Source: a virus. Taken from it: a stretch of DNA of 64,000 bases. Below the pieces are notes generated by a model. That model had not been told where the DNA came from. It was given only the letters and a program-made list of their open reading frames with translations, and did no database searches. This document shows, in pieces, positions 1 to 64,000 of the stretch. The stretch covers positions 1-64,000 of IMG/VR virus record IMGVR_UViG_3300050343_000215, one strand, 5' to 3'. Numbering within the stretch: position 1 is the first letter of the stretch; each line of letters opens with the position of its first letter. The position numbers and the translations under genes were made by a program.

Positions 1-34
1 CGCTAAGACAGAAGGACATCCGCACATTATCAAG

Positions 35-79
35 TATTCCACACCTTTTTCCACACATTATCCACAGGCATGTGGAAAA
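35..79. repeat. Cluster of four DnaA-box-like 9-mers
   Basis: TATTCCACA 35-43, TTTTCCACA 47-55, TTATCCACA 58-66 and reverse TGTGGAAAA 71-79; the last three match TTWTNCACA exactly. Confidence 0.55.
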
Positions 80-146
80 CTTAAGTATATTTAAAATGAC
101 ATTTATAATATACTCCGAATACACCCCACAGTACCTTCGGAGTTAC

Positions 147-890
147 TTAGATAAGGTTATTACGGTAGAACTTATCACGTTCTCTCTCCTCTTGATCGTA
201 TGCATGTAACCTAGATCTAATACCATACTCCTTCTCACTCATCTCATCTCTATCTACTTCCGCAATGTTTGCTCTCTGTGATGCCATTGATGCATTAGTC
301 ATCCACCAACCTGCAATAATATACTTATCACCACTAATAGGAGGCACCCCACAATGAACATAAGACCAAGTACAAGGGAAGAAACAAATATGACCACGCT
401 TAGGTAATGCTTTGAAACCATCTACAAATGCAGTCTCTCCTCCTTCCTCTACATCATTCAAATAGATTAGATAAGATATTGCTCTCCAATAACCTTCATG
501 AGCATTAGGATCATAATAGTCATCACTATGCCATTTAAAGAATCCTCCAGGTGTAGTCTTCTGTACGTTAAATCCTGTGATATAAGAGTTCTTACGAAAC
601 AGTGGATAGATTAGATCAGGACATTGATCAGTAATGAGATCAGTATATGTTGCAAGAGTCTTTAGAATAACACGTTGTAGTTCTTGTGATTCAAAGTGAT
701 ACTTACGATTATTATAGATGTGTAGATCAGTAGACTGTTTAATCTTTAGATTTACTTGAGGAGGACCATCTTTATGACCACATACACCCTGATGAACATT
801 CTTATCAGTATTAAACTTTGCAATTAGTTTATCGCAAAATTCTTGTGATAGAAGAGGTTCATCAGAATAATAAATGTAGTTGTTAAACAT
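147..890 (-). CDS. 2OG-Fe(II) oxygenase (prolyl-4-hydroxylase-like)
   Basis: FKWHSD (HxD), YLNDVEEGGETAF, distal His in YVHCG, KYII. Confidence 0.9.
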   Translation of the reverse strand: MFNNYIYYSDEPLLSQEFCDKLIAKFNTDKNVHQGVCGHKDGPPQVNLKIKQSTDLHIYNNRKYHFESQELQRVILKTLATYTDLITDQCPDLIYPLFRKNSYITGFNVQKTTPGGFFKWHSDDYYDPNAHEGYWRAISYLIYLNDVEEGGETAFVDGFKALPKRGHICFFPCTWSYVHCGVPPISGDKYIIAGWWMTNASMASQRANIAEVDRDEMSEKEYGIRSRLHAYDQEERERDKFYRNNLI

Positions 891-913
891 AATGTTTGTG
901 GTCTTGTTGTATA

Positions 914-1322
914 TTACTTATAAAGATAACCACCTGCCCAATCACAGTTCTCTAATACAAACTCACGCTCGGTGATAATGAGAAGATTAAAGCGTACTCC
1001 TTTAGCAGGTTGTTTGAATGATGCTGCCTTGTATAACTTCACCAGTCTTCTTGTCAATGAAGGCATGAACTGATTCAGTCTCACCATTCACACATTGCAT
1101 GACCTTGTGATACTTACGACCAGAAGAGATTAATGCATAAGAATAGTTCTGACCATTAGGATGTGAACGCTGATGTGACTGTTGCAGTGCATCACACAAC
1201 ATTAGACCATACTTAGTCACATTGAGTTGATTGGTGTTCTGTGCATCCTTCTGAGCACAGTAGTCAGAAAATTCTTTACTATTATAGAATGCTTGATCTT
1301 GGTTGAATGTGGTGGTGGTCAT
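914..1322 (-). pseudogene. Cyanophage-type hypothetical gene with a 1-nt insertion frameshift near 1034
   Basis: Removing one base from GAA GTT ATA CAA gives EVYKAASFKQPAKGVRFNLLIITEREFVLENCDWAGGYLYK* ending at TAA 914-916; it has its own -10 and an ATG at 1322. Confidence 0.65.
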
Positions 1323-1676
1323 GGTGGTGTCCTTTGCTGATGAATTAATCATAACAGATGCTGGAGCGTCATCGGTGGAGTCCAGTGCCAGTTTAAGAAG
1401 TGGCATGGCACTGTATGCACTAGTCTGATCTAGTGCTACGATCTTACCTATCTTATTTGATCTGATGGGGGCATGGTAAGTGTGCGTAGTGCCTCTCTTT
1501 GTTGTCTTAAATTTGACAAACCCCCAGATTGTGCTGACTGTAGCGCCGCTATTGAAATTATAATGGTTAAGATGGTCACACCAGATGCTAATAACATTTG
1601 GTTTAAATTCAGCGGTTCGGTATCTGTATCCTGATGGTGCTTCATAAGGGAAATCAGTAGGTAATTCGTGCATCAT
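1002..1676 (-). CDS. Cyanophage hypothetical protein, read in frame through a promoter into the next gene
   Basis: ORF from MMHELPTDFP; no stop before the in-frame ATG at 1322. Confidence 0.6.
   Translation of the reverse strand: MMHELPTDFPYEAPSGYRYRTAEFKPNVISIWCDHLNHYNFNSGATVSTIWGFVKFKTTKRGTTHTYHAPIRSNKIGKIVALDQTSAYSAMPLLKLALDSTDDAPASVMINSSAKDTTMTTTTFNQDQAFYNSKEFSDYCAQKDAQNTNQLNVTKYGLMLCDALQQSHQRSHPNGQNYSYALISSGRKYHKVMQCVNGETESVHAFIDKKTGEVIQGSIIQTTC
1348..1406 (-). promoter_or_regulatory. 22-bp palindrome plus -10 (copy 1)
   Basis: ATGCCACTT-CTTA-AACTGGCAC (1385-1406), 31 nt, then TATGAT. Confidence 0.7.
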
Positions 1677-1749
1677 ACAGTTCAGCGTGGCGTTGTAATT
1701 CATTGATGTGATAATCTTCAATCGCACCATCAATGGTCTCATTCATCAT
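1654..1749 (-). CDS. Small hypothetical protein (31 aa)
   Basis: MMNETIDGAIEDYHINELQRHAELYDARITY*; fills the gap between neighbours. Confidence 0.4.
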   Translation of the reverse strand: MMNETIDGAIEDYHINELQRHAELYDARITY

Positions 1750-1750
1750 T

Positions 1751-1894
1751 TCACTTGAATGAAAAATTGACTCCCACGACTGTTGCTGTTGGGTTCCTTG
1801 CGAGTGCAGTTGTGCGAGCATCATGAGGGTTAGCAGCGATTACTTTTTCTTCAAATAGTTTGCCAGCGGCATACATTTTAACAATGTAAGTCAT
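1751..1894 (-). CDS. Small cyanophage hypothetical protein (47 aa)
   Basis: MTYIVKMYAAGKLFEEKVIAANPHDARTTALARNPTATVVGVNFSFK*; ATGA overlap with the upstream ORF. Confidence 0.7.
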   Translation of the reverse strand: MTYIVKMYAAGKLFEEKVIAANPHDARTTALARNPTATVVGVNFSFK

Positions 1895-2058
1895 GATCTC
1901 ATTACCTTGTTGAAGAGTTCATTGAAAGTTTTACGATCATCAACGAGAATAGGATGATCAATTAGATCAGTGTTGTCAATCATGATCATCAATTCTTGCA
2001 ACAGAATTAACTCTTCATAATGCAAACCTGTGATACTAAGAGTTTGTTGTGCCATCAT
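1891..2058 (-). CDS. Small hypothetical protein (55 aa)
   Basis: MMAQQTLSITG...KVMRS*; coupled overlaps at both ends. Confidence 0.6.
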   Translation of the reverse strand: MMAQQTLSITGLHYEELILLQELMIMIDNTDLIDHPILVDDRKTFNELFNKVMRS

Positions 2059-2267
2059 GATTCTACCTGAGATCTTTTCTCGTAGTCAATGTTCTGAACA
2101 TTGAATCCATAGAACTCTGTAATCTCATCCACTAGGTCATCTTCATCACAATGCCAGACACGATGTAAACAATCAGTGATGAGTTCTTCCTGAATGTTTG
2201 GAGGCAGTTCAAAATCACTGTCCTCAAAATTAAATGCGATCTCGCATACTTGATACTTACTTGTCAT
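2055..2267 (-). CDS. Acidic hypothetical protein
   Basis: ORF in a tightly packed operon; start placed at MTSKY. Confidence 0.65.
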   Translation of the reverse strand: MTSKYQVCEIAFNFEDSDFELPPNIQEELITDCLHRVWHCDEDDLVDEITEFYGFNVQNIDYEKRSQVES

Positions 2268-2467
2268 CAGTTCCAACCAGTTGATTCATCAGGATCACTA
2301 TCTAGTAGGTCAGGATAATACTCCTCAACCTCTTCAGTAATCTCAGCATCAGAATAGTTTGAGTAAGACTCATTCATGAAGTCATACAGAACACTCATTA
2401 CAGTTTTTAAATCCATGTCGTCAAGTGTTTGCTGGATGAGTTGGGATTGAAGTGTTTCTCTGTTCAT
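2267..2467 (-). CDS. Acidic hypothetical protein
   Basis: Start re-placed at MNRETL, downstream of TATAAT 2489-2494. Confidence 0.7.
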   Translation of the reverse strand: MNRETLQSQLIQQTLDDMDLKTVMSVLYDFMNESYSNYSDAEITEEVEEYYPDLLDSDPDESTGWN

Positions 2468-2488
2468 GAGATTTGTTCCTATGAAGTA

Positions 2489-2546
2489 ATTATAGAGCAC
2501 TGAGAGGACGCTAGGAGCGTCCCTGTGCCACTTATCAGACTGACTG
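2489..2546 (-). promoter_or_regulatory. 22-bp palindrome (degenerate left arm) plus -10 (copy 2)
   Basis: CAGTCAGTC-TGAT-AAGTGGCAC (2525-2546), 30 nt, then TATAAT. Confidence 0.65.
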
Positions 2547-2792
2547 GACCAGATCACCAACGCGGCGAGCATCTGCTACAATACCGCCCAGTGACATGCC
2601 CATAAGATCTTCTGCTTCAACAATCTGAGTCAGTTGTGATACAAATGCCTGAGATTCGCTGGTGAACTCATACATTTTATCAGGATTAGACTGATATGAA
2701 ATAGTTACAACTGCATCTTCAATCTTGATGAATGCAACTGCACTGGATTGTTCAGCAGTGAGAATACGAGCGATAGGAGCGTTCACGATCAT
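2535..2792 (-). CDS. Hypothetical protein
   Basis: 85-aa ORF in the local coding orientation. Confidence 0.65.
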   Translation of the reverse strand: MIVNAPIARILTAEQSSAVAFIKIEDAVVTISYQSNPDKMYEFTSESQAFVSQLTQIVEAEDLMGMSLGGIVADARRVGDLVQSV

Positions 2793-2850
2793 GATGATAA
2801 AAAAATGTTAGTGTTTGTTTGTCTAGGTCTTACGCTTAATACTGTGCAGC

Positions 2851-3015
2851 CTAGGAGAATGGAACGAATAAGCAATACTTGTTGTTATCGTAGATACCAA
2901 TGGTTTCACGATCAACTTCAACCCGCTCAAACAATTCGTCCCAATTGTTTACCCACTCTTGGATAGAATAATAGGGGATAATGTTATCCCCATGTAGAGC
3001 GTAGTTAGTATGCAT
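2851..3015 (-). CDS. Small hypothetical protein (54 aa)
   Basis: MHTNYALHGD...FVPFS*; TGATG overlap with the upstream ORF. Confidence 0.55.
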   Translation of the reverse strand: MHTNYALHGDNIIPYYSIQEWVNNWDELFERVEVDRETIGIYDNNKYCLFVPFS

Positions 3016-3266
3016 CAGCAGGTCATCGGAGCATACTCAGAGCGTGGCATCTGCTCTACGTTGTAGTTAGTTACCTCAGCACCGTTAGCGATACGCTCTG
3101 CCCACTCATTACGTGCTGTGAGCATGGTGACAGTGCTGTAGGACTTGAGACCGTTAGCATTCCAGGTGACACGCTTCTGGAAACGCTTGACGACAGTGCC
3201 AGACTCTTCAGCGATGAATGCCTCAGGAAAGAAATCAACCGTGGTGACGAGTGTAGTGAGTTGCAT
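3015..3266 (-). CDS. Cyanophage hypothetical protein
   Basis: 83-aa ORF with an AAGGA RBS and a promoter directly upstream. Confidence 0.75.
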   Translation of the reverse strand: MQLTTLVTTVDFFPEAFIAEESGTVVKRFQKRVTWNANGLKSYSTVTMLTARNEWAERIANGAEVTNYNVEQMPRSEYAPMTC

Positions 3267-3289
3267 GGGGTTCCTTGGTTGATGAATTA

Positions 3290-3347
3290 ATTATAGGGCA
3301 TCAGGCAGCGATGCCAAGGGTCTTAGTACCAGTTTGGGAACTGTCAC
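3290..3347 (-). promoter_or_regulatory. 22-bp palindrome plus -10 (copy 3)
   Basis: GTGACAGTT-CCCA-AACTGGTAC (3326-3347), 30 nt, then TATAAT. Confidence 0.75.
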
Positions 3348-3885
3348 AGGACCACTGGACAATGGGGCGAGCGATGGCAGTCTGCATCAGTGCTGCAACG
3401 TTGGTGCAGATGTAATCATCATTACCGCCACTCTGTCCACCCTGTTGCACATTGAACAAGCAATCATCACTCTTCAAGTGTGCTTCAAAATCTTCTTTAG
3501 TGATGTAGAACACGCGAATGTCCTGCTCAGAAGGATTAATTCCGCAGAAGATCAGGCGTTCCCAATCCTTACATACGGAAACATGATTAATGATGAACTT
3601 ATCAACGATCACACCACCTTTTTTAGCGCGAGTGGCGATAGAGAACTTAATCTCTGTGAGGATATTACTGATCACACGATCATGTCCTGCCGTAGATGTT
3701 GCGGCACGTTTGACTTCACAGAGCATGTTCTCCATGAACTTAGACACAAAACGCTCACCAAACTCACCCTTCTGCTTAGGTGACATGAACACATAACCCT
3801 CAAAAGGTGTACCTACCCAAGGATCACTCAGATTGCTGTCAACATAGGAGCGGAGACTACCATCAGCGAAAAGATTGTCAAACAT
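3301..3885 (-). CDS. PD-(D/E)XK restriction-endonuclease-like protein
   Basis: KGEFGERF helix, GHD and TEIKFS give the E...D...ExK pattern; start re-placed at MFDNLF. Confidence 0.6.
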   Translation of the reverse strand: MFDNLFADGSLRSYVDSNLSDPWVGTPFEGYVFMSPKQKGEFGERFVSKFMENMLCEVKRAATSTAGHDRVISNILTEIKFSIATRAKKGGVIVDKFIINHVSVCKDWERLIFCGINPSEQDIRVFYITKEDFEAHLKSDDCLFNVQQGGQSGGNDDYICTNVAALMQTAIARPIVQWSCDSSQTGTKTLGIAA

Positions 3886-3909
3886 GGAGTGCCTTGCGTT
3901 GATACAGAT

Positions 3910-3967
3910 AGTATGGCATAAAAAAAGCACCCTGTCAAGGATGCTGAACCAGTTCATTAAGTGTCAC
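3910..3967 (-). promoter_or_regulatory. 22-bp palindrome plus sigma70 promoter (copy 4)
   Basis: GTGACACTT-AATG-AACTGGTTC (3946-3967), then TTGACA-N17-CATACT with extended TG. Confidence 0.8.
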
Positions 3968-4154
3968 AGGGGGGATTGTCAATTGGGGTCAATCTGTCCC
4001 ACCATTCTGGATAGATCACTAGATTACTCGGTCCAACTGTCAATGTAATATACTTTCCACCAACATCATCAATGAAGTTTACTACACCATCGTGATCAAA
4101 ACCATTAGAAGTGTAGAGGAATCGTTGTCCCTTTACAAAATCACTAATCTTCAT
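3957..4154 (-). CDS. Hypothetical protein
   Basis: 65-aa ORF whose stop codon lies inside palindrome copy 4. Confidence 0.6.
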   Translation of the reverse strand: MKISDFVKGQRFLYTSNGFDHDGVVNFIDDVGGKYITLTVGPSNLVIYPEWWDRLTPIDNPPCDT

Positions 4155-4371
4155 AGATTAAACATTCCGGTTCAGATGGATTGGCATCACAATATAGTTC
4201 TAATGGTGATGGGTCATGATGATCACCTGCTTCAATCTCTGCCTTGTGATGTTCTGCATAATCTTCCAGTTCATGCAACTCACCTTCAATGTGGCGACGT
4301 TGATTGGGTGAAATCATAGGATTGTCAAGGATTTCTCTATCCTTGGCGATGTGAGATTCTATGTTCTCCAT
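4144..4371 (-). CDS. cp12: CP12 Calvin-cycle inhibitor, cyanophage type
   Basis: C-terminal PLELYCDANPSEPECLIYED (CxxxPxxxxC); no N-terminal Cys pair. Confidence 0.9.
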   Translation of the reverse strand: MENIESHIAKDREILDNPMISPNQRRHIEGELHELEDYAEHHKAEIEAGDHHDPSPLELYCDANPSEPECLIYED

Positions 4372-4404
4372 ATTTTTTGGTAATAGTGAGAGTAAATTTA
4401 TGTA

Positions 4405-4581
4405 TTATTTATCTGAGGTTTGCTCAGACTGTAGACATTTTACCATAAGATGAGTGAAACGTTCCATTTTGTCGTGATGTACTGACGCTGGATGTTCCTT
4501 AAGTGCTTTTCGCAATGCGTTGAGTTCCTCCAGTTCATTAGGAGTTAATGTACTACAGCGATCCGCTGGTAAGAATGACAT
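4405..4581 (-). CDS. Small hypothetical protein (58 aa)
   Basis: MSFLPADRCS...QTSDK*; preceded by TTGAGT-N17-TAGGAT. Confidence 0.6.
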   Translation of the reverse strand: MSFLPADRCSTLTPNELEELNALRKALKEHPASVHHDKMERFTHLMVKCLQSEQTSDK

Positions 4582-4656
4582 GTCGTGGTTTTGATTATGT
4601 TAGTATCCTAACATATCTAGGTGACTTACTCAAGTCTGTTAATAATGTTTTAATGT

Positions 4657-5217
4657 TCACTTAAATTGTGTATACACTGAATAACGTATACCTTTAGTCA
4701 CTGGAAGTGTTTCATATGGGAACATGAATGCTGATGGAAACACAATACCAGTGCCAGTAGATGAGTCGGTTTTTTCTGTACCATAGAATTGTAATCCCCC
4801 ACCTTCACAGTCATCATTAAGATGAATTATTGCTGTGATAGCAGCACCACTAGGTTCATGATGAATCGGACAATGATGTTCTACAGTGGATCTTATTAAA
4901 GTATATCCAATATCTGTACTGAAAGATGCTGCTCTAGGATAATCTTTGGCATACGAATACATCAATTTAGAGAATTTATCCATTAAAAGATCATCAATTT
5001 TGCCAGGTCCGATACCAACAACATCACATAATTTGTCACCATTGCTCTCTAACTCCTGCCAATCATCATGTTTATACATACCAATGATTTCTTGACATTC
5101 ATCAGCAGTAAGAGTATTTTTAAACTGTCTGATATAATCTTGGGTTGCTCTATCAATAAAACTACAGTCTTCAAACTTCAGTGGTTCTATTGGGTTTTCT
5201 AAATCAACAACTTTCAT
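4657..5217 (-). CDS. 2OG-Fe(II) oxygenase-like protein with a degenerate metal site
   Basis: HLNDDCEGGGLQF and FPSAFMFPYETLPVTKGIRYS; HxE replaces HxD and Tyr replaces the distal His. Confidence 0.75.
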   Translation of the reverse strand: MKVVDLENPIEPLKFEDCSFIDRATQDYIRQFKNTLTADECQEIIGMYKHDDWQELESNGDKLCDVVGIGPGKIDDLLMDKFSKLMYSYAKDYPRAASFSTDIGYTLIRSTVEHHCPIHHEPSGAAITAIIHLNDDCEGGGLQFYGTEKTDSSTGTGIVFPSAFMFPYETLPVTKGIRYSVYTQFK

Positions 5218-5374
5218 CGCTCTTTACTAATTCTTCTAGGTTAGAAATTAACATACCTTGAATCTCCTCTTGTGACATACTGTTGAGAAAACTCCACTGA
5301 GGATCATTCTTATCCCAGTCAATGGTAATTTGACCAGTGTCCTCATCATAATCAATTTTAAGACTATCTTCCAT
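5204..5374 (-). CDS. Small hypothetical protein (56 aa)
   Basis: MEDSLKIDYD...DESC*; TAATG coupling. Confidence 0.6.
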   Translation of the reverse strand: MEDSLKIDYDEDTGQITIDWDKNDPQWSFLNSMSQEEIQGMLISNLEELVKSDESC

Positions 5375-5553
5375 TAGTCTTGCTCCTGTTTAAATAGTTT
5401 ACGACACTTTTTAACTTCTTTGAGTTCATCTTTAATCATTTGATAAGCATCTTCAGGTGTTAGTTTCTTTGCCATTTCCATAGCAGTGATCATCTCAACT
5501 CTGGTTCCAAAGTGTTTAAGTGCTTCCTCAAAACAATTGAGTGATTCATACAT
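5374..5553 (-). CDS. Cyanophage hypothetical protein
   Basis: MYESLNCFEEALKHFGTRVEMI...; typical small cyanophage ORF. Confidence 0.7.
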   Translation of the reverse strand: MYESLNCFEEALKHFGTRVEMITAMEMAKKLTPEDAYQMIKDELKEVKKCRKLFKQEQD

Positions 5554-5728
5554 TGTCATCATCCTTAGCAACTATATTATATTGCACTGGATGAATATTG
5601 TCAACAGTTCTCCTCAGATCGGAAACATATTTCTCTAACGATTCAATCCTTGCTTCCAAATCTGTAATTCTATCTTCATACATTTCATCCCGTGGGTCAA
5701 GACCAGAATCCGACATTTGATCAAACAT
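5546..5728 (-). CDS. Small coiled-coil hypothetical protein
   Basis: 60-aa ORF with AGGAG RBS and heptad pattern. Confidence 0.6.
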   Translation of the reverse strand: MFDQMSDSGLDPRDEMYEDRITDLEARIESLEKYVSDLRRTVDNIHPVQYNIVAKDDDNV

Positions 5729-5740
5729 GTTATTCTCCTG

Positions 5741-6394
5741 TTAAACTTTTAATTCGTTTTGGAACTCCAATGACCTTACACTATCTGCATTAAATGAAAA
5801 TGTTAGTCTTTGGTCAGTGACATTTTGATCATCACTGAGTTTCACACAATGATTTAGGTGTGGTGGAAACAGCACTACATCACCATCAACAAAATTAGTG
5901 ATGTAATTATCATCATAGTATTTTCTCAATGGACTACTCTGAACATTTATTGGTCCCTGTGTTTTCATTGAGAGATCTGTTTTTTGAAATGCAAACTGAC
6001 CAGGCAGACAATTCTTTGCAAAGTAAACACCAGACCAGATAGGTGCTAATCCAGCCTCAGGAAGATGATTGTGCCATTCTTGTCCTTGACCTGCATAATA
6101 TGCATTATACCAAAAGTTATAAAACACAATCTCAGTCATTAATCCATAAGATTTATGCAATTTCTTAACTTGAAATAGCAAATCTTTTTGAAGTTGATTT
6201 ACTGCCTCCATCGGTGCATAAGGATCATCCTGCTGTACCTGAGGAAATGATGTATTTAATTCACACTGCCATGATCTAGGTTGACGTTTAACAACATCCC
6301 AGTTATCCCATTTATCATTATATTCATCATGCTTTTCAAACCTGAATTTGATAATGGGTGTTGAAAATAGTTCAATTACTTCAGTATTTTTCAT
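5741..6394 (-). CDS. Putative 2OG-Fe(II) oxygenase (TIGR02466-like)
   Basis: WYNAY...HNH...WSGVYF...GDVVLFPPHLNHCV. Confidence 0.8.
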   Translation of the reverse strand: MKNTEVIELFSTPIIKFRFEKHDEYNDKWDNWDVVKRQPRSWQCELNTSFPQVQQDDPYAPMEAVNQLQKDLLFQVKKLHKSYGLMTEIVFYNFWYNAYYAGQGQEWHNHLPEAGLAPIWSGVYFAKNCLPGQFAFQKTDLSMKTQGPINVQSSPLRKYYDDNYITNFVDGDVVLFPPHLNHCVKLSDDQNVTDQRLTFSFNADSVRSLEFQNELKV

Positions 6395-7007
6395 TGTTAT
6401 GACTGATGTTGAATGAAAAAGTTAGTCTCTGCTCAGTTCTGTTTGTTGCTCCTACTTTTACTGAATGATGTAAATGTGGTGGAAACAAAACTAAATTGCC
6501 ATCAGAGAATGGAGTGGGATAAAACTCTTCATAATAATCTCTCAATGGTGTGGTTTGATGAGCAAAAGATTGTTGAGTTCTATGTGAGTATTCTGTTTTG
6601 ATAAAATAAAATGATCCAGGGAAACAATTTTTTGCAAAATATACTCCAGACCAAAATGGATCCTTTCCATCAACTGTCAAATGATTATGTGGTTCTTGAC
6701 CCTGACCATCATAATATGCATTATACCAGAACGCTGTATACCTTAAATCAGTCGGCATATTCTTACTGAGCATGATCTTCTTGATCTGGAACATAATATC
6801 TTCCTTCAGATCATCTACAATAGCAGGAGGAACATATGGATCATCCTGTCTCACTTCAGGGAATGATGTATTTAATGGAACGTGCCATGATTCTGGTTTG
6901 CGATCACATTTATCCCAGTTACCAAACTCTCCCGCGTATTTCCGATGAGCATCAAACTCAGTTTGAATAACAGGAGTAGCAAATAAATTTAATATTTTTG
7001 TTTTCAT
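6381..7007 (-). CDS. Putative 2OG-Fe(II) oxygenase (TIGR02466-like), paralog of the neighbour
   Basis: WYNAY...HNH...WSGVYF...GNLVLFPPHLHHSV...RLTFSFN. Confidence 0.8.
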   Translation of the reverse strand: MKTKILNLFATPVIQTEFDAHRKYAGEFGNWDKCDRKPESWHVPLNTSFPEVRQDDPYVPPAIVDDLKEDIMFQIKKIMLSKNMPTDLRYTAFWYNAYYDGQGQEPHNHLTVDGKDPFWSGVYFAKNCFPGSFYFIKTEYSHRTQQSFAHQTTPLRDYYEEFYPTPFSDGNLVLFPPHLHHSVKVGATNRTEQRLTFSFNISHNNEKY

Positions 7008-7612
7008 AGTTTTTCAGACCACACTTTAGTTAGCATATTTTTACGATGCTTTTTACTACAAACAAGAGTATCATCAAGATTCATATTATCCTTATACTCT
7101 TTACAATGTATATTAATAGATATAATAATTCTATCGTTATCATCGTAATCCACAGGATCTACACCATGAGATGCCCATGAAGGAAATGCAATGAAGTCTC
7201 CTGAGTTTTGTGTGTCAGGATAATACTTCTTGCCTTTACTAATAAAGTAAAAGCACTTCTGATCCTTGGGCGCTCTTATAAAATGAACCATTGATAACAA
7301 CTGATCACCACTAAAATGTGTGTGAGTAGGATGAAACCCACTAGTTGTTCTATTATAGATCTGACACCACTTGAATACATCATTTACAGTTCTGTCTAGT
7401 AAATCAAGATGATCTAGAATTTCATTCAGTTTCTCATCATAATAACTCTCTAACTCAGGAGGAAAATGCCGAGATTTTGAAGCATTATATGATGAGTAAA
7501 TAGGAAACTGAACACCCTTACGTGGGTAGATGAAGTTATCAATCTTAATTGACCGACTCAGTTCTTCTACCAGAGCATCACTTAATTTATCATTGAACGT
7601 ATGAATGATCAC
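7004..7612 (-). CDS. Putative 2OG-Fe(II) oxygenase (TIGR02466-like)
   Basis: WCQIY...HTH...SMVHF...GDFIAFPSWASHGV...RIIISIN. Confidence 0.75.
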   Translation of the reverse strand: MIIHTFNDKLSDALVEELSRSIKIDNFIYPRKGVQFPIYSSYNASKSRHFPPELESYYDEKLNEILDHLDLLDRTVNDVFKWCQIYNRTTSGFHPTHTHFSGDQLLSMVHFIRAPKDQKCFYFISKGKKYYPDTQNSGDFIAFPSWASHGVDPVDYDDNDRIIISINIHCKEYKDNMNLDDTLVCSKKHRKNMLTKVWSEKL

Positions 7613-7893
7613 AACTTTCCACTAACAATACCAGAATTTACCACACGAGTATAATTTTGAAGTGTGCCATCTTGAAGACACTTAAGATGCCATCTAGACA
7701 TTTGAACCACACCTTCTTCAGTAGCACCAGTGAGAAAATGAGCACCCAAAGGATTCTTTAGAATGCTAGTATACAATCCAAACATACTCTTCTTGATGTA
7801 GAAGGTATCATCAATCCACACGACATTTTCTGGAATACTCTTTTCAATAGTATTATTTGGTCCTAGTGTACTCTTTAAAGATGGGTGAATCAT
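7609..7893 (-). CDS. Cyanophage hypothetical protein
   Basis: Start re-placed at MIHPSL. Confidence 0.65.
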   Translation of the reverse strand: MIHPSLKSTLGPNNTIEKSIPENVVWIDDTFYIKKSMFGLYTSILKNPLGAHFLTGATEEGVVQMSRWHLKCLQDGTLQNYTRVVNSGIVSGKL

Positions 7894-7894
7894 G

Positions 7895-8179
7895 TTAGTT
7901 TCTTGGTTCAGTTGCTTTGATAGTTGCTTTTCTTCTGTCAACTTTATACCTCTCTATGTGTGTGTTCATATGACCTTCACATTGGAAATAACAATTTCTA
8001 TTACTGCCATCAGTATCCTTGTAGTGGAGATGGTAAGGAAATACCTTATGAAATCCCCCCTCTGAACAACGAGGAGGATCAATTACAGGTCCACGTTGTT
8101 TTCTAGGGCGTCCTGGTTTGCGTTTGGTAATATCACCATCAGCGGCGACAGTGTTGCCCTTGCGATTACGAATTGCCAT
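7895..8179 (-). CDS. Basic hypothetical protein with an AT-hook-like motif
   Basis: KRKPGRPRK motif. Confidence 0.65.
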   Translation of the reverse strand: MAIRNRKGNTVAADGDITKRKPGRPRKQRGPVIDPPRCSEGGFHKVFPYHLHYKDTDGSNRNCYFQCEGHMNTHIERYKVDRRKATIKATEPRN

Positions 8180-8346
8180 CAGTTAGTTACTTTACGAAGA
8201 GTGAATGTGCCGTCATTGTTGTTAATCCATTCCACTGTTGTTCCCGGTTCCCAACCAGTTGAGTGAATTAGATCATCTGTAAGGTTGAGAACTGCATCAC
8301 CGTTGTCATCATAGTCAACAGTAAGTGTTGCAATTGCATCAGTCAT
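8179..8346 (-). CDS. AbrB/MazE-like swapped-hairpin small protein
   Basis: LNLTDDLIHSTGWEPGTTVEW...FTLRK pattern. Confidence 0.55.
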   Translation of the reverse strand: MTDAIATLTVDYDDNGDAVLNLTDDLIHSTGWEPGTTVEWINNNDGTFTLRKVTN

Positions 8347-8522
8347 TAGTCGCTTGCTCTCCATCTTGGTAGTGGTTGTGATTTTAAATTCTGGAATTCT
8401 TCTACCAGTGTCAAGATCTTGTATGATGTTTGTTTCGCATTACTTTCACTCCAGTTGTCCTGTTGGTAGACCTTATGCAATTCTTTTGAAATGGCGTTAA
8501 TTACTATGTTGTAGTTCGTCAT
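8346..8522 (-). CDS. Small hypothetical protein (58 aa)
   Basis: MTNYNIVINA...WRASD*; TAATG coupling. Confidence 0.55.
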   Translation of the reverse strand: MTNYNIVINAISKELHKVYQQDNWSESNAKQTSYKILTLVEEFQNLKSQPLPRWRASD

Positions 8523-8558
8523 TTAATGAACATAACTATGACTAATTATAACACTTTT

Positions 8559-9044
8559 TTACACCCAAAGGTGCATTACTAATATTTTTTTAATACCTCT
8601 TGTAACACGCAGACCACAATGAGGATAGTTGAATGAAGATGGAAACATTAAAGTTTTACCTGCCGATGGTGTGATTACACGATCAATAAATTGAGTCTCT
8701 CCTGATTCAAAATCATCATTAAGGTAAGTTATAGTAGATAGCATTCTATGCATGTTACCTTCAGACCTTTCATCAGAATGCCATGAGAAGTAATGATTGT
8801 TATCTTTATACTCTGCTATCTTAGCATCAAATTTATAACCACGATTGAGTTGACGATGAAACTCTTGAGCAACCAATGGATAAAGTTGTTTGGTATATGT
8901 CTGAATAAGTTTGGATGTGTCAGGATAAGAAGGCAACCAAATAACATTACGAGAACTAAACTTCGTCTGTTCTTTCTGATTGCACTGATAGTTAGAATAT
9001 AATTCTAACTCCTCCTTAGTCCAAACATAATCATACAATATCAT
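8559..9044 (-). CDS. 2OG-Fe(II) oxygenase
   Basis: SWHSD, YLNDDFESGETQF, FPSSFNYPHCG. Confidence 0.85.
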   Translation of the reverse strand: MILYDYVWTKEELELYSNYQCNQKEQTKFSSRNVIWLPSYPDTSKLIQTYTKQLYPLVAQEFHRQLNRGYKFDAKIAEYKDNNHYFSWHSDERSEGNMHRMLSTITYLNDDFESGETQFIDRVITPSAGKTLMFPSSFNYPHCGLRVTRGIKKILVMHLWV

Positions 9045-9255
9045 TCTTCTGCTTTCTAATTTTTTCTACTCTACGCCTCATCATCCATGTATCAAATTTA
9101 ATTCTTGGATACAAACGAGCGATTAGTAACCAGCGTCTAACGTTGACCCAACTTTCCTTAAAAATTAAATTAAAGTATGGGGCAGCGGTAGGGTCTGTGT
9201 AAATTAAAAATATGAGAAATGCAAAGATTACTATAGAGAGTTCATAGTATATCAT
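9031..9255 (-). CDS. Small membrane-anchored hypothetical protein
   Basis: Hydrophobic N-terminal helix and a basic tail. Confidence 0.6.
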   Translation of the reverse strand: MIYYELSIVIFAFLIFLIYTDPTAAPYFNLIFKESWVNVRRWLLIARLYPRIKFDTWMMRRRVEKIRKQKNDIV

Positions 9256-9437
9256 TGCTCGCTCAATACCTCCAGGCACATGACCTCAATATCTTTCTCG
9301 CTCTCATAATCTAGGAACCACTCACCAAATTCTTCTACCAGGGCACGAGCATTCTCACTGTCTCCTGCCTCCAGGGCAGCACCAATCAATCCATCAATGT
9401 CACACAGAATGTTTTCTACTTGGTTGAGATCGCTCAT
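9252..9437 (-). CDS. Acidic hypothetical protein
   Basis: Start at MSDLNQ; ATGA overlap with the downstream ORF. Confidence 0.6.
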   Translation of the reverse strand: MSDLNQVENILCDIDGLIGAALEAGDSENARALVEEFGEWFLDYESEKDIEVMCLEVLSEQ

Positions 9438-9479
9438 GAGAAAAAAATGTAGGTAATGGGGGGGTGGAGATAACTCCAA

Positions 9480-9564
9480 AGGAAGATGTGAGATTTGAAC
9501 TCACGGAGGTGTGATCCTCTCCAGTTTTCAAGACTGGTGCAATAAACCGCTCTGCCAACCTTCC
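9480..9564 (-). tRNA. trnS: tRNA-Ser (anticodon TGA)
   Basis: Acceptor GGAAGGT/ATCTTCC, anticodon arm CCAGT-CTTGAAA-ACTGG, long variable arm, T-loop GTTCAAATC; CCA is not encoded. Confidence 0.92.
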
Positions 9565-9567
9565 AGC

Positions 9568-9600
9568 AAAAAAGGGTCCGAAGACCCCTAAATTATAGCA
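9568..9600 (-). terminator. Rho-independent terminator with an overlapping extended -10 promoter for the tRNA
   Basis: GGGTC-TTCG-GACCC-T6; TGC-TATAAT at 9592-9600. Confidence 0.8.
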
Positions 9601-9604
9601 CAGA

Positions 9605-9976
9605 TCAGAAGTTGTACTTCACACCCAATTTTGCTCCATAACCACGGTCAAGATCTTCGTCGCCTGAACCTACGAAGGATACTTCACCATATGCACCGAG
9701 GTTGTCGGTCAAACCGAGACCCAGACCTGCCTTACCTGAAGGGACGGTATCAGCGTCACCACCATCGGGAGTCAGCACGGTAGCACCGCCCTGGACGTAG
9801 TAAGAACCAGCTTCACCAAGAGCACCTTCGTACCCTACGTGAAGGTCTGTTCCAGCGCCGTTATACTCGGATCCAGTCCAGCCAGCATTTGTTTCTACGT
9901 TGACGTAGGGACCAGCGAAAGCAGCACCAGCAGAAGCGAACAGAGCAGCGGTTGCTGCGAATACAGATTTGAACAT
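9605..9976 (-). CDS. Small outer-membrane beta-barrel protein
   Basis: Signal peptide ending AFA, amphipathic beta-strands, C-terminal GVKYNF Bam signal. Confidence 0.75.
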   Translation of the reverse strand: MFKSVFAATAALFASAGAAFAGPYVNVETNAGWTGSEYNGAGTDLHVGYEGALGEAGSYYVQGGATVLTPDGGDADTVPSGKAGLGLGLTDNLGAYGEVSFVGSGDEDLDRGYGAKLGVKYNF

Positions 9977-10052
9977 TTAAATAATTCTCCTTAGTGAGAT
10001 GAGTTGTTTGTAATAAGTCTTAACGTTAGGTCAAGACGTTGTATTTATTGTA

Positions 10053-11156
10053 TCAGAAAGTTTGTGGTGTGTCAACCTTTTCGGTTTCCTCACCAACGCT
10101 AGCGTCAAGTTTGTCATACAGTTCAATGAAAGAAGTTTTAGTTTCCTCATCAAAACGGTTCACACAAACCTCAATAGACTTCATGCGTTTGTTGAAAATA
10201 GCGTAGGCACGGATGATGTGGACCAGGCGACGTGTTGAGATCACTTCATCAATGCCTCCGTCATTGAAGGTCTTACGAATAATATCTGCCCACTGAGCAA
10301 GTTTCTCACAGAACTCACGATCTTCTAGACCAAGTTCATGAGATATACCCTCAAGAATACGTTGCTCAACTTTAGGAGTAGGATATTCCTGCTCAAAGGT
10401 GAGAGCGAAACGCTCAAGGAATGCCTCATTCAGTACATTAGTACCGATGAAACGACCGTCATCAGAACCCTTACCTTTAGTATTGGCAGTGGCGATGACA
10501 TTAAAACCAGCAGCGGGTTTTACATATTGACCAGTCTTCTTGAGGAACACACCTTTACCCTCAAGAATAGATTGTAAGCACATAACTTTGTTGCTGGCAA
10601 GATCAATCTCATCCAACAACAAAATAGCACCACGCTCTAATGCTTCAATCACAGGACCATTATGCCATACGGTGTTACCATTGACCAAACGGAATCCACC
10701 GATCAGATCATCCTCATCAGTCTCAATAGTGAGATTGACACGGATAAGTTCGCGACCAAGTGTAGCACATGCCTGTTCAACACTGAGGGTCTTACCATTA
10801 CCAGACATACCAGTAACGAACACAGGGTAGAAGATCTTAGAGCTTATGATCTTCTTCATATCGGTAAAGTTACCGAATGGAACAAAAGTATCGTCCTTAG
10901 TAGGAACAAGATTTTGAACAACAGACTCAGAAACAGCAGCAGGAGCAGCGTAAGTTTGCTCTAGTTTCTCTTGAACAGAGAGATTCCACTTGCCATAACC
11001 AACCTTATACTGCTCAACGCGCTTCATGATGGTAGGATAGGTAACACCAAACTCAGTAGCGGCGGCACGAACTGCATCACCACTAAACTCATCACCATAG
11101 TGAGTTGAGATGAATGCGGTCAGAGCGTTCATATCAATGTTGATCTTACGTGGCAT
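10053..11156 (-). CDS. cobS: CobS-like / MoxR-family AAA+ ATPase
   Basis: Walker A GMSGNGKT, Walker B LLLDEID, ATANT, NEAFLERF; start at MPRKIN. Confidence 0.9.
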   Translation of the reverse strand: MPRKINIDMNALTAFISTHYGDEFSGDAVRAAATEFGVTYPTIMKRVEQYKVGYGKWNLSVQEKLEQTYAAPAAVSESVVQNLVPTKDDTFVPFGNFTDMKKIISSKIFYPVFVTGMSGNGKTLSVEQACATLGRELIRVNLTIETDEDDLIGGFRLVNGNTVWHNGPVIEALERGAILLLDEIDLASNKVMCLQSILEGKGVFLKKTGQYVKPAAGFNVIATANTKGKGSDDGRFIGTNVLNEAFLERFALTFEQEYPTPKVEQRILEGISHELGLEDREFCEKLAQWADIIRKTFNDGGIDEVISTRRLVHIIRAYAIFNKRMKSIEVCVNRFDEETKTSFIELYDKLDASVGEETEKVDTPQTF

Positions 11157-11184
11157 GTGGTGTGTCTCGGTTGCGAACAATGTT

Positions 11185-11242
11185 AATATACAGTATTTGA
11201 AGGGTCGTGGGCGAGACCCTGTGCCAGTTTACAAACTGTCTA
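11185..11242 (-). promoter_or_regulatory. 22-bp palindrome plus -10 (copy 5)
   Basis: TAGACAGTT-TGTA-AACTGGCAC (11221-11242), 30 nt, then TATATT. Confidence 0.75.
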
Positions 11243-11719
11243 TTGGGAACCGTATTTTACCGCTAGGGTAAATCGGTGTCGGTTTGTGAACGATGTAGCG
11301 CGATGCCTTAAAGTTGCATCAAATTGAACCATTCTGTTTGAATAAGGAAGAACTCCTGTAATTTGATTATCAATTAAGAATTGTGTCTCTCCCTGCATTT
11401 TTAGATTCCATTTTTGATTAGCATAGAATAGAAACGTATAACCTTGCCTACCATCAACATGATAGTCTGGACTCTCACCAGCAGCGAAACAATTTACATA
11501 CATTCTATCAAATGGATGCTCAGTTATATCAACAATCTCGTCAAGTTTATAACGAAACAATTCGTAAATCCAACTTGCCTCCTCAATGGAATGAATCATA
11601 CCAGTAGGTTTTGCACCGGGATGATCAACCTCACCATAAAGATATGGTGCTGTCATGCAGTATCTTACTACATCTTTATAATCAACTTCAGATAAAAAAT
11701 TATCAAATATCTCAATCAT
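11240..11719 (-). CDS. 2OG-Fe(II) oxygenase
   Basis: DYHVD, GETQF, FDATLRHRA...RFTLA; start at MIEIFD. Confidence 0.85.
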   Translation of the reverse strand: MIEIFDNFLSEVDYKDVVRYCMTAPYLYGEVDHPGAKPTGMIHSIEEASWIYELFRYKLDEIVDITEHPFDRMYVNCFAAGESPDYHVDGRQGYTFLFYANQKWNLKMQGETQFLIDNQITGVLPYSNRMVQFDATLRHRATSFTNRHRFTLAVKYGSQ

Positions 11720-11723
11720 AGTT

Positions 11724-12221
11724 TCAGAAATGGATTTCCAGGTCTCCTTTCTTAAACATCTTTGCACCATGTCTCTGTGCCATGGCGAGTAGACGTTCAG
11801 TCTCAGTCTCAGTCACAGTCTCATCAGATCTAGGCACAAGGTCCACAGACAACTGTTCAAAATGCTCATTCAGTGTAGCACTAGACATAGTTTCCTTCTG
11901 TTTCAGGTTCTCTTGACGATTCTTAATGATGTTAGGAAACTGCCTAGCAAAAATATCTGCATTCTTAATGAACTCATCAGGATGATCAGTAAGATATTCA
12001 GAAGCATGTTGCTCTGCACTATGAATTTCATACTCAGTTTTCAAGAATGTCTTTAAGTAGGAACGGAAACCATATGGTTTTTTGACCTGATTATCAGCTT
12101 TCCTTACCGCATGAGATCCCGTAGTAAAGAATTGACGGTTGTCTGTAATCCATAATGCATAGCAGTTGTAAAGTTCACAATAGTTTCTAGCTTCTAAAAG
12201 TTCCCGTTGGTGCATTTTCAT
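11724..12221 (-). CDS. Hypothetical protein
   Basis: 165-aa ORF with its own consensus promoter. Confidence 0.65.
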   Translation of the reverse strand: MKMHQRELLEARNYCELYNCYALWITDNRQFFTTGSHAVRKADNQVKKPYGFRSYLKTFLKTEYEIHSAEQHASEYLTDHPDEFIKNADIFARQFPNIIKNRQENLKQKETMSSATLNEHFEQLSVDLVPRSDETVTETETERLLAMAQRHGAKMFKKGDLEIHF

Positions 12222-12239
12222 GAGTTCATGTGTATAGTA

Positions 12240-12268
12240 ATTATAAAGGCAGATGTCTCATCTGTCAA
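12240..12268 (-). promoter_or_regulatory. Consensus sigma70 promoter
   Basis: TTGACA-N17-TATAAT; a CAGATG/CATCTG inverted repeat spans the -35 end and the spacer. Confidence 0.85.
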
Positions 12269-14415
12269 GAGACAAGTGAAGCAAAGGAGGAGAGAAGTTT
12301 CTTGTTGGTGGTCTTCTTCTTCAAATTGTCACGAAATGCTTTACGAACCTCAGCAACACTGGCATCATCAGCAACATTGAACTCAGTCTCAACATTCATA
12401 CCAGAGGCAGAAATAGCATAGAATGAATCATAACCAGCAACAAAACTCATCTCAATGGATTTGAATTTGCGCCAGTTCTTCATGATATTCTCAGGAAGTT
12501 CCATGTAAGAACGACCATTGCTAACGTAACGATAGAAGCGGGAGAAGTCAGAACCAGAACAAATACGAAATCCTAAGATATTAACATCAGGGTTGCGATC
12601 CTTCAGATTTTGAAGCAGAATAGCGGTCAAAGATTGTTCATAATCACCACCCCATGTAGAGAACTCTTTGTATGTGCGACCAAGTTGACGATCACGTAGA
12701 GTAGCAGATCCAGTGCAACGACGGCGACCAAGACCATTTGCACCATAAGGATATTCATAATGATAGGCAAGATCACAACCTTCTCCATCAGTAAGAATGA
12801 CACAGTTCACCTTTTGAAGTTTATTATCGCTCTTGAACTTAGGGATGATAGTGTTAAGTGCGATGATACTCTCATTCAGAGGTGTGCCAGACAGTCCCAG
12901 ACCAGCAGGAACTCTATACCAGCAAGAATACTTGAAAGTGTAGGTGCAACGGAACAGATTAATACACTGTTCCTCAAACTGCTTAGCATTAGTACGGGAA
13001 CTAAGCACATTCAGCAGAGTAAAGTGCTTATTAACATCAATCGTACCTGCTTTCTTTACTGATTTCTCTGGGAGACCTTCTGTGCTGTCATAATCAGGAT
13101 CAGTGAAAACAGGATGCCACTCATTAGTGAAAGCATAAACCTCAAAGGGGATCTGCACTTTCTTACAGAACCATGTTAGATTTAACAGTTGCTTTACAGT
13201 ATCAAGAATAACATCTCCCATAGAACCAGACCAATCCAGCACGAAAATCATGCCATGATTCTTACCGTCAGGAAGAACAGTTACTTTTTTGAACAGATCT
13301 TCATTGTACTTGTATGTGTGCAACATTTTAGTATTAAGCACACCAGTACGAGATGTTGCTTGACGAGCATAAGCATCAGCAGATTTCTTACACTCAAACT
13401 CCTTTACAAGATAGTTGACTTCTTTTAAAGAAGATTTCTTGTATGTTTTATATGCATTGTCAACCTGCTCAAAAACATCACCCCAGTGCTGCATACGTTC
13501 TTGCTGTGCAGCAGTAAATTTTTTAGTAATATAAGGAGTCAGAACTTTAGAATCAACAATGATATTATCCATATACAACTCAGGCAGTTCTACATACTCA
13601 GTCTGGTTAGCATATTCAGACTGATTAGCAAGATCTTCAGCATTCTCATCAAAAGCACGTTGAGTCATAGACTCATTCTCATCACAAGTATCAGCAGCAC
13701 CATTGCTATAAGAAGGTGTGTCTAAATCAGCACGCTCAGCATCCTGATTAGTCTCTTCACCCTGAACCTCTCCCTGTTGATTCTCTTCCTCTCCCTGTTC
13801 TTCAGTCTCACCCTGCTGTCCCTGCTGTTGTGGGGGCATAGGAGCGGGTGTCTGTTGCTTCTCCTGTTCTTTCAGGTAGTCAACAATATCTTCACAGATA
13901 GCAAGAACTTCTTCAAATGTCTCAGCATCACCTACACGAGCAACAAATTGCTGCTCAATGTCATTGGCGAAAGGAATCATAGCGAAAGCACCAACCTTGA
14001 AGTGAAGGTTGATACGATCAATGAACGACAAATTCTCAGCGTTGATTTCTTGAATCTCAAAGAAGTCCTGATCATTCAGTTCTTCATAACCCTGATAGAA
14101 ACTACGAGAGAGACCAGGAAACTTACGCTTCATAAGTTTCTCAATACGAGCATCCTCAACAACATTCACAAAGTCTTTAGGAACATTGTTACGAACAGAC
14201 TCACGCCAATCAATATCAGGAGTGTATAATGCATGTCCTACCTCATGCCCCACCAGCATATCGTATACGGTCGCTGACGCCTTATCCCAGACAGGTAAGG
14301 TCAGAACACGGCGAAGAGTATCAAATGACGCTGTAGGCACCGTGCGATGCTCAACGATAAGATTCTCGGTGGCGAGCAGTTTGGCGAGATTGCCTTTGAT
14401 CTCCTGATTAATCAT
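12265..14415 (-). CDS. Metallopeptidase-like plus vWA-domain protein (CobT-like partner of the AAA+)
   Basis: HEVGH zincin motif, acidic Gln/Glu linker, MIDAS DWSGSM...GTP...LTDGEG. Confidence 0.85.
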   Translation of the reverse strand: MINQEIKGNLAKLLATENLIVEHRTVPTASFDTLRRVLTLPVWDKASATVYDMLVGHEVGHALYTPDIDWRESVRNNVPKDFVNVVEDARIEKLMKRKFPGLSRSFYQGYEELNDQDFFEIQEINAENLSFIDRINLHFKVGAFAMIPFANDIEQQFVARVGDAETFEEVLAICEDIVDYLKEQEKQQTPAPMPPQQQGQQGETEEQGEEENQQGEVQGEETNQDAERADLDTPSYSNGAADTCDENESMTQRAFDENAEDLANQSEYANQTEYVELPELYMDNIIVDSKVLTPYITKKFTAAQQERMQHWGDVFEQVDNAYKTYKKSSLKEVNYLVKEFECKKSADAYARQATSRTGVLNTKMLHTYKYNEDLFKKVTVLPDGKNHGMIFVLDWSGSMGDVILDTVKQLLNLTWFCKKVQIPFEVYAFTNEWHPVFTDPDYDSTEGLPEKSVKKAGTIDVNKHFTLLNVLSSRTNAKQFEEQCINLFRCTYTFKYSCWYRVPAGLGLSGTPLNESIIALNTIIPKFKSDNKLQKVNCVILTDGEGCDLAYHYEYPYGANGLGRRRCTGSATLRDRQLGRTYKEFSTWGGDYEQSLTAILLQNLKDRNPDVNILGFRICSGSDFSRFYRYVSNGRSYMELPENIMKNWRKFKSIEMSFVAGYDSFYAISASGMNVETEFNVADDASVAEVRKAFRDNLKKKTTNKKLLSSFASLVS

Positions 14416-14436
14416 GCGTTCCTCTCAACTGATACA

Positions 14437-14494
14437 AGTATAGGGGATGACCCAACGAACGGACCACCCCCTGTGACAGTTATTGAATTGGCAC
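14437..14494 (-). promoter_or_regulatory. 22-bp palindrome plus -10 (copy 6)
   Basis: GTGCCAATT-CAAT-AACTGTCAC (14473-14494), 30 nt, then TATACT. Confidence 0.8.
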
Positions 14495-14502
14495 AGGGTG
14501 CC

Positions 14503-17500
14503 TCACATCTTTATAATAAACGTAGTGTTTCTCCATGGTGGTGTAATATCAGAGATACTATGAGTGTGTGATCTATTATCAAGTGTAACCTGACCACCTG
14601 TGCCATGACTATGACCATCTGCTGGACTTTTCAGTCCATAAGCAGTACCTTCACCAGTAGCATTAGGATTATTCCAGGGGTTTGTCACAACACTTTCAGG
14701 GATACTTCCACTACCACTTGCTATGGCATTCGCGACCTCAGAGTAACTAAGGAGTATTCTGTGATCATGAGCGCCACCACCACTTACATGCGGATCCATC
14801 CCCGTAGCCCCGCTAGTTCGGTAAATTCTGTACCTACCACCAGAACCAGAATCTTTACCAGATTCCCAATCATATTGTTCCCCGGACTCATCTGTCCAAA
14901 CAGGCTCTGCATCAGGCCAATAGTTTGTGGAGCCGCCTGTTTCTGAATTAGCAGCTGTAAGGTGATCATCACCGCCAAAGTAGTGATCATGAGCCATTCC
15001 GCTAACTGTGTGTCCGTGGAGTCCGGTGTCTGGCATTGTGTCATAGTCTATTGTGCCGCTCTTTGCAGTAAATGAAGTAACGTCTACTGAACTATGACCA
15101 TGATTCATACCATGTTGATGTTGCGGAAGTTGACCAATGGTTAATGAATGATTAGTAATTGTAAACGCACTCATATTAACTGCAAGTGTTGTTGCGTTAG
15201 TTGCATCACTAGTAGTCTTAGAATGCGAACCACCTAGCATAGAAGTATAATTACCTCCAGCATTATTACCCTTTCCTACAATAAATCTTCCTCTAAAGTC
15301 TGGTGTTGTAAATGATGATCCGTCTCTGCTGGTATATGTGCCACCATCACATAATTTATAACCATTAGGAATACTACTTCCAGCATTTCCACTAGAATCG
15401 TGCCACATAATAACTGCACCAGTAGGAAGAGCATGTTTCATGATTGCACTTCTCATGGTAGAGTTAAACTCATTGCCCTGAGAGGTATAACTTAATGATG
15501 CATCCAGCTCAAACGTACTTGCTTCAACTGTACCCTCAGCTTCTATCTTCTCCAGATTCAATGTTGCAAGAGTTCCTGTTACCTGATTAGTATCAAATCC
15601 ACTAGCATCAGTATAAAGTTTATACTTCATTTCACTGACATCTAGACCCATAAATCCAGATTTTGCAGAACCTGAATAATACTTAAGTTCTAAACCTCTA
15701 TCTTTATTGGCAGCAGAAGCAGCAGCGGCACCATCATCAGTAGTACCACCGAGAGAAATAATAGGATCGTCAAGATCAACAATCGTGCTATTTACATAGG
15801 TTGTAGTACCATTAATTCTCAGATCACCAGTAACTGTAAGGTTATGATTGACAGTTGTTGTGCCTGTGGTGTTACCAATGTTGATGAGAGTAGCGCCAGT
15901 AAACGCATTCATTGTTGCAGAACTAAAGTTGACTGTAGAAGGAATTGTCAAGAAGTTAGTTACGTCTGCAATCGTAGTGATTGTGGCAGTTTTAGAACCG
16001 GTAGTACCAGTGTCATACTTACCATGCATCTCAACATCACCCATGATACGAGTAGTATCACTAGCAATGACTGCAACAGAATTACCACCTTGAGTTCCTG
16101 CACCTAAAGATGCATTAGAGGCAGCAACATTCATTAGTGTTGCATTAGTAGAAAAATTAACTTCAGTAGAAGTAGTAGTATAGTTAAATGTAGTAGCAGT
16201 AGAGGTAAGATCACCACCATTGATTGCTACATCTTCGGTCACAGTCAAGTTGTTATCAAACAGAACATCACCCGTACCAACATGAAGTGATGCGGTAGGT
16301 GCTGTCTGGTTAATACCAAACTTACCAGTAACTTCATAAGGTTCTGGCAAATTACTAGAGAAATTAGGTGCCTGAACATGTGATTCTTCAATAGATGTGA
16401 GGTGTCCAGTACCAATCAATCCGATAGATCTGTAATCACCGACAAGACTTAATGGCGGAGCAGTTTCAGATGAATCACCACCAACAAAAATATATCCCTC
16501 ATGTCTACTTGTACGGTTAATTACTGGTTTATATCTCTTATCGCCAGGAAACTCACCTTCAACACCAGGAGTAGGTTTAGTGTTACCAACACTTAATGCA
16601 ATTTGTTTATTAGTATAATTGGCAAATTCTCCTGCTACGTTAGATACCTTTTGTCTGAAACAAATATCATGACTAATTAACGCTCTATTACTATCTTCCT
16701 CATTAGAGACTTGAGCACCTTCAGTAAATTTAGACAAGTTATTGAAGTTATTTGGAAGTGCGTTTCCTACACCACCATCAGTAGCAAGATTACCTTCAAT
16801 ATAAACGTTCTTAGAACCCGCAACATATGGGACATATTCTTCATTAACAGCAACAGCAGTTCCTGCAACTCTTAGAATTGGTTTATCAAGAATCTCAACT
16901 TCACCAGTAATAGCGTTAATCTTCTGATTACCAACATACAGATCGCCATATGCGTTCAGACCAGAGTAGAATACAACACCAGCACGGCGGCGTTGTGACT
17001 GAGAATAAAGAACTTCTTTATCGGTAAGAACAATTTCCTGCTTAGATGGGAAACCAGTTGAGTAGTTACCTGAACCAAAACCAGTATATTCAAACGTCTG
17101 GTTACCAGCACGAACCTGTGATGTTCTTCTGAGTTCAACATTGATATCAGGAATATTTGCATTAAATGCAATCAATCTATTTTCTTGACCAGAAGTTGCC
17201 TTTCCACTCAAAGAATTTAATGCAGGACTATAACCAGAATCAGCAACCAAGGTGGCAACTGCTTCTTTAGTGATGGAGGATCTATTATCATCCTGGTAAA
17301 CTAAACCATGAACTAAGTTATCAGCAACTGAAACAGCAGCGGCAGGGTCAGCAGCAGGGTTATCTTTATCAAGGTCAGGATAAATCTTAGAAACATCTTG
17401 AGAATACTTCAAGAAATTAAATGTGTTATCCAGAGAATTAAACTGATCTCCTGTAGGAGCAATATCAGCAAGAAGAATAGTCAGATAATAGATACCATCC

Positions 17501-20307
17501 TGCTCATCAGGAATATGTCTAAGAACAGTATCAGATCTATAGATAAAATAGATTCTGTCATATGGAGCAGTTTGATCTGTCTGAGAATTAGTATCATAAG
17601 GTACGATTACATTACTTGCATCAGTTCTTCTTGCAACAACATAACCAATCAGAGGTGGTCTTGCATTAAGTTCAGTCTTAGGAATAACATAACGCATACG
17701 ATATGTTCTGTCAGCTAACTGTCTATTATCAGCAATTCTTCTGAAGAAAATATTTTCTGTATTTGTTAAAGTAACGTTACTGTAGATACTATTTGGGTTA
17801 GTAAGAACTGGATGAATACCATTGTTTGCATTTGATTTTACAGCAAGATACCAGTTTTCTTGCACTGGATCATATCTCAGTGGAGATTTCTGGATATTTC
17901 TATAAACCTTTATCTGATTTACATCTCCTGGTGCATCAATGTTAATCTCAATACCATTGTTTGCATTTGATTCAGTGTCTGAAATCTTAAATGTATAAGC
18001 ATCTACAACAAATACAAAATATTCACTTTTAAGACTGATAGACTGTGTTGTTCCACTCTGCTGAATTTGAGGAAGTTGTCCAGTAGTTTTAACATCAGCA
18101 ATTACTCTACGGCGGAAGAATACTTTATCTCCAGTAGAGAAACCGTGAGGGAAGGTGCCTGTTGAAAATGTCTCAGTGCTTGAATTTGCTTCAACATCAA
18201 ATCTTGGAAGTTCTGGATTAGTATCAGAAACAAATGCCTTTACGACCAAAGAAGATCCTAAAGCTATGATAGATCTGAGGTTTACAATACTATTTGAAGA
18301 AAGAGGATTACTAGAATCTGCACCAGCTCTTGCATCTTCTTCTGAAGGTGCAATTTTAAATGATGTATTATTTACCTTAATAGCATAATAAAGTCTATTA
18401 GACTCCATGCCTAGTGGCAAATAACCTGTGCTGCTGTAAATTCTAATAGGAGTAGCAGTCTCAAATTCATTTGTAGATGCTGTAGTGAATGTATCAGTAG
18501 CGACATCTACATCAGTAACAGTATGTTCTTCAATACCACTAGGATCAATTTCTGCTTCATATACATCTAAACCATTAGTAACAGGATTACTAAGTTTTAC
18601 ATGAATCCTATCGTTAATTTTACCACCAATCTTATAATTGTTGATGTCAAATACTGGTGCCTCAGAGGCATCTCTCTGTCCAAACAAGAATAGTTTGGTG
18701 CCCGTAGTGTTGGCAGCTAAGTTTGCTCTACTCTTCTGAACATCTAATGGATAATACTGAACATCACTTTCAATTGTTGATAATGACTGAGGTGGAACAA
18801 TGTGAGTGAACTTACCTTTCTTATCAAGTGTGAACGAATCTGGACGGAAACCATCAGCAATTAGAGCCTGAGTACCAAAGTTAGAGTTAGAGTTAGTGAT
18901 AGAATAATCACCACCAGACTCAATCAGGTGCTGCTCAGCGTAACCAACGGCGAACACAGAGACTGACTGAATGAATGCATTATTAGACACACGGATGTGA
19001 TAATGTCTCCAACCAGTGCTAGCATCACCACGATAGTACACACCTCTGGTAGAATCTTGGTGAAGTGCAACAGCATCAGAAGCACCATTCTCTAGTACAA
19101 AACTAGGATTAGGAACTGTAGTTTCAGTAAACTTAACAAATGCACGATCATCCTTCTGAAGTGAAACTCCAGTAAACTGTGCAACAACCATGGATTTAAA
19201 TCCACTGACTCTACTACCATCTGCCCATAGACCACAAAGACCATAAGTGGATCTTAATGAACAGTTAAAGATGTATGGTGAAGATGAGTCAACCGTATCA
19301 ATCTCAGCTTTAACAATAGCCTGATCAATATCACTAACAGGAATATTACCCGGAGCCAGACCATTTAGAGTAACTACTAATTCAGTATCATTATTAACTC
19401 TAGTAACATAGTAAGTTCCATTCAAATCAGTATAAGAACCTGCAACATTCTCAATGGTGATTTGCTGACCTTCAAATACTTCATGAGGACCATCAGTTAC
19501 GATAGTAATCAATGCACCAGAAACACTTGCTGTTGAAATTTCTTTTTGTCCTGCCTGTTGTAGAGGACCAACAATTCTATTTTCTTGTGTTCTAGATTCT
19601 AATTCACCTGGAGTTGTGGGGATTGATGCAAATGCTTTAGATGCTTTTGAATAGAAAAGATCTAGATCGGTTTGATCAGCATATGTAAAGCAAGTAACTT
19701 TATGGTGAGAATAGTTAGAGTTTACAATAGCAGTGCTAGTAGGATCAGAATAAACACCACCGTTACCAGAGACATCAGATGTGGGAAGAGCATCAAACAG
19801 TGAGAACTGCCAGAAATAACATGCACCAGTTACCTTAAAGATTGATGTTCTACCAATAGAATCATCAGCAGGATTAGGAACATAACGAGGACGAACTCTC
19901 GTTTTTCTAAGGTCCATACCAACGAGTGAAGTACCTCTAGGTACAACTAAACCACCGATTACGGAGTTAAACTTATGAAGATCATTATTAGGATCTAAAA
20001 TATCAAAGTTAGATTGATCCGATAGTTCAGCAACTTCAGCAGTGTTTGCCTTACCAGGACGGTTATCAACGATATACTCACCGGGTGACAGGTTGATCGT
20101 AAACTGATCATACTTGTCATTATTCTGACCTTGAATATATGAAAATCTTGCTACTTCCAGCAGCGCACGCTGAATAGTTTTGAACGGTCTAGTGGGAGAG
20201 TTTCCGTTATTTGAAATCAAGTCCGACGCATTAAAATCGTCAGGGTTGACATACAACATCCTTCCAGTTCTGGAAGCAATCAAATTAGTTAGTCTGGTTA
20301 ATGCCAT
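14503..20307 (-). CDS. Large virion structural / tail-fibre protein with collar domain and HxH-rich tip
   Basis: 1934 aa; collar motif LPTGAVIMW...GYKLCDG...PDFRGRFIVG; seven HxH motifs; GATAAATA late-promoter-like element upstream. Confidence 0.8.
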   Translation of the reverse strand: MALTRLTNLIASRTGRMLYVNPDDFNASDLISNNGNSPTRPFKTIQRALLEVARFSYIQGQNNDKYDQFTINLSPGEYIVDNRPGKANTAEVAELSDQSNFDILDPNNDLHKFNSVIGGLVVPRGTSLVGMDLRKTRVRPRYVPNPADDSIGRTSIFKVTGACYFWQFSLFDALPTSDVSGNGGVYSDPTSTAIVNSNYSHHKVTCFTYADQTDLDLFYSKASKAFASIPTTPGELESRTQENRIVGPLQQAGQKEISTASVSGALITIVTDGPHEVFEGQQITIENVAGSYTDLNGTYYVTRVNNDTELVVTLNGLAPGNIPVSDIDQAIVKAEIDTVDSSSPYIFNCSLRSTYGLCGLWADGSRVSGFKSMVVAQFTGVSLQKDDRAFVKFTETTVPNPSFVLENGASDAVALHQDSTRGVYYRGDASTGWRHYHIRVSNNAFIQSVSVFAVGYAEQHLIESGGDYSITNSNSNFGTQALIADGFRPDSFTLDKKGKFTHIVPPQSLSTIESDVQYYPLDVQKSRANLAANTTGTKLFLFGQRDASEAPVFDINNYKIGGKINDRIHVKLSNPVTNGLDVYEAEIDPSGIEEHTVTDVDVATDTFTTASTNEFETATPIRIYSSTGYLPLGMESNRLYYAIKVNNTSFKIAPSEEDARAGADSSNPLSSNSIVNLRSIIALGSSLVVKAFVSDTNPELPRFDVEANSSTETFSTGTFPHGFSTGDKVFFRRRVIADVKTTGQLPQIQQSGTTQSISLKSEYFVFVVDAYTFKISDTESNANNGIEINIDAPGDVNQIKVYRNIQKSPLRYDPVQENWYLAVKSNANNGIHPVLTNPNSIYSNVTLTNTENIFFRRIADNRQLADRTYRMRYVIPKTELNARPPLIGYVVARRTDASNVIVPYDTNSQTDQTAPYDRIYFIYRSDTVLRHIPDEQDGIYYLTILLADIAPTGDQFNSLDNTFNFLKYSQDVSKIYPDLDKDNPAADPAAAVSVADNLVHGLVYQDDNRSSITKEAVATLVADSGYSPALNSLSGKATSGQENRLIAFNANIPDINVELRRTSQVRAGNQTFEYTGFGSGNYSTGFPSKQEIVLTDKEVLYSQSQRRRAGVVFYSGLNAYGDLYVGNQKINAITGEVEILDKPILRVAGTAVAVNEEYVPYVAGSKNVYIEGNLATDGGVGNALPNNFNNLSKFTEGAQVSNEEDSNRALISHDICFRQKVSNVAGEFANYTNKQIALSVGNTKPTPGVEGEFPGDKRYKPVINRTSRHEGYIFVGGDSSETAPPLSLVGDYRSIGLIGTGHLTSIEESHVQAPNFSSNLPEPYEVTGKFGINQTAPTASLHVGTGDVLFDNNLTVTEDVAINGGDLTSTATTFNYTTTSTEVNFSTNATLMNVAASNASLGAGTQGGNSVAVIASDTTRIMGDVEMHGKYDTGTTGSKTATITTIADVTNFLTIPSTVNFSSATMNAFTGATLINIGNTTGTTTVNHNLTVTGDLRINGTTTYVNSTIVDLDDPIISLGGTTDDGAAAASAANKDRGLELKYYSGSAKSGFMGLDVSEMKYKLYTDASGFDTNQVTGTLATLNLEKIEAEGTVEASTFELDASLSYTSQGNEFNSTMRSAIMKHALPTGAVIMWHDSSGNAGSSIPNGYKLCDGGTYTSRDGSSFTTPDFRGRFIVGKGNNAGGNYTSMLGGSHSKTTSDATNATTLAVNMSAFTITNHSLTIGQLPQHQHGMNHGHSSVDVTSFTAKSGTIDYDTMPDTGLHGHTVSGMAHDHYFGGDDHLTAANSETGGSTNYWPDAEPVWTDESGEQYDWESGKDSGSGGRYRIYRTSGATGMDPHVSGGGAHDHRILLSYSEVANAIASGSGSIPESVVTNPWNNPNATGEGTAYGLKSPADGHSHGTGGQVTLDNRSHTHSISDITPPWRNTTFIIKM

Positions 20308-20413
20308 CTGGAGTTATTATACAAAATGGTTCTTCTGGGGTATTTATCATTAAAAAAGATCAGATATTAATACCTGATCTTTAAGACTTCCTTCACACGG
20401 AAGTTAAATTCTA

Positions 20414-20596
20414 TCACTCATATTCTATTGTGTCAAGTATGTATTCTACAGTGTTGGCAACATCATCCATAGCATCACGTAAAACTGGTTGTTGTCCAGA
20501 ATATTGTTCTGTTTTAGGTTCGCCATTTTTCAATTCTTCAGCAAGAGTCCAACGCCATTGCTGCATACCCTTAGAATACCACAGGTTTATTTTCAT
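20414..20596 (-). CDS. Cyanophage hypothetical protein
   Basis: MKINLWYSKGMQQWRWTL... Confidence 0.7.
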   Translation of the reverse strand: MKINLWYSKGMQQWRWTLAEELKNGEPKTEQYSGQQPVLRDAMDDVANTVEYILDTIEYE

Positions 20597-20853
20597 TCTG
20601 GTAAAATACTTTCAGGATCTAATTCTATGCCACTTAACATGGGATGTAAACCTTCCTCTAACAAATATGCTGATTTCTGATGAATCAGTTCAATTGAAAT
20701 GCAAGGAGAATCTATTGCTTCTGCCAACACTGCTTCTGTTTCTTTTGCCTCATCATCTAAAGAATCAAATGTAAATGGAGTGCCATTTAATAAGTATGCT
20801 TTTACTATTCCTTCCTCATCAGTGAGGATATGCTTAGTGGTTACTTTATACAT
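20593..20853 (-). CDS. Cyanophage hypothetical protein
   Basis: 86-aa ORF coupled to its neighbours. Confidence 0.7.
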   Translation of the reverse strand: MYKVTTKHILTDEEGIVKAYLLNGTPFTFDSLDDEAKETEAVLAEAIDSPCISIELIHQKSAYLLEEGLHPMLSGIELDPESILPE

Positions 20854-20854
20854 A

Positions 20855-21187
20855 TTAGCGTTTTATGCATTTAAGGTTATATTCTCTCGCTTTAAGTGCC
20901 TCAATCATATACATCATCGCTACTTCTGGATTCGTTTCCCCACATGTAAAAACATCTAGGGCGGCAGACCCTCGTTCGGGCCAAGTGTGGATGCTGATGT
21001 GACTCTCTGAGAGTAATGCTACAATAGTAACACCTTGTGGTTCAAACTTATGAGATGAGATATCCAATAAGGTTAAACTAGTTTTATTTAGAGACTGAAT
21101 AATTTGCTCTTTTAAATAATTTTCATCATCAAGAAGTTCACGAGGGCATTCATATGCCTCGGTGAAGCAATGCTTACCAAGTGTCAT
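20855..21187 (-). CDS. speD: S-adenosylmethionine decarboxylase proenzyme
   Basis: KFEPQGVT...LSESHISIHTWPE (ES self-cleavage site), DVFTCG. Confidence 0.95.
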   Translation of the reverse strand: MTLGKHCFTEAYECPRELLDDENYLKEQIIQSLNKTSLTLLDISSHKFEPQGVTIVALLSESHISIHTWPERGSAALDVFTCGETNPEVAMMYMIEALKAREYNLKCIKR

Positions 21188-22380
21188 TAGTTCAATCTAA
21201 TAATAAGAGCAGTACCTGCAATTTCCTTTGTTGCTACCATTGAAATCATACCCATGGCACCAGTTGCTTGTATTGCAACAGAACCACCTAAGTTTTGTAG
21301 GAGGATTGTATTCAGTGGCGTGGGACCAGTTTGAATGCCAATATTACCTACTGCTGTTGCCTGGAGAACACAATCACCTTTAACCAAAGATCCAGCAGAC
21401 CATGCTGTTAGTCCTGGTGCAGCAGTGCCAACCTGACAGTAAGAATTACCCACAGGGATATTAACAAAATCTTGAGAATATTGTAGAAGAGGATCCATCA
21501 GCAATGTTGATGTCCTACTACCAACAATTTCATATTTTAATGCCTCAGTCGGCATTTCTATTTGCAGTGGTCCAACTTTTTTAATTGGGTTATTGTTGAC
21601 CTTGACTTTCATCTTGCCATCAACCTCAAGAATATAGTCATGACCTACTTTATGATGAAGTGTTCCCTGAGTTTCGTGGGTGGTAATATGAGCTCCTGGT
21701 CCCAAAACAGAGGGTTCCAGAATATTCATCTTCTGTTCCTGAATTACTTCACCATAATTCTCCTCCATCTTACTACCAGTAACAGTTTCTTTGAAACTGG
21801 TTGTAGAAAGTTCATACTGACCTGTGGAAATACTTAATTTGCCACTACCAACACTTTTTGTTAACCCAAATGGTACAGGATCTTGACTTCCAGTGTTTAA
21901 ACTAATTTGCTCTGCTGCTTTCAGTTTAATACTACCGCCTGCATTCAGTTCAATATCCTTAGCGGCAGAAATATAAATTCCTCCCTTACCATTAGATTGA
22001 ATACATATGTCTCCAGTGCCAAAGATTTCAACACTTTTTTCCTCATCTTCACCAGCCTCACCACCACCAGTAACTCTATGACCTTCAGCAATTAACTTAA
22101 TGTTATGCCCTGACTTGAAGTGCATATACCCCACTGATTTAACATCAAGGTATCCCTCATTAGGGGTCATATCTGAACTTCTAGCATTAATTAAAACTGC
22201 ACCATTCTCCTGCCAACGAACAAATGATCCGCGATAATGTCGCATCTCATAGTTCCTATCGTCAGGACCACATGTTTCTCTAATGGCAAAGGAGCTATCA
22301 GTGAGAGTCTCCCTTACCTCATTTATTTCCTCCGTAATTTTGGAAGATTCTTGTACAAGGGACTGTTTAGTATCTAACAT
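21187..22380 (-). CDS. Baseplate hub / gp5 C-terminal beta-helix-like protein
   Basis: Val/Gly-rich 8-residue beta repeats; directly follows the gp5-like gene. Confidence 0.6.
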   Translation of the reverse strand: MLDTKQSLVQESSKITEEINEVRETLTDSSFAIRETCGPDDRNYEMRHYRGSFVRWQENGAVLINARSSDMTPNEGYLDVKSVGYMHFKSGHNIKLIAEGHRVTGGGEAGEDEEKSVEIFGTGDICIQSNGKGGIYISAAKDIELNAGGSIKLKAAEQISLNTGSQDPVPFGLTKSVGSGKLSISTGQYELSTTSFKETVTGSKMEENYGEVIQEQKMNILEPSVLGPGAHITTHETQGTLHHKVGHDYILEVDGKMKVKVNNNPIKKVGPLQIEMPTEALKYEIVGSRTSTLLMDPLLQYSQDFVNIPVGNSYCQVGTAAPGLTAWSAGSLVKGDCVLQATAVGNIGIQTGPTPLNTILLQNLGGSVAIQATGAMGMISMVATKEIAGTALIIRLN

Positions 22381-22381
22381 T

Positions 22382-25300
22382 TTATGGGCAATCTACGATG
22401 AACACGGTTCCAATTGTACTATCATTATATTTATTGACGACTCTGAGATAGCGTTCAGCAACTTCACTACAAGGAACAAATTGGATAATTGGTTTAGCAG
22501 ATCCACCAAATCCATTAGCACCTCTGATTCTAATATCAGGAAGTTTATCATAAACTATATTTTGTGGATTGGTGATTCTAATCTCAACAAGTTTTCCATC
22601 CTCAATAGCAGCAAATGCTATAGTTGGGTCGCCATTAACATAAACAGTAGGCGATGATTCATAATAACCACCGACATTCGTAAGAGCAATCTCACTAAGA
22701 ATTCCGCATTCACCTGCTATATCAACGTTTGGAGTATATCCAATACCTGGAGATTTTACTATAATATTAATTAAACATCCATGCTCATCTAACTCTGCTT
22801 TAGCAATAGCACCAGTCCCAAGACCGCTGATAGCAATTAAAGGAGGTTGCTTATATCGCACATTACAGTCTTGCAATTCAGGAGGAATAGGCACAGAAAC
22901 TACACCACCAGGAGGACCAACAATAACTGGTGTACTAGGAGGTGGATCGTCAGTAAACAAATCATCCTCATCATCATCATCAGGTACACAAACACCATTA
23001 ACACACACATATCCTTCAGGACAATCAGAATCTATCGTACATGCAAGTACACATACACCATTAACACACACATATCCTTCAGGACAGTCGTCATCTATTT
23101 TACATCCTATCACACACTTACCATTAACACATATCATACCTTCAGGGCAGTCTTCATCTATTTTACATTCATCAGGTTCAAGAGTAGGCGGTGGATCATC
23201 ATCAGGTTCATCAAATGGAGGAGGCGGGTCAATTATATCATCAACAGATACACAAACACCATCAATACATACCTGTCCTTTAGGGCAGTCAGCATCTATT
23301 GTACATTCTGGAGCAGGATCAGGTACACATTCACCATTGATACATATTTGACCTTCAGGACAGTCAGAATCTACTAAACATCCCGTAGTAGGAATAATAT
23401 CCTCATCTGGACAATAATATTCTTTGTTAGTTTTATCCTTCCAATATCCTTCTTTCTCCTTCATATATGTAAGAGAGTTTGGATCTTCAAACAACATTCT
23501 TCTCACGACCGTGCAATCATCATCAGGATCATCATCAGGAAAATCTTCTGGAACATCTTTGTTATCAGTAGGTTCAATAATATCACACAGCCCAGAATCA
23601 GGAGCAACACCAAAATCAACAGTGAGAAGTTTTACAAGTTCTCCCATTCCACTGAAAGAATATCCACCCTGGTCTGGGAATGATAATGTGTTCCCAACCG
23701 TGTAGTTTTGACCAGGGTTAACAATTTTAAGAATTGTATATCTGGTATTCTTAGGTTCGTTATTTTCATCAAAGAGTGCCTCAAATCTTGCTTTTACTCT
23801 AAGACCTGTTCCATCACCGCCAACTAAGTCAAACTCACTTTCATAAGAATCTTTCATATTAGCCCAGTTAAGGGCAGTACCATAAGTATGCTGTGCGAAT
23901 TCACCAATCCTCTTCGGATAGAACCCTGCTTCAAAATCATTGATTAACTTATTTTTAACACTAGATTCATTAGGTGTAACAGAAAGAATGGTCAATCTAG
24001 CATTTTCATCAAAACCATTCTCAGGATTGTCATCCCATCTAGCTACTTGACCTTTTGAAATAATTTGTGGCTTACTTTGTTCTTTACCAACTTCAACAGA
24101 AGCTGTAGTAGTAGCGTCAACTGCAATAGTTTTTCTATCAGTACCCGATGTACCTTTTTGTTGAGTCGTCCAACTAACCTTTTCACCATTACCAACTTTC
24201 AAAGTTCCTACAGCGAGACCAGATGTACTAGGGTTATCATTCCAAGTAAACTTTAAGGAGACATCCCCCTTCCCAGTAACAAGCATTTGAGTTCCATCAT
24301 CATTAAACTTTGCAGTGACACCGGAAGATGTATCTTCAATTTCTAACGCAGCATTTTTATCAAAACCATTAGAGGCACGATCATCAAACTGGACTTCTTT
24401 ACCACCACGGACAACTTTTCTGCCCGCCGTAGAGGATTCACCTTCAGTTCTGATAGCAAATGATTTTTGAGCATCAGTAGTTTCGGTGGTGGTGGAAAGT
24501 TGATTCCCTTTATATTTGAATTTATAAGTTTCTCCAGAACTAACAAATACGGTTTTCGTTACTGAACCTTTTTCTTTTAACTGTTTAAAAGTTTTACCCG
24601 CGACAAAAAGTTCTCCAACTGCTAAACCACTTTTATCAGGATCATCATCCCATTCAAATCTTAATTTAACAGCACCTTCCCCAACATCACCAGTAACCTT
24701 TAAACCAGACCCATCATTAAGGAACTTTGCATCAAGTTCATTAAGAACACTTTCTGCGGTCATCCTAGGTTTAAAGTTTTCAAAAAGTTCTATAGACTCA
24801 CCAAAACCGGCAGGAGTAGCAGCTACATCAGTATATGAGATTAAATCCCCATCCTGAAGTGTTCCAGGAGGAGCACAGTTTACAGTGCTAGAATAACACC
24901 CCTTTTTAGTGATTCCAATATATGTTTGCTTAGTTGTAAATGTAATTACAGGAGTAAATGCTGATGGAGTTGAAGGTGTTCCAGTAATCGTACAACGATA
25001 ATACTCCTCATCCATAATCAAATAAGATGGTTGAGCAACTTTTAATCTATTAGTTACAGCGCCAGAATATGTAATGCTAGCAGACTGTGGAACAGTAGAT
25101 GTTGACCATTTATCAAGGGTAGTTCCACCAATAGTAACACCAGACGGACCAAAGGTGGTTACTCTTTCATTAATAGTTTCAGATCTAACACCATCGGCAA
25201 CAGCAGTCCATGTACCAGAAGGATCATAAGTTCTCTCCCATGCATAAGATAATGTATAACCAGGAACACTCGCTTTAGCAACAAATCCAATCTTTAGAGG

Positions 25301-27913
25301 AATAGATTCCTCCTGAACCAAACAAGTAATAGGTTCAGATGTCAATACAATTTCAGGTTCACATACGGGAGATGGTTTAAAGTTTGTGCTATAGTTAATA
25401 ACTGCAGTTCTCTCTACACCTTCACCTACTTGAGTTGATCCTTGTTGTCCAACTCCACCAAGATTTGATCCTGTTTTTACTGGAAGTAATTCATCTGTAA
25501 ATTTAACTTTAAATGTTTTTGTAGTATTATTCAGTGAAAAATCAGTGAAAGTTGGGACAGAGAAAATTTTCATACTTTCCCCTGCTGCAAATGTAAGAAT
25601 ACCTTCTCCACCAGTATAATGTGTGCCTTGAACAGCAGGGAAAGTTAAAGTATTATCCTGAATCGTTTCGCATTTAACTCTAGTGGTAAAATTTACCACA
25701 GGGGTACGAATTACTTTGAATTGTGCAGGTTGTCCTGCAACTACACTAACAGGACCGACTACATAATTTACATTTTTAGTAATAATCTCAGGTGGGAAGT
25801 AAATATCACTTACTGCTTGAGCTTTCTTTTCAATCGGTTTAAATTTAATCTTCAGTTTAGTGGTATTAAGAATTTCTGATGTACTAGGAAAATTTTTATA
25901 TGGAAATTTTTTGTCATTAAAATCAGATGATGATCTGTAAATTGAAGCAGTATATGTTACTTCTTCAGTAGTTTGAACACCTGCTTCATCCTTAGGAGGT
26001 TCAGCAACTACCGTGGGGATATCTATGGTAACTTCATTTTGCCCCTTTTTAAATACAACTTCCTCAGAAAAAATTACATTTTTTCTTTTTGGGAACTGTT
26101 GAATAATTTTTTTCCTTTTATTCCTCGGCGCTTTACCATATTTGTTATCACCTAAAGAAGATCCTTTGATGATATCACCGCCAGATGTAAGACCTTCAGT
26201 AATACCAACAACTCTGGCAGTGTCATTTGGGTTCAAATATGCAGCAAAAATAATTACACCTTGGTACTCAGTATTATTTCTTCGGATTTGTACCTTCTGA
26301 GTTTTACCACTCTTGACAGTTTCCTTTTTAGGGAAAATCATATATTCGGAATCATATCTATCATCTGGTTTGCCAATAACAACAGCATATGTTGAGGAGG
26401 GAGAATATGGAGCTGGATCACCAGGAACTGATGGCGGAGCATCAGAACCATCTCCATTCTTTCCGTTACTAAGGTTATTGCAAAAATCAAATACGTCAGA
26501 TACTTTTGACGAAGCAATATTAGTTGCTGTGGTGAATGCATTTCTTAACGCTTGGTTATCTGTAGAGACTCCAGGAACATTTGCCGTTCCAAGATCAACA
26601 CCCTTTGCAAACGCTGCTGCTTCTGCGTTTGCTGAGGCAGTAGACTTATTAATATCATTTGATAAATTGTTGATGCCCTGCAATCCACCCTCAAGAGAAG
26701 ATTTAATACCTGTTGTTAGACCAAACTCACCAGGATTATTAAACGCAGTGATAAGAGCATTTGAAGCAGAAGTGGAACATGATCCAGAACCACCACAACT
26801 AATTCCTAGGAAGTCTAATACAGCATTGATTGCTTCACCTAAAAGATTACCAAAACCACCAATGATACCAGCAATAGACTCAATAGCACCCATGATACTC
26901 TCAATAAGACCTAGGACTTCTCCCATAATCTCATTAAGAATACCATCAACTAATGTATCCAGACAACCAAATACACTACTAATTGCTGAATCTACAAGTG
27001 TATTAAGAAGACCTTCAATCATATTGCCAACTAGTCCCTCAATATTACCAAAACTACAGAACACCATGTTGAGAATTTTCTCAATGGTTTCATTAATTGT
27101 TGATGTGACGCCTTTAAGAGGAACCATGATCAACTTCACTAATTGATCAATAGCTTTTCTAGCATATTTGGTGATGATTGCTTTAACCCAACCAATTCCA
27201 CTACGAATAACACCACTAATAGAAGCAAGATATTTTTGAACATATCCTGTCATGGAGAATAACTCTCCAGTTAAACCATTAACAAACTTAGATCCAATTT
27301 TACCATCCGTATTCTGAACGATCTTTAAGAAATCGCCAATGAATGCTCCAATGTCTGATGATAATGACCCACTGTCACCACACTTATCAGCACCCTTTAT
27401 ACTTTCACCATTTTCAGGAATCTTGGATGCTTTTGTTACAACCTTAAAGCAACCATTATCTCCTTGAATACCACTCTTATTCTCTTTAAGAGGTTCTACA
27501 AGTTGGGCAGCAACATAAGGAGATGTTTGATCAAAATCTTCTTTTTTGCCTAGAACTGGGTGCTTTGCTTTATGTGCAGATATGATTACAGGACTACTAT
27601 AATCTGGTCCATCAAATCTAACAACAACAAATTGACCTTTACCATATTGTCTAACATTATTATTTCTTACCGCACTATTAGCAGACTCAGTTCCAATAGT
27701 AGCAATCCAAGGAAGTGCTGCCTTTGCTACTACATCTTCCTCACAATTATTTTCATCAATATCACAATATCCATGAATAGCAGGACATCTGACTTGATAG
27801 TATCCCCCACCACCTTCTGATTTCGCACTGGTAATCCAACCAAGTAAATTAGTGCCTGGTTTGGTAAGTTCTTTACCTTGATACGATAAATTTTTGGAAA
27901 AGTCTGTGTTCAT
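22382..27913 (-). CDS. Giant gp5-like baseplate hub protein with inserted domains
   Basis: N-terminal gp5 OB-fold pattern (ALPW...GQFVVVRFDG...PVII), helical segment, Calx-beta-like segment (GILTFAAGESMK), Cys-rich repeats. Confidence 0.7.
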   Translation of the reverse strand: MNTDFSKNLSYQGKELTKPGTNLLGWITSAKSEGGGGYYQVRCPAIHGYCDIDENNCEEDVVAKAALPWIATIGTESANSAVRNNNVRQYGKGQFVVVRFDGPDYSSPVIISAHKAKHPVLGKKEDFDQTSPYVAAQLVEPLKENKSGIQGDNGCFKVVTKASKIPENGESIKGADKCGDSGSLSSDIGAFIGDFLKIVQNTDGKIGSKFVNGLTGELFSMTGYVQKYLASISGVIRSGIGWVKAIITKYARKAIDQLVKLIMVPLKGVTSTINETIEKILNMVFCSFGNIEGLVGNMIEGLLNTLVDSAISSVFGCLDTLVDGILNEIMGEVLGLIESIMGAIESIAGIIGGFGNLLGEAINAVLDFLGISCGGSGSCSTSASNALITAFNNPGEFGLTTGIKSSLEGGLQGINNLSNDINKSTASANAEAAAFAKGVDLGTANVPGVSTDNQALRNAFTTATNIASSKVSDVFDFCNNLSNGKNGDGSDAPPSVPGDPAPYSPSSTYAVVIGKPDDRYDSEYMIFPKKETVKSGKTQKVQIRRNNTEYQGVIIFAAYLNPNDTARVVGITEGLTSGGDIIKGSSLGDNKYGKAPRNKRKKIIQQFPKRKNVIFSEEVVFKKGQNEVTIDIPTVVAEPPKDEAGVQTTEEVTYTASIYRSSSDFNDKKFPYKNFPSTSEILNTTKLKIKFKPIEKKAQAVSDIYFPPEIITKNVNYVVGPVSVVAGQPAQFKVIRTPVVNFTTRVKCETIQDNTLTFPAVQGTHYTGGEGILTFAAGESMKIFSVPTFTDFSLNNTTKTFKVKFTDELLPVKTGSNLGGVGQQGSTQVGEGVERTAVINYSTNFKPSPVCEPEIVLTSEPITCLVQEESIPLKIGFVAKASVPGYTLSYAWERTYDPSGTWTAVADGVRSETINERVTTFGPSGVTIGGTTLDKWSTSTVPQSASITYSGAVTNRLKVAQPSYLIMDEEYYRCTITGTPSTPSAFTPVITFTTKQTYIGITKKGCYSSTVNCAPPGTLQDGDLISYTDVAATPAGFGESIELFENFKPRMTAESVLNELDAKFLNDGSGLKVTGDVGEGAVKLRFEWDDDPDKSGLAVGELFVAGKTFKQLKEKGSVTKTVFVSSGETYKFKYKGNQLSTTTETTDAQKSFAIRTEGESSTAGRKVVRGGKEVQFDDRASNGFDKNAALEIEDTSSGVTAKFNDDGTQMLVTGKGDVSLKFTWNDNPSTSGLAVGTLKVGNGEKVSWTTQQKGTSGTDRKTIAVDATTTASVEVGKEQSKPQIISKGQVARWDDNPENGFDENARLTILSVTPNESSVKNKLINDFEAGFYPKRIGEFAQHTYGTALNWANMKDSYESEFDLVGGDGTGLRVKARFEALFDENNEPKNTRYTILKIVNPGQNYTVGNTLSFPDQGGYSFSGMGELVKLLTVDFGVAPDSGLCDIIEPTDNKDVPEDFPDDDPDDDCTVVRRMLFEDPNSLTYMKEKEGYWKDKTNKEYYCPDEDIIPTTGCLVDSDCPEGQICINGECVPDPAPECTIDADCPKGQVCIDGVCVSVDDIIDPPPPFDEPDDDPPPTLEPDECKIDEDCPEGMICVNGKCVIGCKIDDDCPEGYVCVNGVCVLACTIDSDCPEGYVCVNGVCVPDDDDEDDLFTDDPPPSTPVIVGPPGGVVSVPIPPELQDCNVRYKQPPLIAISGLGTGAIAKAELDEHGCLINIIVKSPGIGYTPNVDIAGECGILSEIALTNVGGYYESSPTVYVNGDPTIAFAAIEDGKLVEIRITNPQNIVYDKLPDIRIRGANGFGGSAKPIIQFVPCSEVAERYLRVVNKYNDSTIGTVFIVDCP
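22988..23380 (-). repeat. Five CxxDxDCPxGxxCxxGxC repeats
   Basis: CLVDSDCPEGQICINGEC; CTIDADCPKGQVCIDGVC; CKIDEDCPEGMICVNGKC; CKIDDDCPEGYVCVNGVC; CTIDSDCPEGYVCVNGVC. Confidence 0.95.
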
Positions 27914-29283
27914 CAGGACTCTACTAGTTTACAAATTTCCATATGAGTATACACATGAGTAATATCTTCAATCCTATGATTGATCTTCGTGATCAAATAT
28001 ACTCCTGAATATTTATCACTCGCCTGATCAGCCTTTCCAGAGTCTCCCTTAATTAAAGGAAAATCAAGATATAAATGACCACCAGCGGACAGTGATAAAT
28101 TGCCAGGAACTCTAATCGTAGATGCCCTAGCTTTTAACATATCTAACATAGCACCATAATTCATAGAGGACAATGTTGGATTAACTGGTTCATTATCTAG
28201 GGCAGTCTCGTCACATACATTATAATACTCAATCTGATATTCTGTTTCCTCAATGTATTTAACTGTCGTAAACTCACCATCTGATGCACATTTTAAACAT
28301 TTATCCTCCATGGTTTTTGGAGGTAATTTTTCAATAGACTTAAGTTTATTTCGTTGACCATCAATGAGAATAGTTTTGGTTTTACCTCTCTTCTTTGTCG
28401 CGATCTCCTCAAGAAGACTAGATTGAGTGGCACCATCATAGAACTTATAACTTAAAATAGTTTGAGATGCAAGCGCAGGACCAGTTTGATTATCATTAAC
28501 AAACTTAACTTGATATGCAGTTCCACTCTTGGTATCTAATCTAAAAGGCTCTGTGAGTATCGTATTAATTGAATCAAATCTATACTCATCGTAGGTCTCA
28601 TAGAATACATAACCAGCAGGTCTGGTTTCTTCTTTACCAGAACCATCAGTTCCTTTTGGTGTAGCAGGCTTACACATACTGTTAAGGAGTTGATAAACTA
28701 ACTTGTTATGCCCCTGTATTTTTGCAACACTTTCTGTCATTTGTTCCATAACAGGTGCTTTATTCTTGGCAGTTTGTATATACCTACCAAGTACATCATC
28801 AACAACAGTATTATAATCTACCTTTGTAGTTTCATCAGGAGGCCAAGAACTTTTAACATTTTTAGATAATGCCACAATAGCATCTTTATTGATAAGTTCT
28901 AAAGTATATTGCTTTTTCTTACCTTTAATTACTTGATTGACAACTCTATTAACATAGAAACAGTTACTACCAAAAAATTCAAATTTTGGGCGTTTTTTCT
29001 GCCAGTCAGTTCCACTACTAGGATCATTAACAACGATCTCTACAGGACAAAATTGACGCACACCACATTTGTTAAATGCTTCATCAACAGCACCAGCAGA
29101 GTCTAGGATAGTAATATCAGCAGTGATAAAAGATTCGTATAATGATTCATAATAATTAAACGAAATTACTTCAGGAAATTCTACTGGATCTCCTGAAGGT
29201 GCTAATCCAACCAGTTTATTACTATCAGGAATATCATATACTTTTGCTTGTATAGCCCTTACGTTAGGTTCAGTAACTGACAT
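27913..29283 (-). CDS. Baseplate hub subunit (gp27-like)
   Basis: NYYESLYESFITADITILD N-terminus, VPGNLSLSAG...SGVYLITKINH C-terminus, and gene position. Confidence 0.65.
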   Translation of the reverse strand: MSVTEPNVRAIQAKVYDIPDSNKLVGLAPSGDPVEFPEVISFNYYESLYESFITADITILDSAGAVDEAFNKCGVRQFCPVEIVVNDPSSGTDWQKKRPKFEFFGSNCFYVNRVVNQVIKGKKKQYTLELINKDAIVALSKNVKSSWPPDETTKVDYNTVVDDVLGRYIQTAKNKAPVMEQMTESVAKIQGHNKLVYQLLNSMCKPATPKGTDGSGKEETRPAGYVFYETYDEYRFDSINTILTEPFRLDTKSGTAYQVKFVNDNQTGPALASQTILSYKFYDGATQSSLLEEIATKKRGKTKTILIDGQRNKLKSIEKLPPKTMEDKCLKCASDGEFTTVKYIEETEYQIEYYNVCDETALDNEPVNPTLSSMNYGAMLDMLKARASTIRVPGNLSLSAGGHLYLDFPLIKGDSGKADQASDKYSGVYLITKINHRIEDITHVYTHMEICKLVES

Positions 29284-29284
29284 A

Positions 29285-29647
29285 TTATTCCTCTGTTGCG
29301 TAGATATCTTGTGTCATTAATATTGTTTTAGCACCAAAAACATTTTGGGTTGTTTGCGATACAGTATCTATATTAGATATTGATCTTTGTGTAGTGGTCT
29401 GCGATTGTCTAGTAATTTCTGAAATCTTACTAGTAACCTTTATAAGATTACTTTGAATACTATCAATAGAGGTATCTCTTGTAATAGATTCTACCCCCAT
29501 ATCATCATTATTAGATAGTGATGATTGTTGTTGACGTTGAAGATAACTTGATGTAGGTTTACTTGATTCAGGAATCGGTGATCTATTAATAGAAGTGGTA
29601 TTGTTTTGAATAGGTGTCTGTGCTTTTGACTCCTGCTCTCTTGTCAT
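29285..29647 (-). CDS. Ser/Thr/Gln-rich ORF, possibly the frameshifted C-terminus of the upstream gene
   Basis: Overlaps the upstream ORF in the +1 frame next to an A7 run. Confidence 0.45.
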   Translation of the reverse strand: MTREQESKAQTPIQNNTTSINRSPIPESSKPTSSYLQRQQQSSLSNNDDMGVESITRDTSIDSIQSNLIKVTSKISEITRQSQTTTQRSISNIDTVSQTTQNVFGAKTILMTQDIYATEE

Positions 29648-30971
29648 TTCTTTCAAAAATTTCTTCAATTTTTTTGAAAGGTTGCTTGAATAAGATATTT
29701 AAGATTTGCTGACCAATCGGTCTCTCAGTAGGAATAACAATCAAAGGTTCACCCACCTGCTGCAGATCAACTATAGTAGGTTTGTTTACAATGAATTGAG
29801 CAAGGTCATCAGTCTTGTCATTGACATTATAGTAGATATTATGTTTTACGTCAAATAATTGAGGTAAAATAATAGCACCAGTAGAATATGCATCTCTAAA
29901 GAAGTTTCCGCCCTCGCCTCTCTTTCGTTCATTCAGTCCACCTGTCTCATATTTCATAAAGTATTCTGCACCACCAACAAATTCTGCCGCTGCTTCTGAC
30001 ATTGGTCCTTCAGATTCAAAGTCATCTAACACTTGCTGAGCAACAGCAGCATTACCATTACCAAATTTCTCAACTAATAATTGCATTCCATTTGGTTTAG
30101 CAGCAATCTCAAAAATTTCTTTCTTAGTGATGCCTATATCACCATACACACTAGCGGCGGCGGTGTCAGCACTAGTCCCATAAATTGCAGCAGAATATGG
30201 CGAGAACTGTTCTTTCTCAGTAATAACAACAGATAGTGGTTGATTTCTTTTTTTAGCTCTATTCAACATAACCTGGAATGCATCAGCAACATTTTGTGCT
30301 CCAGAAGCTTCAAGTGTGGCAAGATGAGCAGCAGCAACTAAATCTGCACCAGATGCTTTAGCATCTTTTATACTTGCAGCATCTAATGGGTCAGCAGCAC
30401 CGAAAGAACCCGCTGCAGCTCCTGCTAGCACTGCTAGAAAACCTGTTAAATCTTCTTGATTGATGTTTAGATCAGTCAATTTAGTTTTAGCTTCTTCTTC
30501 CTTCTCCCCAGTTTTTTCTAATAATTTTTCAGTAAGTTTTAATTTTCTATTTTGAATTTCACGCTCAAGTAATTTGTTATAAACAATTTTATGATAATCA
30601 ACCCTTCTAACATTATTCAACAACTTAGTCAGATTAGCAAGAAGATTATTAAATCTCTCTAGCAGATAGTTCCAATCGTCCACATCCTCATCAGATACTA
30701 GAAGATTAAATTGATTTTTAGGCACTAGATAATGTTTCTTATCTTGATCAAACTCCAACATCCATGGCGGAATGATTGGCACAAACATGCTCGCAAAGTT
30801 CTTCAACTCCTGCTTAAACTTTGCAGCAGGAATTATCTTGGTAAGTGCCTTGATCTTAACACTTTTACCAGATCCAACCATCGGCGTTTCCGCCGTCATT
30901 TTTTCATAAGTTAGGTTTTTCCTTGACTGCTCCAACTGGAACGGGGATATGCCCTGACGTGGTTTAATCAT
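29586..30971 (-). CDS. Virion protein with SleB-like cell-wall hydrolase domain
   Basis: LEASG...VADAFQVMLNR...EQFSPY. Confidence 0.65.
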   Translation of the reverse strand: MIKPRQGISPFQLEQSRKNLTYEKMTAETPMVGSGKSVKIKALTKIIPAAKFKQELKNFASMFVPIIPPWMLEFDQDKKHYLVPKNQFNLLVSDEDVDDWNYLLERFNNLLANLTKLLNNVRRVDYHKIVYNKLLEREIQNRKLKLTEKLLEKTGEKEEEAKTKLTDLNINQEDLTGFLAVLAGAAAGSFGAADPLDAASIKDAKASGADLVAAAHLATLEASGAQNVADAFQVMLNRAKKRNQPLSVVITEKEQFSPYSAAIYGTSADTAAASVYGDIGITKKEIFEIAAKPNGMQLLVEKFGNGNAAVAQQVLDDFESEGPMSEAAAEFVGGAEYFMKYETGGLNERKRGEGGNFFRDAYSTGAIILPQLFDVKHNIYYNVNDKTDDLAQFIVNKPTIVDLQQVGEPLIVIPTERPIGQQILNILFKQPFKKIEEIFERNDKRAGVKSTDTYSKQYHFY

Positions 30972-32953
30972 GACTCAGTATAATAGACAGTTGGTTGATA
31001 GAATGCGACGACCTCACCACGAACATCACCAAATGAGAATTGTTCTTCTGTCTCATTAGCAACTTGCATTTGCTCATTGCCTGGTATATTATTTAACGAA
31101 GATTGATTACCAGGACTTTGGAACATTTTTTTAATGGTTAGATCAGGAACAAATGGAATTCCAGAACCCACCTTACCAGGACCAACTTTACCCTCACCAA
31201 CAATCTTAGGACCAACAATTTGTGGAGGTCCAGATAATAAAAGCATCTTCTCAATCTTCTCTCTAGTAGGAAGTCCTCTACCATTTTGTTCGGATGCTTC
31301 CCTAAGATTTCCCTCTTCTATAGCTTTACTAAAGTCAGGAGCACTATACCAGAAGTATGGTTGATTAAATCCATACAATATGACACCAGCCTGCTGTTCG
31401 GGTGTGAAGTATTTAAATTTTGGAAAATATTTTGTGTTTAAGAAATTATCATGATAGTCTCTAACTTGAAATTCAAGTAACTGATCAGCTTCCTTTTTGG
31501 TCATTGTCATATTAGGAAATACTGCTCTATTACCTTTAGTTATTTCATCAAGGAATGTGAATCCCCAACCGATAGTAGTTCTATCATTATCAACTCCAGT
31601 CTCATAAGCATGGAACACCGTATCATCAGTAATATTTTTATATCTTGGTTCTGATGGTTTCACCCACATATTTCTACCAGGAACTAATGAAGAGATTCCT
31701 TCCTCTTCCTTAATCCACTCAATACCTTTAGCAATTCCACCCTCACCCATCATATTCAGACTAAAACCAGATTGTCTCTCAACACCAAGATCATTATATC
31801 TACCATAAGGAGGATTATATAAAGGATTTAAAGATTTAATCTTCTCCTCCATCATCAACTGAGCAAAAATTGGCATTTGACTCATTGGAATAACAAATTC
31901 AGCACCAGCTTCACCGACCATCACTCTACCAACTCTTTCAATAGATCCTTCAGATCTCTGCTCCATCATTTCATCACCAGCGATCACATAATCAATGTAT
32001 GGCATGGGATTCTCTCCACCATAATCAGGTCTTACCTCAGGATGAACTTCAATATGGAAGTGAGGACCAGTAGAGAATCCAGTATTACCAGACTTACCTA
32101 ATACTTCACCAGCATCAATAGTATCTCCATCCTTCACTGCAACCTCACTGAGGTGAGCAAATCTAAACATTTTATTTAATGATGGCACCCAAGCATCTAA
32201 AAGTAATCCATAACCTACTGATGGATCATCAGCATTCTGATAACCAACATATTTAATGATAGATTTCTTTTTAAGTGCAAACATTGTCCCGACAGGAACA
32301 CCAATATCAACACCACCATGCATTTTTCCCCAACGATGACCATATGCAGAGGTTAGTTCATAACCACTAACATCAGATCCCTCTGTTTCACCTTTTGCTT
32401 TAAGTTGCCCCGCGACTGGTTGATATGGAACAATTACAATAGACTCTGCTTGATTAGAAATTCTATTTTCAAATCCTTTGGCGAGAAAGTTTGCCGCCAT
32501 AAGTCCAAGAATATTATCAGTCAAAAGTCCGCCACCAGTAGCAGGGTTAAATGAGTTGCTTAATTTATTTGTAGCAAATTTTCTGGCAGTTCTTTTGGCA
32601 CGGGAAGTTTTTTGTTTTTGATCGCTGGTCTCAAGTCCATGCAGAGATCTCTTCTGCTCAACTGCTTTCAAATAGTTTGAATGCATCTCGGAGAGAAAAT
32701 TCTCCATTGAGTCAAGATAAGTTCCCAATCTAACAAAGAATTTACTCATTGGGTTGGTAGACTTATTCTCAATAATAAGTTGCTTTACCTTCTTTTCAGG
32801 AACAACCTCAAGATTTTCTACATCATCTAACTTGAGAATTCCATCAACACTAGCAATAGCAATAGGTGTAATATTATCAGCTACAACAAAGACTTCGGAA
32901 GCAAATGCCTCCGAATCTCTCTCTATCATTTTAGTCTTTGCTTTAAACATCAA
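30968..32953 (-). CDS. Virion protein with M23 peptidase and GH24-type lysozyme domains
   Basis: HGGVD, FAHL, GNTGFSTGPHFH (M23); IKEEEG...TIGWG (lysozyme-like). Confidence 0.8.
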   Translation of the reverse strand: MMFKAKTKMIERDSEAFASEVFVVADNITPIAIASVDGILKLDDVENLEVVPEKKVKQLIIENKSTNPMSKFFVRLGTYLDSMENFLSEMHSNYLKAVEQKRSLHGLETSDQKQKTSRAKRTARKFATNKLSNSFNPATGGGLLTDNILGLMAANFLAKGFENRISNQAESIVIVPYQPVAGQLKAKGETEGSDVSGYELTSAYGHRWGKMHGGVDIGVPVGTMFALKKKSIIKYVGYQNADDPSVGYGLLLDAWVPSLNKMFRFAHLSEVAVKDGDTIDAGEVLGKSGNTGFSTGPHFHIEVHPEVRPDYGGENPMPYIDYVIAGDEMMEQRSEGSIERVGRVMVGEAGAEFVIPMSQMPIFAQLMMEEKIKSLNPLYNPPYGRYNDLGVERQSGFSLNMMGEGGIAKGIEWIKEEEGISSLVPGRNMWVKPSEPRYKNITDDTVFHAYETGVDNDRTTIGWGFTFLDEITKGNRAVFPNMTMTKKEADQLLEFQVRDYHDNFLNTKYFPKFKYFTPEQQAGVILYGFNQPYFWYSAPDFSKAIEEGNLREASEQNGRGLPTREKIEKMLLLSGPPQIVGPKIVGEGKVGPGKVGSGIPFVPDLTIKKMFQSPGNQSSLNNIPGNEQMQVANETEEQFSFGDVRGEVVAFYQPTVYYTES

Positions 32954-35340
32954 TCAATATCACTATCATGTGTAGATCTAGTAAATACACTCGTTCTCAT
33001 AAAAATATCAGGAGAATCATCACCGACAAAACTAGGTGCTTTCTTCTTACCAGGAATCTTAATATAATCAGGCGGCAGTGGTGTAATGTCTAGTTTCTGC
33101 TCATTTTTACCAGACATCATACTACCTTGAGCATTCTCAAGATTTTGTGATGGCATCGGACCCTTATATCCAGGAGCATTATAATAAGCATTGGGACCAG
33201 TAACCTGATCATACGTGGCTGTAGAAGCAGGATTAACTAATTCATTAATAATTAACTCAGCAAATAATGCAAATGGATTCAGTGCAGAAGAAGGATTGAT
33301 ACCTCTTCCTACAGCACGAACAGGTCTTTCAAATGCCTGACGAACAGCAGGAGTAGGACCAGTTTTTACCATATCAGGTGTGAATGCCTTGAAAGGATTC
33401 CATCCTTTCATTCCTGTTGCACCAGATTTAAATGCTTTATTACTTCTAGTAATTTGTCTGGCATCATCTGCCATCAAACCATCTGGTCCTCTCCATCGCG
33501 CAGTATTCTCATTAGGAACTCTAGTATTTCTACCCTTATTCCACCATCCGGCAAGACCACCATCTGCCATAGGCATAATCTTACTAGACATTCCTCTAAA
33601 ATAATTTAATGATTCACTATTATACAATTGAACATCACCATATCCACCACTTGATTTAGTTTTAATTTTTGGTATTATATCACTACCTTGTAAAAAGTCT
33701 TCTATTTTGGTTTTAGCGGCTGGTTTGTTAAGACTTTCTTGTAAACTTCTCGCATTCATATCTCTTTGAATACCTGCAGGTGCTGGTTGATCCGACAAAT
33801 TTCTAACTTGTCTTTCAATTCCTTTTTGATCTCTTTGTTTTTGGGATACTTTTCTACCAGTGCGAGTTACCTTTCCTCCACCACCTTGCATACGCGCTAA
33901 TGCTCTCTGTCTAGCAGTCATTCCTGCTCCAGGTTTCACTGGTGTAGCAATAGGTTTAGGCGCAACTGTAGTTACAGGTTTAGGAGCAGCAACAGTTGTA
34001 GCAGCAACATCATCTGCCACACCAGTGCCTGCTTTTCCTGCCTTAACAGTAATCTCAGCAACATCATCACTTAAACCAAATAATCTTTTAAGACCAGGAA
34101 CTCTAGAAACAAATGGAACTCCAAGTCTTCTAACGGTGTTTGCGATTGCAGGTGCTTTTGCGGCACCCTGTTGTAATGCACCACCGCCACTCATCATCAT
34201 GACAGTTTCTAATGCAAATTCTAAATCCTTACTGATAGGAAGACCAGTAACTTCAGCTAATGATTTAGGATTAGTAAATCCATCCAACATTGTCTGTAAG
34301 GGATTTACTGCTGGAGGTGGTTCTGAAATTACTGGTGATACTGGTGAGTATTCAGTTTGTTCACCATTAATTTCTTCATTAAGTTGTTTGAGTGCTTCCT
34401 TTGGTGTGAGTGCAGGAGCAGCTGCCTGAGATGCTGCATCAAATTCACCACTGCGTAAAAACTCTTCCGTTTGACCATTAGAATTTGAAAAAGCTAATGG
34501 TGTAGTTGCATCTGCAGATTCATTACTAGCTACCCCTGGATTTAATAAAGGTCCAAAAAGAAACGGTAGGAGTTTTAAAATATCTGGGAACGCAAACCCA
34601 GGTTCAAATTCTGGTTCTTCTTTCTTAGGAGGAATAAGAACACCGGGTGGATTAGGTTGCAGAGGAGGTTTAACCTTAGTCCCTTCGGCAGCAGGATTTA
34701 GAGATGGCTTTGGATTTTTGCTTGGTACAGGAGCGGTGCCAGGGGATCCGCCGGGTCCTCTACCACCGCCACGGCGACCGCCACCAAAAAATGGAAATCC
34801 ACCACCACCAGGCAGTTTAGGTTTCTTAGATCCACCGCCCATGGCGTCAGGATTTTCAAAATCAACAGTCTTATCTAATAGATACTCTTCAAATGTATTT
34901 TGATATAACTCTCTCTTACGCTCAAATAATTCTTTCTCTGTGAGAATCTGTACTTTCTGAAGTTTGACAACATCCTTCATCAACTTTTCAGTTGCTGCCA
35001 TCTTAGCTTCAATCGCCTTCAGATGCCCCTGGATAGTCTTATTCTTTACAGGGGGGATCTTAATATTTTCAATTTTAGGCAGATCCAGAGTCGCAGCAGC
35101 AGGCATCTCTGCCATCCCAACAACCTGATCAGGAGTAACAGGAGGATTGACTGCCTTTACAACAATCTTAGGATCTGTACTGGGGTCTAACCCAGGATTG
35201 CCAACCTTAGGTGGACCCTGTTGAGCAGCAGGTTGACCCTGTTGAGCAGCAGCAGGTTGCTGTTTATTATTAGCAGCAGGTTGCTGACCAGCAGCTGGCT
35301 GATTATTATTAGGTGGTTGATTTGCTGCGGGTACTGCCAT
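32950..35340 (-). CDS. Tape-measure / gp29-like candidate
   Basis: 796 aa, low complexity with a coiled-coil segment; lies directly after gp26/gp51 and before the hub genes. The call rests on position. Confidence 0.4.
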   Translation of the reverse strand: MAVPAANQPPNNNQPAAGQQPAANNKQQPAAAQQGQPAAQQGPPKVGNPGLDPSTDPKIVVKAVNPPVTPDQVVGMAEMPAAATLDLPKIENIKIPPVKNKTIQGHLKAIEAKMAATEKLMKDVVKLQKVQILTEKELFERKRELYQNTFEEYLLDKTVDFENPDAMGGGSKKPKLPGGGGFPFFGGGRRGGGRGPGGSPGTAPVPSKNPKPSLNPAAEGTKVKPPLQPNPPGVLIPPKKEEPEFEPGFAFPDILKLLPFLFGPLLNPGVASNESADATTPLAFSNSNGQTEEFLRSGEFDAASQAAAPALTPKEALKQLNEEINGEQTEYSPVSPVISEPPPAVNPLQTMLDGFTNPKSLAEVTGLPISKDLEFALETVMMMSGGGALQQGAAKAPAIANTVRRLGVPFVSRVPGLKRLFGLSDDVAEITVKAGKAGTGVADDVAATTVAAPKPVTTVAPKPIATPVKPGAGMTARQRALARMQGGGGKVTRTGRKVSQKQRDQKGIERQVRNLSDQPAPAGIQRDMNARSLQESLNKPAAKTKIEDFLQGSDIIPKIKTKSSGGYGDVQLYNSESLNYFRGMSSKIMPMADGGLAGWWNKGRNTRVPNENTARWRGPDGLMADDARQITRSNKAFKSGATGMKGWNPFKAFTPDMVKTGPTPAVRQAFERPVRAVGRGINPSSALNPFALFAELIINELVNPASTATYDQVTGPNAYYNAPGYKGPMPSQNLENAQGSMMSGKNEQKLDITPLPPDYIKIPGKKKAPSFVGDDSPDIFMRTSVFTRSTHDSDID
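35210..35330 (-). repeat. QQPAA/QQG low-complexity tandem repeat
   Basis: NQPAAGQQPAANNKQQPAAAQQGQPAAQQG; duplicated ACCCTGTTGAGCAGCAG. Confidence 0.8.
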
Positions 35341-35465
35341 TACTGTTGTGCTGCTCTACGTGCGTTTTCTTTTTCAATAAAATCAACTAATAAACTCACA
35401 TAGACATCCCGTTCCCACGGCATCATATTTTCTATCTCTGTCAAACTATATTTATGATGCTGCAT
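35340..35465 (-). CDS. gp51: gp51-like baseplate hub assembly catalyst (first ATG is late; frame is open back to 35531)
   Basis: HKYSLTEIENMMPWERDVY signature. Confidence 0.8.
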   Translation of the reverse strand: MQHHKYSLTEIENMMPWERDVYVSLLVDFIEKENARRAAQQ

Positions 35466-35489
35466 GAGATTAAAATTTAGTCGGAAATA

Positions 35490-35531
35490 GTTTTCCAGAT
35501 TATTCTGAAAAACCGCTATGCGAAAAAATTT
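35490..35531 (-). promoter_or_regulatory. Candidate -1 programmed frameshift signal
   Basis: A AAT TTT / T TTT TTC slippery heptamers in the gp26 frame, 8-nt spacer, 10-bp hairpin GTTTTTCAGA-ATAA-TCTGGAAAAC. Confidence 0.6.
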
Positions 35532-36229
35532 GCTAATCCCTCAATTGTGACATCAGATTTCACACCCGTCTTAGGATTAGTTACCTTTACCGTATGAGTA
35601 AGTCTAGGCATAGTTGAAAAGAATGACTGAACTTTCTGATACTGCTTAGAATTTAGTTGCTCAACAAACTCTTCAATTTCTTTCTTAGTAGAATCTGCTA
35701 CCTCCCATGTCTCTTCATCATTGTAGATAGTATCAATACATTCAACAGCATATTCAAAAGTGCTGTCAATAAGACTTTTCTCGTCATCGGGTTTCTTTTC
35801 CATGATGTATTTCATCGTAGGATACTTCATTTTAATAAAGTAACCATTCTCAAGATCAATCGTATCACTATGTTCTTTAGACTTAACTACCTGAATATCA
35901 TCAATATTGATCTCAACCTCTGCCTGTGTCTCACCATCATCAGGACAGGTGATGGAAAACTCAAGGATCTCGCCAACAGACTTGGCACGAACGTTGAGGA
36001 AGATATACTCAACATCAAATGTAGAAAGAGTATCTAAATCAATCTTAGTTTGTACGCAATTTTCAATGATTTGAATAATAGCACTGGTAACTTCATCTTG
36101 GCTTTCAGACTCCAATGCAAGAAGAAGGATTTTTTCTTCTCTAACTACAAATGGTCTGTATTTTACTTTTTTTCCTGTAGATGGAATTTTCAGTTCATGG
36201 ACAGGGGTGTTAATCTGGGGTAATGACAT
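35516..36229 (-). CDS. gp26: gp26 baseplate hub assembly protein
   Basis: KVKYRPFVVREEKILL, FLNVRAKSVGE, CP, GLANFF terminus. Confidence 0.9.
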   Translation of the reverse strand: MSLPQINTPVHELKIPSTGKKVKYRPFVVREEKILLLALESESQDEVTSAIIQIIENCVQTKIDLDTLSTFDVEYIFLNVRAKSVGEILEFSITCPDDGETQAEVEINIDDIQVVKSKEHSDTIDLENGYFIKMKYPTMKYIMEKKPDDEKSLIDSTFEYAVECIDTIYNDEETWEVADSTKKEIEEFVEQLNSKQYQKVQSFFSTMPRLTHTVKVTNPKTGVKSDVTIEGLANFFA

Positions 36230-36243
36230 AGTTCAAAAAATAA

Positions 36244-36924
36244 TTAGAATTCTGCTCCTTTTGTATCGTAAAAGATTACGACATGTTTTTCATACCTAAA
36301 GGATACTCTCAATTTATTTAGTGTGCTAGCACCATACGCTAATGGCACACTCTCAATGTTATAAGGGTATACATTAATCATATCATAATAGCATGAATTA
36401 GATCCAGAAGGACCAGTTCTATCTTTATAACTTTTAGTCACAGTCATCCTAGGACAAACCATTTCATCATAATAACGTAATCCAACAGTGTTGGTTGCCA
36501 TTCTTCTTTTTTCTTTTTCTTCTGGGATAATTTCACCACCTTCGCTATTCATGCTCTGTTCAGGAAACATGCCACCCATCCATGCTTCAAAGAATTTTGA
36601 AGGGCTGAGTTGATTAGTCTGAATAAAACTCAATCGCATATCATTATAAAGTTTAGCATGAGGATATTGAATTAATCTACCTGCATATACACCATCAACT
36701 TCCTGTGTAGCAGTAAATGTTCCCGGCAATGATGCTTCATCACACAAGAACATCATATTCTCAAATGCTCCATCTCCAGAAGTCATACCAAATCCATAAT
36801 ATTGTAATCTGGTTAGAATCTCGGCATTTTTTATAGAATCAAAGCTTAACTTTACCTCATACTCGTTAGAATATGATCCACCCTTATCAACATTGAATAT
36901 CCCTCTAAGCTTAGATATAGACAT
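36244..36924 (-). CDS. Tail-tube initiator / gp54-gp19-like protein
   Basis: FLCDEASLPG...F..W...VYPYNI...VSFRYE tube-fold pattern; start at MSISKL. Confidence 0.7.
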   Translation of the reverse strand: MSISKLRGIFNVDKGGSYSNEYEVKLSFDSIKNAEILTRLQYYGFGMTSGDGAFENMMFLCDEASLPGTFTATQEVDGVYAGRLIQYPHAKLYNDMRLSFIQTNQLSPSKFFEAWMGGMFPEQSMNSEGGEIIPEEKEKRRMATNTVGLRYYDEMVCPRMTVTKSYKDRTGPSGSNSCYYDMINVYPYNIESVPLAYGASTLNKLRVSFRYEKHVVIFYDTKGAEF

Positions 36925-36929
36925 TAACT

Positions 36930-36962
36930 CTAAATAGAAATACTTGTTCTTCATATATTTAT
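36930..36962. promoter_or_regulatory. Divergent T4-type late promoters
   Basis: CTAAATA on + (36930-36936) and ATAAATA on - (36956-36962). Confidence 0.7.
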
Positions 36963-37395
36963 GGCATATTCTGGCAAGTTCAGACCAAAGAACCCAAAGA
37001 AATATAAAGGTGATCCGAGGTTGGTAATATACAGATCATTATGGGAACTAAAATTTATGAAGTGGTGTGACGACCACGATCATATACTTGAGTGGGGCAG
37101 TGAAGAAATTGTAGTTCCCTATCGTTCTCCTTTAGATGGAAGAGTTCACAGATACTTTGTTGATTTCTATGCCAAAGTTCGTAATAAATCTGGGACAGCA
37201 AAGAAATATTTGATTGAAGTTAAACCAAAGAAACAGACAGTTGAACCTAAACTACCTAAAAGAAAAACTAAACGTTATCTCACTGAGGTTACCACATATA
37301 TCACCAATCAAGCGAAGTGGGAAGCAGCAAGGGAATGGTGTGCAGATCATGGACTTGAGTTCATCATACTCACAGAGGATCATTTAAATGTCTAA
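36961..37395 (+). CDS. gp4: gp4 head completion nuclease
   Basis: MAYSGKFRPKNPKKYKGD, YRSLWE, RYFVDF, IEVKP. Confidence 0.95.
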   Translation: MAYSGKFRPKNPKKYKGDPRLVIYRSLWELKFMKWCDDHDHILEWGSEEIVVPYRSPLDGRVHRYFVDFYAKVRNKSGTAKKYLIEVKPKKQTVEPKLPKRKTKRYLTEVTTYITNQAKWEAAREWCADHGLEFIILTEDHLNV

Positions 37396-37846
37396 GGGAT
37401 TTGGTAGTAATGACAGAACACAAGGTGGATTGGAGAAACATATCATAAAGAATTCTGGCGGTCAGAAAAAAAGTAGAGAGTGGTATCGCAGAGAAGTCTT
37501 TGAATACCTCTACGATAACATGACTGATGAGATTGAACCAGAAAAACTTTACTTCTATGAATATGATCCGAAATATAAAGAAAAGATGGATAAATATGAC
37601 ATATATCCTTTAGTATATGCCTTTGATCGTGGTAAAGATAACTTTCTAGGTTCAAATATTCATTACCTTCGTGACAGAGAGAAAGGTCCGTATGCTCTTG
37701 CCCTCCTAAATAAAAAAGCAAGGATTATTGAAAAAACAATCCATCGTTATATCTTCAAACAAGCTGATAATTTATTCTTTGAAGTGAAAGAAGAAGATTG
37801 GGAATTTATAGCATCTCTACCCATCCATAAGTTTATAGACAACTAA
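37388..37846 (+). CDS. gp2: gp2 DNA end protector (short form)
   Basis: FYEYDPK...YDIYPLV...GSNIHYL. Confidence 0.75.
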   Translation: MSKGFGSNDRTQGGLEKHIIKNSGGQKKSREWYRREVFEYLYDNMTDEIEPEKLYFYEYDPKYKEKMDKYDIYPLVYAFDRGKDNFLGSNIHYLRDREKGPYALALLNKKARIIEKTIHRYIFKQADNLFFEVKEEDWEFIASLPIHKFIDN

Positions 37847-38904
37847 TGCCATCCGCTGCTTTTTTACCATCAACGCGATATCCAGTAGAATTTTCCTCTA
37901 ATGGTCCTTCTGTGGACTATCTTGAGATGCAATTTATTAGAAGAGATTATAAGAGCACAGATATAAAATATTTTCCAGAACCTTCATTAAACAAGATCTT
38001 AGTTTACGTTCCTCAAAAAGTAACTGAAGCAATCTCGCAGCAGTTTAATCAAACTACACTTGGTGAATTAGGTAGTTTTCTTGGATCAAGAGCAGACGCT
38101 GGTGTGGCTGTTAAAAATGCACTTACAAGAACTGCTGAGCAGTTTTTATTAAATAAATCTGTTGATGTCGCTAATAAATTAGGTGCAACAAACCTCTCTG
38201 CTTCTGGATTGCTTTCAGCAACTAGTGGTGTTGTGTTCAACCCAAATCTTGAAGTTCTTTATGAAGGACCAGACTTCAGGACATTTAATTTCCAGTTTAA
38301 CTTATTCACTAAGTCAAGAGCAGATGCATCAGCAATTTTTAACATTGTAGAAACTTTAAGAGTGGCAAGTTTACCTAGTTCATCTGGCAATCCTAATACA
38401 AAAGCGATGGCAGATGTATTTACAGATACATCTGCTATTGACACTGCAACAGGGTTATTAGACATCGGTGCAGGAGCAGTAACTGGGGCTATTTCAGGTA
38501 AGATAAGCTCAGCATCCACTGCTGCAAAAGGAGGTAAACAGGGAGCTTTAGATAAACTTTCAGGTCTTTTTGCTCCAGCAGGAACGCTCCTAGGAGCTGC
38601 TGCAACTGCTGGCGGTTTCTTATTTAACGGTGGTTCTAGATTTATCAAACAACCTCCATTCATACTTCTTACATATAAGAGAGGAGCAGATGATCATCCT
38701 TTTATCAAACCACTGCTCCCATGCGCTATTAATCAGATTAATTTTGATTTTACGCCAACTGGAAACTACACTACAGTAGGTGAATTTAATGCTGACCCAA
38801 AGGCAACTACTGTTGGAGTCACAATTACTATGAATCTCACTGAAGTGACAAATCTATTTGCTGATAAAATGTTCACCGAAAGAGCACCAGGAGTCAAAAG
38901 CTAA
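37846..38904 (+). CDS. gp48: gp48 baseplate tail-tube cap
   Basis: VFNPNLEVLYEGPDFRTFNFQF; position before gp53. Confidence 0.85.
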   Translation: MPSAAFLPSTRYPVEFSSNGPSVDYLEMQFIRRDYKSTDIKYFPEPSLNKILVYVPQKVTEAISQQFNQTTLGELGSFLGSRADAGVAVKNALTRTAEQFLLNKSVDVANKLGATNLSASGLLSATSGVVFNPNLEVLYEGPDFRTFNFQFNLFTKSRADASAIFNIVETLRVASLPSSSGNPNTKAMADVFTDTSAIDTATGLLDIGAGAVTGAISGKISSASTAAKGGKQGALDKLSGLFAPAGTLLGAAATAGGFLFNGGSRFIKQPPFILLTYKRGADDHPFIKPLLPCAINQINFDFTPTGNYTTVGEFNADPKATTVGVTITMNLTEVTNLFADKMFTERAPGVKS

Positions 38905-39599
38905 TGCCCGGATTTTTCTCATATCTACCAAAAATAGAATATACTCCAACTAGAACTAAATTTCAGTTTACTAATCAAGATTTTGTAGTCGCTGTAAATA
39001 TTTTTAAAGGATTGAGTATTAATAATTCTGTATATACTACAGATTTATTTAAAGAATTTCAATTAAGAGATGGTGTTAGACCGGACCAAGTTGCTGAGGC
39101 AGTTTATGGTGATTCTAGTTATGATTGGGTTATTTTACTAACTAATAAAATTGTTGACCTTAAAAATGATTGGCCATTAAGTAATTCAGAATTTGAAAAA
39201 CTTATTACTAAAAAATATACTAATCCACACTTAGTAAAAAACTACCTTACCAAAGAAGTCAAAAATGACATTGGTGAGATAATTCTTCCTAGTGGATTAG
39301 AAGTATATTATAATCCAAACGATCAAGACTCATTTAAAATTACATACATTAAATCATATAATCCAATAGTAGAAGAAACTGAGAATGGTGCAACATTATT
39401 GACATCAATTACTTATTATGAGTGGGAACAACAACTCAATGAAGAAAAAAGAGTATTGCAAGTTCTTAAACCAGATTATCTTGAGACCTTTGTAAAAATC
39501 TTCAATGCATCAGCAAATTATATGCGTGATGTAAAAGCTGATGCTGGAATAAAGCAAACTTTAAACAAAACTAGCATCTTTAACAATATTACTCTATAA
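38904..39599 (+). CDS. gp53: gp53 baseplate wedge subunit
   Basis: FFSYLPKIEY, RPDQVAEAVYGD..YDWVILLTN, WPL, YEWEQQLNEEKR. Confidence 0.9.
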   Translation: MPGFFSYLPKIEYTPTRTKFQFTNQDFVVAVNIFKGLSINNSVYTTDLFKEFQLRDGVRPDQVAEAVYGDSSYDWVILLTNKIVDLKNDWPLSNSEFEKLITKKYTNPHLVKNYLTKEVKNDIGEIILPSGLEVYYNPNDQDSFKITYIKSYNPIVEETENGATLLTSITYYEWEQQLNEEKRVLQVLKPDYLETFVKIFNASANYMRDVKADAGIKQTLNKTSIFNNITL

Positions 39600-39611
39600 A
39601 ACCTCACAGAC

Positions 39612-39644
39612 AAAAAAATACCCCGAATTTTTTTTCGGGGTTTT
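39612..39644. terminator. Bidirectional terminator between convergent genes
   Basis: A7-T-ACCCCGAA-T6-TTCGGGGT-TTT. Confidence 0.85.
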
Positions 39645-39651
39645 ATGGAAT

Positions 39652-39861
39652 TTAAAAACCCAATTCGTAGCAGGAAGATCTTGCTAGGTCTGGGTTTTTT
39701 TTGAGTGTTCTATGAACATGACCATGCACGTCTGCTTCTAAAGTAAGGTGTGCTTTAGTATGCACAAACTGAATCACAAATAACATTCCAACAAAAGTAA
39801 GATTTAGATAAGTAACTGGGTGATTCAGACCTTTCCAAAGAAACTTGATCACTTTATTCAC
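39652..39861 (-). CDS. Small membrane hypothetical protein
   Basis: 69 aa with one hydrophobic segment. Confidence 0.65.
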   Translation of the reverse strand: MNKVIKFLWKGLNHPVTYLNLTFVGMLFVIQFVHTKAHLTLEADVHGHVHRTLKKNPDLARSSCYELGF

Positions 39862-39971
39862 TTAATGAACTTGTCCATACGAAGTTTGACATAATACATT
39901 CCGATGACCCATACGGAGAAGAGGAACCCCTCCCCGTAGGACATGGAGTTCCAAGCATGTACTGCTTCCAT
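39858..39971 (-). CDS. Small membrane protein (37 aa)
   Basis: MEAVHAWNSMSYGEGFLFSVWVIGMYYVKLRMDKFIK*. Confidence 0.6.
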   Translation of the reverse strand: MEAVHAWNSMSYGEGFLFSVWVIGMYYVKLRMDKFIK

Positions 39972-40174
39972 CACTCTTGATTCTTCTTATTGAATCCGAA
40001 TGGTCCTTCTTTATCTTCCAATGCAAATTTTAATGCAATACCACCAACAGCTTCCATAACCTTTAGGATGTCCTCTGACTTAGCATTCTCACCCAGTTCT
40101 TTGGCAACATACCAATACTTTGGCCAGAATGTTTCACCTGCTTTTTGATAGTCTTCAACAGTTAAGATTTTCAT
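39971..40174 (-). CDS. Cyanophage hypothetical protein
   Basis: 67 aa, ATGA-coupled to gp32. Confidence 0.75.
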   Translation of the reverse strand: MKILTVEDYQKAGETFWPKYWYVAKELGENAKSEDILKVMEAVGGIALKFALEDKEGPFGFNKKNQE

Positions 40175-41136
40175 GAATCTTCTTCAGCAAGGCGAGCGAA
40201 GTATGACAGGGTGTCATCATTGTCAGTCGTAGGAGCAGAACGTGTTGCAACAGTGGGTTGCAGTTCACTCAGTTCCTTACGGATTTCTGGAGTGGCAGGA
40301 CGTGAAGGAAATGAAGGTGCTCCCATGATGTCAGAATCATTGAAACCACCACGACCTTCAGACTCATCTTCCATAGTTTCACGATCAAACTTCTTGCTGG
40401 TTGTACGACCGAGCACAACATTCAAACGTGACTCAAGTTCCTCATAGGACTTAAAGTTCTTAGCATCCATGAACTCATTCAAAGAATGCTGTGACTTCCA
40501 TACTTGCTCCAGTTCAGAGTCAGCCATGTCCTCAAGGGTAGAAGGGACAGCAAAATCAGACTTATCATAGTTCCAATAACCATCCTTCTTCTGCAGCTTC
40601 AGTTTGAAGTTAGCACCCTGCCACATATCAAATGGATTGATAGGAGTCTCATCTTGAAACTCAGGTTGCATTGCTGCCTGAATCTTGTCAAAGATCTTCT
40701 TACCAAACTTATAGAGGAAAACTTTACCCTCGTTACCAGGGTTAGTAGGATCACTTACAACATAGATGTTGGAGTAGTAAGAGAGTTTACGCTTCTGCTT
40801 ACGAGCAACCTCCTTGTCGCTGTCAAGACCACTGTTCCATAGTGTACGGTTGAGTTCCGACACGGGATCTTTCTTACCCAGAGTGGTTAGAGAGTTTTCA
40901 ATATACCATCCACCAGTACCTTGGAAACCGTGGGACCAGACCTTTGCCCAGGGAAGTTCTTCACCATCAGGAGCAGGCAGGAAGCGGATTACTGCGTAAC
41001 CGTTACCAGACTTATCCATCTCGGGTTTCCAGAAACGATCATCACTGCTACCACCAGTAGCTTGGAGTTTGTCAATCTCCTTAGTCAGACGATCAAAACC
41101 AAATTTAGAGCTGTTTTTAAGATCAGCAAAAGACAT
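40171..41136 (-). CDS. gp32: gp32 single-stranded DNA-binding protein
   Basis: DDRFWKP, GYAVIRFLP, WYIENSLTTLG, YKFGKKIFDKI, acidic tail; CTAAATA at 41200-41206. Confidence 0.97.
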   Translation of the reverse strand: MSFADLKNSSKFGFDRLTKEIDKLQATGGSSDDRFWKPEMDKSGNGYAVIRFLPAPDGEELPWAKVWSHGFQGTGGWYIENSLTTLGKKDPVSELNRTLWNSGLDSDKEVARKQKRKLSYYSNIYVVSDPTNPGNEGKVFLYKFGKKIFDKIQAAMQPEFQDETPINPFDMWQGANFKLKLQKKDGYWNYDKSDFAVPSTLEDMADSELEQVWKSQHSLNEFMDAKNFKSYEELESRLNVVLGRTTSKKFDRETMEDESEGRGGFNDSDIMGAPSFPSRPATPEIRKELSELQPTVATRSAPTTDNDDTLSYFARLAEEDS

Positions 41137-41202
41137 TCGTATTACCTTGTATTGTTTGTATTTGTTGGATTACGATGACCCAACAGGATCATCATACACT
41201 AT

Positions 41203-41544
41203 TTAGAGGTCGCCGTCAAGCACCTGCTGACGGACATTCTCCATGTTTTTACGGAAACTATCATAGATCCCTAACATGTCAAGACCATCGGCATCCATGC
41301 CTAGTGTCTTAGCAGCACGTCGGAATTCTGCTTGCAGTTCCTTTGCCATAGGATCATCAGAAAGATTTAATCTCATGTAAAATATTTTTTGACGCTCAAT
41401 CAAGTCCAGCATTGCATCAAAAAAATCTATACGATCATCTGATGTCATCATAGGAATAAATGGCATCCTATTAACAATTTCTTGCTGCTTAAGACTAATC
41501 TCTTCAGCTTCTTGTTGTACTATTTTTGAATCAAAGAAAGACAT
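41203..41544 (-). CDS. Cyanophage protein (DUF1825-like)
   Basis: MSFFDS...LIERQKIFYMRLNLSDDP. Confidence 0.7.
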   Translation of the reverse strand: MSFFDSKIVQQEAEEISLKQQEIVNRMPFIPMMTSDDRIDFFDAMLDLIERQKIFYMRLNLSDDPMAKELQAEFRRAAKTLGMDADGLDMLGIYDSFRKNMENVRQQVLDGDL

Positions 41545-42137
41545 TGGTGATCTAATACTTTTTCCTTTAACGTATGCTTATATTTAACAGTATCCACAGT
41601 TATGAATGAGGAATACTTTATGACGGTTCTCCTTACATCACTCCAGACTATAGTCTCAGTAATCTTATTATCAAACTGTGGTATGAAATTTAAAATTTGA
41701 TTTAAAATAACAAAAGTTTCCATGGAAATTTGTTTTCCCAAAAGAAACTTTAGTAATGGTGGGTGAGTCTCTATGATCTTGAATAGTTGATCAAACTCAT
41801 TTACCTGTTGTAATAAAAAATCTACATCCTCACTAAAGTTATAGTGAAGACTCTCCATACGTTTCTTCCATGCTCTGTAATTGTCATCACCATCTGTTCT
41901 GACCATCTTACCAATCCATCCAGATGAATCAGCAATAAAATTTGCTACAAAGTATGGAAGAATTTCTGCATCCTTCTTACGATTCGTAAGTTTTTTAAAG
42001 AAGTAACGATCTTTTCTTTTTTCAAAGTTAGTCTCTGTTACTCTAGTTTTACCATTGAATTTAAAGTAATCATAACTGTCGGTAGTGAAGTGTAACTTCA
42101 GTGCGACATACATTTTATAGGATTCAAAAGCGGTCAT
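41520..42137 (-). CDS. gp59: gp59 helicase loader
   Basis: YKMYVALKLHF...YDYFKFNGK...KRKDRYFFKKL. Confidence 0.9.
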   Translation of the reverse strand: MTAFESYKMYVALKLHFTTDSYDYFKFNGKTRVTETNFEKRKDRYFFKKLTNRKKDAEILPYFVANFIADSSGWIGKMVRTDGDDNYRAWKKRMESLHYNFSEDVDFLLQQVNEFDQLFKIIETHPPLLKFLLGKQISMETFVILNQILNFIPQFDNKITETIVWSDVRRTVIKYSSFITVDTVKYKHTLKEKVLDHQCLSLIQK

Positions 42138-42140
42138 TTT

Positions 42141-42899
42141 TTAGTTCTGTTCTTGCCACCAATCTATTAAATCAGCGTCATTAATCATAGGATCATAATC
42201 AAGAGCATTCCGCCCAGTTCTTCTTTTATAATCTATAAACGTAGTAACAGCATACCTTCCATTACCACTATAATAGTCATCACTATCAATTTTTACAGTG
42301 CGAACACCATGCGCTGCATAAGGTGGAATAATAATCATGGTGTTATTATTACATGGAAATTCATAATTATCAAAATGCTCAAAGAATAATTCACCACCAG
42401 TAAACTTCTTCGGTTCTTTATAAAGATATGTGAAAAGTATGTATGCAAATGGTGCATCAGTATGCGTTTCATACCCCTCATTGTTATGATAATACCTAAG
42501 TTTCGTGAAGGTATCAGTAGGAGCAGGAATACTACGCACACTGTAGTGCGATTGTTTCCATTCTCGTAAATATGGTTTCAACCTATTAAGAAGAATAGTC
42601 TCTATAGTTAATATTCCTGACAGATTTCTTGCCTTACCAGTAAATGTTGGTGTCAAAGGAATTGCAAGCGCACTGGTCAATGGCACCCCACCGCGATTGC
42701 TTTGCAACGCTGGATTGAAATTCTGAGGTTGTCCAGGAGTAGGTTTCTTTTCGGCAGCACCATAATCCTTCGGCAACATTAATTTTCCTGGTTTGGTGAA
42801 AAAATTAAGTTCTTCCCAGATAAGTTCTAATTCATGATCTTCATATACTTCCTCAACAATTACATGTGGGAAGGGTTCCGTCAAAATTTTAACTTTCAT
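42141..42899 (-). CDS. 2OG-Fe(II) oxygenase
   Basis: ETHTD, FTGGELFF, PPYAAHGV, RYAV. Confidence 0.85.
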   Translation of the reverse strand: MKVKILTEPFPHVIVEEVYEDHELELIWEELNFFTKPGKLMLPKDYGAAEKKPTPGQPQNFNPALQSNRGGVPLTSALAIPLTPTFTGKARNLSGILTIETILLNRLKPYLREWKQSHYSVRSIPAPTDTFTKLRYYHNNEGYETHTDAPFAYILFTYLYKEPKKFTGGELFFEHFDNYEFPCNNNTMIIIPPYAAHGVRTVKIDSDDYYSGNGRYAVTTFIDYKRRTGRNALDYDPMINDADLIDWWQEQN

Positions 42900-43159
42900 A
42901 AAATAAGTCGTGCCTTTGATGATCTTTTCATAAAGTTAAGACGTTGAGCATCAAACTTTAGTTTTTCTTTCAGTGGTTTAGAAATTAATTTTGATACTGT
43001 TTCAATCTCAATGTTGTTTTCAGCGCAATAGTGGATTACACATTCAATGTAATTCATTGTACCATTACTAATCTTCTTCAGATTCTCAATTTCCATGGAG
43101 AATTTTGAAGCAGTCATGAATTTCTTTTCAAGAATGTCATTAAGGTTTTCCTCAGACAT
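42896..43159 (-). CDS. gp33: gp33 late-transcription coactivator
   Basis: NYIECVIHYC...ISKPLKEKLKFDAQRLNF. Confidence 0.9.
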   Translation of the reverse strand: MSEENLNDILEKKFMTASKFSMEIENLKKISNGTMNYIECVIHYCAENNIEIETVSKLISKPLKEKLKFDAQRLNFMKRSSKARLIL

Positions 43160-43844
43160 TAGCAAACTTTTCCCCCTTATGATAGTTAACAAACTCATTA
43201 ATGTACTGCTCCAATAGTTTCATATAGTACATTTTATCATACTTTTCAAACAATTGCACCTCCCCATCTTCACATGCTTGAATAATTACAAGTTTTTCTA
43301 CTTCAATGCCTGTGAGATCGTAATATAAAGCACCATAAGCAGCACATTGAACAAAATAATGCTCAATCCACTTCTCAGGTTTTTGTTTCCGTGAAGTTTT
43401 GAAGTCTACAATTGCCAGCTCACCTTTATATTCTGCGATACAATCAACGCGACCTGCGAGACCGAAATACTCACTATAGAGGGGAGCTTCTAGAGCGTGT
43501 ATATTATTTATGTCACTGAAATAAGGAAGGGAATTCTGAAACAATTGATATGGTTTACTGATCTGTTCCATAAGATCTTTTGGTTTAACCTCAAGATTAT
43601 TGAAATGATCCTCCGCATATGCATGATACTTAGTACCACGAGTTGTACCTTGTTTAGAGATACGATCTGCTTCAACAGCACCAACACGTTTACGCCATTC
43701 TGCAATACTCTTGCGAGATTTCAATGATGTGATAGACGTGATTGATGGTAGTTTCCTACCACTAGGAGTACAATAATAACGTACTCCATTTATCGTAGTA
43801 GGATCAGGGAGTTCACTTAAAGAATTACCAACATGATTAAACAT
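43152..43844 (-). CDS. PD-(D/E)XK exonuclease
   Basis: PSITS, RGTKYH, GRVDCI, VDFKTS, YFVQCAAY. Confidence 0.9.
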   Translation of the reverse strand: MFNHVGNSLSELPDPTTINGVRYYCTPSGRKLPSITSITSLKSRKSIAEWRKRVGAVEADRISKQGTTRGTKYHAYAEDHFNNLEVKPKDLMEQISKPYQLFQNSLPYFSDINNIHALEAPLYSEYFGLAGRVDCIAEYKGELAIVDFKTSRKQKPEKWIEHYFVQCAAYGALYYDLTGIEVEKLVIIQACEDGEVQLFEKYDKMYYMKLLEQYINEFVNYHKGEKFANV

Positions 43845-43845
43845 A

Positions 43846-44601
43846 CTAAAGACCGAGATTCATTTTACTTACAAGGTAGGACTTCACTAGTCCAGAACGG
43901 ACAATATCATCAATGCCAAACTCAATAGAACTAAACTCTTCCATGTCCTCTAGGATCTTCATGAAATCAATAATACCATTTTTCTCATGTTGTTTGACTA
44001 GATCAGTCTGAACTACGTCACCACAGAACATAATCTTAGAGTTCTCACCAACACGAGTGATGATACTATCAAGTTCATGGAAGTTCAGGTTCTGTGCTTC
44101 ATCAATCAGAAGGATAGCATTATCAAACGTAGTGCCACGAATGAATGATGTAGACCAGAACGACACAGTTCCCTGTGATTTTAAGTTAGTGTATAAGAGA
44201 TCAAATGAATTATCATCTGGCATTTTGAACATGTACTTCACCATGTTCTTGTATGGAATCTGGTAGAGCGAAGATTTATCTTCGTGGTCTCCAGGAAGAA
44301 AACCAATTTCTCTAGTTGCTACCAAAGAACGAACGATGTAGATCTTCTCATAGGGAGAGTTCTCATCCAGGACATCTTTAAGCGCAAGATATAATGCGAT
44401 GAAAGTTTTACCTGTTCCAGCAGCACCATAAGCAAAAATATTCTGATCCTTACTCCAATCATTAAAAAACTTTTCCTGATTTTCAGTGAGTGGTTCAATA
44501 GTTTTGAGATAATCACTATTAATGGGCTTCTTTCGCTTCATCTGTTTGGTGGACATACCACCAGTTACTGGGTTAGATGATGTGTGTCTTTTTCTAGGCA
44601 T
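43846..44601 (-). CDS. phoH: PhoH-family ATPase
   Basis: GAAGTGKT, IGFLPG, RGTTFD, IDEAQN, GDVVQTD, IVRSGLV. Confidence 0.95.
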   Translation of the reverse strand: MPRKRHTSSNPVTGGMSTKQMKRKKPINSDYLKTIEPLTENQEKFFNDWSKDQNIFAYGAAGTGKTFIALYLALKDVLDENSPYEKIYIVRSLVATREIGFLPGDHEDKSSLYQIPYKNMVKYMFKMPDDNSFDLLYTNLKSQGTVSFWSTSFIRGTTFDNAILLIDEAQNLNFHELDSIITRVGENSKIMFCGDVVQTDLVKQHEKNGIIDFMKILEDMEEFSSIEFGIDDIVRSGLVKSYLVSKMNLGL

Positions 44602-44613
44602 TTAATTCTTTAA

Positions 44614-44847
44614 TCAAGTATAACGGGAGAGGTTTGCGTTGGGGTGTCGCTTTTGCACTTTCTGCATTACTTCCTTGAACCCAGCAGATTGTTTAGGTTC
44701 CCCATATATTGTACCACCAAATGACGCTTGTGACCAGTCCTTGTCCCATTGAGGGTTATCCTTTCGCCACTGTTCATACTCAGAGATTGACATCTTGAGT
44801 TCTAGAGTGTCTCCGTTTTTCAAGTTTTTGACGTTGTATGTCGGCAT
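44614..44847 (-). CDS. FmdB-like small protein lacking the Zn-ribbon cysteines
   Basis: MPTY start typical of the family; typical position before phoH. Confidence 0.6.
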   Translation of the reverse strand: MPTYNVKNLKNGDTLELKMSISEYEQWRKDNPQWDKDWSQASFGGTIYGEPKQSAGFKEVMQKVQKRHPNANLSRYT

Positions 44848-44874
44848 GTTTTTGCTCTCAGTTAAGTATCTATA

Positions 44875-45402
44875 TCAAACCCAGTCTGGTTTGCGGGATG
44901 GGTCACGAAGATAATTAGATGCAACCCAAGGTTTGCTGCTAATGTACATTTTGTAAGCAGTAATAGTATCAATGCTTGTGTCAAATTTAAACTCATCGGG
45001 CATAGCACGAACAAAGGGCGTTGTATGCTTCCCTGAGCGTCCTTGAGGATCAGCAGTAGGAAGTATATCTTTTGCTGCTAGAAGGGTCTTCTGGCAGGTG
45101 TGGACCTTACCGTAGCGAGCAGTATACTCATCACACATAGCAAGACCATGTGCAAGTAACCACTGCCAGTTAGTTACGAACTCATTCGCCCAGATAGTAC
45201 AGGGGTGATTACGAAAAGCACCCTTCTCAGTAGCATAAGGAGTACCGTCTGCTTTGGGAAGAGTGCCGAAGTTATGTCCCCATTTGTCCGAGCATACAAT
45301 AGCAAGCATCTGGCAAGTCTCTAGGGGCATCTTGACAATGTGCTTGTCAGGGAGAACCACAGCAGACTTATATGGACTAGGATCAGTTACAAAGATGTTC
45401 AT
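44875..45402 (-). CDS. Pyrimidine-dimer DNA glycosylase-like protein (DenV family)
   Basis: MNIF...DKHIVKMPLETCQML...HPCTIW...RYGKVH. Confidence 0.8.
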   Translation of the reverse strand: MNIFVTDPSPYKSAVVLPDKHIVKMPLETCQMLAIVCSDKWGHNFGTLPKADGTPYATEKGAFRNHPCTIWANEFVTNWQWLLAHGLAMCDEYTARYGKVHTCQKTLLAAKDILPTADPQGRSGKHTTPFVRAMPDEFKFDTSIDTITAYKMYISSKPWVASNYLRDPSRKPDWV

Positions 45403-45608
45403 ATCAATTTAGATAACGAGATGAAGAGCAGGAATGCTAACATTATAACCACATCCCAGGATTTTGTCTTTATAAAGTAAGGAACTGAAATAAGATCCGC
45501 AATGAAGTGTGCGCCCACACCAACTAATACATTTACATGAAGGACGATGAAGTAGGCAACAATGACGAGAGCACTACCTATGATCCTTAAACGAACTACA
45601 TTTACCAT
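45399..45608 (-). CDS. Small membrane protein
   Basis: Two to three hydrophobic segments. Confidence 0.65.
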   Translation of the reverse strand: MVNVVRLRIIGSALVIVAYFIVLHVNVLVGVGAHFIADLISVPYFIKTKSWDVVIMLAFLLFISLSKLI

Positions 45609-46234
45609 TCAAGTGCTTCTGATACTGCAGGGAACTGTTCTTTGAAAACGTCACGAACACCTTCAGCAACAATCATATGTTCCTTCTGAGTGCCATGAGC
45701 GGACCTTAGATCAATATAATGTACCCATGACCGAACTGAGCCTGTCATGTAGATTTTTGTGGGCGTACAGAGTGGAAGCACATTTCTTGCACATTCCTTT
45801 GCCACACCTCGCTCTAGCATTTGTTGATACAATGCCATTGCCGAATCAAATAATGTCGTCATTTGGATTTCCATATTCTGGACATCAAATGCATCCAGAT
45901 CATCAATGGAATTCTGACGATTCTTGGTGTCCTGCCTACGGAGTTCTGGTAGGGGGATCTTCGGACCCAGTAAGGAACTATCAGCATAACGTTGGGAAAA
46001 TTCTTGGAATGTAAATGAACGGTGCCTCAGGATCTGAGCTGCGATTGCCCTAGTCGTTTCAATTTCAACAGTCATGTATGCCTGCTCAAAGATACTCCAG
46101 TGTTGATGCTTAATACAATACTTCAGAAGACCACTGAACTTCTCATTATCCTGGTTATTGGGGTTAGACACACGAGCACAGTATGCCATGTGTTTTTCGG
46201 CATCTGGGGTAACAGAGACAATCTTAACAGTCAT
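45602..46234 (-). CDS. thyX: Flavin-dependent thymidylate synthase
   Basis: HWSIFE, RHRSFTFQEFSQRY, KECARNVLP, HGTQKEH. Confidence 0.97.
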   Translation of the reverse strand: MTVKIVSVTPDAEKHMAYCARVSNPNNQDNEKFSGLLKYCIKHQHWSIFEQAYMTVEIETTRAIAAQILRHRSFTFQEFSQRYADSSLLGPKIPLPELRRQDTKNRQNSIDDLDAFDVQNMEIQMTTLFDSAMALYQQMLERGVAKECARNVLPLCTPTKIYMTGSVRSWVHYIDLRSAHGTQKEHMIVAEGVRDVFKEQFPAVSEALEW

Positions 46235-46267
46235 TCTACGATGAAACAATATGGAGTTATTTTAGCA

Positions 46268-46786
46268 ATAAAAAAGGAGGGCGTCAAGGGGGGTCAGTCA
46301 GAAATGATTCTACTTCATCGCAATCAAGAACATAGAATTGAGATGATTTGATTCCTCTGTTCAACATCTGCATGATCCTATGCTTACCATCAATCATTCT
46401 ATACCTGTTCCCATATGGATTAGGAGCACCTTCTACAATTATTCCTGGAATTGTTATGTCTGCATTAAGATATCTTAATGATGGTCTTTCTTCACAACAG
46501 AAACAATTCTCTCCAGTGTTATGTGGATGATGATGCTTCCCTAACCAAGCGATGTTGTGTAGTTCTACAGTTTGTATGTTGTCATGGGTAAGTAAATGAT
46601 AAATGTCTTTCATGCGAATGAAATGAAGTGTTCCTAGTTCTTCATTGGGTTTTGCCCACTCCCAATTACCTGTTGCTACGGTATACCATGCTTTATGACG
46701 CCTCCTTCCAGGAAATGGTTCTGGTGGTAATGTCAATTGTTCCTCATAGTTTTTTGCATCATAGCATAAAAAAGGAGGGCGTCAAG
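46268..46786. repeat. Exact 21-bp direct repeats flanking the ParB-like gene
   Basis: ATAAAAAAGGAGGGCGTCAAG at 46268-46288 and 46766-46786. Confidence 0.9.
46284..46736 (-). CDS. ParB/sulfiredoxin-like protein
   Basis: YRMIDGKHR motif preceded by PGIIV. Confidence 0.65.
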   Translation of the reverse strand: MTLPPEPFPGRRRHKAWYTVATGNWEWAKPNEELGTLHFIRMKDIYHLLTHDNIQTVELHNIAWLGKHHHPHNTGENCFCCEERPSLRYLNADITIPGIIVEGAPNPYGNRYRMIDGKHRIMQMLNRGIKSSQFYVLDCDEVESFLTDPP

Positions 46787-46800
46787 CCCTCCTCCACAAA

Positions 46801-46953
46801 TCAATCTGGATAACCGTCATCGTCATCCCCTACTTTATAATTATCTGTACTTTTATACAGATCTATATCGGAATATATTTCGCTTTCCAACGCATCTACA
46901 AGTAACTTTAAATTCGTAAGTATTAACTTTAGCCTATCCCTATCTACCTGCAT
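46801..46953 (-). CDS. Small cyanophage protein (50 aa)
   Basis: MQVDRDRLKLILTNLKLLVDALESEIYSD...DDDGYPD*; GGAGG RBS. Confidence 0.7.
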   Translation of the reverse strand: MQVDRDRLKLILTNLKLLVDALESEIYSDIDLYKSTDNYKVGDDDDGYPD

Positions 46954-46967
46954 GAAACCTCCATAAT

Positions 46968-46991
46968 AAAAAAAGGAGGGTTACCCCCTCC
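46968..46991 (-). terminator. Rho-independent terminator
   Basis: GGAGGG-GGTAA-CCCTCC followed by a T tract. Confidence 0.75.
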
Positions 46992-47014
46992 CGATTATTT
47001 ATACTACTGTAATA

Positions 47015-47182
47015 TCACTTACTGTAGGTGCGTCCACGATAACAAAATGTACCATGGGTTTGCTTACTCTCTACACAACGTGTATCATACTCAACACCAC
47101 GATATGAGGTGTGAAGAACTTGTGCGTCGTGAAGTGCAGATACTTTATTGATCTGCTTCTTGATCATGTTTAGCGTGTTCAT
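47015..47182 (-). CDS. DUF4278-like small protein (55 aa)
   Basis: Two YRG motifs (YRGVEY, YRGRTY); CAGGAG RBS; lies downstream of the riboswitch-like motifs. Confidence 0.75.
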   Translation of the reverse strand: MNTLNMIKKQINKVSALHDAQVLHTSYRGVEYDTRCVESKQTHGTFCYRGRTYSK

Positions 47183-47217
47183 TTAATTTACTCCTGAAAG
47201 TTAGGGTTTTTAATTCC

Positions 47218-47401
47218 CCGTTCCTTCAGTCGTGTGCGTCCCATGGATAACATTCAGGGGTTGATTCCTTCATGACCTCAATCAATTCCACCTTATATTC
47301 GGGAGGAATATTCTCATTTGTTCTCATCCGAATCATAATTGAATCGGCTTGAGCACAGCTGAGAGTTGAATAGAATAGTAATTCTAACATGGGATGAACG
47401 G
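47218..47401 (-). ncRNA. Second glutamine-II (Downstream-peptide)-like riboswitch with an ORF in the P2 loop
   Basis: CGTTCA-TCCCATG...CATGGGA-CGCACACGACTGAA-GGAACGG. Confidence 0.6.
47226..47390 (-). CDS. Small protein (54 aa) embedded in the riboswitch
   Basis: MLELLFYSTLSCAQAD...TPECYPWDAHD*. Confidence 0.7.
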   Translation of the reverse strand: MLELLFYSTLSCAQADSIMIRMRTNENIPPEYKVELIEVMKESTPECYPWDAHD

Positions 47402-47403
47402 CT

Positions 47404-47448
47404 CCGTTCCGCGACTTACTTGCGTCCTCCTTACGGGGGATGAACGAT
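47404..47448 (-). ncRNA. Glutamine-II (Downstream-peptide)-like riboswitch
   Basis: ATCGTTCA-TCC(hairpin)GGA-CGCAAGTAAGTCGC-GGAACGG; 5' CGTTC is complementary to 3' GAACG. Confidence 0.75.
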
Positions 47449-47454
47449 GGTAAC

Positions 47455-47500
47455 AGTGTACATTACTATTTAGTATATGTCAACTGTATAATGCAATACA
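47455..47500 (-). promoter_or_regulatory. NtcA box with sigma70 promoter and nested late promoter
   Basis: TGTA-N8-TACA 47485-47500; TTGACA-N17-TACACT 47483-47455; CTAAATA 47467-47473. Confidence 0.75.
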
Positions 47501-47502
47501 CT

Positions 47503-47700
47503 TTAATATTTTCTTAAAGTTTTAAGATGTTCTACGATGTTATCACGTACCCACATAAGTTCATGATAGCATTGTTGGTTATGAGCACACTGACGCAGTG
47601 CAGGATCTGGTTTCAATACACTCTCAATAAACAAATCTAGACCACGATTCCACTTTACTTCTTGAGATTCACTGCCATCAATAACATACTGATCTTTCAT
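47503..47700 (-). CDS. Cyanophage hypothetical protein
   Basis: KWNRGLDLFIESVLKPD...LRQCAHNQ. Confidence 0.75.
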   Translation of the reverse strand: MKDQYVIDGSESQEVKWNRGLDLFIESVLKPDPALRQCAHNQQCYHELMWVRDNIVEHLKTLRKY

Positions 47701-47936
47701 TAAATCATTCCTCGTTCTTTCATGTGGTGAAGGGTTTCTTTGAGGTTACCGAGATGCTTAGCACCAATGGCTACCTGTGGGTATGTAGCACCAGATCCAA
47801 ATTCTGCTTCAAATGCTCTTTGAGTAAAATGTTCGTTGAGGTTATACTCAAGAAATTCTCCACCCATAGACCTAAGTAGTGAAGCAATACGCTCACATTC
47901 TTGACTACCGTTTGTGTAGATTACTGCTGTGGTCAT
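47700..47936 (-). CDS. Glutaredoxin-like protein (SxxC)
   Basis: SQEC and TYPQV cis-Pro motif. Confidence 0.75.
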   Translation of the reverse strand: MTTAVIYTNGSQECERIASLLRSMGGEFLEYNLNEHFTQRAFEAEFGSGATYPQVAIGAKHLGNLKETLHHMKERGMI

Positions 47937-47939
47937 TTG

Positions 47940-48104
47940 TTATTTTTTAGCGTGATTGTATTCTATAACAATTTTTTCGTGCTTCGTATTTTTATCTGAG
48001 CAATAAAAATGTCTTACACTCTTAGCATTTAATAACTCAGCAACACTGTCTATTAAGTCTTTTGCAATAACTTTATTAGTTGCTTCTTTCCAGTCCTCAG
48101 TCAT
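47940..48104 (-). CDS. Small hypothetical protein (54 aa)
   Basis: MTEDWKEATN...HAKK*. Confidence 0.6.
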   Translation of the reverse strand: MTEDWKEATNKVIAKDLIDSVAELLNAKSVRHFYCSDKNTKHEKIVIEYNHAKK

Positions 48105-48307
48105 TCATCATCATCCATATTTTTAATTTTTTCTTCAAGTGTATCAAAAATACTATCCATAGATGTAATGTTTTCAATTTCACTGAGCAATCCAGAAATT
48201 TGCGTACAAACAACCGGGCGTTCATTTCTAGCAGCATATGCTAGTGCATTGCGTAAATTTCCTGACGCTTCATCAAGTGAAATTTTAACCGAATTAGATA
48301 GTGCCAT
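48101..48307 (-). CDS. Hypothetical protein
   Basis: Start at MALSNS. Confidence 0.65.
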   Translation of the reverse strand: MALSNSVKISLDEASGNLRNALAYAARNERPVVCTQISGLLSEIENITSMDSIFDTLEEKIKNMDDDE

Positions 48308-48506
48308 CAGGTCGTCCTCCAATTTTGTCCCACATTTCTTGTACCATATCTACTGCTGGTGGTGTTTCATAAGGTGGTGCTGGTTGTGATTGCCACTTAT
48401 CAATTGCTTCCTGTGTAGGCACAGCAATTCTAAATGGATAATCTTCCTCTTCAAACTCCTTATTCATATCAATATATGTTTGAGGAGTGATCTTAATTTT
48501 TTTCAT
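48294..48506 (-). CDS. Hypothetical protein
   Basis: 70-aa ORF coupled to its neighbours. Confidence 0.65.
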   Translation of the reverse strand: MKKIKITPQTYIDMNKEFEEEDYPFRIAVPTQEAIDKWQSQPAPPYETPPAVDMVQEMWDKIGGRPDGTI

Positions 48507-48802
48507 AATGTTCTATTTAATCTAGTTTCTGCTTGGTCTGGGAAGTCTCTGGGTCTACTATCAGTAGCATTATCAGTCTTAGGAGAACCTTCATTCGCCT
48601 TCATGGTGTGTTGATAGTTAGGTCGTGGGTATCTCATATAGAATGGATCAGGCATCCAGTATGTTACCTGCCATTCTTGTTCAGGACATAGCTCAAGATG
48701 CTTCTCTACACTATGGCAGAAACTACCGAGTTGAATGTATCCATCGTGAGTGATGCATTTGTTGTCGCCATTAGCAACTAAGAACATCATCTTACTACTC
48801 AT
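48503..48802 (-). CDS. Cyanophage hypothetical protein
   Basis: 99-aa ORF coupled to its neighbours. Confidence 0.7.
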   Translation of the reverse strand: MSSKMMFLVANGDNKCITHDGYIQLGSFCHSVEKHLELCPEQEWQVTYWMPDPFYMRYPRPNYQHTMKANEGSPKTDNATDSRPRDFPDQAETRLNRTL

Positions 48803-48945
48803 AGCACTTCTTGCTCTGGGTTAAGATTCTTGACGAATTGCACAGGATCCTTTTCGGACTTATGTACCCAATGATAACGCATCATCTCAAAAATAGGATC
48901 CCATGTCGCGACACAAACATAATCAGTCACGTTGCCTCCAGTCAT
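48799..48945 (-). CDS. Small hypothetical protein
   Basis: DYVCVATWDPIFEMMRYHWVHKSE. Confidence 0.55.
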   Translation of the reverse strand: MTGGNVTDYVCVATWDPIFEMMRYHWVHKSEKDPVQFVKNLNPEQEVL

Positions 48946-49237
48946 CAGGTTTGTCTCGTTGGAACCAATCTTTGATGTCATCAGCACTGTTGAACCCCGT
49001 TCTATGATTGGATGGATCGGGGTCTCCTAAACCCATCCTATTCAGAAAATCGTCAGTGCTTCCTTCTTCAATGTTTTGAGAAGCTTGGCGGCGTGCTTGC
49101 TTCAACCAATCCCTAGCAAGTGTATGTGCCTTTGCTAGTTTCTCTACCCAGATCATATCATCTAATTGCACTTCCTCCTTGTTTGCAATTTTTTTACAGA
49201 TAAATTCTAGTCGTAGTCTATATTTGGTAGAAAGCAT
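48923..49237 (-). CDS. Cyanophage hypothetical protein
   Basis: MLSTKYRLRLEFICKKIAN...DWRQRD. Confidence 0.75.
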   Translation of the reverse strand: MLSTKYRLRLEFICKKIANKEEVQLDDMIWVEKLAKAHTLARDWLKQARRQASQNIEEGSTDDFLNRMGLGDPDPSNHRTGFNSADDIKDWFQRDKPDDWRQRD

Positions 49238-49242
49238 ATTGT

Positions 49243-49443
49243 TTAGTCTCTAAAATCTAGTTTGAGTTCTAAGTCTTCTAATTTAAGATATTCAGCATGT
49301 GCTTTCTCTTGACGATCACACACAATACCAAGAATATCATTCATAATAGTATCATTATCAATATAATCATCCAGATACTTATCAATTGCTTCTTTTAAGT
49401 ATCTGTATCTGTGCCATTCTGGTGAATAGGGTTTGTAATCCAT
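49243..49443 (-). CDS. Hypothetical protein
   Basis: MDYKPYSPEWHR... Confidence 0.7.
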   Translation of the reverse strand: MDYKPYSPEWHRYRYLKEAIDKYLDDYIDNDTIMNDILGIVCDRQEKAHAEYLKLEDLELKLDFRD

Positions 49444-49450
49444 AATAAAA

Positions 49451-49687
49451 TCATTTCTTTGGGATATTGTAAAGTCTAGGACTTATTCTACCTTCACATT
49501 GAGTGATGTTTTTTAAATCACTCCGATAGTTATCCCAATAATGATCAAAAATATCAACTTGTTTTGATGACATAACAACATCAAACTTTGTGATAGTATC
49601 TTGAAGATATTCAACAATGAAAGCATTAGTTGGTAGAGTTCGTTCTTCTCTCACACTGGGATCGCAATCAGAATAGATTGTCTTCAT
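49451..49687 (-). CDS. Cyanophage hypothetical protein
   Basis: LPTNAFIVEY...FDHYWDNY. Confidence 0.7.
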   Translation of the reverse strand: MKTIYSDCDPSVREERTLPTNAFIVEYLQDTITKFDVVMSSKQVDIFDHYWDNYRSDLKNITQCEGRISPRLYNIPKK

Positions 49688-50121
49688 GCAGTACGACCTC
49701 CCCAATTAATCTGAGGAAATGCTTCAGTAACACATGCTCTAGTAATTTTGTATTTTTTACCCAGTTTCTTGTCCTTAACCAGACAGACAACGTTTGCATC
49801 ATCTTTATGAAGACCCTCAAGCAGTTGAATAAACATATTCTCACGCCTAGTTTGAGTTAGACCGTTATTGCCACCCTGGACAAAATTATAAAACAAACGA
49901 GACTCTTTCTCTAGTACAGTATGTTCAGTACCAATGGGTGCTTCATTTTTTTCATAAGGAACTTCACCAACTGGAAGTTCACTGATAACACTTTCATCAA
50001 AGTTCCAAATAAGAAGCATTCGGAGTCCATCACTATTATGTTCTTGGAGAAGTTTAATCTTCTCCGGTTTGGTTTTCGCGTTGCTTATTTTTTGCAGCAC
50101 TTCAGAAATTAAGAGTTTCAT
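49684..50121 (-). CDS. T4-like phage hypothetical protein
   Basis: MKLLISEVLQK...RENMFIQLLEGLH. Confidence 0.75.
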   Translation of the reverse strand: MKLLISEVLQKISNAKTKPEKIKLLQEHNSDGLRMLLIWNFDESVISELPVGEVPYEKNEAPIGTEHTVLEKESRLFYNFVQGGNNGLTQTRRENMFIQLLEGLHKDDANVVCLVKDKKLGKKYKITRACVTEAFPQINWGGRTA

Positions 50122-50140
50122 TTTAATAAATTAATTGTGT

Positions 50141-50353
50141 TTAGTCTTCATCGTCATCAACAACAAAACGAACAGAGTATAAGTCGGATGTAATTGGGTT
50201 GCCATTGTCATCAATCATCTCAGGATGATCAGACAATCTGTTCGTGACAATAGAGTTTTCATAATACTCTCTGCCCATCCAACCAAACCCAAATCCAACA
50301 GCACTGAACAGGATAATTAGGAATCCTGAGCAGAAAAGAGCTACTGAGATCAT
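50141..50353 (-). CDS. Small membrane protein
   Basis: N-terminal TM helix, HPEMIDDNG. Confidence 0.65.
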   Translation of the reverse strand: MISVALFCSGFLIILFSAVGFGFGWMGREYYENSIVTNRLSDHPEMIDDNGNPITSDLYSVRFVVDDDED

Positions 50354-50490
50354 TTGCTTTCTCCTGACTTTAAACTTTTGGTGGAGAACCAAAAATCAAG
50401 ATGGAAGTTGTACTCACGTCCCCATAACTTCAGAATTCTTTTGGAGGAAATTCTAAAATCAGGATCATGAGATCGCTTCCTCCTTGTCAT
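50350..50490 (-). CDS. Small basic protein (46 aa)
   Basis: MTRRKRSHDPDFRISSKRILKLWGREYNFHLDFWFSTKSLKSGESK*. Confidence 0.5.
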   Translation of the reverse strand: MTRRKRSHDPDFRISSKRILKLWGREYNFHLDFWFSTKSLKSGESK

Positions 50491-50503
50491 TGTTTCTACA
50501 CTT

Positions 50504-50776
50504 TTATTTAGTTTCATTTTTATACAAATAATCTAGAGCATCCTGCATATCACCAACATACTTTCCATCAAAATAAACTTGAGGAAAAACACATCGTTTC
50601 GCTACAGGAATGTCTGGTTCAAGTTTAAGATATTCAGTAAAGGACATACCTTCACCTTCACCTTCAACTAACCTACGAACCTTTACTTCAACAAAAGGAA
50701 TATAAGATTCCAGCAGTACAGTTTTGAGTGCATCACAATACTTACAATTACTGATGCTGTAAACTTTTACTTCCAT
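50504..50776 (-). CDS. Glutaredoxin
   Basis: CKYC active site, VFPQVYFDGKYVG. Confidence 0.85.
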   Translation of the reverse strand: MEVKVYSISNCKYCDALKTVLLESYIPFVEVKVRRLVEGEGEGMSFTEYLKLEPDIPVAKRCVFPQVYFDGKYVGDMQDALDYLYKNETK

Positions 50777-50927
50777 GTCTCAACTCCTCATAGTATTCCA
50801 GCAGTTCATCATCAGAAATTTCATTGTAATGCCCGCTAAAAAATTTAGCATTCAATACAGATAGACTCTCATCGTAGTCATCAAAAAGAATAAACTGAAT
50901 CTTCTTAATTAAGGATGAACGATCCAT
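50748..50927 (-). CDS. Small hypothetical protein (59 aa)
   Basis: MDRSSLIKKIQFILFDD... Confidence 0.5.
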   Translation of the reverse strand: MDRSSLIKKIQFILFDDYDESLSVLNAKFFSGHYNEISDDELLEYYEELRHGSKSLQHQ

Positions 50928-50960
50928 TGTAGAAACTGTATTGTGTTCTTATTTATTCTA

Positions 50961-51206
50961 TCAGTTAGGCGGTTTATTGTCAAGGTTTGCTGCAATAACT
51001 ACGGGATTTCTCAAAGCATTTTTGAGTTCCTTTCCTGCACGATCTAATGCCGATTTTAAATTCTTTGGCATTGTTTTTTTGTGTTCTGTTGGGTTGAATC
51101 CTTTTTTCATAAAAAACCTTTTGAGTGAAAAATTTGCCCGAATTTTTTTAGGGCGATTTTTGGAATTAAAAGTTGAATTTCGTTCAGACAGCGACATTAA
51201 AGACAC
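50961..51206 (-). CDS. Basic hypothetical protein (start uncertain)
   Basis: Lys-rich ORF filling the gap. Confidence 0.4.
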   Translation of the reverse strand: MSLMSLSERNSTFNSKNRPKKIRANFSLKRFFMKKGFNPTEHKKTMPKNLKSALDRAGKELKNALRNPVVIAANLDNKPPN

Positions 51207-51825
51207 TGATTACTCTAAGATTTCCTGGCGAAGGTGGTCTTATAGTATGTAAATACTTTCCATTAAAGATAAGCATCTTTCCAAACTCTGGTTCAGCTTC
51301 GTACTTAATTGGGAGAGGATCATTGTCCCAATCAATAGCATCATAGTCTATCACACCAGGATCAGTGTAATTATATTTACGACCTCTTGAATAAAATACT
51401 TCACCTTCTTCTGGTCGGTTTTCAGCATCAAAGATAACTGTGTTTCCATCAGACTCATTAAGATATAGTATTGTACTATAATGATCCATGGGATTGTCTA
51501 CATGGGGATCAAAGAAATCATATCCAGGAACATGATAGGTCATGTTTAAACATGCTCTAATGCATCCTTTATAATCTAAGTTTAAATCAGTGAAGGTATT
51601 ATCAACTATCTCATAAAAAAGATCAAAGAATTTTGATACTGGTTTATTATCTGACCTACCAAACATATTATGTGACATCTGTGGAAACTTAGCTGTCGTA
51701 GTTTCAGGAGTATAATACCACGGAACTATTCTTTTAGCCTTAGGATTCTTACATTCAATAAAATCATCACAAAATTTTCTAAGTTTATCAATGTCCCTAA
51801 TCTTAACTTCTACAAAATCAATCAT
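51184..51825 (-). CDS. 2OG-Fe(II) oxygenase
   Basis: DPHVD, ILYLNESDGNTVIF, FNGKYLHT, RVISVFN; start overlaps the carbamoyltransferase stop. Confidence 0.85.
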   Translation of the reverse strand: MIDFVEVKIRDIDKLRKFCDDFIECKNPKAKRIVPWYYTPETTTAKFPQMSHNMFGRSDNKPVSKFFDLFYEIVDNTFTDLNLDYKGCIRACLNMTYHVPGYDFFDPHVDNPMDHYSTILYLNESDGNTVIFDAENRPEEGEVFYSRGRKYNYTDPGVIDYDAIDWDNDPLPIKYEAEPEFGKMLIFNGKYLHTIRPPSPGNLRVISVFNVAV

Positions 51826-53335
51826 CAGAAAATACCTCGTCTCCAAATACTAGAGTATTAAGTTTAGTGTTGCACCATAGATCTAATGCATTCTCTTTAC
51901 GTGCAGCGATTGGTTTACCTCCTACGTTCAGTGATGTATTTAACAACATTGGAATACCAGTAAGAGATTCAAATTCTTCTATCAATGAATAGTATACCTC
52001 AAGATCTTGAGATACTGTCTGTGCCCTACAAGTGCCATCAACATGTGTAACTGGAGGATATAACTCCATGTCAATCATATCCATAACGTAAAGCATATAA
52101 GGAGATGGATGAGGAAAATCAAAGTAATTATGTGCTTTTTCTTCTAACACAGAAGCACCGAAAGGTCTGAAATATTCTCTATTTTTTACATTCTTATTAA
52201 TAATGTCCTTACCATCTGGGATAGAAGGATTCATTAGAATACTTCTATTACCTAGTGCTCTAGGTCCAACCTCTCCATGTCCCTGATACCAACCAACTAT
52301 CTCACCTTTCGCCAAACGCTCAGCAGTTTTCTTAATAGTTAATTTACTTGGGACTGTACTTGGTGCCTCATCATCTTCCCAAAAAGGAAATCCTGTAGTA
52401 TCAAATTCTTCCTGATCATAATATCTCCTGAGAAACTCAACTGCACCTAAAGATAATCCACAATCACTACAATGAGGTGCAACATTTAAGTTTGGTCTAA
52501 CCTTTATAATCTCGCTATTGATTACAGTATTTTGTGCGACACCACCTGTATATCCAATGACATCATCTTCATTTGTATATTCCAAGAAGGCATTAACATA
52601 TACCTTCTCAGAAATAGTATGAGCTTTAGATACCCAATCACAAATAGTTGGAAAGTGTTCGTTACTTTTTATTGATACAGTATTCCATGGAAAATCAAAC
52701 CATGCTGTCTGAAGATTCCTAAGATCATGCCTTAGTTTTTTAACCCCATGAATAGATCCATATGCTTTCATCCCCATAATTTTTCCTGCATGGTCTAAAG
52801 GATTGCCATTTATGTCTATGGACTGACCAACATCACTAAGAATCATTGCAAGACTTTGATAAGGAATAATTCCATTCCTTTTTTCCTGTTCTTTATACCT
52901 TACAACAATTTTATCATTCCTAAACACAGAAAAATTAACTTTATCATCACCAAATCCATCAGAAACCACACTGACAGTAGGTTTAATTCCCAATGGCCAT
53001 ACACTGAGGGCATGACAATAGTGATGATCAACTCTATAAATCGGACAATCAAATCCAAGAACACTAAAAATCTTTAATTTAATTTCATTAAATAAAGAAT
53101 CTTCAGCATACTCTAAAAAATGATGACTAAATTTATCAATAGAAATAGCAATTGCATCTAATTCTGAAGGATTAATACCCCACTTCCTAATAACTTGAAC
53201 CCAACTATTTAAATCTTTGAATCCATAGTGTTTATCTTGGATATTTCTTTCGCAGTGAGTATATTTTACCTTACTACCATCTGTGTAGGTGATATTAGAA
53301 TCATGATCGTCTAATCTAAGACCTATAAATTTCAT
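51818..53335 (-). CDS. NodU/CmcH-family O-carbamoyltransferase
   Basis: DDHDS, HHYCHA, SDGFGD, GKIMGMKAYG, GGVAQN, GPRALGNRS, KNREYFRPF, LNTSLN. Confidence 0.93.
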   Translation of the reverse strand: MKFIGLRLDDHDSNITYTDGSKVKYTHCERNIQDKHYGFKDLNSWVQVIRKWGINPSELDAIAISIDKFSHHFLEYAEDSLFNEIKLKIFSVLGFDCPIYRVDHHYCHALSVWPLGIKPTVSVVSDGFGDDKVNFSVFRNDKIVVRYKEQEKRNGIIPYQSLAMILSDVGQSIDINGNPLDHAGKIMGMKAYGSIHGVKKLRHDLRNLQTAWFDFPWNTVSIKSNEHFPTICDWVSKAHTISEKVYVNAFLEYTNEDDVIGYTGGVAQNTVINSEIIKVRPNLNVAPHCSDCGLSLGAVEFLRRYYDQEEFDTTGFPFWEDDEAPSTVPSKLTIKKTAERLAKGEIVGWYQGHGEVGPRALGNRSILMNPSIPDGKDIINKNVKNREYFRPFGASVLEEKAHNYFDFPHPSPYMLYVMDMIDMELYPPVTHVDGTCRAQTVSQDLEVYYSLIEEFESLTGIPMLLNTSLNVGGKPIAARKENALDLWCNTKLNTLVFGDEVFSDD

Positions 53336-53341
53336 ACCTAC

Positions 53342-53396
53342 AAAAAAAAGGGTCGTTACACCCTCTAATTATAACAGTTATTAAGTAGTTTGTCTA
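53342..53396 (-). promoter_or_regulatory. Sigma70 promoter overlapping a terminator
   Basis: TAGACA-N17-TATAAT, followed by AGGGT-GTAACG-ACCCT and a T tract. Confidence 0.7.
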
Positions 53397-53458
53397 GGAG
53401 GTGGTCTGAATGGGCAGTCGCGACATCCAGCACCACAGCATCCTCTATTCTTTATCAT
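53381..53458 (-). CDS. Cys-rich micropeptide (25 aa)
   Basis: MIKNRGCCGAGCRDCPFRPPPRQTT*. Confidence 0.5.
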   Translation of the reverse strand: MIKNRGCCGAGCRDCPFRPPPRQTT

Positions 53459-53651
53459 AAAGTTTCTCTAGTTTTTCTCTAGAAAGATCCACATACATAA
53501 CCTTCTCACCTAGTTGAGGTGCTTCAGGATGTCTCCGAGATCTAGCACCCCAGTAAATAGATTTAAGGTTGTAGTACATAAGAGCAAAGGCACCGCCAGC
53601 AATGATAGCGAAGCATGTGAAATAAAGAAATACTTCAAAGTTATTCATCAT
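53445..53651 (-). CDS. Small membrane protein
   Basis: TM helix then RHPEAP. Confidence 0.65.
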   Translation of the reverse strand: MMNNFEVFLYFTCFAIIAGGAFALMYYNLKSIYWGARSRRHPEAPQLGEKVMYVDLSREKLEKLYDKE

Positions 53652-53893
53652 GCCCCCTGAAGGGACTGAAGTGTGTTGTGAAGTTCTCCAATATCTAGGA
53701 GACCTTCAGCACTGAACCATGGAGCATTTGCCCAACTGAATCCTTCACCCATGGTGCTATCGGGTGCAACGATATACCAATGACATGCTGTGTCGGGTAC
53801 ATCTACGGCACACTTAGACCAATCATCACTCCACTGTGGGACTTGCACCCACATCAGAGCAGCAAACATAATACTAAAGAATGATTTAATCAT
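53648..53893 (-). CDS. Cyanophage hypothetical protein
   Basis: VQVPQWSDDWSKCAVDVPDTACHWY. Confidence 0.7.
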   Translation of the reverse strand: MIKSFFSIMFAALMWVQVPQWSDDWSKCAVDVPDTACHWYIVAPDSTMGEGFSWANAPWFSAEGLLDIGELHNTLQSLQGA

Positions 53894-54284
53894 TTGTAAG
53901 TTTCCTTTTTATGAGATGGTCTATTGAGAAATTACCAGGACCACTGAGAACGATACATGCTGCACCTCCCCAGTAAAGAACTAAGAGTTCTAACAAATAG
54001 ATGTTGAAACCAGATGTAAACAGAGCATGATAAATTGCGAATGATATTGTACCTAAGATTGCTAAGGCACCCAGACGAGTGCCTAGTCCACAGATAACCA
54101 TCCAACTCCCGATGACTTCAGCAAATGCTGCGAAGTATGAGGAGACGATTGGGAATGGGAGATGCAATGGTCGTACAAATGCATCCGCAAAGTTTTCAAT
54201 GTTCTCTAGTTTCTCATAACCATGATGGATAAGCATGGTGCCTAACGCTATACGAAGTAATAAGAATCCTAGAGATTGAATCAC
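53886..54284 (-). CDS. DoxX-family membrane protein
   Basis: [16 protein letters not shown]...AEVIG...GLGTRLGA...GPGNFSID. Confidence 0.85.
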
Positions 54285-55336
54285 AATGCATTACCTCTAG
54301 GTAGAACTTCTTCAGGGAATACGAATGACTCATGTGGTTGGTCAACTGGTGCTAACCATGCACGGAGTCCTTCATTTAGAAGAATGTTCTTGGTATAGAA
54401 CGTCTCAAATTCAGGATCTTCTGCTGCTCTTATTTCTTGGGAGACAAAATCGTAAGCACGAAGGTTAAGAGCAAGACCAATAATGCCAATGCTGCTGGTC
54501 CAAAGACCCATAACAGGAACAAAAAGCATGAAGAAATGTAGCCACCTTTTATTACTGAATGCAATACCGAAGATCTGCGACCAGAACCTGTTCGCTGTGA
54601 CCATTGAATACGTTTCTTCTTCTTGCGTGCTGTCAAATGCTTTGAATGTGTTTGCTTGTTCGCCATCTTCATAAAGTGTGTTTTCTACTGTGACGCCATG
54701 GATTGCTGATAGCAATGCTCCACCTAGTATACCAGCAACTCCCATCATATGGAATGGGTTGAGCGTCCAGTTATGGAAGCCCTGTAGGAAGAGTAGGAAC
54801 CTAAATATCGCTGCAACACCAAACGACGGTGCAAAGAACCAACTGGACTGTCCGAGTGGATAGATGAGAAACACACTGACAAAAACAGCGATAGGCCCAG
54901 AGAACGCAATAGCATTGTACGGACGGATACCAATGAGACGTGACAGTTCAAACTGTCGGAGCATGAAACCAATTAGGGCGAAGGCACCGTGGAGAGCCAC
55001 GAAATTCCATAGTCCCCCAAGTTGGATCCACCTGACGAAATCCCCCTGAGCCTCAGGACCCCAGAGAAGAAGAAGAGAATGACCCATAGCATCAGCTGGA
55101 GTGCTAACTGCCGCTGTAAGAAAGTTTGCACCCTCAAGATAGGAAGTAGCGAGTCCGTGGGTATACCAGCTCGTAACGAAAGTTGTGCCAGTAAGCCAGC
55201 CGCCAATAGCAAGATAAGCAGTGGGAAGAAGAAGAAGTCCAGACCAGCCAATAAAAACGAAACGATCTCGTTTAAGCCAGTCGTCAAGGATGTCAAACCA
55301 TCCCCTCCGTTGTTGTTGTAATGTTGACGCGACCAT
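54281..55336 (-). CDS. psbD: Photosystem II D2 protein
   Basis: [16 protein letters not shown]...[11 protein letters not shown]; uninterrupted. Confidence 0.99.
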
Positions 55337-55375
55337 TGTTAAAACCTCTTAATTTATTTGATGTGTTTTCTAATA

Positions 55376-55591
55376 TCATTGAAAACCTTTTGATTGTTTT
55401 ACATCTAGTATTTCTATATGAGATAGAAATTGTGTAGGTGCTTCAAACCATCTAGATTGTACTTGTTCCCATGAAGGGTAATGCTCCGACTGACCGTTAG
55501 AAAATACAATGTTGTATGTGTGACGATCATATGGAGCATCAGACGTTTTAGTAAAATACCGTTCGTCTGAGGGATCAATTACTTGTGTCAT
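55376..55591 (-). CDS. Hypothetical protein
   Basis: 71-aa ORF between psbA and psbD. Confidence 0.7.
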   Translation of the reverse strand: MTQVIDPSDERYFTKTSDAPYDRHTYNIVFSNGQSEHYPSWEQVQSRWFEAPTQFLSHIEILDVKQSKGFQ

Positions 55592-55971
55592 TTTCCTGAA
55601 GTATCGTAACCTAATTCATCATCGGTCTGTTTCATTTCTTCCACAGTCCATGAACCACCTACACCACCATCCATATTAACAGTAATATCTTGTGGTTCAA
55701 CAGTTTCATTTAAATGATGGGGTTTATGTTCCCTATCCATAGGTTGAGACTTAGTGTCATCATTGCGAGAAAGATTCTTAATCACAATAAATGCATCCTT
55801 ATTATACTTACGATGACCAAAAGGGGATGCCCACTTCTTATTGTAATCTTTGGGTTGTTCAATGCCACTCACTTGAGTGCCACCAACTTCAATTACAATG
55901 TTATCATTCATCACATCCCAACCAAGGGTTGCAATGGTTTCCCATAATTCATCCTGTGTCATGTTAGACAT
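55588..55971 (-). CDS. Hypothetical protein
   Basis: Start at MSNMTQ; ATGA overlap with the downstream ORF. Confidence 0.7.
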   Translation of the reverse strand: MSNMTQDELWETIATLGWDVMNDNIVIEVGGTQVSGIEQPKDYNKKWASPFGHRKYNKDAFIVIKNLSRNDDTKSQPMDREHKPHHLNETVEPQDITVNMDGGVGGSWTVEEMKQTDDELGYDTSGK

Positions 55972-56050
55972 AACGTTTTCTTCTGGTTCAAGATTGCCAA
56001 TCATAATAGTAGCACACAAAGTAACGGAACGACAATGGTAAGAATACCTA

Positions 56051-56082
56051 TAAAAAACCCCCCCACATATGTGAGGGGGTGA
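56051..56082 (-). terminator. psbA terminator
   Basis: ACCCCC-TCACATATGTG-GGGGGT followed by a T tract. Confidence 0.75.
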
Positions 56083-56100
56083 AGACTACCATCAGGCATA

Positions 56101-57180
56101 TCAGCCAACAGCAGGTGCAGTGAGTGCAACAGGTGTTGACTCAGCAGCAGCAAGATCCAGTGGGAAGTTGTGTGCGTTACGCTCATGCATAACTTCCATA
56201 CCAAGACCTGCACGGTTCAATACGTCTGCCCAGGTGTTGAGCACACGACCCTGACCATCAAGGATGGACTGGTTGAAGTTGAAACCGTTGAGGTTGAACG
56301 CCATCGTGGAGACACCAAGTGCGGTGAACCAGATACCAACAACAGGCCATGCAGCGAGGAAGAAGTGCAGTGAACGTGAGTTGTTGAATGAAGCGTATTG
56401 GAAGATCAAACGACCGAAGTAACCATGGGCTGCGACGATGTTGTAGGTCTCTTCTTCTTGACCGAACTTGTAACCGTAGTTCTGTGACTCAGTTTCAGTC
56501 GTCTCACGGACGAGTGAAGAAGTAACGAGACTTCCATGCATAGCAGAGAACAAAGATCCACCGAATACCCCAGCAACGCCGAGCATGTGGAACGGGTGCA
56601 TAAGGATATTGTGCTCTGCCTGGAATACAAGCATGTAGTTAAAAGTACCAGAGATACCAAGAGGCATAGCATCGGAGAAAGAACCTTGACCGAAAGGATA
56701 GACGAGGAATACTGCACTCGCGGCAGCGACTGGAGCAGAATATGCTACACAGATCCATGGACGCATACCTAAACGGTATGACAGTTCCCATTCACGTCCC
56801 ATATAAGCATAGATGCCGATCAGGAAGTGGAAGACTACCAATTGGAAAGGACCACCATTGTAAAGCCATTCATCCAAGGATGCTGCTTCCCAAATGGGGT
56901 AGAAGTGAAGACCGATTGCGTTTGAAGATGGAACTACAGCACCAGAGATGATGTTGTTACCGTACATGAGTGAACCAGCAACGGGTTCACGGATACCGTC
57001 AATGTCCACGGGGGGAGCAGCGACGAATGCGACGATGAAACAGATGGTTGCCGCCAACAGTGTTGGGATCATCAGCACGCCAAACCAACCGACATACAGA
57101 CGGTTGTTAGTTGATGTTACCCACTCGCAGAATGATTCCCACGAGGAAGTAGATTGTTGTCTTGAAAGAGTTGAAGCCAT
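56101..57180 (-). CDS. psbA: Photosystem II D1 protein
   Basis: NRLYVGWFG...HNFPLDLA; 359 aa from MASTL; no intron. Confidence 0.99.
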
Positions 57181-57189
57181 TGTATTTGA

Positions 57190-57290
57190 AAAAAGTAAGA
57201 CCATCAGGGTAATGGTGGAGTTACTATTCCCTCTGCACCCTTAGCAGAGGTATTAGAGACGTTGTTTATACACCCTATAGGTCTCGGTTT
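57190..57290 (-). ncRNA. Structured psbA 5' leader (PhotoRC-II-like)
   Basis: Three stems GAGAC/GTCTC, CCTCTGC/GCAGAGG and ACCAT/ATGGT upstream of the ATG; the family name is from memory of that motif class. Confidence 0.5.
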
Positions 57291-57297
57291 GAGGGGT

Positions 57298-57376
57298 GTT
57301 ACGAACGGTTAAGAAATGTTTTGGTTTCTTAACCAACTGACTTATTTATAATAACAGGAAACCCTAGATCTGTCAA
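57298..57376 (-). promoter_or_regulatory. psbA promoter: sigma70 plus T4 late promoter, with a palindrome and HLR1-like repeats
   Basis: TTGACA-N17-TATTAT; TATAAATA 57343-57350; GGTTAAGAAA/TTTCTTAACC 57307-57334. Confidence 0.8.
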
Positions 57377-57405
57377 CCTTTTTGCGTAGGTAAATGTGCT
57401 TATCT

Positions 57406-57705
57406 TTAAAGGTCTCCAAATTTATCTCGCATATCTTCCATTGCTTTTTTCTTCTCGGCGTAAATACCATCAATGTATCCAGCACGGTACTCCCATGTCT
57501 GCCCACCCTCTGTTCCTTTTACTGGGTTAATACATTGATTGTCGCCTAATTTATTGCAAACGAGACCAGCAAGGTCTAGTTCACTTCTATCATAGGATGC
57601 AGCTGTGCCTCTAAACATATGCTTGCCGTTAATCCAAGTAGCACCACATTTAGGACATTCTTTTCTCTCTAGTTTGAGATCCGACAGTTCCTTATCGTTG
57701 GTCAT
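57406..57705 (-). CDS. Cyanophage hypothetical protein (Cys-containing)
   Basis: ECPKCGATW...LDLAGLVCN...CINP. Confidence 0.75.
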   Translation of the reverse strand: MTNDKELSDLKLERKECPKCGATWINGKHMFRGTAASYDRSELDLAGLVCNKLGDNQCINPVKGTEGGQTWEYRAGYIDGIYAEKKKAMEDMRDKFGDL

Positions 57706-57848
57706 AGTTTTAATTTCGTATAGTTTTTAAGAGGAAAATATAATCTTGCCTAATAGTCTTATAGCATCAAGATGCTTTTTTCCCCAGGGAATGGTATGCC
57801 AACATGTGGAACCATCATCTTTTAAGATCCAGACATTAATTGATCTCA
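57702..57848 (-). CDS. Small hypothetical protein (48 aa)
   Basis: MRSINVWILKDDGSTCW...; CTAAATA upstream. Confidence 0.5.
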
Positions 57849-57917
57849 TAAAAAAATACCCATAATGGGTATTTAGGTAGAATTTATATGATTTTATAAG
57901 TATATGTTGATATGATA

Positions 57918-58043
57918 TTAAATGCCCTGAGTGGCAGGAACCATCATACCACCACCACCTTGATCGTCATCATCAACATCAATATCAGATAAGACTGCAT
58001 TAATAATAAAAAGAATTACCAGACCCGATGCTAATACTAACAT
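57918..58043 (-). CDS. Small membrane protein (41 aa) following hli
   Basis: TM helix then DDDDQGGGGMMVPA. Confidence 0.65.
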   Translation of the reverse strand: MLVLASGLVILFIINAVLSDIDVDDDDQGGGGMMVPATQGI

Positions 58044-58151
58044 TTACCATACTCCTGGAATGATTTGTCCTGTTGATGCATATGCACCCATTGCTGCAAT
58101 GACTCCGATCATTGCTGCCCAACCATTAATACGTTCTGCGTTTTCGTTCAT
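58044..58151 (-). CDS. hli: High-light-inducible protein (35 aa)
   Basis: AERINGWAAMIG...TGQIIPG. Confidence 0.92.
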   Translation of the reverse strand: MNENAERINGWAAMIGVIAAMGAYASTGQIIPGVW

Positions 58152-58375
58152 GAGTTTTCTCCGAGTGTAAGATAGAATTTAGTTTGATCTGTTGATGCAT
58201 TCTCATAAAATGAGATATCACCATAAGTTTTGTGGTCTTTGTATCCAACCATACGACCTTTCGTATTTTGGATAGCTCCCATCATAGCAATGATGAGAAA
58301 GATTGCAGGTGGTCCAATGATAAGAGCACCACCGATCACATAATATGTGAGGACTTCAAGTAGAGAGGGTTCCAT
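58148..58375 (-). CDS. Small membrane protein
   Basis: TM helix, GRMVGYKDH. Confidence 0.65.
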   Translation of the reverse strand: MEPSLLEVLTYYVIGGALIIGPPAIFLIIAMMGAIQNTKGRMVGYKDHKTYGDISFYENASTDQTKFYLTLGENS

Positions 58376-58517
58376 TCAGTTCCAAAGTTTTGTTGTAAAT
58401 AATTACTCTACCATTATCATGAGTGAATACTAATTCGTCATGATGACCCCAGCAGAGTTCTTCATAGAGGGCATTCAACCGCTCCATGTCTTCATAGAGT
58501 TGATTGGGGTTAGTCAT
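58356..58517 (-). CDS. Small hypothetical protein (53 aa)
   Basis: MTNPNQLYEDMERLNALYEELCW... Confidence 0.55.
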   Translation of the reverse strand: MTNPNQLYEDMERLNALYEELCWGHHDELVFTHDNGRVIIYNKTLELNGTLST

Positions 58518-58539
58518 TAATAGTCAAGGGTCTCCTTAA

Positions 58540-58758
58540 TCAGAATCCAAATGCACCGAAGAAGAAAACACTGCCACTAAAAGCGTATGAGACTACTGCC
58601 GAAACAAATCCTAGCATAGCAACACGACCGTTCAACTTCTCGGCACGTTCAGCATAGGTCTCAATACCATATCTGTCAAGTGCTTCCTTTGTCATATACA
58701 TGGTAGGTTCTGTGGCATACATGTTTGTGCGTCCACCATCCTCAGTTGTTACAGTCAT
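58540..58758 (-). CDS. hli: High-light-inducible protein (long form)
   Basis: EDGGRTNMYATEP, AEKLNGRVAMLG. Confidence 0.92.
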   Translation of the reverse strand: MTVTTEDGGRTNMYATEPTMYMTKEALDRYGIETYAERAEKLNGRVAMLGFVSAVVSYAFSGSVFFFGAFGF

Positions 58759-58814
58759 GTTACGTTCCGTAATGTTTCTTTACATAGTATATAGCAAATC
58801 TTAAATCTTGTCAA
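58759..58814 (-). promoter_or_regulatory. hli sigma70 promoter with HLR1-like direct repeats
   Basis: TTGACA-N17-TATACT; GTTACGTT, GTAATGTT and TTTACATA at a 10-bp period. Confidence 0.7.
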
Positions 58815-58823
58815 GCCCCTATA

Positions 58824-59792
58824 TCAGTCAAATTTCACAAAGAATGTAACGGTAACTACTTCTAGCTGAGTAATGTTAGCATATGATACCCTAAAGTTTA
58901 CTCTATCTCCTGATGTAAATGCAATGGGAGAACTACTCCAGTCTTCAATAACAGAAAAATTCTGTGCTGAATTACTTCCATTCATTTCCAACGTATTAGT
59001 TGTATTAGTTGTGTCACCATTAATTGACAATGCTAGACGGAAAGATTGAATTTGATTTTCAGAATGAACTGAAGCGGCATATACTTTACCAGCATAAGGC
59101 ATTACAGCACCCTCGGTGTTGTCTGTTCCTCCTTGAAACTCAGACCCACCAAAGACCATCGTAGAGTTTACAGCAGGCAATCCAATTCTACCATTAATAC
59201 CACAAGTAAATGCCATTGCAAGACCACCTAGGACCCCTGCAGACGATGTAGTACCTGCCCATCCATCAGTTGATGTAGTAGTACCAGTTACTGCTGCTCC
59301 AGTAGAAGTTGTATTTAAGTATGCTGATGTAAGTCCTGAAGAACCAGTTGACAAATATGTTGATGCAATATCTCCACTGACATCAATACCACTACTAGTA
59401 GTTTCAAATCTTGGTGTTCCTGAATATCTAAGTTCTACACTTCCGCCCTGAGTACATGTAATATAAGGATCACCGAGTCCTTGCTTAGCTCTAATAAGTA
59501 ATTTATCAGTTTGAATAGTTGATGCTGCAGGCGAATTACTATGATAGATCGTAAGTTCCTGAGATGTCCCCATCCTAACAGCATTTGTAGCAGGAGAACT
59601 ATTATTATATCCTATATTTACTTGATCTAAAGTTAATGTTGAAGTAGTAAGTGACGTTCCATCAAGAACTGTAGGTTCACTGGCATCATTAAAGGTAATA
59701 TTTTTTCCTACAGGAATATTAATCCCCTCCGTTGCAAGGAATGGTCCTAATGCGTCCTTACTTAATACTTCGTCTGCTCTTAGTCTTGACAT
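58824..59792 (-). CDS. Fibre-associated virion protein
   Basis: Thr/Gly/Ser-rich; VELRYSG..RFETTSSG fibre motif. Confidence 0.6.
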   Translation of the reverse strand: MSRLRADEVLSKDALGPFLATEGINIPVGKNITFNDASEPTVLDGTSLTTSTLTLDQVNIGYNNSSPATNAVRMGTSQELTIYHSNSPAASTIQTDKLLIRAKQGLGDPYITCTQGGSVELRYSGTPRFETTSSGIDVSGDIASTYLSTGSSGLTSAYLNTTSTGAAVTGTTTSTDGWAGTTSSAGVLGGLAMAFTCGINGRIGLPAVNSTMVFGGSEFQGGTDNTEGAVMPYAGKVYAASVHSENQIQSFRLALSINGDTTNTTNTLEMNGSNSAQNFSVIEDWSSSPIAFTSGDRVNFRVSYANITQLEVVTVTFFVKFD

Positions 59793-59796
59793 TTAA

Positions 59797-60027
59797 TTAC
59801 CACGTAGCGATTGCAACTCTCTTCCATGTATCTGTGCCAACGCAAACATAAAGATAGTTTGCATCCCAACAAATCTCCCCTTCAGTACCAGTATCACTAG
59901 CAGAAGCAATAGTTCTGGCACCTGTCACTGTTAATTTTTTACCCGTGGGAATAGTAAGACCTTCAACCGCAGAGACGGCACCAGTCTCTGTAAAGTTACA
60001 GATTTCATCTACTTTAATTCTGGACAT
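59797..60027 (-). CDS. Small fibre-associated protein
   Basis: GTEGEICWDANYLYVC...TWKR motif. Confidence 0.65.
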   Translation of the reverse strand: MSRIKVDEICNFTETGAVSAVEGLTIPTGKKLTVTGARTIASASDTGTEGEICWDANYLYVCVGTDTWKRVAIATW

Positions 60028-60040
60028 GATTTTTGATTAT

Positions 60041-60298
60041 TTATCGTGGGTATAGTTGACCGGAAGAAGGTCTTCTAGTATGAAATGCTTCTGCTGCTGT
60101 ATCGTAAAGACCACCACTAGGAAACCTAGAAAGTATAAAGTTTTTTGGAACATAAGGTCCGATTGGATTTTCTCCAAATATAAATGTAGGAGCAACAAAA
60201 GCAGTATTTGTTGTTGGTAGACCACCACTGAAACCAAAATCAACTGCTCCCGCAGCAGGAGCAAGTGAAAGTGTATGTGATACTGGTGTATAAGGCAT
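60041..60298 (-). CDS. Hypothetical protein
   Basis: 85-aa ORF coupled to the upstream gene. Confidence 0.6.
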   Translation of the reverse strand: MPYTPVSHTLSLAPAAGAVDFGFSGGLPTTNTAFVAPTFIFGENPIGPYVPKNFILSRFPSGGLYDTAAEAFHTRRPSSGQLYPR

Positions 60299-62943
60299 TA
60301 GGTTGTCCTCGCGAGAAGTAAGAGACCCATACTAGAGCTGTTATCAAGATCATCCAGAGAGTTTTGGTTGGTTTGCCATGCTGCTCTGATCACTTCATAA
60401 ACCTCAGATGCACTGATAGTAATCGTATCTCCTGGTCTAAAGTTAGTTAAACCTGGAGATGTAGAAACCTGAAGTAATACAAAATCATCAGGTAAAGTAT
60501 AAGGAACTGGCATCATCTTTCTAGACAATGGAATTCCTTTCATGGGACGATAGTAATCTGCAGATGCACTTACAGTGTATCCAGCATAATTGTCATAGGT
60601 AGCATCTCTAAAGTATGGTGTTGCTTGGGTACTAAAGTTATTGTTGGTATCAATATTACATGAATATTCATCTGCATAATCGTCCTGGTAGTAATCAGTG
60701 GAGTCTCTATAGTATCCATAAAAAGCTTCTCTAGCTAATGTCTGACTGTCTGTAGGTTCATCACCCGCACCCTGCCCATAATACTTATATCCAGGAGTGA
60801 TAAAGTTATTATATAAAGTCCTACCGCTGCTGGTCCAATTACCAACACAACCCATCCAAACATGATCTAAATCAAAGATATTTGAACCAATTTGATCTCC
60901 TTTGATTAGGTAGAATGTTCCATATTGGTGATCAATCTCATTAATAGTCTGCACAAATTGAATTATGGCAAAGTTACCATCTTGAGGAGACTGTGCGTTA
61001 TAAGAATAAATCTTTAAAGGATATGCTGTGGGAGTAGTGCTTGTAGCAAACTCAATGGTTGTCCAGTGATTTGAAGAATTAGTAACTCCTTGGTAACTAG
61101 CTTGATAATCTAAACCCGCTCTACCTGTATGGAATCCATAATCATCTCCATTACTATTTCCACCTGTTGTTCCCTTACGGTTCAACCAATGCATGAATGA
61201 ACCAGAAGAAATCCACATAGTGTGAGGATCAGCATCAGTATGAATTCCAAATGTATAGTATGAAGTACCGTATTTTTTAGTAGCATCATTTTCTAGTTTT
61301 ATTGTACCAAAGTAACCATTATCAGATTTTTGGAAGAAGTTAGGTCCAGCACCAAGAGTAGTAGTTACAATTTCTAATTTAGCATCAAAAGCATCAGTGA
61401 CAGTTTGATCTGCAGCAACACCAAAATCAACATCGTTATCAGGACTAACTCCCCCAATCTGATCACCAGGAACTGTAAATACTTCTCCAGTAGTCCATCC
61501 TTCTGCAACATTCATAATGGTGACACCGTAAAGCTTGCCGCCGTTGTAGTAAGGATATGAGTCCGAAAAACCCACATAGAATCTAAGATCTAATGCCCCT
61601 CTACCACCAGATGCAGGAACAGTATAGTCAAAATGAACATATGGTTCACCACTGCTTCCGTTGACGCGGGTATTTGCATGAAGAATAATATTTCCTGCCA
61701 TACCAGGAGTGGTATTATTGGCATAGATATATTTCTGCATACTATTCTCTTCATACTCATTAGCATTAAAATCAGGAAATCTGAGTTCAGTAGGCAAGTA
61801 TGAATTTAATTCAGTTTGGCGATAGTATAGTGTATCCAACCTCAATCCATTCTGATTTGCACCACCATCAAGATCAAGCGTTGGTGGATTTAACTCATTA
61901 CCAGTGAAATCATCTGGCCAGGAGACGTGACTAGTACTATATGGTCTATAATTACCACCTGCTTCTGTGTATTGTCTTAAAAGTTTATCTGAAGCATAGT
62001 CATCTGTATTTGAACACAATGTAAATTTCTGACCAAGTGATCCAGAAATTCTATCAACTGTAAATGTTGCATCACCATTACCAGTAGTAATTGTGATAAC
62101 ATCACCCCTAATATATCCAGTTCCTGAAGTATTAATTGTAGCGGTCTCCAAAATACCAGCACTTGAGGTAAAGTCAATCGTCAACCCTGTACCAGATCCA
62201 CCAGTAGTAGCAACATCAGTTCCAGTTACCCCATAACCTGTGCCCGCATTGGTCAAAGTAGTATGAGTAGGAATACCAGGAGTCCTATTATAAAAATAAA
62301 TCTGGTCACCACACAATACATTAATATCATTGTTATCAGCAACACTAGAAAATGCCTGGACAAGAGGAGCTTGTCTATTAGGGTTCATGGCAGAAATTGC
62401 AATTTCTGTTGCACCATTAGCATCTGATAAAGTTGCTGCAAGTTTAAAAGTATCGTTATCTACTTTGATAATATAATATGTTGTACCAAATGTCAGTTCG
62501 GGGATAGCAGCAAGAGGATCCGTTGGTGCATAAGTAGTATAACCCCAAACAACAGCATCACCAGTGCTAAATTGATGGTTTGCCGTAGTAAATGTATTGG
62601 TAGTTTCATCAACTTCAACTGAATCAATAAAAAGTTTCCTTAAAACTCTATATGCAGTAGTACCATTTGCATGTACATCATAGTACACATTCTGTCGTGT
62701 CCGAAATGGCGCTTGACCATAAGCATTGTGATAAGAGCTGTCAAATCCAGTTTGTAAATAATTGCCGGTGGGGCGGGCAGCATCACCATCATGCGATCGT
62801 ACACTCTGAGGAACTCCATCCTGTTGAGTACCTGAGTTCCATCCTAAATCACCAAAGACTTCTTCCAGAGCATCCATAACGTGCCCTGCATTCCATCCAG
62901 TGTTTCCATTATTAACTTGAACTGTGTTTTTTAAAACTGACAT
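60298..62943 (-). CDS. Large virion structural / fibre-island protein
   Basis: 881 aa, Gly/Thr-rich, with LTFGTTYYIIKVDNDTFKLA and GTGYIRGDVITI beta-sandwich motifs. Confidence 0.7.
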   Translation of the reverse strand: MSVLKNTVQVNNGNTGWNAGHVMDALEEVFGDLGWNSGTQQDGVPQSVRSHDGDAARPTGNYLQTGFDSSYHNAYGQAPFRTRQNVYYDVHANGTTAYRVLRKLFIDSVEVDETTNTFTTANHQFSTGDAVVWGYTTYAPTDPLAAIPELTFGTTYYIIKVDNDTFKLAATLSDANGATEIAISAMNPNRQAPLVQAFSSVADNNDINVLCGDQIYFYNRTPGIPTHTTLTNAGTGYGVTGTDVATTGGSGTGLTIDFTSSAGILETATINTSGTGYIRGDVITITTGNGDATFTVDRISGSLGQKFTLCSNTDDYASDKLLRQYTEAGGNYRPYSTSHVSWPDDFTGNELNPPTLDLDGGANQNGLRLDTLYYRQTELNSYLPTELRFPDFNANEYEENSMQKYIYANNTTPGMAGNIILHANTRVNGSSGEPYVHFDYTVPASGGRGALDLRFYVGFSDSYPYYNGGKLYGVTIMNVAEGWTTGEVFTVPGDQIGGVSPDNDVDFGVAADQTVTDAFDAKLEIVTTTLGAGPNFFQKSDNGYFGTIKLENDATKKYGTSYYTFGIHTDADPHTMWISSGSFMHWLNRKGTTGGNSNGDDYGFHTGRAGLDYQASYQGVTNSSNHWTTIEFATSTTPTAYPLKIYSYNAQSPQDGNFAIIQFVQTINEIDHQYGTFYLIKGDQIGSNIFDLDHVWMGCVGNWTSSGRTLYNNFITPGYKYYGQGAGDEPTDSQTLAREAFYGYYRDSTDYYQDDYADEYSCNIDTNNNFSTQATPYFRDATYDNYAGYTVSASADYYRPMKGIPLSRKMMPVPYTLPDDFVLLQVSTSPGLTNFRPGDTITISASEVYEVIRAAWQTNQNSLDDLDNSSSMGLLLLARTT

Positions 62944-62944
62944 T

Positions 62945-64000
62945 TTATGCCTCTAATCTAATTGCGGTAAGGGTTACGTTAATGGTTGCTGCAGCACCAG
63001 AACGATTGGTAACTGCAAGATATACTGTATCTGTCGCGCTAGGCGAATCATTGTTATAACCAAAAGCAGCAGGTGCCATCCTAACTACTCCTGATCCTCT
63101 GGATTCAGCGATGACTCCTGACCCAGTGCCAGGATCATTTCCTTCACTTCGGGTAGCATCTGCTGTTCTAGCAGCAGCATCAGTATAGACTCGCACCCAT
63201 GCATCAGCATCAGTTTCAATTTTAAGCAAAGTATATGCTTTGTATGCTGTTATATTTAGGTCTCCTGTAATATTATCTGCCAGTGAGGATGTAGTTCCGG
63301 TGAAACTTTGACGTGCCTGAAGACCCACAGATCCACCAGCAGCAACAGTGACAACTCCACCAGCATCAATAGAAAGACCTGCGCCAATTTTAATACCACC
63401 CAAGGTGGCGGCGGCAGCGATTGGTAATACATATCCTCCAGCGGCAGCTGCGATATTACCATTAGAATCTACAGTAATAGTAGTACCGTCAGGGATAACC
63501 CCACCCAGTGCTGATGTTGTAGCAGCGGGTAATGAATATGCAGCTGGAACAGATGGTTTATTAAGAATCTGTGCTAACCCAGTAGTAGCATTCCAATCCG
63601 ATTGAACTGGTGCTGTACTAGAAATGGTTGCTGCTTTATTAACAGAGTCCCATGAGATATTAGTACCACCAGCACCAGAAAACTCAATCTGATCTGTTGT
63701 TCCTACAGAGGGATCAAGGTTCAGGAAGACATTATTTGATGTGGTGTTAGTACCGTAAAGATCATACAAGATTGCAGATCCACCACCGCCGCCACCAGAG
63801 GAGAGAACCGTGATGGTTCCAACCATATTAGAGTGAGCACTACACTGGTAGTAATATGTCCCAGCAACTGTAGGTGTCCAAGAAACTGTAGCAGTTCCTT
63901 CTCCAGAAGCAGCAGGATTGTTTACGCTAGAACCACCATTCGCAACCCTAATATACATTGGGTGCCCTACATATGTGGCAGTATTATCAAAGGTAATTGT
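62945..64000 (-). CDS. Fibre protein (5'-partial) with a cupredoxin-like domain
   Basis: Frame is open to the window edge; GHP...GTYYYQCSAHSNMVGTITV; two ATT/AATLGG repeats. Confidence 0.75.
   Translation of the reverse strand, partial: TITFDNTATYVGHPMYIRVANGGSSVNNPAASGEGTATVSWTPTVAGTYYYQCSAHSNMVGTITVLSSGGGGGGSAILYDLYGTNTTSNNVFLNLDPSVGTTDQIEFSGAGGTNISWDSVNKAATISSTAPVQSDWNATTGLAQILNKPSVPAAYSLPAATTSALGGVIPDGTTITVDSNGNIAAAAGGYVLPIAAAATLGGIKIGAGLSIDAGGVVTVAAGGSVGLQARQSFTGTTSSLADNITGDLNITAYKAYTLLKIETDADAWVRVYTDAAARTADATRSEGNDPGTGSGVIAESRGSGVVRMAPAAFGYNNDSPSATDTVYLAVTNRSGAAATINVTLTAIRLEA

Follow-up and report, generated by a model that had tools for sequence, protein, structure and literature searches.

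A probable programmed -1 frameshift joins a gp26-like tail assembly chaperone to a gp51-like tail in an uncultured marine T4-like phage

The tail assembly chaperone gene of an uncultured T4-like myovirus is in all likelihood decoded in two ways through a -1 ribosomal slip, giving proteins of 237 aa and 296 aa. The gene lies in a 64,000-nucleotide stretch of viral DNA (hereafter the window), which covers positions 1 to 64,000 of the IMG/VR record IMGVR_UViG_3300050343_000215, and all features of the frameshift locus are on the minus strand. The longer product is a putative fusion protein that the phage very probably makes, as judged from the motifs at the junction, their conservation among relatives, coding constraint, collinearity with T4 gp51, the single copy of the gene and a chaperone-like fold. 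A programmed -1 shift fusing gp26 to a gp51-like tail in the manner of lambda G/GT had been put forward in the original prediction, and it is supported here by comparative, evolutionary and structural evidence.

The gp26-like reading frame (Table 1) ends in GCA AAT TTT TTC GCA TAG, and the two slippery heptamers that had been predicted to overlap in frame at this end, A_AAT_TTT and T_TTT_TTC, can be read directly from the sequence. Entered from the T-run, the -1 frame reads FFRIAVFQNNLENYFRLNFNL and then the M of its first ATG. It remains open for 60 codons into gp51-like sequence, as had been expected, with the first ATG as late as codon +21 and a stop at 35342-35340. Neither ATG, GTG nor TTG occurs in the 60-nt stretch between the heptamer and this first ATG. 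The tail stop shares bases with the ATG of the next reading frame, in the TAATG overlap noted in the original prediction. The predicted length of the fusion is 236 + 60 = 296 aa. The zero-frame protein is expected to carry the peptide SDVTIEGLANFFA at its C-terminus, and the fusion would yield the tryptic junction peptide SDVTIEGLANFFR, followed by IAVFQNNLENYFR.

Table 1 Features of the putative frameshift locus and its flanking genes, in window coordinates
Feature	Position	Strand	Matches
Next gene, 796 aa, P/G/A-rich; start overlaps the tail stop (TAATG); tape-measure candidate by position only	32950..35340	-	
gp51-like tail, 60 codons, -1 frame only; putative analogue of the lambda T domain	35343..35522	-	
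First ATG/GTG/TTG in the -1 frame, 21 codons past the heptamer	35463..35465	-	
Hairpin, 11-bp stem including a terminal G-U, loop AUAA, 7 nt 3' of the heptamer	35489..35514	-	
gp26 stop codon	35518-35516	-	
Slippery heptamer U_UUU_UUC, gp26 frame, 10 nt 5' of the stop	35522..35528	-	
Second heptamer A_AAU_UUU, overlapping U_UUU_UUC, clade-specific	35525..35531	-	
GAGGG, Shine-Dalgarno-like, ending 9 nt 5' of the heptamer; possible stimulator	35538..35542	-	
gp26-like gene, 237 aa, putative short chaperone form (TAC-N analogue)	35516..36229	-	PF12322, phrog_150
Tail tube paralogue, upstream gene	36244..36954	-	Pfam PF23849 Phage_TTP_2 (E 7.6e-29), phrog_45

Taken alone, the heptamer is not above chance: this AT-rich window contains 30 copies of TTTTTTC, where 21 would be expected. 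Local codon usage in the window's genes (TTT 72% of Phe codons, AAT 84% of those for Asn) would generate the heptamer by chance from an N-F-F peptide in about 60% of cases per lineage. What goes beyond chance, judged from the aligned relatives, is the conservation of its position, its phase and the -1 reading frame.

Relatives were gathered by a single-protein search of viral contigs and from GenBank records. The comparison set comprised 42 loci in 19 lineages at a gp26 identity of 80% or less, spanning uncultured marine contigs to KVP40, Aeromonas PX29, Sinorhizobium phiN3 and Stenotrophomonas Yut3. Cultured phages that share the site include P-SSM2, Syn9 and KVP40. Alignment of the gp26 3' ends, the comparison by which the original prediction was to be checked, agreed with it: T_TTT_TTN was present in frame in 18 of the 19 lineages, lying exactly 10 nt before the stop in 17, and in 17 of the 19 the -1 frame stayed open over 56-66 aa of tail that make up the conserved domain. 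The conserved heptamer is T_TTT_TTC, and A_AAT_TTT is confined to the two clades, the window's and L028, that have NNA AAT as the preceding codons. Whether it specifies N, S, A or D, the codon ahead of the heptamer ends in T in every case. Members of the L028 clade have Leu (TTA) for the second Phe, with the T-run kept and the first -1 codon still encoding Arg (AGA for CGN). The tail of S-SCSM1 is in the +1 frame with an ATG of its own, its -1 frame stopping after 4 codons, and in Kuttervirus BSP101 the canonical heptamer was not found. Single lineages may have switched direction, as in the +1 tail of S-SCSM1, or dropped the canonical heptamer, as in the Kuttervirus.

Residues 10-237 of the gp26-like protein match Pfam PF12322 (T4_baseplate, E 1.1e-72), and the protein also matches phrog_150 ('baseplate hub', E 4.5e-78). 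No other gene of the 177,686-bp genome matches PF12322, so that a separate long form is lacking. The AlphaFold model of the protein had a pLDDT of 84. Its residues 1-95 were matched by VIA-align to solved chaperone structures, namely 3fgx_B (Z 7.8), 3klu_A, which is YqbN (Z 7.7), and 2ob9_B, the HK97 tail assembly chaperone (Z 7.6), with 80-85 residues aligned per match, although a Z below 8 is in the range where a match can be a common arrangement. The next match from neither a phage nor a PICI had a Z of 4.2. A Foldseek search of the PDB returned nothing at E ≤0.001, and 2ob9 appeared only at E 0.97 with a probability of 0.57. The N-terminal domain is thus predicted, on the basis of the model, to share the tail assembly chaperone fold of HK97 gp13 and YqbN, both of which have been named as members of the TAC family (PMC9603447).

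The -1 extension encodes a recognizable domain. Residues 2-63 of the -1 translation match phrog_634 ('baseplate hub assembly catalyst', E 3.2e-28), the part ahead of the ATG included, and the same translation also matches positions 230-276 of phrog_150. The tail is predicted to form a small helical domain (pLDDT 71.5). Within the window's clade, the variable sites in the 60 nt from the heptamer to the ATG are distributed over -1 codon positions 1, 2 and 3 as 5:1:13 (binomial P = 0.0019), and the pattern after the ATG is alike (6:2:19). To judge by these ratios, the 20 codons ahead of the first ATG are evolving in this clade in the manner of coding sequence. Residues L11, Y14, N18 and F19, all upstream of the window's first ATG, are invariant across clades.

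The same arrangement of domains is found in T4, where gp51 (249 aa) consists of PF12322 over residues 1-201 (E 3.9e-52) and then a phrog_634-matching tail, while gp26 is PF12322 alone, matching the same model. In the alignment the tail of T4 gp51 starts just past the Phe-Phe position, and the window tail is collinear with gp51 residues ~200-249. T4 gp51 reads as a natural in-frame version of the fusion, a gp26 paralog with the same tail. The window phage and T4 share the PF12322 family, the phrog_634 tail, T4-type neighbours, and a short and a long form with a common N-terminal domain. They differ in that T4 has two genes, 26 and 51, whose divergent orientation leaves no way for a frameshift to fuse them, whereas the window phage has a single gene, which it has to recode.

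The upstream neighbour is a tail tube paralogue (Table 1), and in PX29, KVP40 and phiN3 the equivalent position is occupied by a gene annotated as 54 or tail tube (54 in PX29). Homologues of gp4, gp2, gp48 and gp53 lie at 36961-39599 on the plus strand, and the T4-type gene order is common to the window, P-SSM2, KVP40 and PX29. For the 796-aa reading frame no match was found in Pfam, PHROGs, the protein Atlas or, by tblastn, 50,697 phage records, and by BLASTP it resembled neither T4 gp29 nor the same-position reading frames of six phages.

The junction is flanked by two candidate stimulatory elements. The hairpin has a predicted stability of -11.4 kcal/mol, which places it only within the most stable 2.6% of the 40-nt windows of its neighbourhood. 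Its stem is the one described in the original prediction, although that had given it 10 bp (35513-35490) at 8 nt from the heptamer and we count 11 bp at 7 nt. Other marine clades carry hairpins that are equally placed and differ in sequence, and in 8 of 10 marine lineages these rank among the 0-3% of local windows with the highest stability. RNAalifold, run on 14 junctions, returned no consensus structure and no covariation, and the hairpin claim is therefore based on per-lineage stability only. A stable hairpin is absent at the junction in KVP40, PX29, phiN3 and BSP101. The junction has no match in Rfam, and no promoter-like or terminator-like site was found on the minus strand between gp26 and the tail.

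On the 5' side, GAGG(G) stands at the same offset in 13 of the 18 heptamer-bearing lineages and is missing in 5. The Glu codon is GAG in 11 of the 14 lineages with EGL, compared with a GAG share of 42% across the window's genes. As a stimulator GAGGG is suggestive only, because it also encodes a conserved Glu-Gly. We raise tentatively, as an idea that we would doubt sooner than assert, that the chaperone slip site of marine T4-like phages is a three-part cassette consisting of GAGGG 9 nt upstream, U_UUU_UUC and a hairpin 5-7 nt downstream. In such a cassette the hairpin may vary between lineages in sequence but not in place, and the enteric and vibrio relatives may be without it. The cassette architecture may be unpublished, or part or all of it may already stand in a 2022 paper (PMID 34826709). 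If the cassette is real, the gene family would offer a natural series for the study of how frameshift signals evolve.

A conserved -1 frameshift is known from genes for tail assembly chaperones in long-tailed phages (Levin et al. 1993; Xu et al. 2004, cited in PMC5313236). As in lambda G/GT, an X_XXY_YYZ heptamer is found in frame a few codons 5' of the stop of the upstream reading frame, the -1 extension supplies a small domain at the C-terminus, and the gene lies between the tube gene and a large gene. The gp26-like protein has no detectable sequence similarity to lambda G/GT, and at 237 aa it is larger, with an extra domain past residue 95. Its heptamer is U_UUU_UUC in place of the G_GGA_AAG of lambda, and by position alone the large downstream gene is a tape-measure candidate. 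The -1 site of Escherichia coli dnaX is built from a Shine-Dalgarno-like element, a heptamer and a 3' stem-loop. The window resembles it in having GAGGG ending 9 nt upstream, a canonical heptamer and a hairpin 7 nt downstream, but its hairpin is AU-rich, weaker and not conserved outside the marine clades, and the shifted product is the longer form in the window phage and the shorter one in dnaX.

We propose that most ribosomes would stop at the end of gp26 and release the 237-aa protein, while a minority would slip back by one base with tRNA-Phe on UUU_UUC within U_UUU_UUC. The slipped ribosomes would read CGC AUA GCG onward and add the 60-aa helical tail, giving a 296-aa product that ends in ...GLANFF-RIAVFQ...AAQQ. 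The hairpin, and perhaps GAGGG, may stall the ribosome and make slipping more frequent in the manner of dnaX. If lambda G/GT and T4 gp26/gp51 are a guide, the two forms may act together on a tail-length or hub protein during tube nucleation, and neither would remain in the virion.

The same 296-aa protein would arise without any ribosomal slip if RNA polymerase added an extra U on the U6 run. As the product is identical by either route, the comparative evidence fits transcriptional slippage equally well, and sequence alone cannot tell the two apart. The conserved element is itself a homopolymer run, which is T6 for the most part and T7 in phiN3. Known transcriptional slippage sites of bacteria and phages are runs of about 8-9 or more, next to which a six-base run is short. 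The run never exceeds 7 in the 19 lineages, though the coding of Phe-Phe would tolerate a longer one. The hairpin 5-7 nt downstream and the Shine-Dalgarno-like run 9 nt upstream are, moreover, usual stimulators of ribosomal and not of transcriptional slippage, and we consider the transcriptional route unlikely.

The gp51-like sequence could also be a separate small protein with its own start, translated by re-initiation after the gp26 stop, with no fusion made. It is annotated in this way, as two separate coding sequences, in all 13 GenBank/RefSeq records examined. Independent starts and stops in the -1 overlap had been named beforehand as signs against a fusion, and both occur in part: an ATG follows the heptamer by 4-5 codons in roughly half of the lineages, making a separately started tail possible in these, and S-SCSM1, with its out-of-frame, separately started tail, has the -1 stop, while the tail is open in the great majority. 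Separate translation is nonetheless quite improbable. In the clades of the window, L028, Syn9/S-P4 and L034 a start codon first appears 8-21 codons inside the conserved tail, and in the window's clade the stretch ahead of the ATG is coding-constrained and contains invariant residues. The window's ATG is not preceded by a purine-rich ribosome-binding site, the 12 nt 5' of it (AATTTTAATCTC) containing no G. The Arg codon right after the heptamer, 5' of all candidate starts, is kept through the change from CGN to AGA, and T4 gp51 shows the tail working as the C-terminus of a gp26-type domain.

That the T-run is a mere reflection of conserved Phe-Phe codons and the open -1 frame an AT-rich accident is scarcely credible: the heptamer is frequent in the window and favoured by its codon usage, but against chance stand the 56-66-codon open frame with a conserved domain in 17 of 19 lineages, the phrog_634 match of the tail (E 3e-28), a second Phe codon that is TTC in nearly all lineages despite the local preference for TTT, and T4 gp26, in which Phe-Phe is TTC TTT and the T-run is broken where it is not needed.

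The gp26/gp51 pair of T4 was earlier listed as 'hub assembly chaperones' (PMC3004832), and in 2022 the two proteins were reported to be the tail assembly chaperones in T4-like phages (Vladimirov, Gautam and Davidson, Virology 2022;566:9-15, PMID 34826709). The suggestion that the pair might be an unrecognised G/GT equivalent in T4-type phages is thus not supported, and since that paper already named gp26 and gp51, the window is a further example and not a discovery. Some T4-like phages are described in PMC10885494 as having a short gene and a separate, fused long gene. Literature searches on gp26, gp51, the baseplate hub and cyanophages returned no statement of the slip; the 2022 paper itself was found through the references of PMC12846349.

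The practical value of the finding lies in annotation. In the 13 public records examined the tail is given as a gene in its own right, a 'baseplate hub assembly catalyst' of 40-60 aa whose start codon is often arbitrary, and it is not joined to gp26 in any of the 13. Hundreds of phage records could be corrected by a rule under which a PF12322 gene ending in NNT TTT TTN plus one codon and a stop is searched for a -1-frame tail. The biological value is confirmatory: a deep-branching uncultured marine T4-like phage would recode one gene to make both chaperones, for which T4 uses two genes.

All features of the gp26/gp51 junction in the window lie on the minus strand. The gp26-like ORF ends in GCA AAT TTT TTC GCA TAG, and the -1 frame continues from the T-run as FFRIAVFQNNLENYFRLNFNL, followed by a first ATG (35465-35463) and 40 further codons. 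The original prediction, which placed two in-frame heptamers, an open -1 frame, a hairpin and a TAATG overlap here, describes the window sequence accurately. The feature at the junction is real and well supported, and its mechanism, judged from sequence, is very probably -1 ribosomal frameshifting.

Features of the gp26/gp51 junction and the two ORFs downstream of it
Feature	Position	Strand	Remarks
gp26-like ORF, 237 aa	35516-36229	-	PF12322 'T4_baseplate' E 1.1e-72; phrog_150 'baseplate hub' E 4.5e-78
Heptamer A_AAT_TTT	35531-35525	-	in gp26 frame
Heptamer T_TTT_TTC	35528-35522	-	in gp26 frame
gp26 stop	35518-35516	-	
Hairpin, 11-bp, loop AUAA, -11.4 kcal/mol	35514-35489	-	begins 7 nt past heptamer T_TTT_TTC
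-1 frame stop	35342-35340	-	overlaps next ORF's ATG as TAATG
ORF, 796 aa, P/G/A-rich	32950-35340	-	tape-measure candidate by position
ORF, 661 aa	30968-32953	-	M23 peptidase domain (E 2.4e-13), weak lysozyme match

The heptamer by itself is not beyond chance: the window contains 30 copies of TTTTTTC where 21 are expected, and because local codon usage is 72% TTT and 84% AAT, any N-F-F peptide favours it. Its conservation among relatives, unlike the lone heptamer, does exceed chance. For this, gp26 3' ends were compared across T4-like phages, as had been proposed, using 42 loci collapsed at a gp26 identity of 80% or less into 19 lineages. An in-frame T_TTT_TTN was present in 18/19 lineages, exactly 10 nt ahead of the stop in 17/19, and in 17/19 the -1 frame likewise stays open for 56-66 codons and encodes the same conserved tail (the gp51-like sequence). 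The codon ahead of the T-run encodes N, S, A or D, its third base being T without exception. In one clade (loci L028-L033) the second Phe is replaced by Leu (TTA) with the T-run retained, and the first -1 codon remains Arg, as AGA instead of CGN.

The stretch of the tail ahead of its first ATG behaves as coding sequence. Among the 12 haplotypes of the window's clade, variation at -1-frame codon positions 1:2:3 was 5:1:13 over the 60 nt from heptamer to ATG (binomial P = 0.0019), and the same pattern (6:2:19) was seen past the ATG. Tail residues L11, Y14, N18 and F19 are invariant across clades and in the window all lie upstream of the ATG; the alignment of phrog_634 to the -1 translation spans residues 2-63, this stretch included. 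The tail alone is predicted to form a small helical domain (pLDDT 71.5). The window's tail holds no ATG, GTG or TTG upstream of the ATG at 35465-35463, and no purine-rich ribosome-binding site precedes that ATG. Translation from gp26 would be the simplest route to reading the start-less stretch. Independent initiation of the tail is possible in about half of the lineages, which carry an ATG 4-5 codons past the heptamer.

At the sequence level, T4 is a natural control for the frameshift reading. Its genes 26 and 51 are divergent and therefore cannot be fused. T4 gp51 (249 aa) consists of PF12322 (residues 1-201, E 3.9e-52) and a tail matching phrog_634, whereas T4 gp26 (208 aa) comprises only the PF12322 domain. 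In the alignment, the tail of gp51 begins right past the Phe-Phe position, from which the conserved YSL motif is 23 residues away, compared with 24 in the window's -1 product. T4 gp26 ends in ...GLKEFFELL (locus L004:5803-5830) and has no T-run because Phe-Phe is spelled TTC TTT; T4 is the single examined lineage with a separate full-length long form, and the one in which this form coincides with a broken run. With gp51 long, gp26 short and the genes divergent, T4 uses two genes for the two forms; the window's genome has one PF12322 gene, so the long form there is reachable only by a change of frame.

Possible stimulators flank the heptamer. The stability of 40 nt, starting 2 nt past the heptamer, was ranked against windows of the same locus, and the hairpin region fell within the most stable 0-3% in 8/10 marine lineages (2.6% for the window). 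The marine stems begin 5-7 nt past the heptamer but differ in sequence; no consensus structure is common to the lineages, and a notable hairpin is missing from KVP40, PX29, phiN3 and Kuttervirus. In 13/18 heptamer-bearing lineages a GAGG(G) run ends 9 nt ahead of the heptamer, and Glu is GAG in 11/14 EGL lineages, compared with a GAG usage of 42% for the genes of the window; as a stimulator it is only suggestive, since the same bases encode the conserved Glu-Gly. By sequence alone, an extra U added by RNA polymerase is inseparable from a ribosomal slip; the ribosome is favoured since the run, at 6-7, is short and has typical ribosomal stimulators alongside.

Two lineages deviate. Synechococcus phage S-SCSM1 (NC_070962.1; L001:4660-4720) has ~10 extra nt past the gp26 stop; its -1 frame stops after four codons, ending FFRLES, and it alone among the 19 lineages carries the tail in the +1 frame, which is open from the T-run onward. 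This may reflect forward slippage, independent initiation of the tail or an error in the sequence. In Salmonella phage BSP101, a Kuttervirus (L038:3715-3905), gp26 ends GAG ATT TTC ATT TAA, without a canonical heptamer; the -1 frame runs directly into the gp51-like tail, whose first conserved residues precede the annotated start of a 42-aa 'hypothetical protein'.

A Foldseek search with the gp26 AlphaFold model (pLDDT 84) gave no significant match. The exhaustive VIA-align search ranked 3fgx_B (Z 7.8), 3klu_A (YqbN; Z 7.7) and 2ob9_B (HK97 tail assembly chaperone; Z 7.6) highest, all covering model residues 1-95, followed by a PICI-like element protein (5.4) and a first unrelated chain (4.2). 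PMC9603447 places HK97 gp13 and YqbN in the tail assembly chaperone family. VIA-align treats Z values of 7.6-7.8 as ambiguous, so the modelled chaperone fold of residues 1-95 is supporting evidence, not proof.

The source viral record is 177,686 bp long and an estimated 95% complete. Among cultured phages, T4-like cyanophages are closest to it (~65% nucleotide, ~53% gp26 identity), and uncultured marine contigs reach up to 93% identity. A tail tube paralogue (PF23849) lies upstream of gp26 on the same strand, and homologues of T4 gp4, gp2, gp48 and gp53 on the opposite strand, a gene order shared with P-SSM2, S-SCSM1, KVP40, PX29 and phiN3. Searches of Pfam, PHROGs, named Atlas clusters and 50,697 phage records gave no match to the 796-aa ORF. 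It also shows no similarity to T4 gp29 or to same-position ORFs of KVP40, P-SSM2, S-SCSM1, PX29, Yut3 and phiN3, which match neither one another nor T4 gp29. By these comparisons the slot evolves very fast, and assigning it a tape-measure role is guesswork based on position. The 661-aa ORF is an equally open candidate for that role; alternatively, it may encode a cell-wall hydrolase carried in the virion.

Literature on gp26/gp51, the baseplate hub and cyanophages yielded no frameshift statement; a prior description surfaced via PMC12846349. The system had been suggested to be unrecognised in T4-type phages, but papers citing earlier work (PMC12846349, PMC10885494) indicate that it was already described, and the principle of the gp26/gp51 chaperone pair is, by their account, published. 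According to PMC10885494, some T4-like phages dispense with frameshifting and carry a short gene plus a longer, fused one. In all 13 GenBank/RefSeq records examined (those behind loci L001-L003 and L035-L044) the tail is annotated as a separate small CDS ('baseplate hub assembly catalyst' or hypothetical), with inconsistent start codons (ATG, TTG or GTG) at varying positions, and a joined or slippage feature is absent from every one of them. The remaining usefulness of the finding lies in annotation, the tail being listed as a separate small gene in the public records examined.

Follow-up and report, generated by a model that had tools for sequence, protein, structure and literature searches.

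A putative interlocked double glutamine sensor with a small gene nested in it, in a two-gene cassette of T4-like marine cyanophages

Introduction

Glutamine riboswitches are usually viewed as compact cyanobacterial leaders. The type-1 form (glnA RNA, RF01739), represented by the Synechocystis gifB/IF17 leader, combines a CGUUC/GAACG closing helix and a variable hairpin with an ACG(G/C)AAGUA linker, a P2 helix and a 3′ strand of the form GAAGGAACG, and it is followed by a DUF4278 gene, with an NtcA box located at the promoter (PMC6212724). The type-2 form (Downstream-peptide RNA, RF01704) of marine Synechococcus and Prochlorococcus comprises CGUUCA, a hairpin, a CGCA linker and a GGAACGG strand, which is enclosed by a covarying helix beside the Shine-Dalgarno (SD) sequence, and the peptide encoded downstream contains the motif YRGxxY (PMC2864571, PMC6698751). 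An ON switch has been shown for both classes, namely for gifB and for a class-II leader of Prochlorococcus (PMC6212724). Moreover, glutamine riboswitches occur in tandem, with 157 doublets and 4 triplets described (PMC9481103). For T4-like cyanophages, glutamine riboswitch matches and NtcA boxes, including numerous GTA-N8-TAC sites, have been listed as well, and the Rfam glnA match in S-CREM1 is a 99-nt element (PMC9964418, PMC9602691, PMC3037559).

The cyanophage matches and boxes, the tandem forms and the link between aptamer and DUF4278 were thus already known (PMC9964418, PMC3037559, PMC9481103, PMC6212724). However, the cyanophage listings contain matches only, without nested genes, an interlocked fold, a link to a DUF4278-like gene or an NtcA box at a fixed position. 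In the literature searched, we likewise found neither a description of genes nested in aptamers or of interlocked glutamine cores, nor an experiment on any phage copy of the cassette analysed here.

Results

Organisation of the cassette

The analysed stretch of DNA, referred to as the window, comprises 64,000 nt of a virus record of 177,686 bp that is about 95% complete. The source virus is a marine T4-like cyanomyovirus, as assigned by the presence of a PhotoRC-II RNA and by neighbouring ORFs that resemble nrdC and thyX of related phages. When the whole window was scanned at the Rfam gathering scores, only this PhotoRC-II RNA (57216-57311, minus strand; 79.5 bits, far over the gathering score), a known cyanophage motif associated with psbA, and a tRNA gene with a long variable arm (9480-9564, minus strand; 55.4 bits) were returned, and nothing at the cassette.

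The cassette runs from 47500 to 46966 on the minus strand, which is also the orientation of the genes in its surroundings, and consists of an NtcA box, a sigma-70 promoter, glutamine-aptamer sequence, ORF1, more aptamer sequence, ORF2 and a terminator (Table 1). Each of the parts listed by the first-pass annotation, including the 54-aa ORF, the double-YRG ORF and the terminator with its T run, was found on this strand. Downstream of the promoter, 8 nt are followed by CGUUCA-UCCCCCGUAAGGAGGA-CGCAAGUA-AGUCG-C-GGAACGG-AGC-CGUUCA-UCCC-AUG, where ORF1 starts. ORF1 is in turn followed by AGGAACGG, a small hairpin, CUUUCAGGAG, another 8 nt and the AUG of the 55-codon ORF2, and the cassette is closed by the strong terminator.

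Table 1. Features of the cassette, with positions given in the numbering of the window.
Feature	Position	Strand	Remarks
NtcA-type box TGTA-N8-TACA, TGTATTGCATTATACA	47485-47500 (core GTA-N8-TAC 47499-47486)	-	exact match; 1 nt upstream of the -35 element
Sigma-70-type promoter TTGACA-17-TACACT	47455-47483	-	10/12 consensus positions
Late-promoter-like heptamer CTAAATA	47473-47467	-	inside the promoter spacer
CGUUC-1, 5′ strand of the closing helix of the putative outer core	47442-47446	-	partner GAACG-2 (47223-47219)
Hairpin P1a of the putative outer core, UCCCCC GUAA GGAGGA	47425-47440	-	covarying stem
Linker CGCAAGUA, then AGUCG (one strand of the shared helix P2)	47412-47424	-	AGUCG pairs with CGACU (47232-47228)
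Helix of the putative inner core, GAACG-1 (47409-47405), loop GAGC, CGUUC-2 (47400-47396)	47396-47409	-	covariation
Long-range stem P1a of the putative inner core, UCCCA (47394-47390)/UGGGA (47243-47239)	47239-47394	-	encloses ORF1
ORF1, 54 aa, phrog_504/T4-GC 430/Syn9 gp197 family	47226-47390	-	within the long-range stem of the inner core
Linker CGCACA, CGACU (47232-47228), junction GAAG (47227-47224), GAACG-2 (47223-47219)	47218-47238	-	overlaps the end of ORF1
Putative expression platform, CUGAAGG (47229-47223)/CUUUCAG (47200-47194)	47191-47229	-	covarying helix
ORF2, 55 aa, phrog_545/T4-GC 937/Syn9 gp198 family, DUF4278-like	47015-47182	-	two YRG motifs
Intrinsic terminator, GGGAGGGGGUAACCCUCCU (46992-46974), then T run	46966-46992	-	cassette end

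Promoter and NtcA box

The perfect NtcA box proposed in the first-pass annotation is an exact match, and its position is conserved: 112 of the 173 unique related upstream regions contain a perfect GTAN8TAC, as compared to about 5.5 expected upon shuffling, and GTA and TAC are kept whereas the N8 is variable. Counted from the first CGTTCA, the boxes of the relatives start in two clusters, one between -50 and -60 and the other between -20 and -22, and lie either just upstream of the -35 element or just after a TATAAATA element. GTA-N8-TAC is enriched beyond the cassette, with 27 sites in the whole window versus 13.2 ± 3.6 in shuffles, in agreement with the numerous sites reported for T4-like cyanophage genomes (Sullivan et al., PMC3037559). 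Immediately ahead of the terminator, a second perfect GTA-N8-TAC (47009-47022) coincides in part with the stop codon of ORF2; the C-terminal residues of ORF2 at this site differ among the relatives.

Likewise, the claimed consensus sigma-70 promoter holds for the window, with a late-promoter-like heptamer nested in it, and a TTG(A/C)NN-16..18-TANNNT promoter is present in 136 and (A/C/T)TAAATA at -50 to -20 in 87 of the 173 related regions. In most relatives, the -10 hexamer is part of a perfect palindrome with covarying arms (e.g., GGTCTATAATAGACC, GGTATAATTACC and GGTGTTATAATAACACC; 47444-47465 in the window), and transcription from the late-type element upstream would yield an RNA that begins with the palindrome hairpin, directly 5′ of the sensor. 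Contigs of RNA libraries from three studies span 47443 down to 47067, and none of them extends over the promoter stretch 47444-47578; the contig edge near 47443 is a weak hint at a transcription start, which contigs cannot prove.

The box is centred at about -45 relative to the predicted start, and the consensus -35 hexamer TTGACA follows it. NtcA activates from a site at -41.5 and represses the gif genes (gifA/gifB) from sites at -30.5/-7.5 (PMC6316151), and the position of the box matches neither. In particular, the canonical activator geometry (centre at -41.5, a -10 element of the form TAN3T, no -35 element) is not found at the box. Host NtcA is probably able to bind just upstream of the promoter, where it would more likely act as a repressor than as an activator, and transcription would be driven by a strong sigma-70 promoter that a late-type element overlaps.

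Pairing of the leader RNA

The first-pass annotation had placed a class-II glutamine riboswitch at the start of the leader and a second riboswitch between the ORFs. The aptamer sequence at the leader start (unit 1, 47446-47404) is present, and its pattern is unique in the 177,686-bp genome and was never seen in shuffles; the covariance models score it below threshold, with 19.3 bits for RF01704 (gathering score 33; relatives 20-30 bits) and 25.4 bits for RF01739 (gathering score 35; E = 0.006). Nevertheless, all structural features of RF01739, i.e., the CGUUC/GAACG closing helix, the variable hairpin, the AAGUA linker, the P2 helix and the GAAG junction, can be located in the leader. In phage ACG-2014f, where ORF1 is absent and the position of the long-range stem is occupied by UCCAG-GAAA-CUGGA with a GAAA loop, the leader reads CGUUCA-hairpin-CGCAAGUAAGUCGCGGAACGGAUU-CGUUCA-UCCAG-GAAA-CUGGA-CGCAAACGACUGAAGGAACGG, and its outer core reaches 41.1 bits with RF01739, above the gathering score, in an alignment that combines the 5′ portion of unit 1 with the 3′ portion of unit 2. 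In the window, the model does not align across the insert of roughly 190 nt; the element is thus missed by standard scans because real genes reside inside its stems.

The pairing pattern was followed across about 250 related phage loci. The strands that form the ligand pocket signature (CGUUCA, CGCA, GAAG and GGAACGG) are invariant in about 230 loci. The P1a stem of the outer core differs widely in sequence between phages with complementarity kept, as exemplified by CCCACUCUUGGGUGGG, CCGAGAGAUCGG, CAGAGGAAACUCUG and CUCCUUAGGGAG. The helix AGUCG/CGACU is found as AGTCG/CGACT in 223 loci, as GATCG/CGATT in four, with GATCG accompanied by CGATT in each of them, and as a G.U intermediate in one. 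For the long-range stem, which can be extended to UCCCAUG/CAUGGGA, 178 unique cassettes were compared: 155 contain UCCCA/UGGGA, G.U forms arise through UCCUA (8), UCUCA (2) and UUCCA (1), and UGGGG always comes with CCCCA (5/5), so that every change keeps pairing. Minimum-free-energy folds recovered this stem in 73 of 83 cassettes.

Over 150 distinct sequences, 2249 of 2250 cells pair in the three internal helices, namely 750 of 750 in AGUCG/CGACU as well as in the long-range stem and 749 of 750 in GAACG-1/CGUUC-2. Compensatory changes were observed in all three, from G-C to A-U in four sequences, from U-A to C-G in two and from G-C to C-G in nine, respectively. The resulting 15 double-change cells compare with 0.7 ± 0.9 expected and were reached by none of 500 shuffles, although most paired positions are invariant and the covariation hence rests on a few lineages, each of which possibly represents one event.

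In the nine sequences with a changed inner helix, GAACG-1 is replaced by CAACG and CGUUC-2 by CGUUG (GCAACG/CGUUGA), while CGUUC-1, which is invariant in all sequences, and GAACG-2 are untouched. The invariance renders the closing helix CGUUC-1/GAACG-2 uninformative for covariation; it is, however, the sole pairing of these strands that stays intact in the nine variants. Consequently, pairing CGUUC-1 with GAACG-2 and GAACG-1 with CGUUC-2 remains perfect in the variants, whereas pairing the strands side by side introduces a mismatch into both units.

Based on the covariation of AGUCG/CGACU, the compensatory changes in three helices and the nine variants, we favour a model in which the leader is a double glutamine sensor of two three-way-junction cores interlocked on one shared helix, the whole cassette being a two-gene operon of a T4-like cyanomyophage; we regard this joint reading as probable. 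The outer core would be of the glnA-like type I and comprise CGUUC-1/GAACG-2, the hairpin P1a, the linker CGCAAGUA, the shared helix AGUCG/CGACU and the junction GAAG. The inner core would sit within the loop of the shared helix in circularly permuted form and employ this helix from its other end, together with GAACG-1/CGUUC-2 closed by GAGC, the long-range stem UCCCA/UGGGA and the linker CGCACA.

This arrangement bears on the proposed second riboswitch. Its aptamer sequence is confirmed and far from chance, but it does not form a self-contained unit between the ORFs: the 5′ strand, CGUUCA UCCCA (47400-47390), is located at the start codon of ORF1, and the 3′ part, UGGGA CGCACA CGACU GAAG GAACGG (47243-47218), coincides with the last ORF1 codons and the stop codon. 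The notion of two class-II riboswitches in series is therefore not upheld, as the covariation favours two interlocked cores with ORF1 nested in one stem.

The strands can also be arranged as a plain tandem, in which CGUUC-1/GAACG-1 and CGUUC-2/GAACG-2 pair side by side. The second aptamer would then resemble class II, its P2 being CUGAAG/CUUCAG and its P1 loop containing ORF1, and the GAACG-1/CGUUC-2 hairpin would form in the ligand-free state only, hiding the SD sequence of ORF1 and coupling both aptamers. Such doublets are common among glutamine riboswitches (PMC9481103); in many phages, unit 1 by itself is aligned by Rfam to RF01739 and RF01704 with scores of 25-30 bits, and the RF01704 score of the compact unit 2 of ACG-2014f is 32.1 bits (gathering score 33). 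Moreover, the local GAACG-1/CGUUC-2 hairpin is part of the minimum-free-energy folds of 66 of 83 cassettes, and in 75 of 83 the folds pair CGUUCAU-1 with the start of ORF2, AUGAAC, which would constitute a simple ON switch. However, the tandem implies a mismatch in both aptamers for the nine distinct sequences in which the local hairpin stays perfect, it leaves the covariation of AGUCG/CGACU unexplained and unit 1 devoid of any P2, and the type-I consensus strand is found in unit 2 only. In addition, the L099-L104 lineage, where ORF2 starts with AUGACU, no longer has the AUGAAC pairing. We consequently deem the tandem unlikely, and a first reading of the leader, a side-by-side tandem with an OFF hairpin between the aptamers, was downgraded after the variant analysis. 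The helix GUUCAU/AUGAAC, which would sequester the start codon, cannot covary because Asn is encoded by AAC and AAU only; given its loss in the L099-L104 lineage, we keep it as a mere possibility.

ORF1 nested in the aptamer

ORF1 bears the signs of a real gene under purifying selection, with a median pairwise dN/dS of 0.25, third codon positions being most variable and indels occurring in multiples of three; the 54-aa ORF of the first-pass annotation is hence corroborated. Homologues were retrieved only from phages and marine metagenomes. The AlphaFold model (pLDDT 81) depicts a two-helix hairpin, two cysteines are conserved, and a fold search with the model against the PDB yielded nothing below E = 3.

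The reading frame is interwoven with the RNA structure at both ends. The AUG lies within the 5′ strand of the long-range stem, and at the other end (...CCA UGG GAC GCA CAC GAC UGA; stop codon at 47228-47226) the last five codons and the stop codon constitute the 3′ strand of the aptamer. Synonymous sites are frozen here: Asp is encoded by GAC in 172 cases and never by GAT, GCA is used in 177 of 177, and AAC or CAC occurs, never AAT or CAT. In the rest of ORF1, Asp is encoded by GAT in 411 cases versus 66 for GAC, and AAT is preferred as well.

In the interlocked model, ORF1 would occupy the loop that is closed by the long-range inner-core stem, and ribosomes translating ORF1 would have to melt the inner core, so that translation of ORF1 and sensing would compete. 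Two points speak against such nesting. The sole SD-like sequence for ORF1, GGAG, sits in the 4-nt loop GAGC of the inner helix and the AUG is in a stem, which makes translation of ORF1 hard to account for, and a stem of 5-7 bp is weak for closing a translated loop of 150 nt. On the supporting side, the top of the P1 hairpin was replaced in the solved glutamine-II structure and binding was kept (PMC6698751), and nesting recurs in Syn9-type phages, where the first hairpin (the outer P1a) encloses an ORF of 66 codons, with covariation over about 195 nt; pair 9-211 of this hairpin is C-G in 23, U-A in 23 and U-G in two sequences, a score reached by none of 500 shuffles.

Contigs of two metatranscriptome runs from different studies (X17 and X18) join 47243 to 47401 and thereby skip 157 nt, from CGUUC-2 through ORF1. 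These contigs most likely stem from relatives without ORF1, such as ACG-2014f, and not from processing.

Expression platform

The covarying helix downstream of ORF1 adjoins and overlaps the SD sequence AGGAG of ORF2 (47195-47191). It occurs as CUGAAG/CUUCAG and as CUAAAG/CUUUAG in 19 cases each, with 15 G.U intermediates and no A-C pair, and the base that covaries occupies the central position of the ORF1 stop codon (UGA or UAA). In L004, L010, L013, L017 and other loci, the platform loop is enlarged after GGAACGG by a 30-nt insert with a covarying hairpin, the loop of which is mostly GAAA (CAUC-GAAA-GAUG, CUGC-GAAA-GCAG, CACC-GAAA-GGUG); ACGGAUCC and GAGAAGGUU border this hairpin.

With its 5′ strand, the platform helix extends over the GAAG junction and two nucleotides of the shared helix; it may hence represent the ligand-free alternative rather than a part of the bound fold. 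Without glutamine, CUGAAGG/CUUUCAG beside the SD sequence of ORF2 would take two bases of the shared helix as well as the whole GAAG junction. With glutamine, the interlocked fold would be stabilised and CUGAAGG drawn into the sensor, thereby freeing CUUCAGGAG and turning on ORF2. From this overlap we infer a glutamine ON switch for ORF2, in keeping with the switches of gifB and the Prochlorococcus class-II leader (PMC6212724). However, CUGAAG/CUUCAG encloses GAACGG and covaries, and it shares bases with AGUCG/CGACU, which covaries too; an equally valid reading takes the platform helix for a class-II P2, in which case it would be present together with the bound ligand instead of competing with binding.

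ORF2 and DUF4278

With a median pairwise dN/dS of 0.14 and the third codon positions being most variable, ORF2 is likewise under purifying selection. The claimed DUF4278-like double-YRG peptide could be verified as a sub-threshold relative, since Pfam DUF4278 (PF14105) matches ORF2 with 22.2 bits (E = 1.9e-4), below the cut-off of 25.3. The ORF2 family, which comprises 73 representative clusters in a HMMER search of the whole library, matches DUF4278 at E <= 0.01 in 13 of 19 members (best 3e-6) and contains the repeated YRGxxY core, with Y27, R28, G29, Y48 and R49 being invariant and G50 nearly so. Correspondingly, the AlphaFold model (pLDDT 80) shows an N-terminal helix followed by two YRGxxY beta-hairpins. 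A fold search with this model against the PDB returned nothing below E = 3, and a profile search against PDB sequences gave no match. The lineage with the GAUCG/CGAUU variant of the shared helix (L099, L101, L103 and L104 in IMG/VR) contains a downstream gene starting with MTTITYRGVKYD, which corresponds to a DUF4278 N-terminus of the host type and lacks the MNTL helix specific to phages. Weinberg et al. reportedly noted that the motif YRGxxY is PII-like.

The first-pass annotation further suggested that the small proteins retune nitrogen assimilation by acting on glutamine synthetase (GS). In this scenario, they, and ORF2 especially, would bind and inactivate host GS in the manner of IF17 or IF7. 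ORF2 has the YRGxxY core in common with DUF4278, the N-terminal domain of IF17 (PMC6212724), and the control logic resembles that of gifB. However, DUF4278 is dispensable for GS inactivation by IF17, and it is the IF7-like C-terminal part that carries the arginines needed for GS binding (PMC6316151). This part is not found in the 55-aa ORF2, which ends five residues after the second YRG. Furthermore, it has been argued that marine picocyanobacteria lack GS control by IF-type factors (PMC6316151), ORF2 stays under the Pfam cut-off, no match to a solved structure was obtained, and ORF1 has no cellular relatives. As ORF2 is devoid of the IF7-like part, DUF4278 is dispensable and no sequence or structure links the proteins to GS binders, an action on GS is unsupported, and we judge it improbable.

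Distribution of the cassette

A blastn search retrieved the block from 417 cyanophage records, mostly of the Kyanoviridae, and also from the unrelated myovirus S-TIM5, and a peptide-pattern scan of IMG/VR yielded at least 582 stretches confirmed by tblastn. In most records, the conserved stretch extends from the first CGTTCA to the stop codon of ORF2. In cellular genomes, the phage-type riboswitch junction was found in five MAG contigs only (L250-L254, from MAGs with the labels Synechococcus, Verrucomicrobiales and Euryarchaeota), and these contigs resemble phage DNA that was binned in error.

Discussion

The leader described here combines traits of the known glutamine riboswitches. With the type-1 form (PMC6212724) it has in common the closing helix, the variable hairpin, the linker, the P2 helix, the 3′ consensus strand, the NtcA box at the promoter and the DUF4278-like gene downstream, and a translational ON switch is to be expected. 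In contrast to this form, the P2 loop of the phage element would accommodate a further core, circularly permuted and about 190 nt long, with a translated gene of 54 codons in it; moreover, the consensus G of the linker is replaced by C, the element is phage-borne, and in the window it stays below the Rfam gathering score. The CGUUCA strand, the hairpin, the CGCA linker, the enclosed GGAACGG beside the SD sequence and the YRGxxY peptide are reminiscent of the type-2 form (PMC2864571, PMC6698751), from which the phage element differs in that the hairpin loop is a whole gene, the enclosing helix directly abuts GAACGG without a spacer, the 5′ strand of this helix is also part of the shared P2, and the scores range from 19 to 32 bits versus a gathering score of 33. 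As in tandem riboswitches (PMC9481103), two cores reside in one leader, which probably results in a steeper response; in contrast to the described doublets, the cores appear to be interlocked on a shared helix, not arranged as neighbours with a platform each, and they contain coding sequence. The glnA match of S-CREM1 resembles the form without ORF1. At the level of the whole cassette, the combination of an NtcA-type box, a glutamine-aptamer RNA and a DUF4278-like gene supports a parallel to the control logic of gifB (PMC6212724, PMC6316151).

It is very improbable that the strands are relics that no longer bind glutamine, with the helices serving mRNA stability or translational coupling in a constitutive small-gene operon: despite the sub-threshold Rfam scores in the window and the extreme conservation of the paired strands with few informative changes, all ligand-pocket signature strands are invariant in about 230 loci, synonymous sites included, and ACG-2014f, a relative without ORF1, exceeds the Rfam threshold.

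The interlocked model invites a further-reaching proposal, which we advance tentatively and as somewhat less secure than the fold itself. An interlocked double glutamine aptamer would have received protein-coding genes in its hairpin loops and still work, the passage of ribosomes through the nested gene and sensing would gate each other on one RNA, and the phage would read host glutamine as well as 2-oxoglutarate, the latter via NtcA, to time two or three small effector proteins. If this proposal is true, the architecture is one that has been undescribed for riboswitches of any cell or virus. If the fold binds glutamine, it would represent a natural aptamer split by coding sequence and two aptamers with a common helix, and translation would be tied directly to metabolite sensing. 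In either case, a very widespread phage version of the glutamine riboswitch hides from standard scans. The cassette also provides a handle on the DUF4278 small proteins, which are abundant in Prochlorococcus and Synechococcus, and, if the fold binds glutamine, cyanophages of the ocean would monitor the nitrogen status of their hosts at two levels.

Follow-up and report, generated by a model that had tools for sequence, protein, structure and literature searches.

A nested type-I glutamine riboswitch, built around a complete small gene and exerting ON control over an IF17-like gene, is probably encoded by the leader of a short transcription unit in a marine cyanophage genome. Riboswitch aptamers are usually regarded as compact non-coding domains and their use by phages is thought to be rare. 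The element described here is widespread among related phages, and the evidence concerns its conservation, the gene that it encloses, the pairing of its two cores and its probable effect on the downstream gene.

A two-core cassette in a cyanomyovirus

The analysed sequence, hereafter the window, comprises 64,000 nucleotides (positions 1-64,000 of IMG/VR record IMGVR_UViG_3300050343_000215; the full phage record is 177,686 bp). It belongs to a T4-like cyanomyovirus: it has a PhotoRC-II RNA and thyX and transaldolase neighbours, and its blastn matches are nearly all Synechococcus / Prochlorococcus phages of the Kyanoviridae. An Rfam scan of the window at the gathering scores retrieved no glutamine riboswitch, the only matches being the PhotoRC-II RNA (57216-57311, minus strand, 79.5 bits) and a tRNA with a long variable arm (9480-9564, minus strand, 55.4 bits), both of which pass their gathering scores.

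All motifs of the two-core element are located on the minus strand, at 47448-47218 (Table 1). Core 1 (47446-47404) consists of CGUUCA (47446-47441), a short hairpin, ACGCAAGUAAGUCGC and GGAACGG (47410-47404). As the preliminary description of this sequence had it, a second CGUUCA follows almost immediately. The end of core 2 is followed by a short spacer, CUUUCAGGAG and the start of a 55-aa downstream gene. The protein encoded by this gene strongly matches phrog_545 alone (E 5.1e-35). As its PF14105 (DUF4278) score of 22.2 bits (E 1.9e-4, residues 26-54) lies below the Pfam gathering score of 25.3, the gene is called DUF4278-like here and is not assigned to the family.

Table 1. Features of the cassette in 5' to 3' order of the transcript; positions are those of the window
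Feature	Position	Strand	Remarks
NtcA-type box GTA-N8-TAC (perfect, putative)	47486-47499	-	directly upstream of the -35 hexamer; read from sequence
Sigma-70-type promoter TTGACA-17-TACACT	47455-47483	-	10/12 matches; predicted start a few bases before the first CGUUCA
CGUUC no. 1, P1 5' strand	47442-47446	-	invariant in all elements; P1 in the Rfam alignment
Core 1 short hairpin (P2 in type-I naming)	47425-47440	-	many different closing sequences in relatives
CGC linking strand and AAGUA (AGUA strand of the E-loop)	47417-47424	-	matches Rfam RF01739 consensus ACGgAAGUA
P3 5' strand AGUCG	47412-47416	-	covaries with 47228-47232
GGAACGG no. 1	47404-47410	-	invariant, hence without covariation
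CGUUCA no. 2	47395-47400	-	three bases after core 1; 5' part of core 2 spans 47400-47388
5' strand of the gene-enclosing stem, UCCCAUG	47388-47394	-	conserved part UCCCA 47394-47390; start codon 47390-47388
Nested gene phrog_504, 54 aa and stop	47226-47390	-	predicted helical hairpin, two invariant Cys
3' strand of the gene-enclosing stem, CAUGGGA	47239-47245	-	conserved part UGGGA; encodes Pro-Trp and the start of Asp
Core 2 CGC linking strand, ACA, P3 3' strand CGACU (47232-47228)	47228-47238	-	stop codon begins with the final U
GAA (E-loop strand and remainder of the UGA stop), then GGAACGG no. 2	47218-47227	-	matches Rfam consensus GAAGGAACG
Masking helix 3' strand CUUUCAG (47200-47194) into Shine-Dalgarno AGGAG (47195-47191)	47191-47200	-	pairs with CUGAAG 47229-47224
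Downstream gene, 55 aa, DUF4278/IF17-like, phrog_545	47015-47182	-	regulated gene of the unit
Intrinsic terminator, GC-rich hairpin then U run	46965-46992	-	3' of the 55-aa gene; also given as 46992-46974

The cassette appears to form a self-contained early transcription unit with a promoter, a leader RNA, two small genes and a terminator. Of 231 relatives, 158 have a TTGAC 36-39 nt 5' of the first CGUUC, 163 have one within 80 nt upstream, and 111 have a candidate NtcA box, GTA-N8-TAC, 53-61 nt 5' of the first CGUUC. A CTAAATA motif (T4-type late promoter) occurs within 80 nt upstream of the element in 81 of the same 231 relatives. In the window, the gene directly upstream of the cassette (47503-47700, minus strand) encodes a 65-aa phrog_495 protein. 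The neighbours vary among phages (speD, nrdB, talC, thyX) and the cassette therefore behaves as a mobile module.

The pattern ACGCA-N5-16-GGAACGG occurs exactly twice in the whole phage record, both times in the element, and its reversed-pattern control does not occur at all; the two-core arrangement is not due to chance. The cassette was retrieved by blastn from 372-425 phage records. In each of the 27 diverse phage genomes retrieved, the four motifs occur in the same order, and 173-210 nt separate the second CGUUC from the second GGAACG. Scanning IMG/VR with four patterns enlarged the set to 256 distinct elements with this layout; as the patterns demanded the conserved junction, the conservation of the junction among these relatives partly results from the way in which they were selected, the region 160-210 nt downstream being free of such selection.

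In 401 host-family genomes, the strict junction pattern did not find the element layout, with one phage-like exception. This sole match (L456, G383:C1:189447-192472) is a full gene-bearing element within AT-rich, phage-like sequence that includes a CTAAATA motif, and it may correspond to phage DNA within a host assembly. A Cyanobium match obtained with a looser contig pattern lies inside a coding region and was discarded as a chance match.

The gene enclosed by the second hairpin

The hairpin that follows the second CGUUCA had been proposed to contain a whole ORF. Judged from its sequence, this ORF of 54 codons is a real gene under purifying selection. Indeed, it belongs to phrog_504 (E 2.5e-29; deposited genomes label its product hypothetical protein T4-GC_430), 231 of the 232 distinct long forms have it intact and the median dN/dS of its main family is 0.24. 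The entropies of the first, second and third codon positions in this main family are 0.89, 0.46 and 1.24 in the interior of the gene and 0.19, 0.04 and 0.20 in its final six codons, where all three positions are frozen. This shows that the final four codons and the stop are dictated by the RNA core, which thus imposes the C-terminus (W)DA(N/H)D-stop. In the window, CGCACACGACUGAAGGAACGG (47238-47218), located directly after CAUGGGA, codes for W-D-A-H-D-stop, which confirms the earlier reading that CGCA...GGAACGG overlaps these codons.

The phrog_504 proteins are highly divergent (49-66 aa) and have in common a hydrophobic N-terminus and two invariant cysteines. The AlphaFold model of the protein is a helical hairpin (pLDDT 83). 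No PDB entry matched this model with an E value below 3.6, no Pfam family was found for the protein and a search of the ESM Atlas returned unnamed clusters only.

The stem that encloses the gene had been described as the pairing of UCCCAUG with a CAUGGGA about 140 nt further on. The latter does lie 143 nt downstream and is the sole CAUGGGA in 47101-47500, but only UCCCA:UGGGA is kept among relatives. These first five pairs are 97-99% paired across relatives (97% as compared with 26-66% for slid controls), and pairs 3 and 4 show double changes (C:G, U:A, U.G), so that the covariation proposed as a check on the long-range stem is found within the conserved 5 bp. According to RNAalifold, it is the sole conserved long-range helix, and it is present in the unconstrained minimum-energy fold. 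As the pairs involving the U and G of the AUG are only about 40% paired, the 7-bp stem is particular to this phage, and a conserved 7-bp stem including the whole AUG was rejected. Inside the ORF, no conserved RNA structure joining its ends was found (alifold -1.08 versus -0.09 +/- 0.33 for shuffled columns).

The content of the two hairpins varies among relatives. A short hairpin in core 1 combined with a gene in core 2 is the commonest form (177 elements), followed by a gene in both cores (39), a short hairpin in both (18) and a gene in core 1 with a short hairpin in core 2 (4). There are 24 ORF-less forms among the relatives. At the level of sequence, these short-hairpin variants in either core show that the hairpin loop is a tolerated insertion site. 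The ORF found in the core 1 hairpin of 43 relatives, including L012, L017 and L021 (S-CAM3, S-CAM1 and S-TIM5), encodes a phrog_6471 protein of 65-75 aa. One phrog_6471 subgroup reads through GGA-CGC-AAG-UAA, and its C-terminus GRK-stop is therefore the riboswitch core plus the E-loop strand. Homology between the two hairpin gene families (hhalign 93.9%, E 1.6e-7) points to the duplication of a gene-bearing unit, after which one of the two hairpins lost its gene.

The gene could be a passenger of the loop, a tolerated insertion site lending it a promoter, with riboswitch and gene uncoupled. The loop is indeed dispensable, as indicated by the ORF-less forms and the existence of all four ORF/short combinations, and both the divergence of the ORF payload and the lack of conserved RNA structure in the ORF interior would fit such independence. 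However, the precise placement of the gene makes this improbable. In 230 of 231 forms, the distance from the C of CGUUCA to its start is 9-12 nt, and in 223 of 231 its stop falls within the P3/E-loop strand, precisely four bases ahead of GGAACGG. Furthermore, the paralogous ORF of the other hairpin is placed alike, starting 10-11 nt after CGUUCA and stopping in the 3' strand of the stem or in AAGUAA. Lastly, a translating ribosome must unwind P3, the E-loop and P1, so that full independence is hard to picture.

Nested versus tandem pairing of the cores

The preliminary description presented the cores as tandem riboswitches. They do follow each other, but the covariation of P3 and the Rfam scores favour a nested fold over independent aptamers in series, and the element is likely to be better described as one type-I aptamer that includes a second core and a gene within its P3. 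The outer aptamer would be built from halves about 220 nt apart, joined by P3. Its 5' half would comprise CGUUC no. 1, the short hairpin and CGC-AAGUA, and its 3' half GAA-GGAACGG no. 2. Within P3 would lie GGAACGG no. 1, CGUUCA no. 2, the stem UCCCA:UGGGA and CGC, the loop of this inner stem being the complete gene.

The covariation of P3, AGUCG (47416-47412) with CGACU (47232-47228), involves five Watson-Crick combinations among the 256 elements: AGUCG:CGACU (207), AGUCA:UGACU (23), AAUCG:CGAUU (10), AUUCG:CGAAU (3) and AGUCU:AGACU (1). Wobble variants are found in 9 elements, and about 3 of the 256 are mismatched. This covariation holds in both ORF-bearing and ORF-less forms, and in a 55-sequence alignment P3 is 99.6% paired with two pairs changed on both sides. 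P3 is flanked by AAGUA (47421-47417) and by GAA(G) (47227-47224), the GAA strand of the E-loop being replaced by AAA in 97 of the 256 relatives. As in type I, a hairpin with a UCC..GGA base (47440-47425) directly follows CGUUCA. AAGUA, GAA and P3 constitute the type-I three-way junction and E-loop, and hence the first CGUUC must pair with the last GAACG. In this nested register, P1 pairs 47446-47442 with 47223-47219, both strands being invariant.

CGUUC no. 1 pairs with GAACG no. 2 if the fold is nested and with GAACG no. 1 if it is tandem. Likewise, GGAACGG no. 1 forms a local hairpin with CGUUC no. 2, just 5' of the ORF start, in the nested fold and closes core 1 in the tandem fold; the pairing by which the second CGUUC was said to compete for the GGAACGG of the first motif is thus possible. 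As all four P1 strands are invariant, covariation cannot decide between the two pairings, and the choice rests on P3, the E-loop strands and the Rfam scores. In ORF-less relatives that share the flanks of the window element, the Rfam type-I model aligns with the 5' half of core 1, a P3 insertion that extends as far as the end of the core 2 linker, and a closing segment, GAAGGAACGG, that belongs to core 2. These RF01739 nested alignments score 46.4 bits for L262, 45.0 for L093, 43.6 for L155, 40.2 for L284 and 40.3 for L181 (gathering score 35), and the type-I gathering score is reached by the nested alignment only, in ORF-less relatives. A permissive Rfam scan of the window element detected core 1 alone (Glutamine 25.4 bits, gathering score 35; Glutamine-II 19.3, gathering score 33), as an insertion of about 180 nt is too long for the model to accommodate.

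A true tandem would consist of two independent glutamine-II-like aptamers in series, whose cores are closed by GGAACGG no. 1 and no. 2, respectively; the gene would then occupy the first hairpin of core 2, the masking helix would be the P2 of this core and AGUCG:CGACU an inter-aptamer bridge. Both cores do possess CGUUCA, a hairpin, CGC, GGAACGG and the C19:G41 long-range pair, and thus the full set of nucleotides found in the solved glutamine-II binding site (PMC6698751). Core 1 of L284 passes the Glutamine-II gathering score (35.7 bits versus 33). Core 2 of ORF-less relatives obtains 24-27 bits, and that of the ORF-less L162 reaches 27-30 bits by itself. The paralogy of the two ORF families would fit the duplication of a whole unit. 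Furthermore, the masking helix (47229-47224 with 47200-47194) encloses GGAACGG, covaries and is placed where glutamine-II has P2, but with a 23-nt insertion. Such an arrangement is nevertheless unlikely, since P3 with AAGUA and GAA is exactly the type-I three-way junction, which requires CGUUC no. 1 to pair with GAACG no. 2, and since the type-I gathering score is confined to the nested register. In addition, core 1 alone is devoid of the GAA strand, core 2 alone is devoid of the AGUA strand, and the two bases shared by P3 and the masking helix prevent these helices from coexisting. The tandem fold may be an alternative conformer of the nested element; nearest-neighbour energies cannot rank the two because they include no terms for the pseudoknot, the E-loop or the ligand.

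The nested element shares with the type-I family (glnA RNA, RF01739; Synechocystis gifB/IF17 leader, PMC6212724) the P1 CGUUC:GAACG, the hairpin after CGUUCA and the CG(G/C)AAGUA and GAAG E-loop strands flanking P3. Like the gifB riboswitch, it is located in the 5' leader of a DUF4278/IF17-type gene and shows a competing pairing of the ribosome-binding site (RBS) that suggests ON logic. It differs by the insertion of about 180 nt in P3, comprising second core pieces and a whole gene, by its long-range pair, which is C-G, as in type II, and not G-C, by being phage-borne and by escaping standard family scans. A structure of the type-I glutamine riboswitch has reportedly been described by Ren et al. 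in 2015.

The resemblance to glutamine-II (Downstream-peptide motif, RF01704; marine Synechococcus and Prochlorococcus; PMC6698751) extends to CGUUCA, the hairpin, CGC (C17-G18-C19 of the solved core), GGAACGG, the C:G long-range pair, a helix enclosing GGAACGG and a short downstream DUF4278-type peptide, whereas the phage elements have 17-50 nt between GGAACGG and the 3' strand of the enclosing helix. The glutamine-II aptamer carries a free hairpin loop and tolerates splitting into two pieces (PMC6698751). Tandem riboswitches, such as the tandem glnA RNAs (PMC2864571) and glycine riboswitches, also have two ligand-binding cores per leader, but the phage cores are interlocked, one lying inside the P3 of the other, and share strands. 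Coding sequences looped out of a conserved RNA fold are found in group I/II introns, and in leader-peptide attenuators the position of the ribosome decides which RNA helices form. In contrast with these systems, the phage element is a metabolite sensor and not a ribozyme or a terminator/antiterminator system, and the start and stop codons of its gene belong to the sensor helices. We know of no glutamine-II member with an ORF in its first hairpin or with an interlocked partner core.

It is very improbable that the element does not sense glutamine at all and is either a decayed relic of host riboswitches or a protein-binding leader. The window element does fall under every Rfam gathering score, and a survey counted just two glutamine aptamers across cyanophage genomes (PMC5473149; cyanophage glutamine riboswitches are also mentioned in PMC9602691 and PMC9964418). 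However, conservation in the cassette is highest at the core bases, the overlap of the gene with the core has frozen synonymous sites, three helices covary and ORF-less relatives exceed the gathering score. Furthermore, host riboswitches of this kind control genes of the DUF4278 class (PMC6212724), and the downstream gene is of that type.

Switching, translation and biological meaning

The RBS of the downstream gene is masked by a helix that is 96.3% paired in the alignment, with a central pair that is AU in 20 sequences, GC in 19 and GU in 13, and that is present in the minimum-energy fold. When the nested gene ends with UAA, its CUAAAG is always accompanied by a CUUUAG partner (64 of 64). 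In L016, L031, L224, L235, L253 and L261, an extra conserved module made up of AACGGAUCC, a hairpin and GAGAAGGUUAA lies between GGAACGG no. 2 and the Shine-Dalgarno sequence; its hairpin covaries (AGC-GAAA-GCU, CUGC-UUAG-GCAG, CUC-UUCG-GAG, CACC-GAAA-GGUG).

P3 and the masking helix share two bases, the last ones of the P3 3' strand (alignment columns 281-282), and are therefore mutually exclusive. As the 3' strand of P3 overlaps the helix that masks the RBS, analysis of the expression platform indicates that the element is likely to be an ON switch. Both types of glutamine riboswitches are known to activate expression upon glutamine binding (PMC6212724; PMC6316151). Judged by nearest-neighbour energies, the masked fold is the most stable one (-80.9 kcal/mol versus -70.2 kcal/mol for the nested fold), which fits a default-off switch turned on by its ligand, like gifB and type II. 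The nested fold would then need energy from the ligand and from tertiary contacts, which lies beyond this computation.

From these sequence features, we infer glutamine binding, the direction of the switch and the translation of the nested gene. Glutamine would stabilise the closed aptamer (P1, E-loop and P3) and thereby pull CUGAAG out of the masking helix; the Shine-Dalgarno sequence thus freed would allow the IF17-like gene to be translated, in the manner of the gifB riboswitch of cyanobacteria. In this closed state, the start region of the nested gene would also be buried. The four P1 strands might pair in tandem, possibly early during transcription or as an alternative state.

The mutual exclusion of folding and translation suggested in the preliminary description agrees with the layout. 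Indeed, the start codon of the nested gene touches the 5' strand of the stem, and its final codons and stop are the 3' core of the aptamer, so that the two processes should exclude each other sterically. A ribosome finishing the nested gene at UGA would cover P3, the E-loop and GGAACGG and thus prevent the closure of the aptamer. Closure of the sensor and translation of the nested gene would therefore be mutually exclusive, and every passage of a ribosome would reset the sensor. The ribosome at UGA might also open the masking helix, with a possible translational coupling. The stop of the ribosome at the nested UGA could then make the IF17-like gene dependent on translation and not on glutamine, which would count against the explanation preferred here.

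Somewhat more speculatively, and with less confidence than in the nested ON switch itself, the gene-closed aptamer can be viewed as a combined sensor of glutamine and translation, whose four strands alternate between a tandem state with a masked RBS and a nested state with a free RBS. Each finishing ribosome would unfold this sensor and glutamine would be read again, which would lead to reciprocal or sequential control of the two proteins.

No published description of a nested or ORF-bearing glutamine riboswitch was found in a literature search that did not include Ames and Breaker 2011. If the combined sensor of glutamine and translation is real, its gene would be the first protein-coding sequence known to form an integral loop of a metabolite-sensing aptamer, and the use of riboswitches by phages would be far commoner than surveys report. 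A known class of sensors appears in several hundred cyanomyovirus genomes, in a guise that escapes family scans; more generally, this is a warning that covariance-model searches under-count riboswitches that contain large insertions. The frozen C-termini of a family of phage proteins find an explanation, DAND/DAHD being an RNA core read as codons. The element also offers a natural test bed for the interplay between translation and ligand sensing on a single RNA. Finally, it would link phage infection to the nitrogen status of the host through an IF17-like peptide, which may act on glutamine synthetase.
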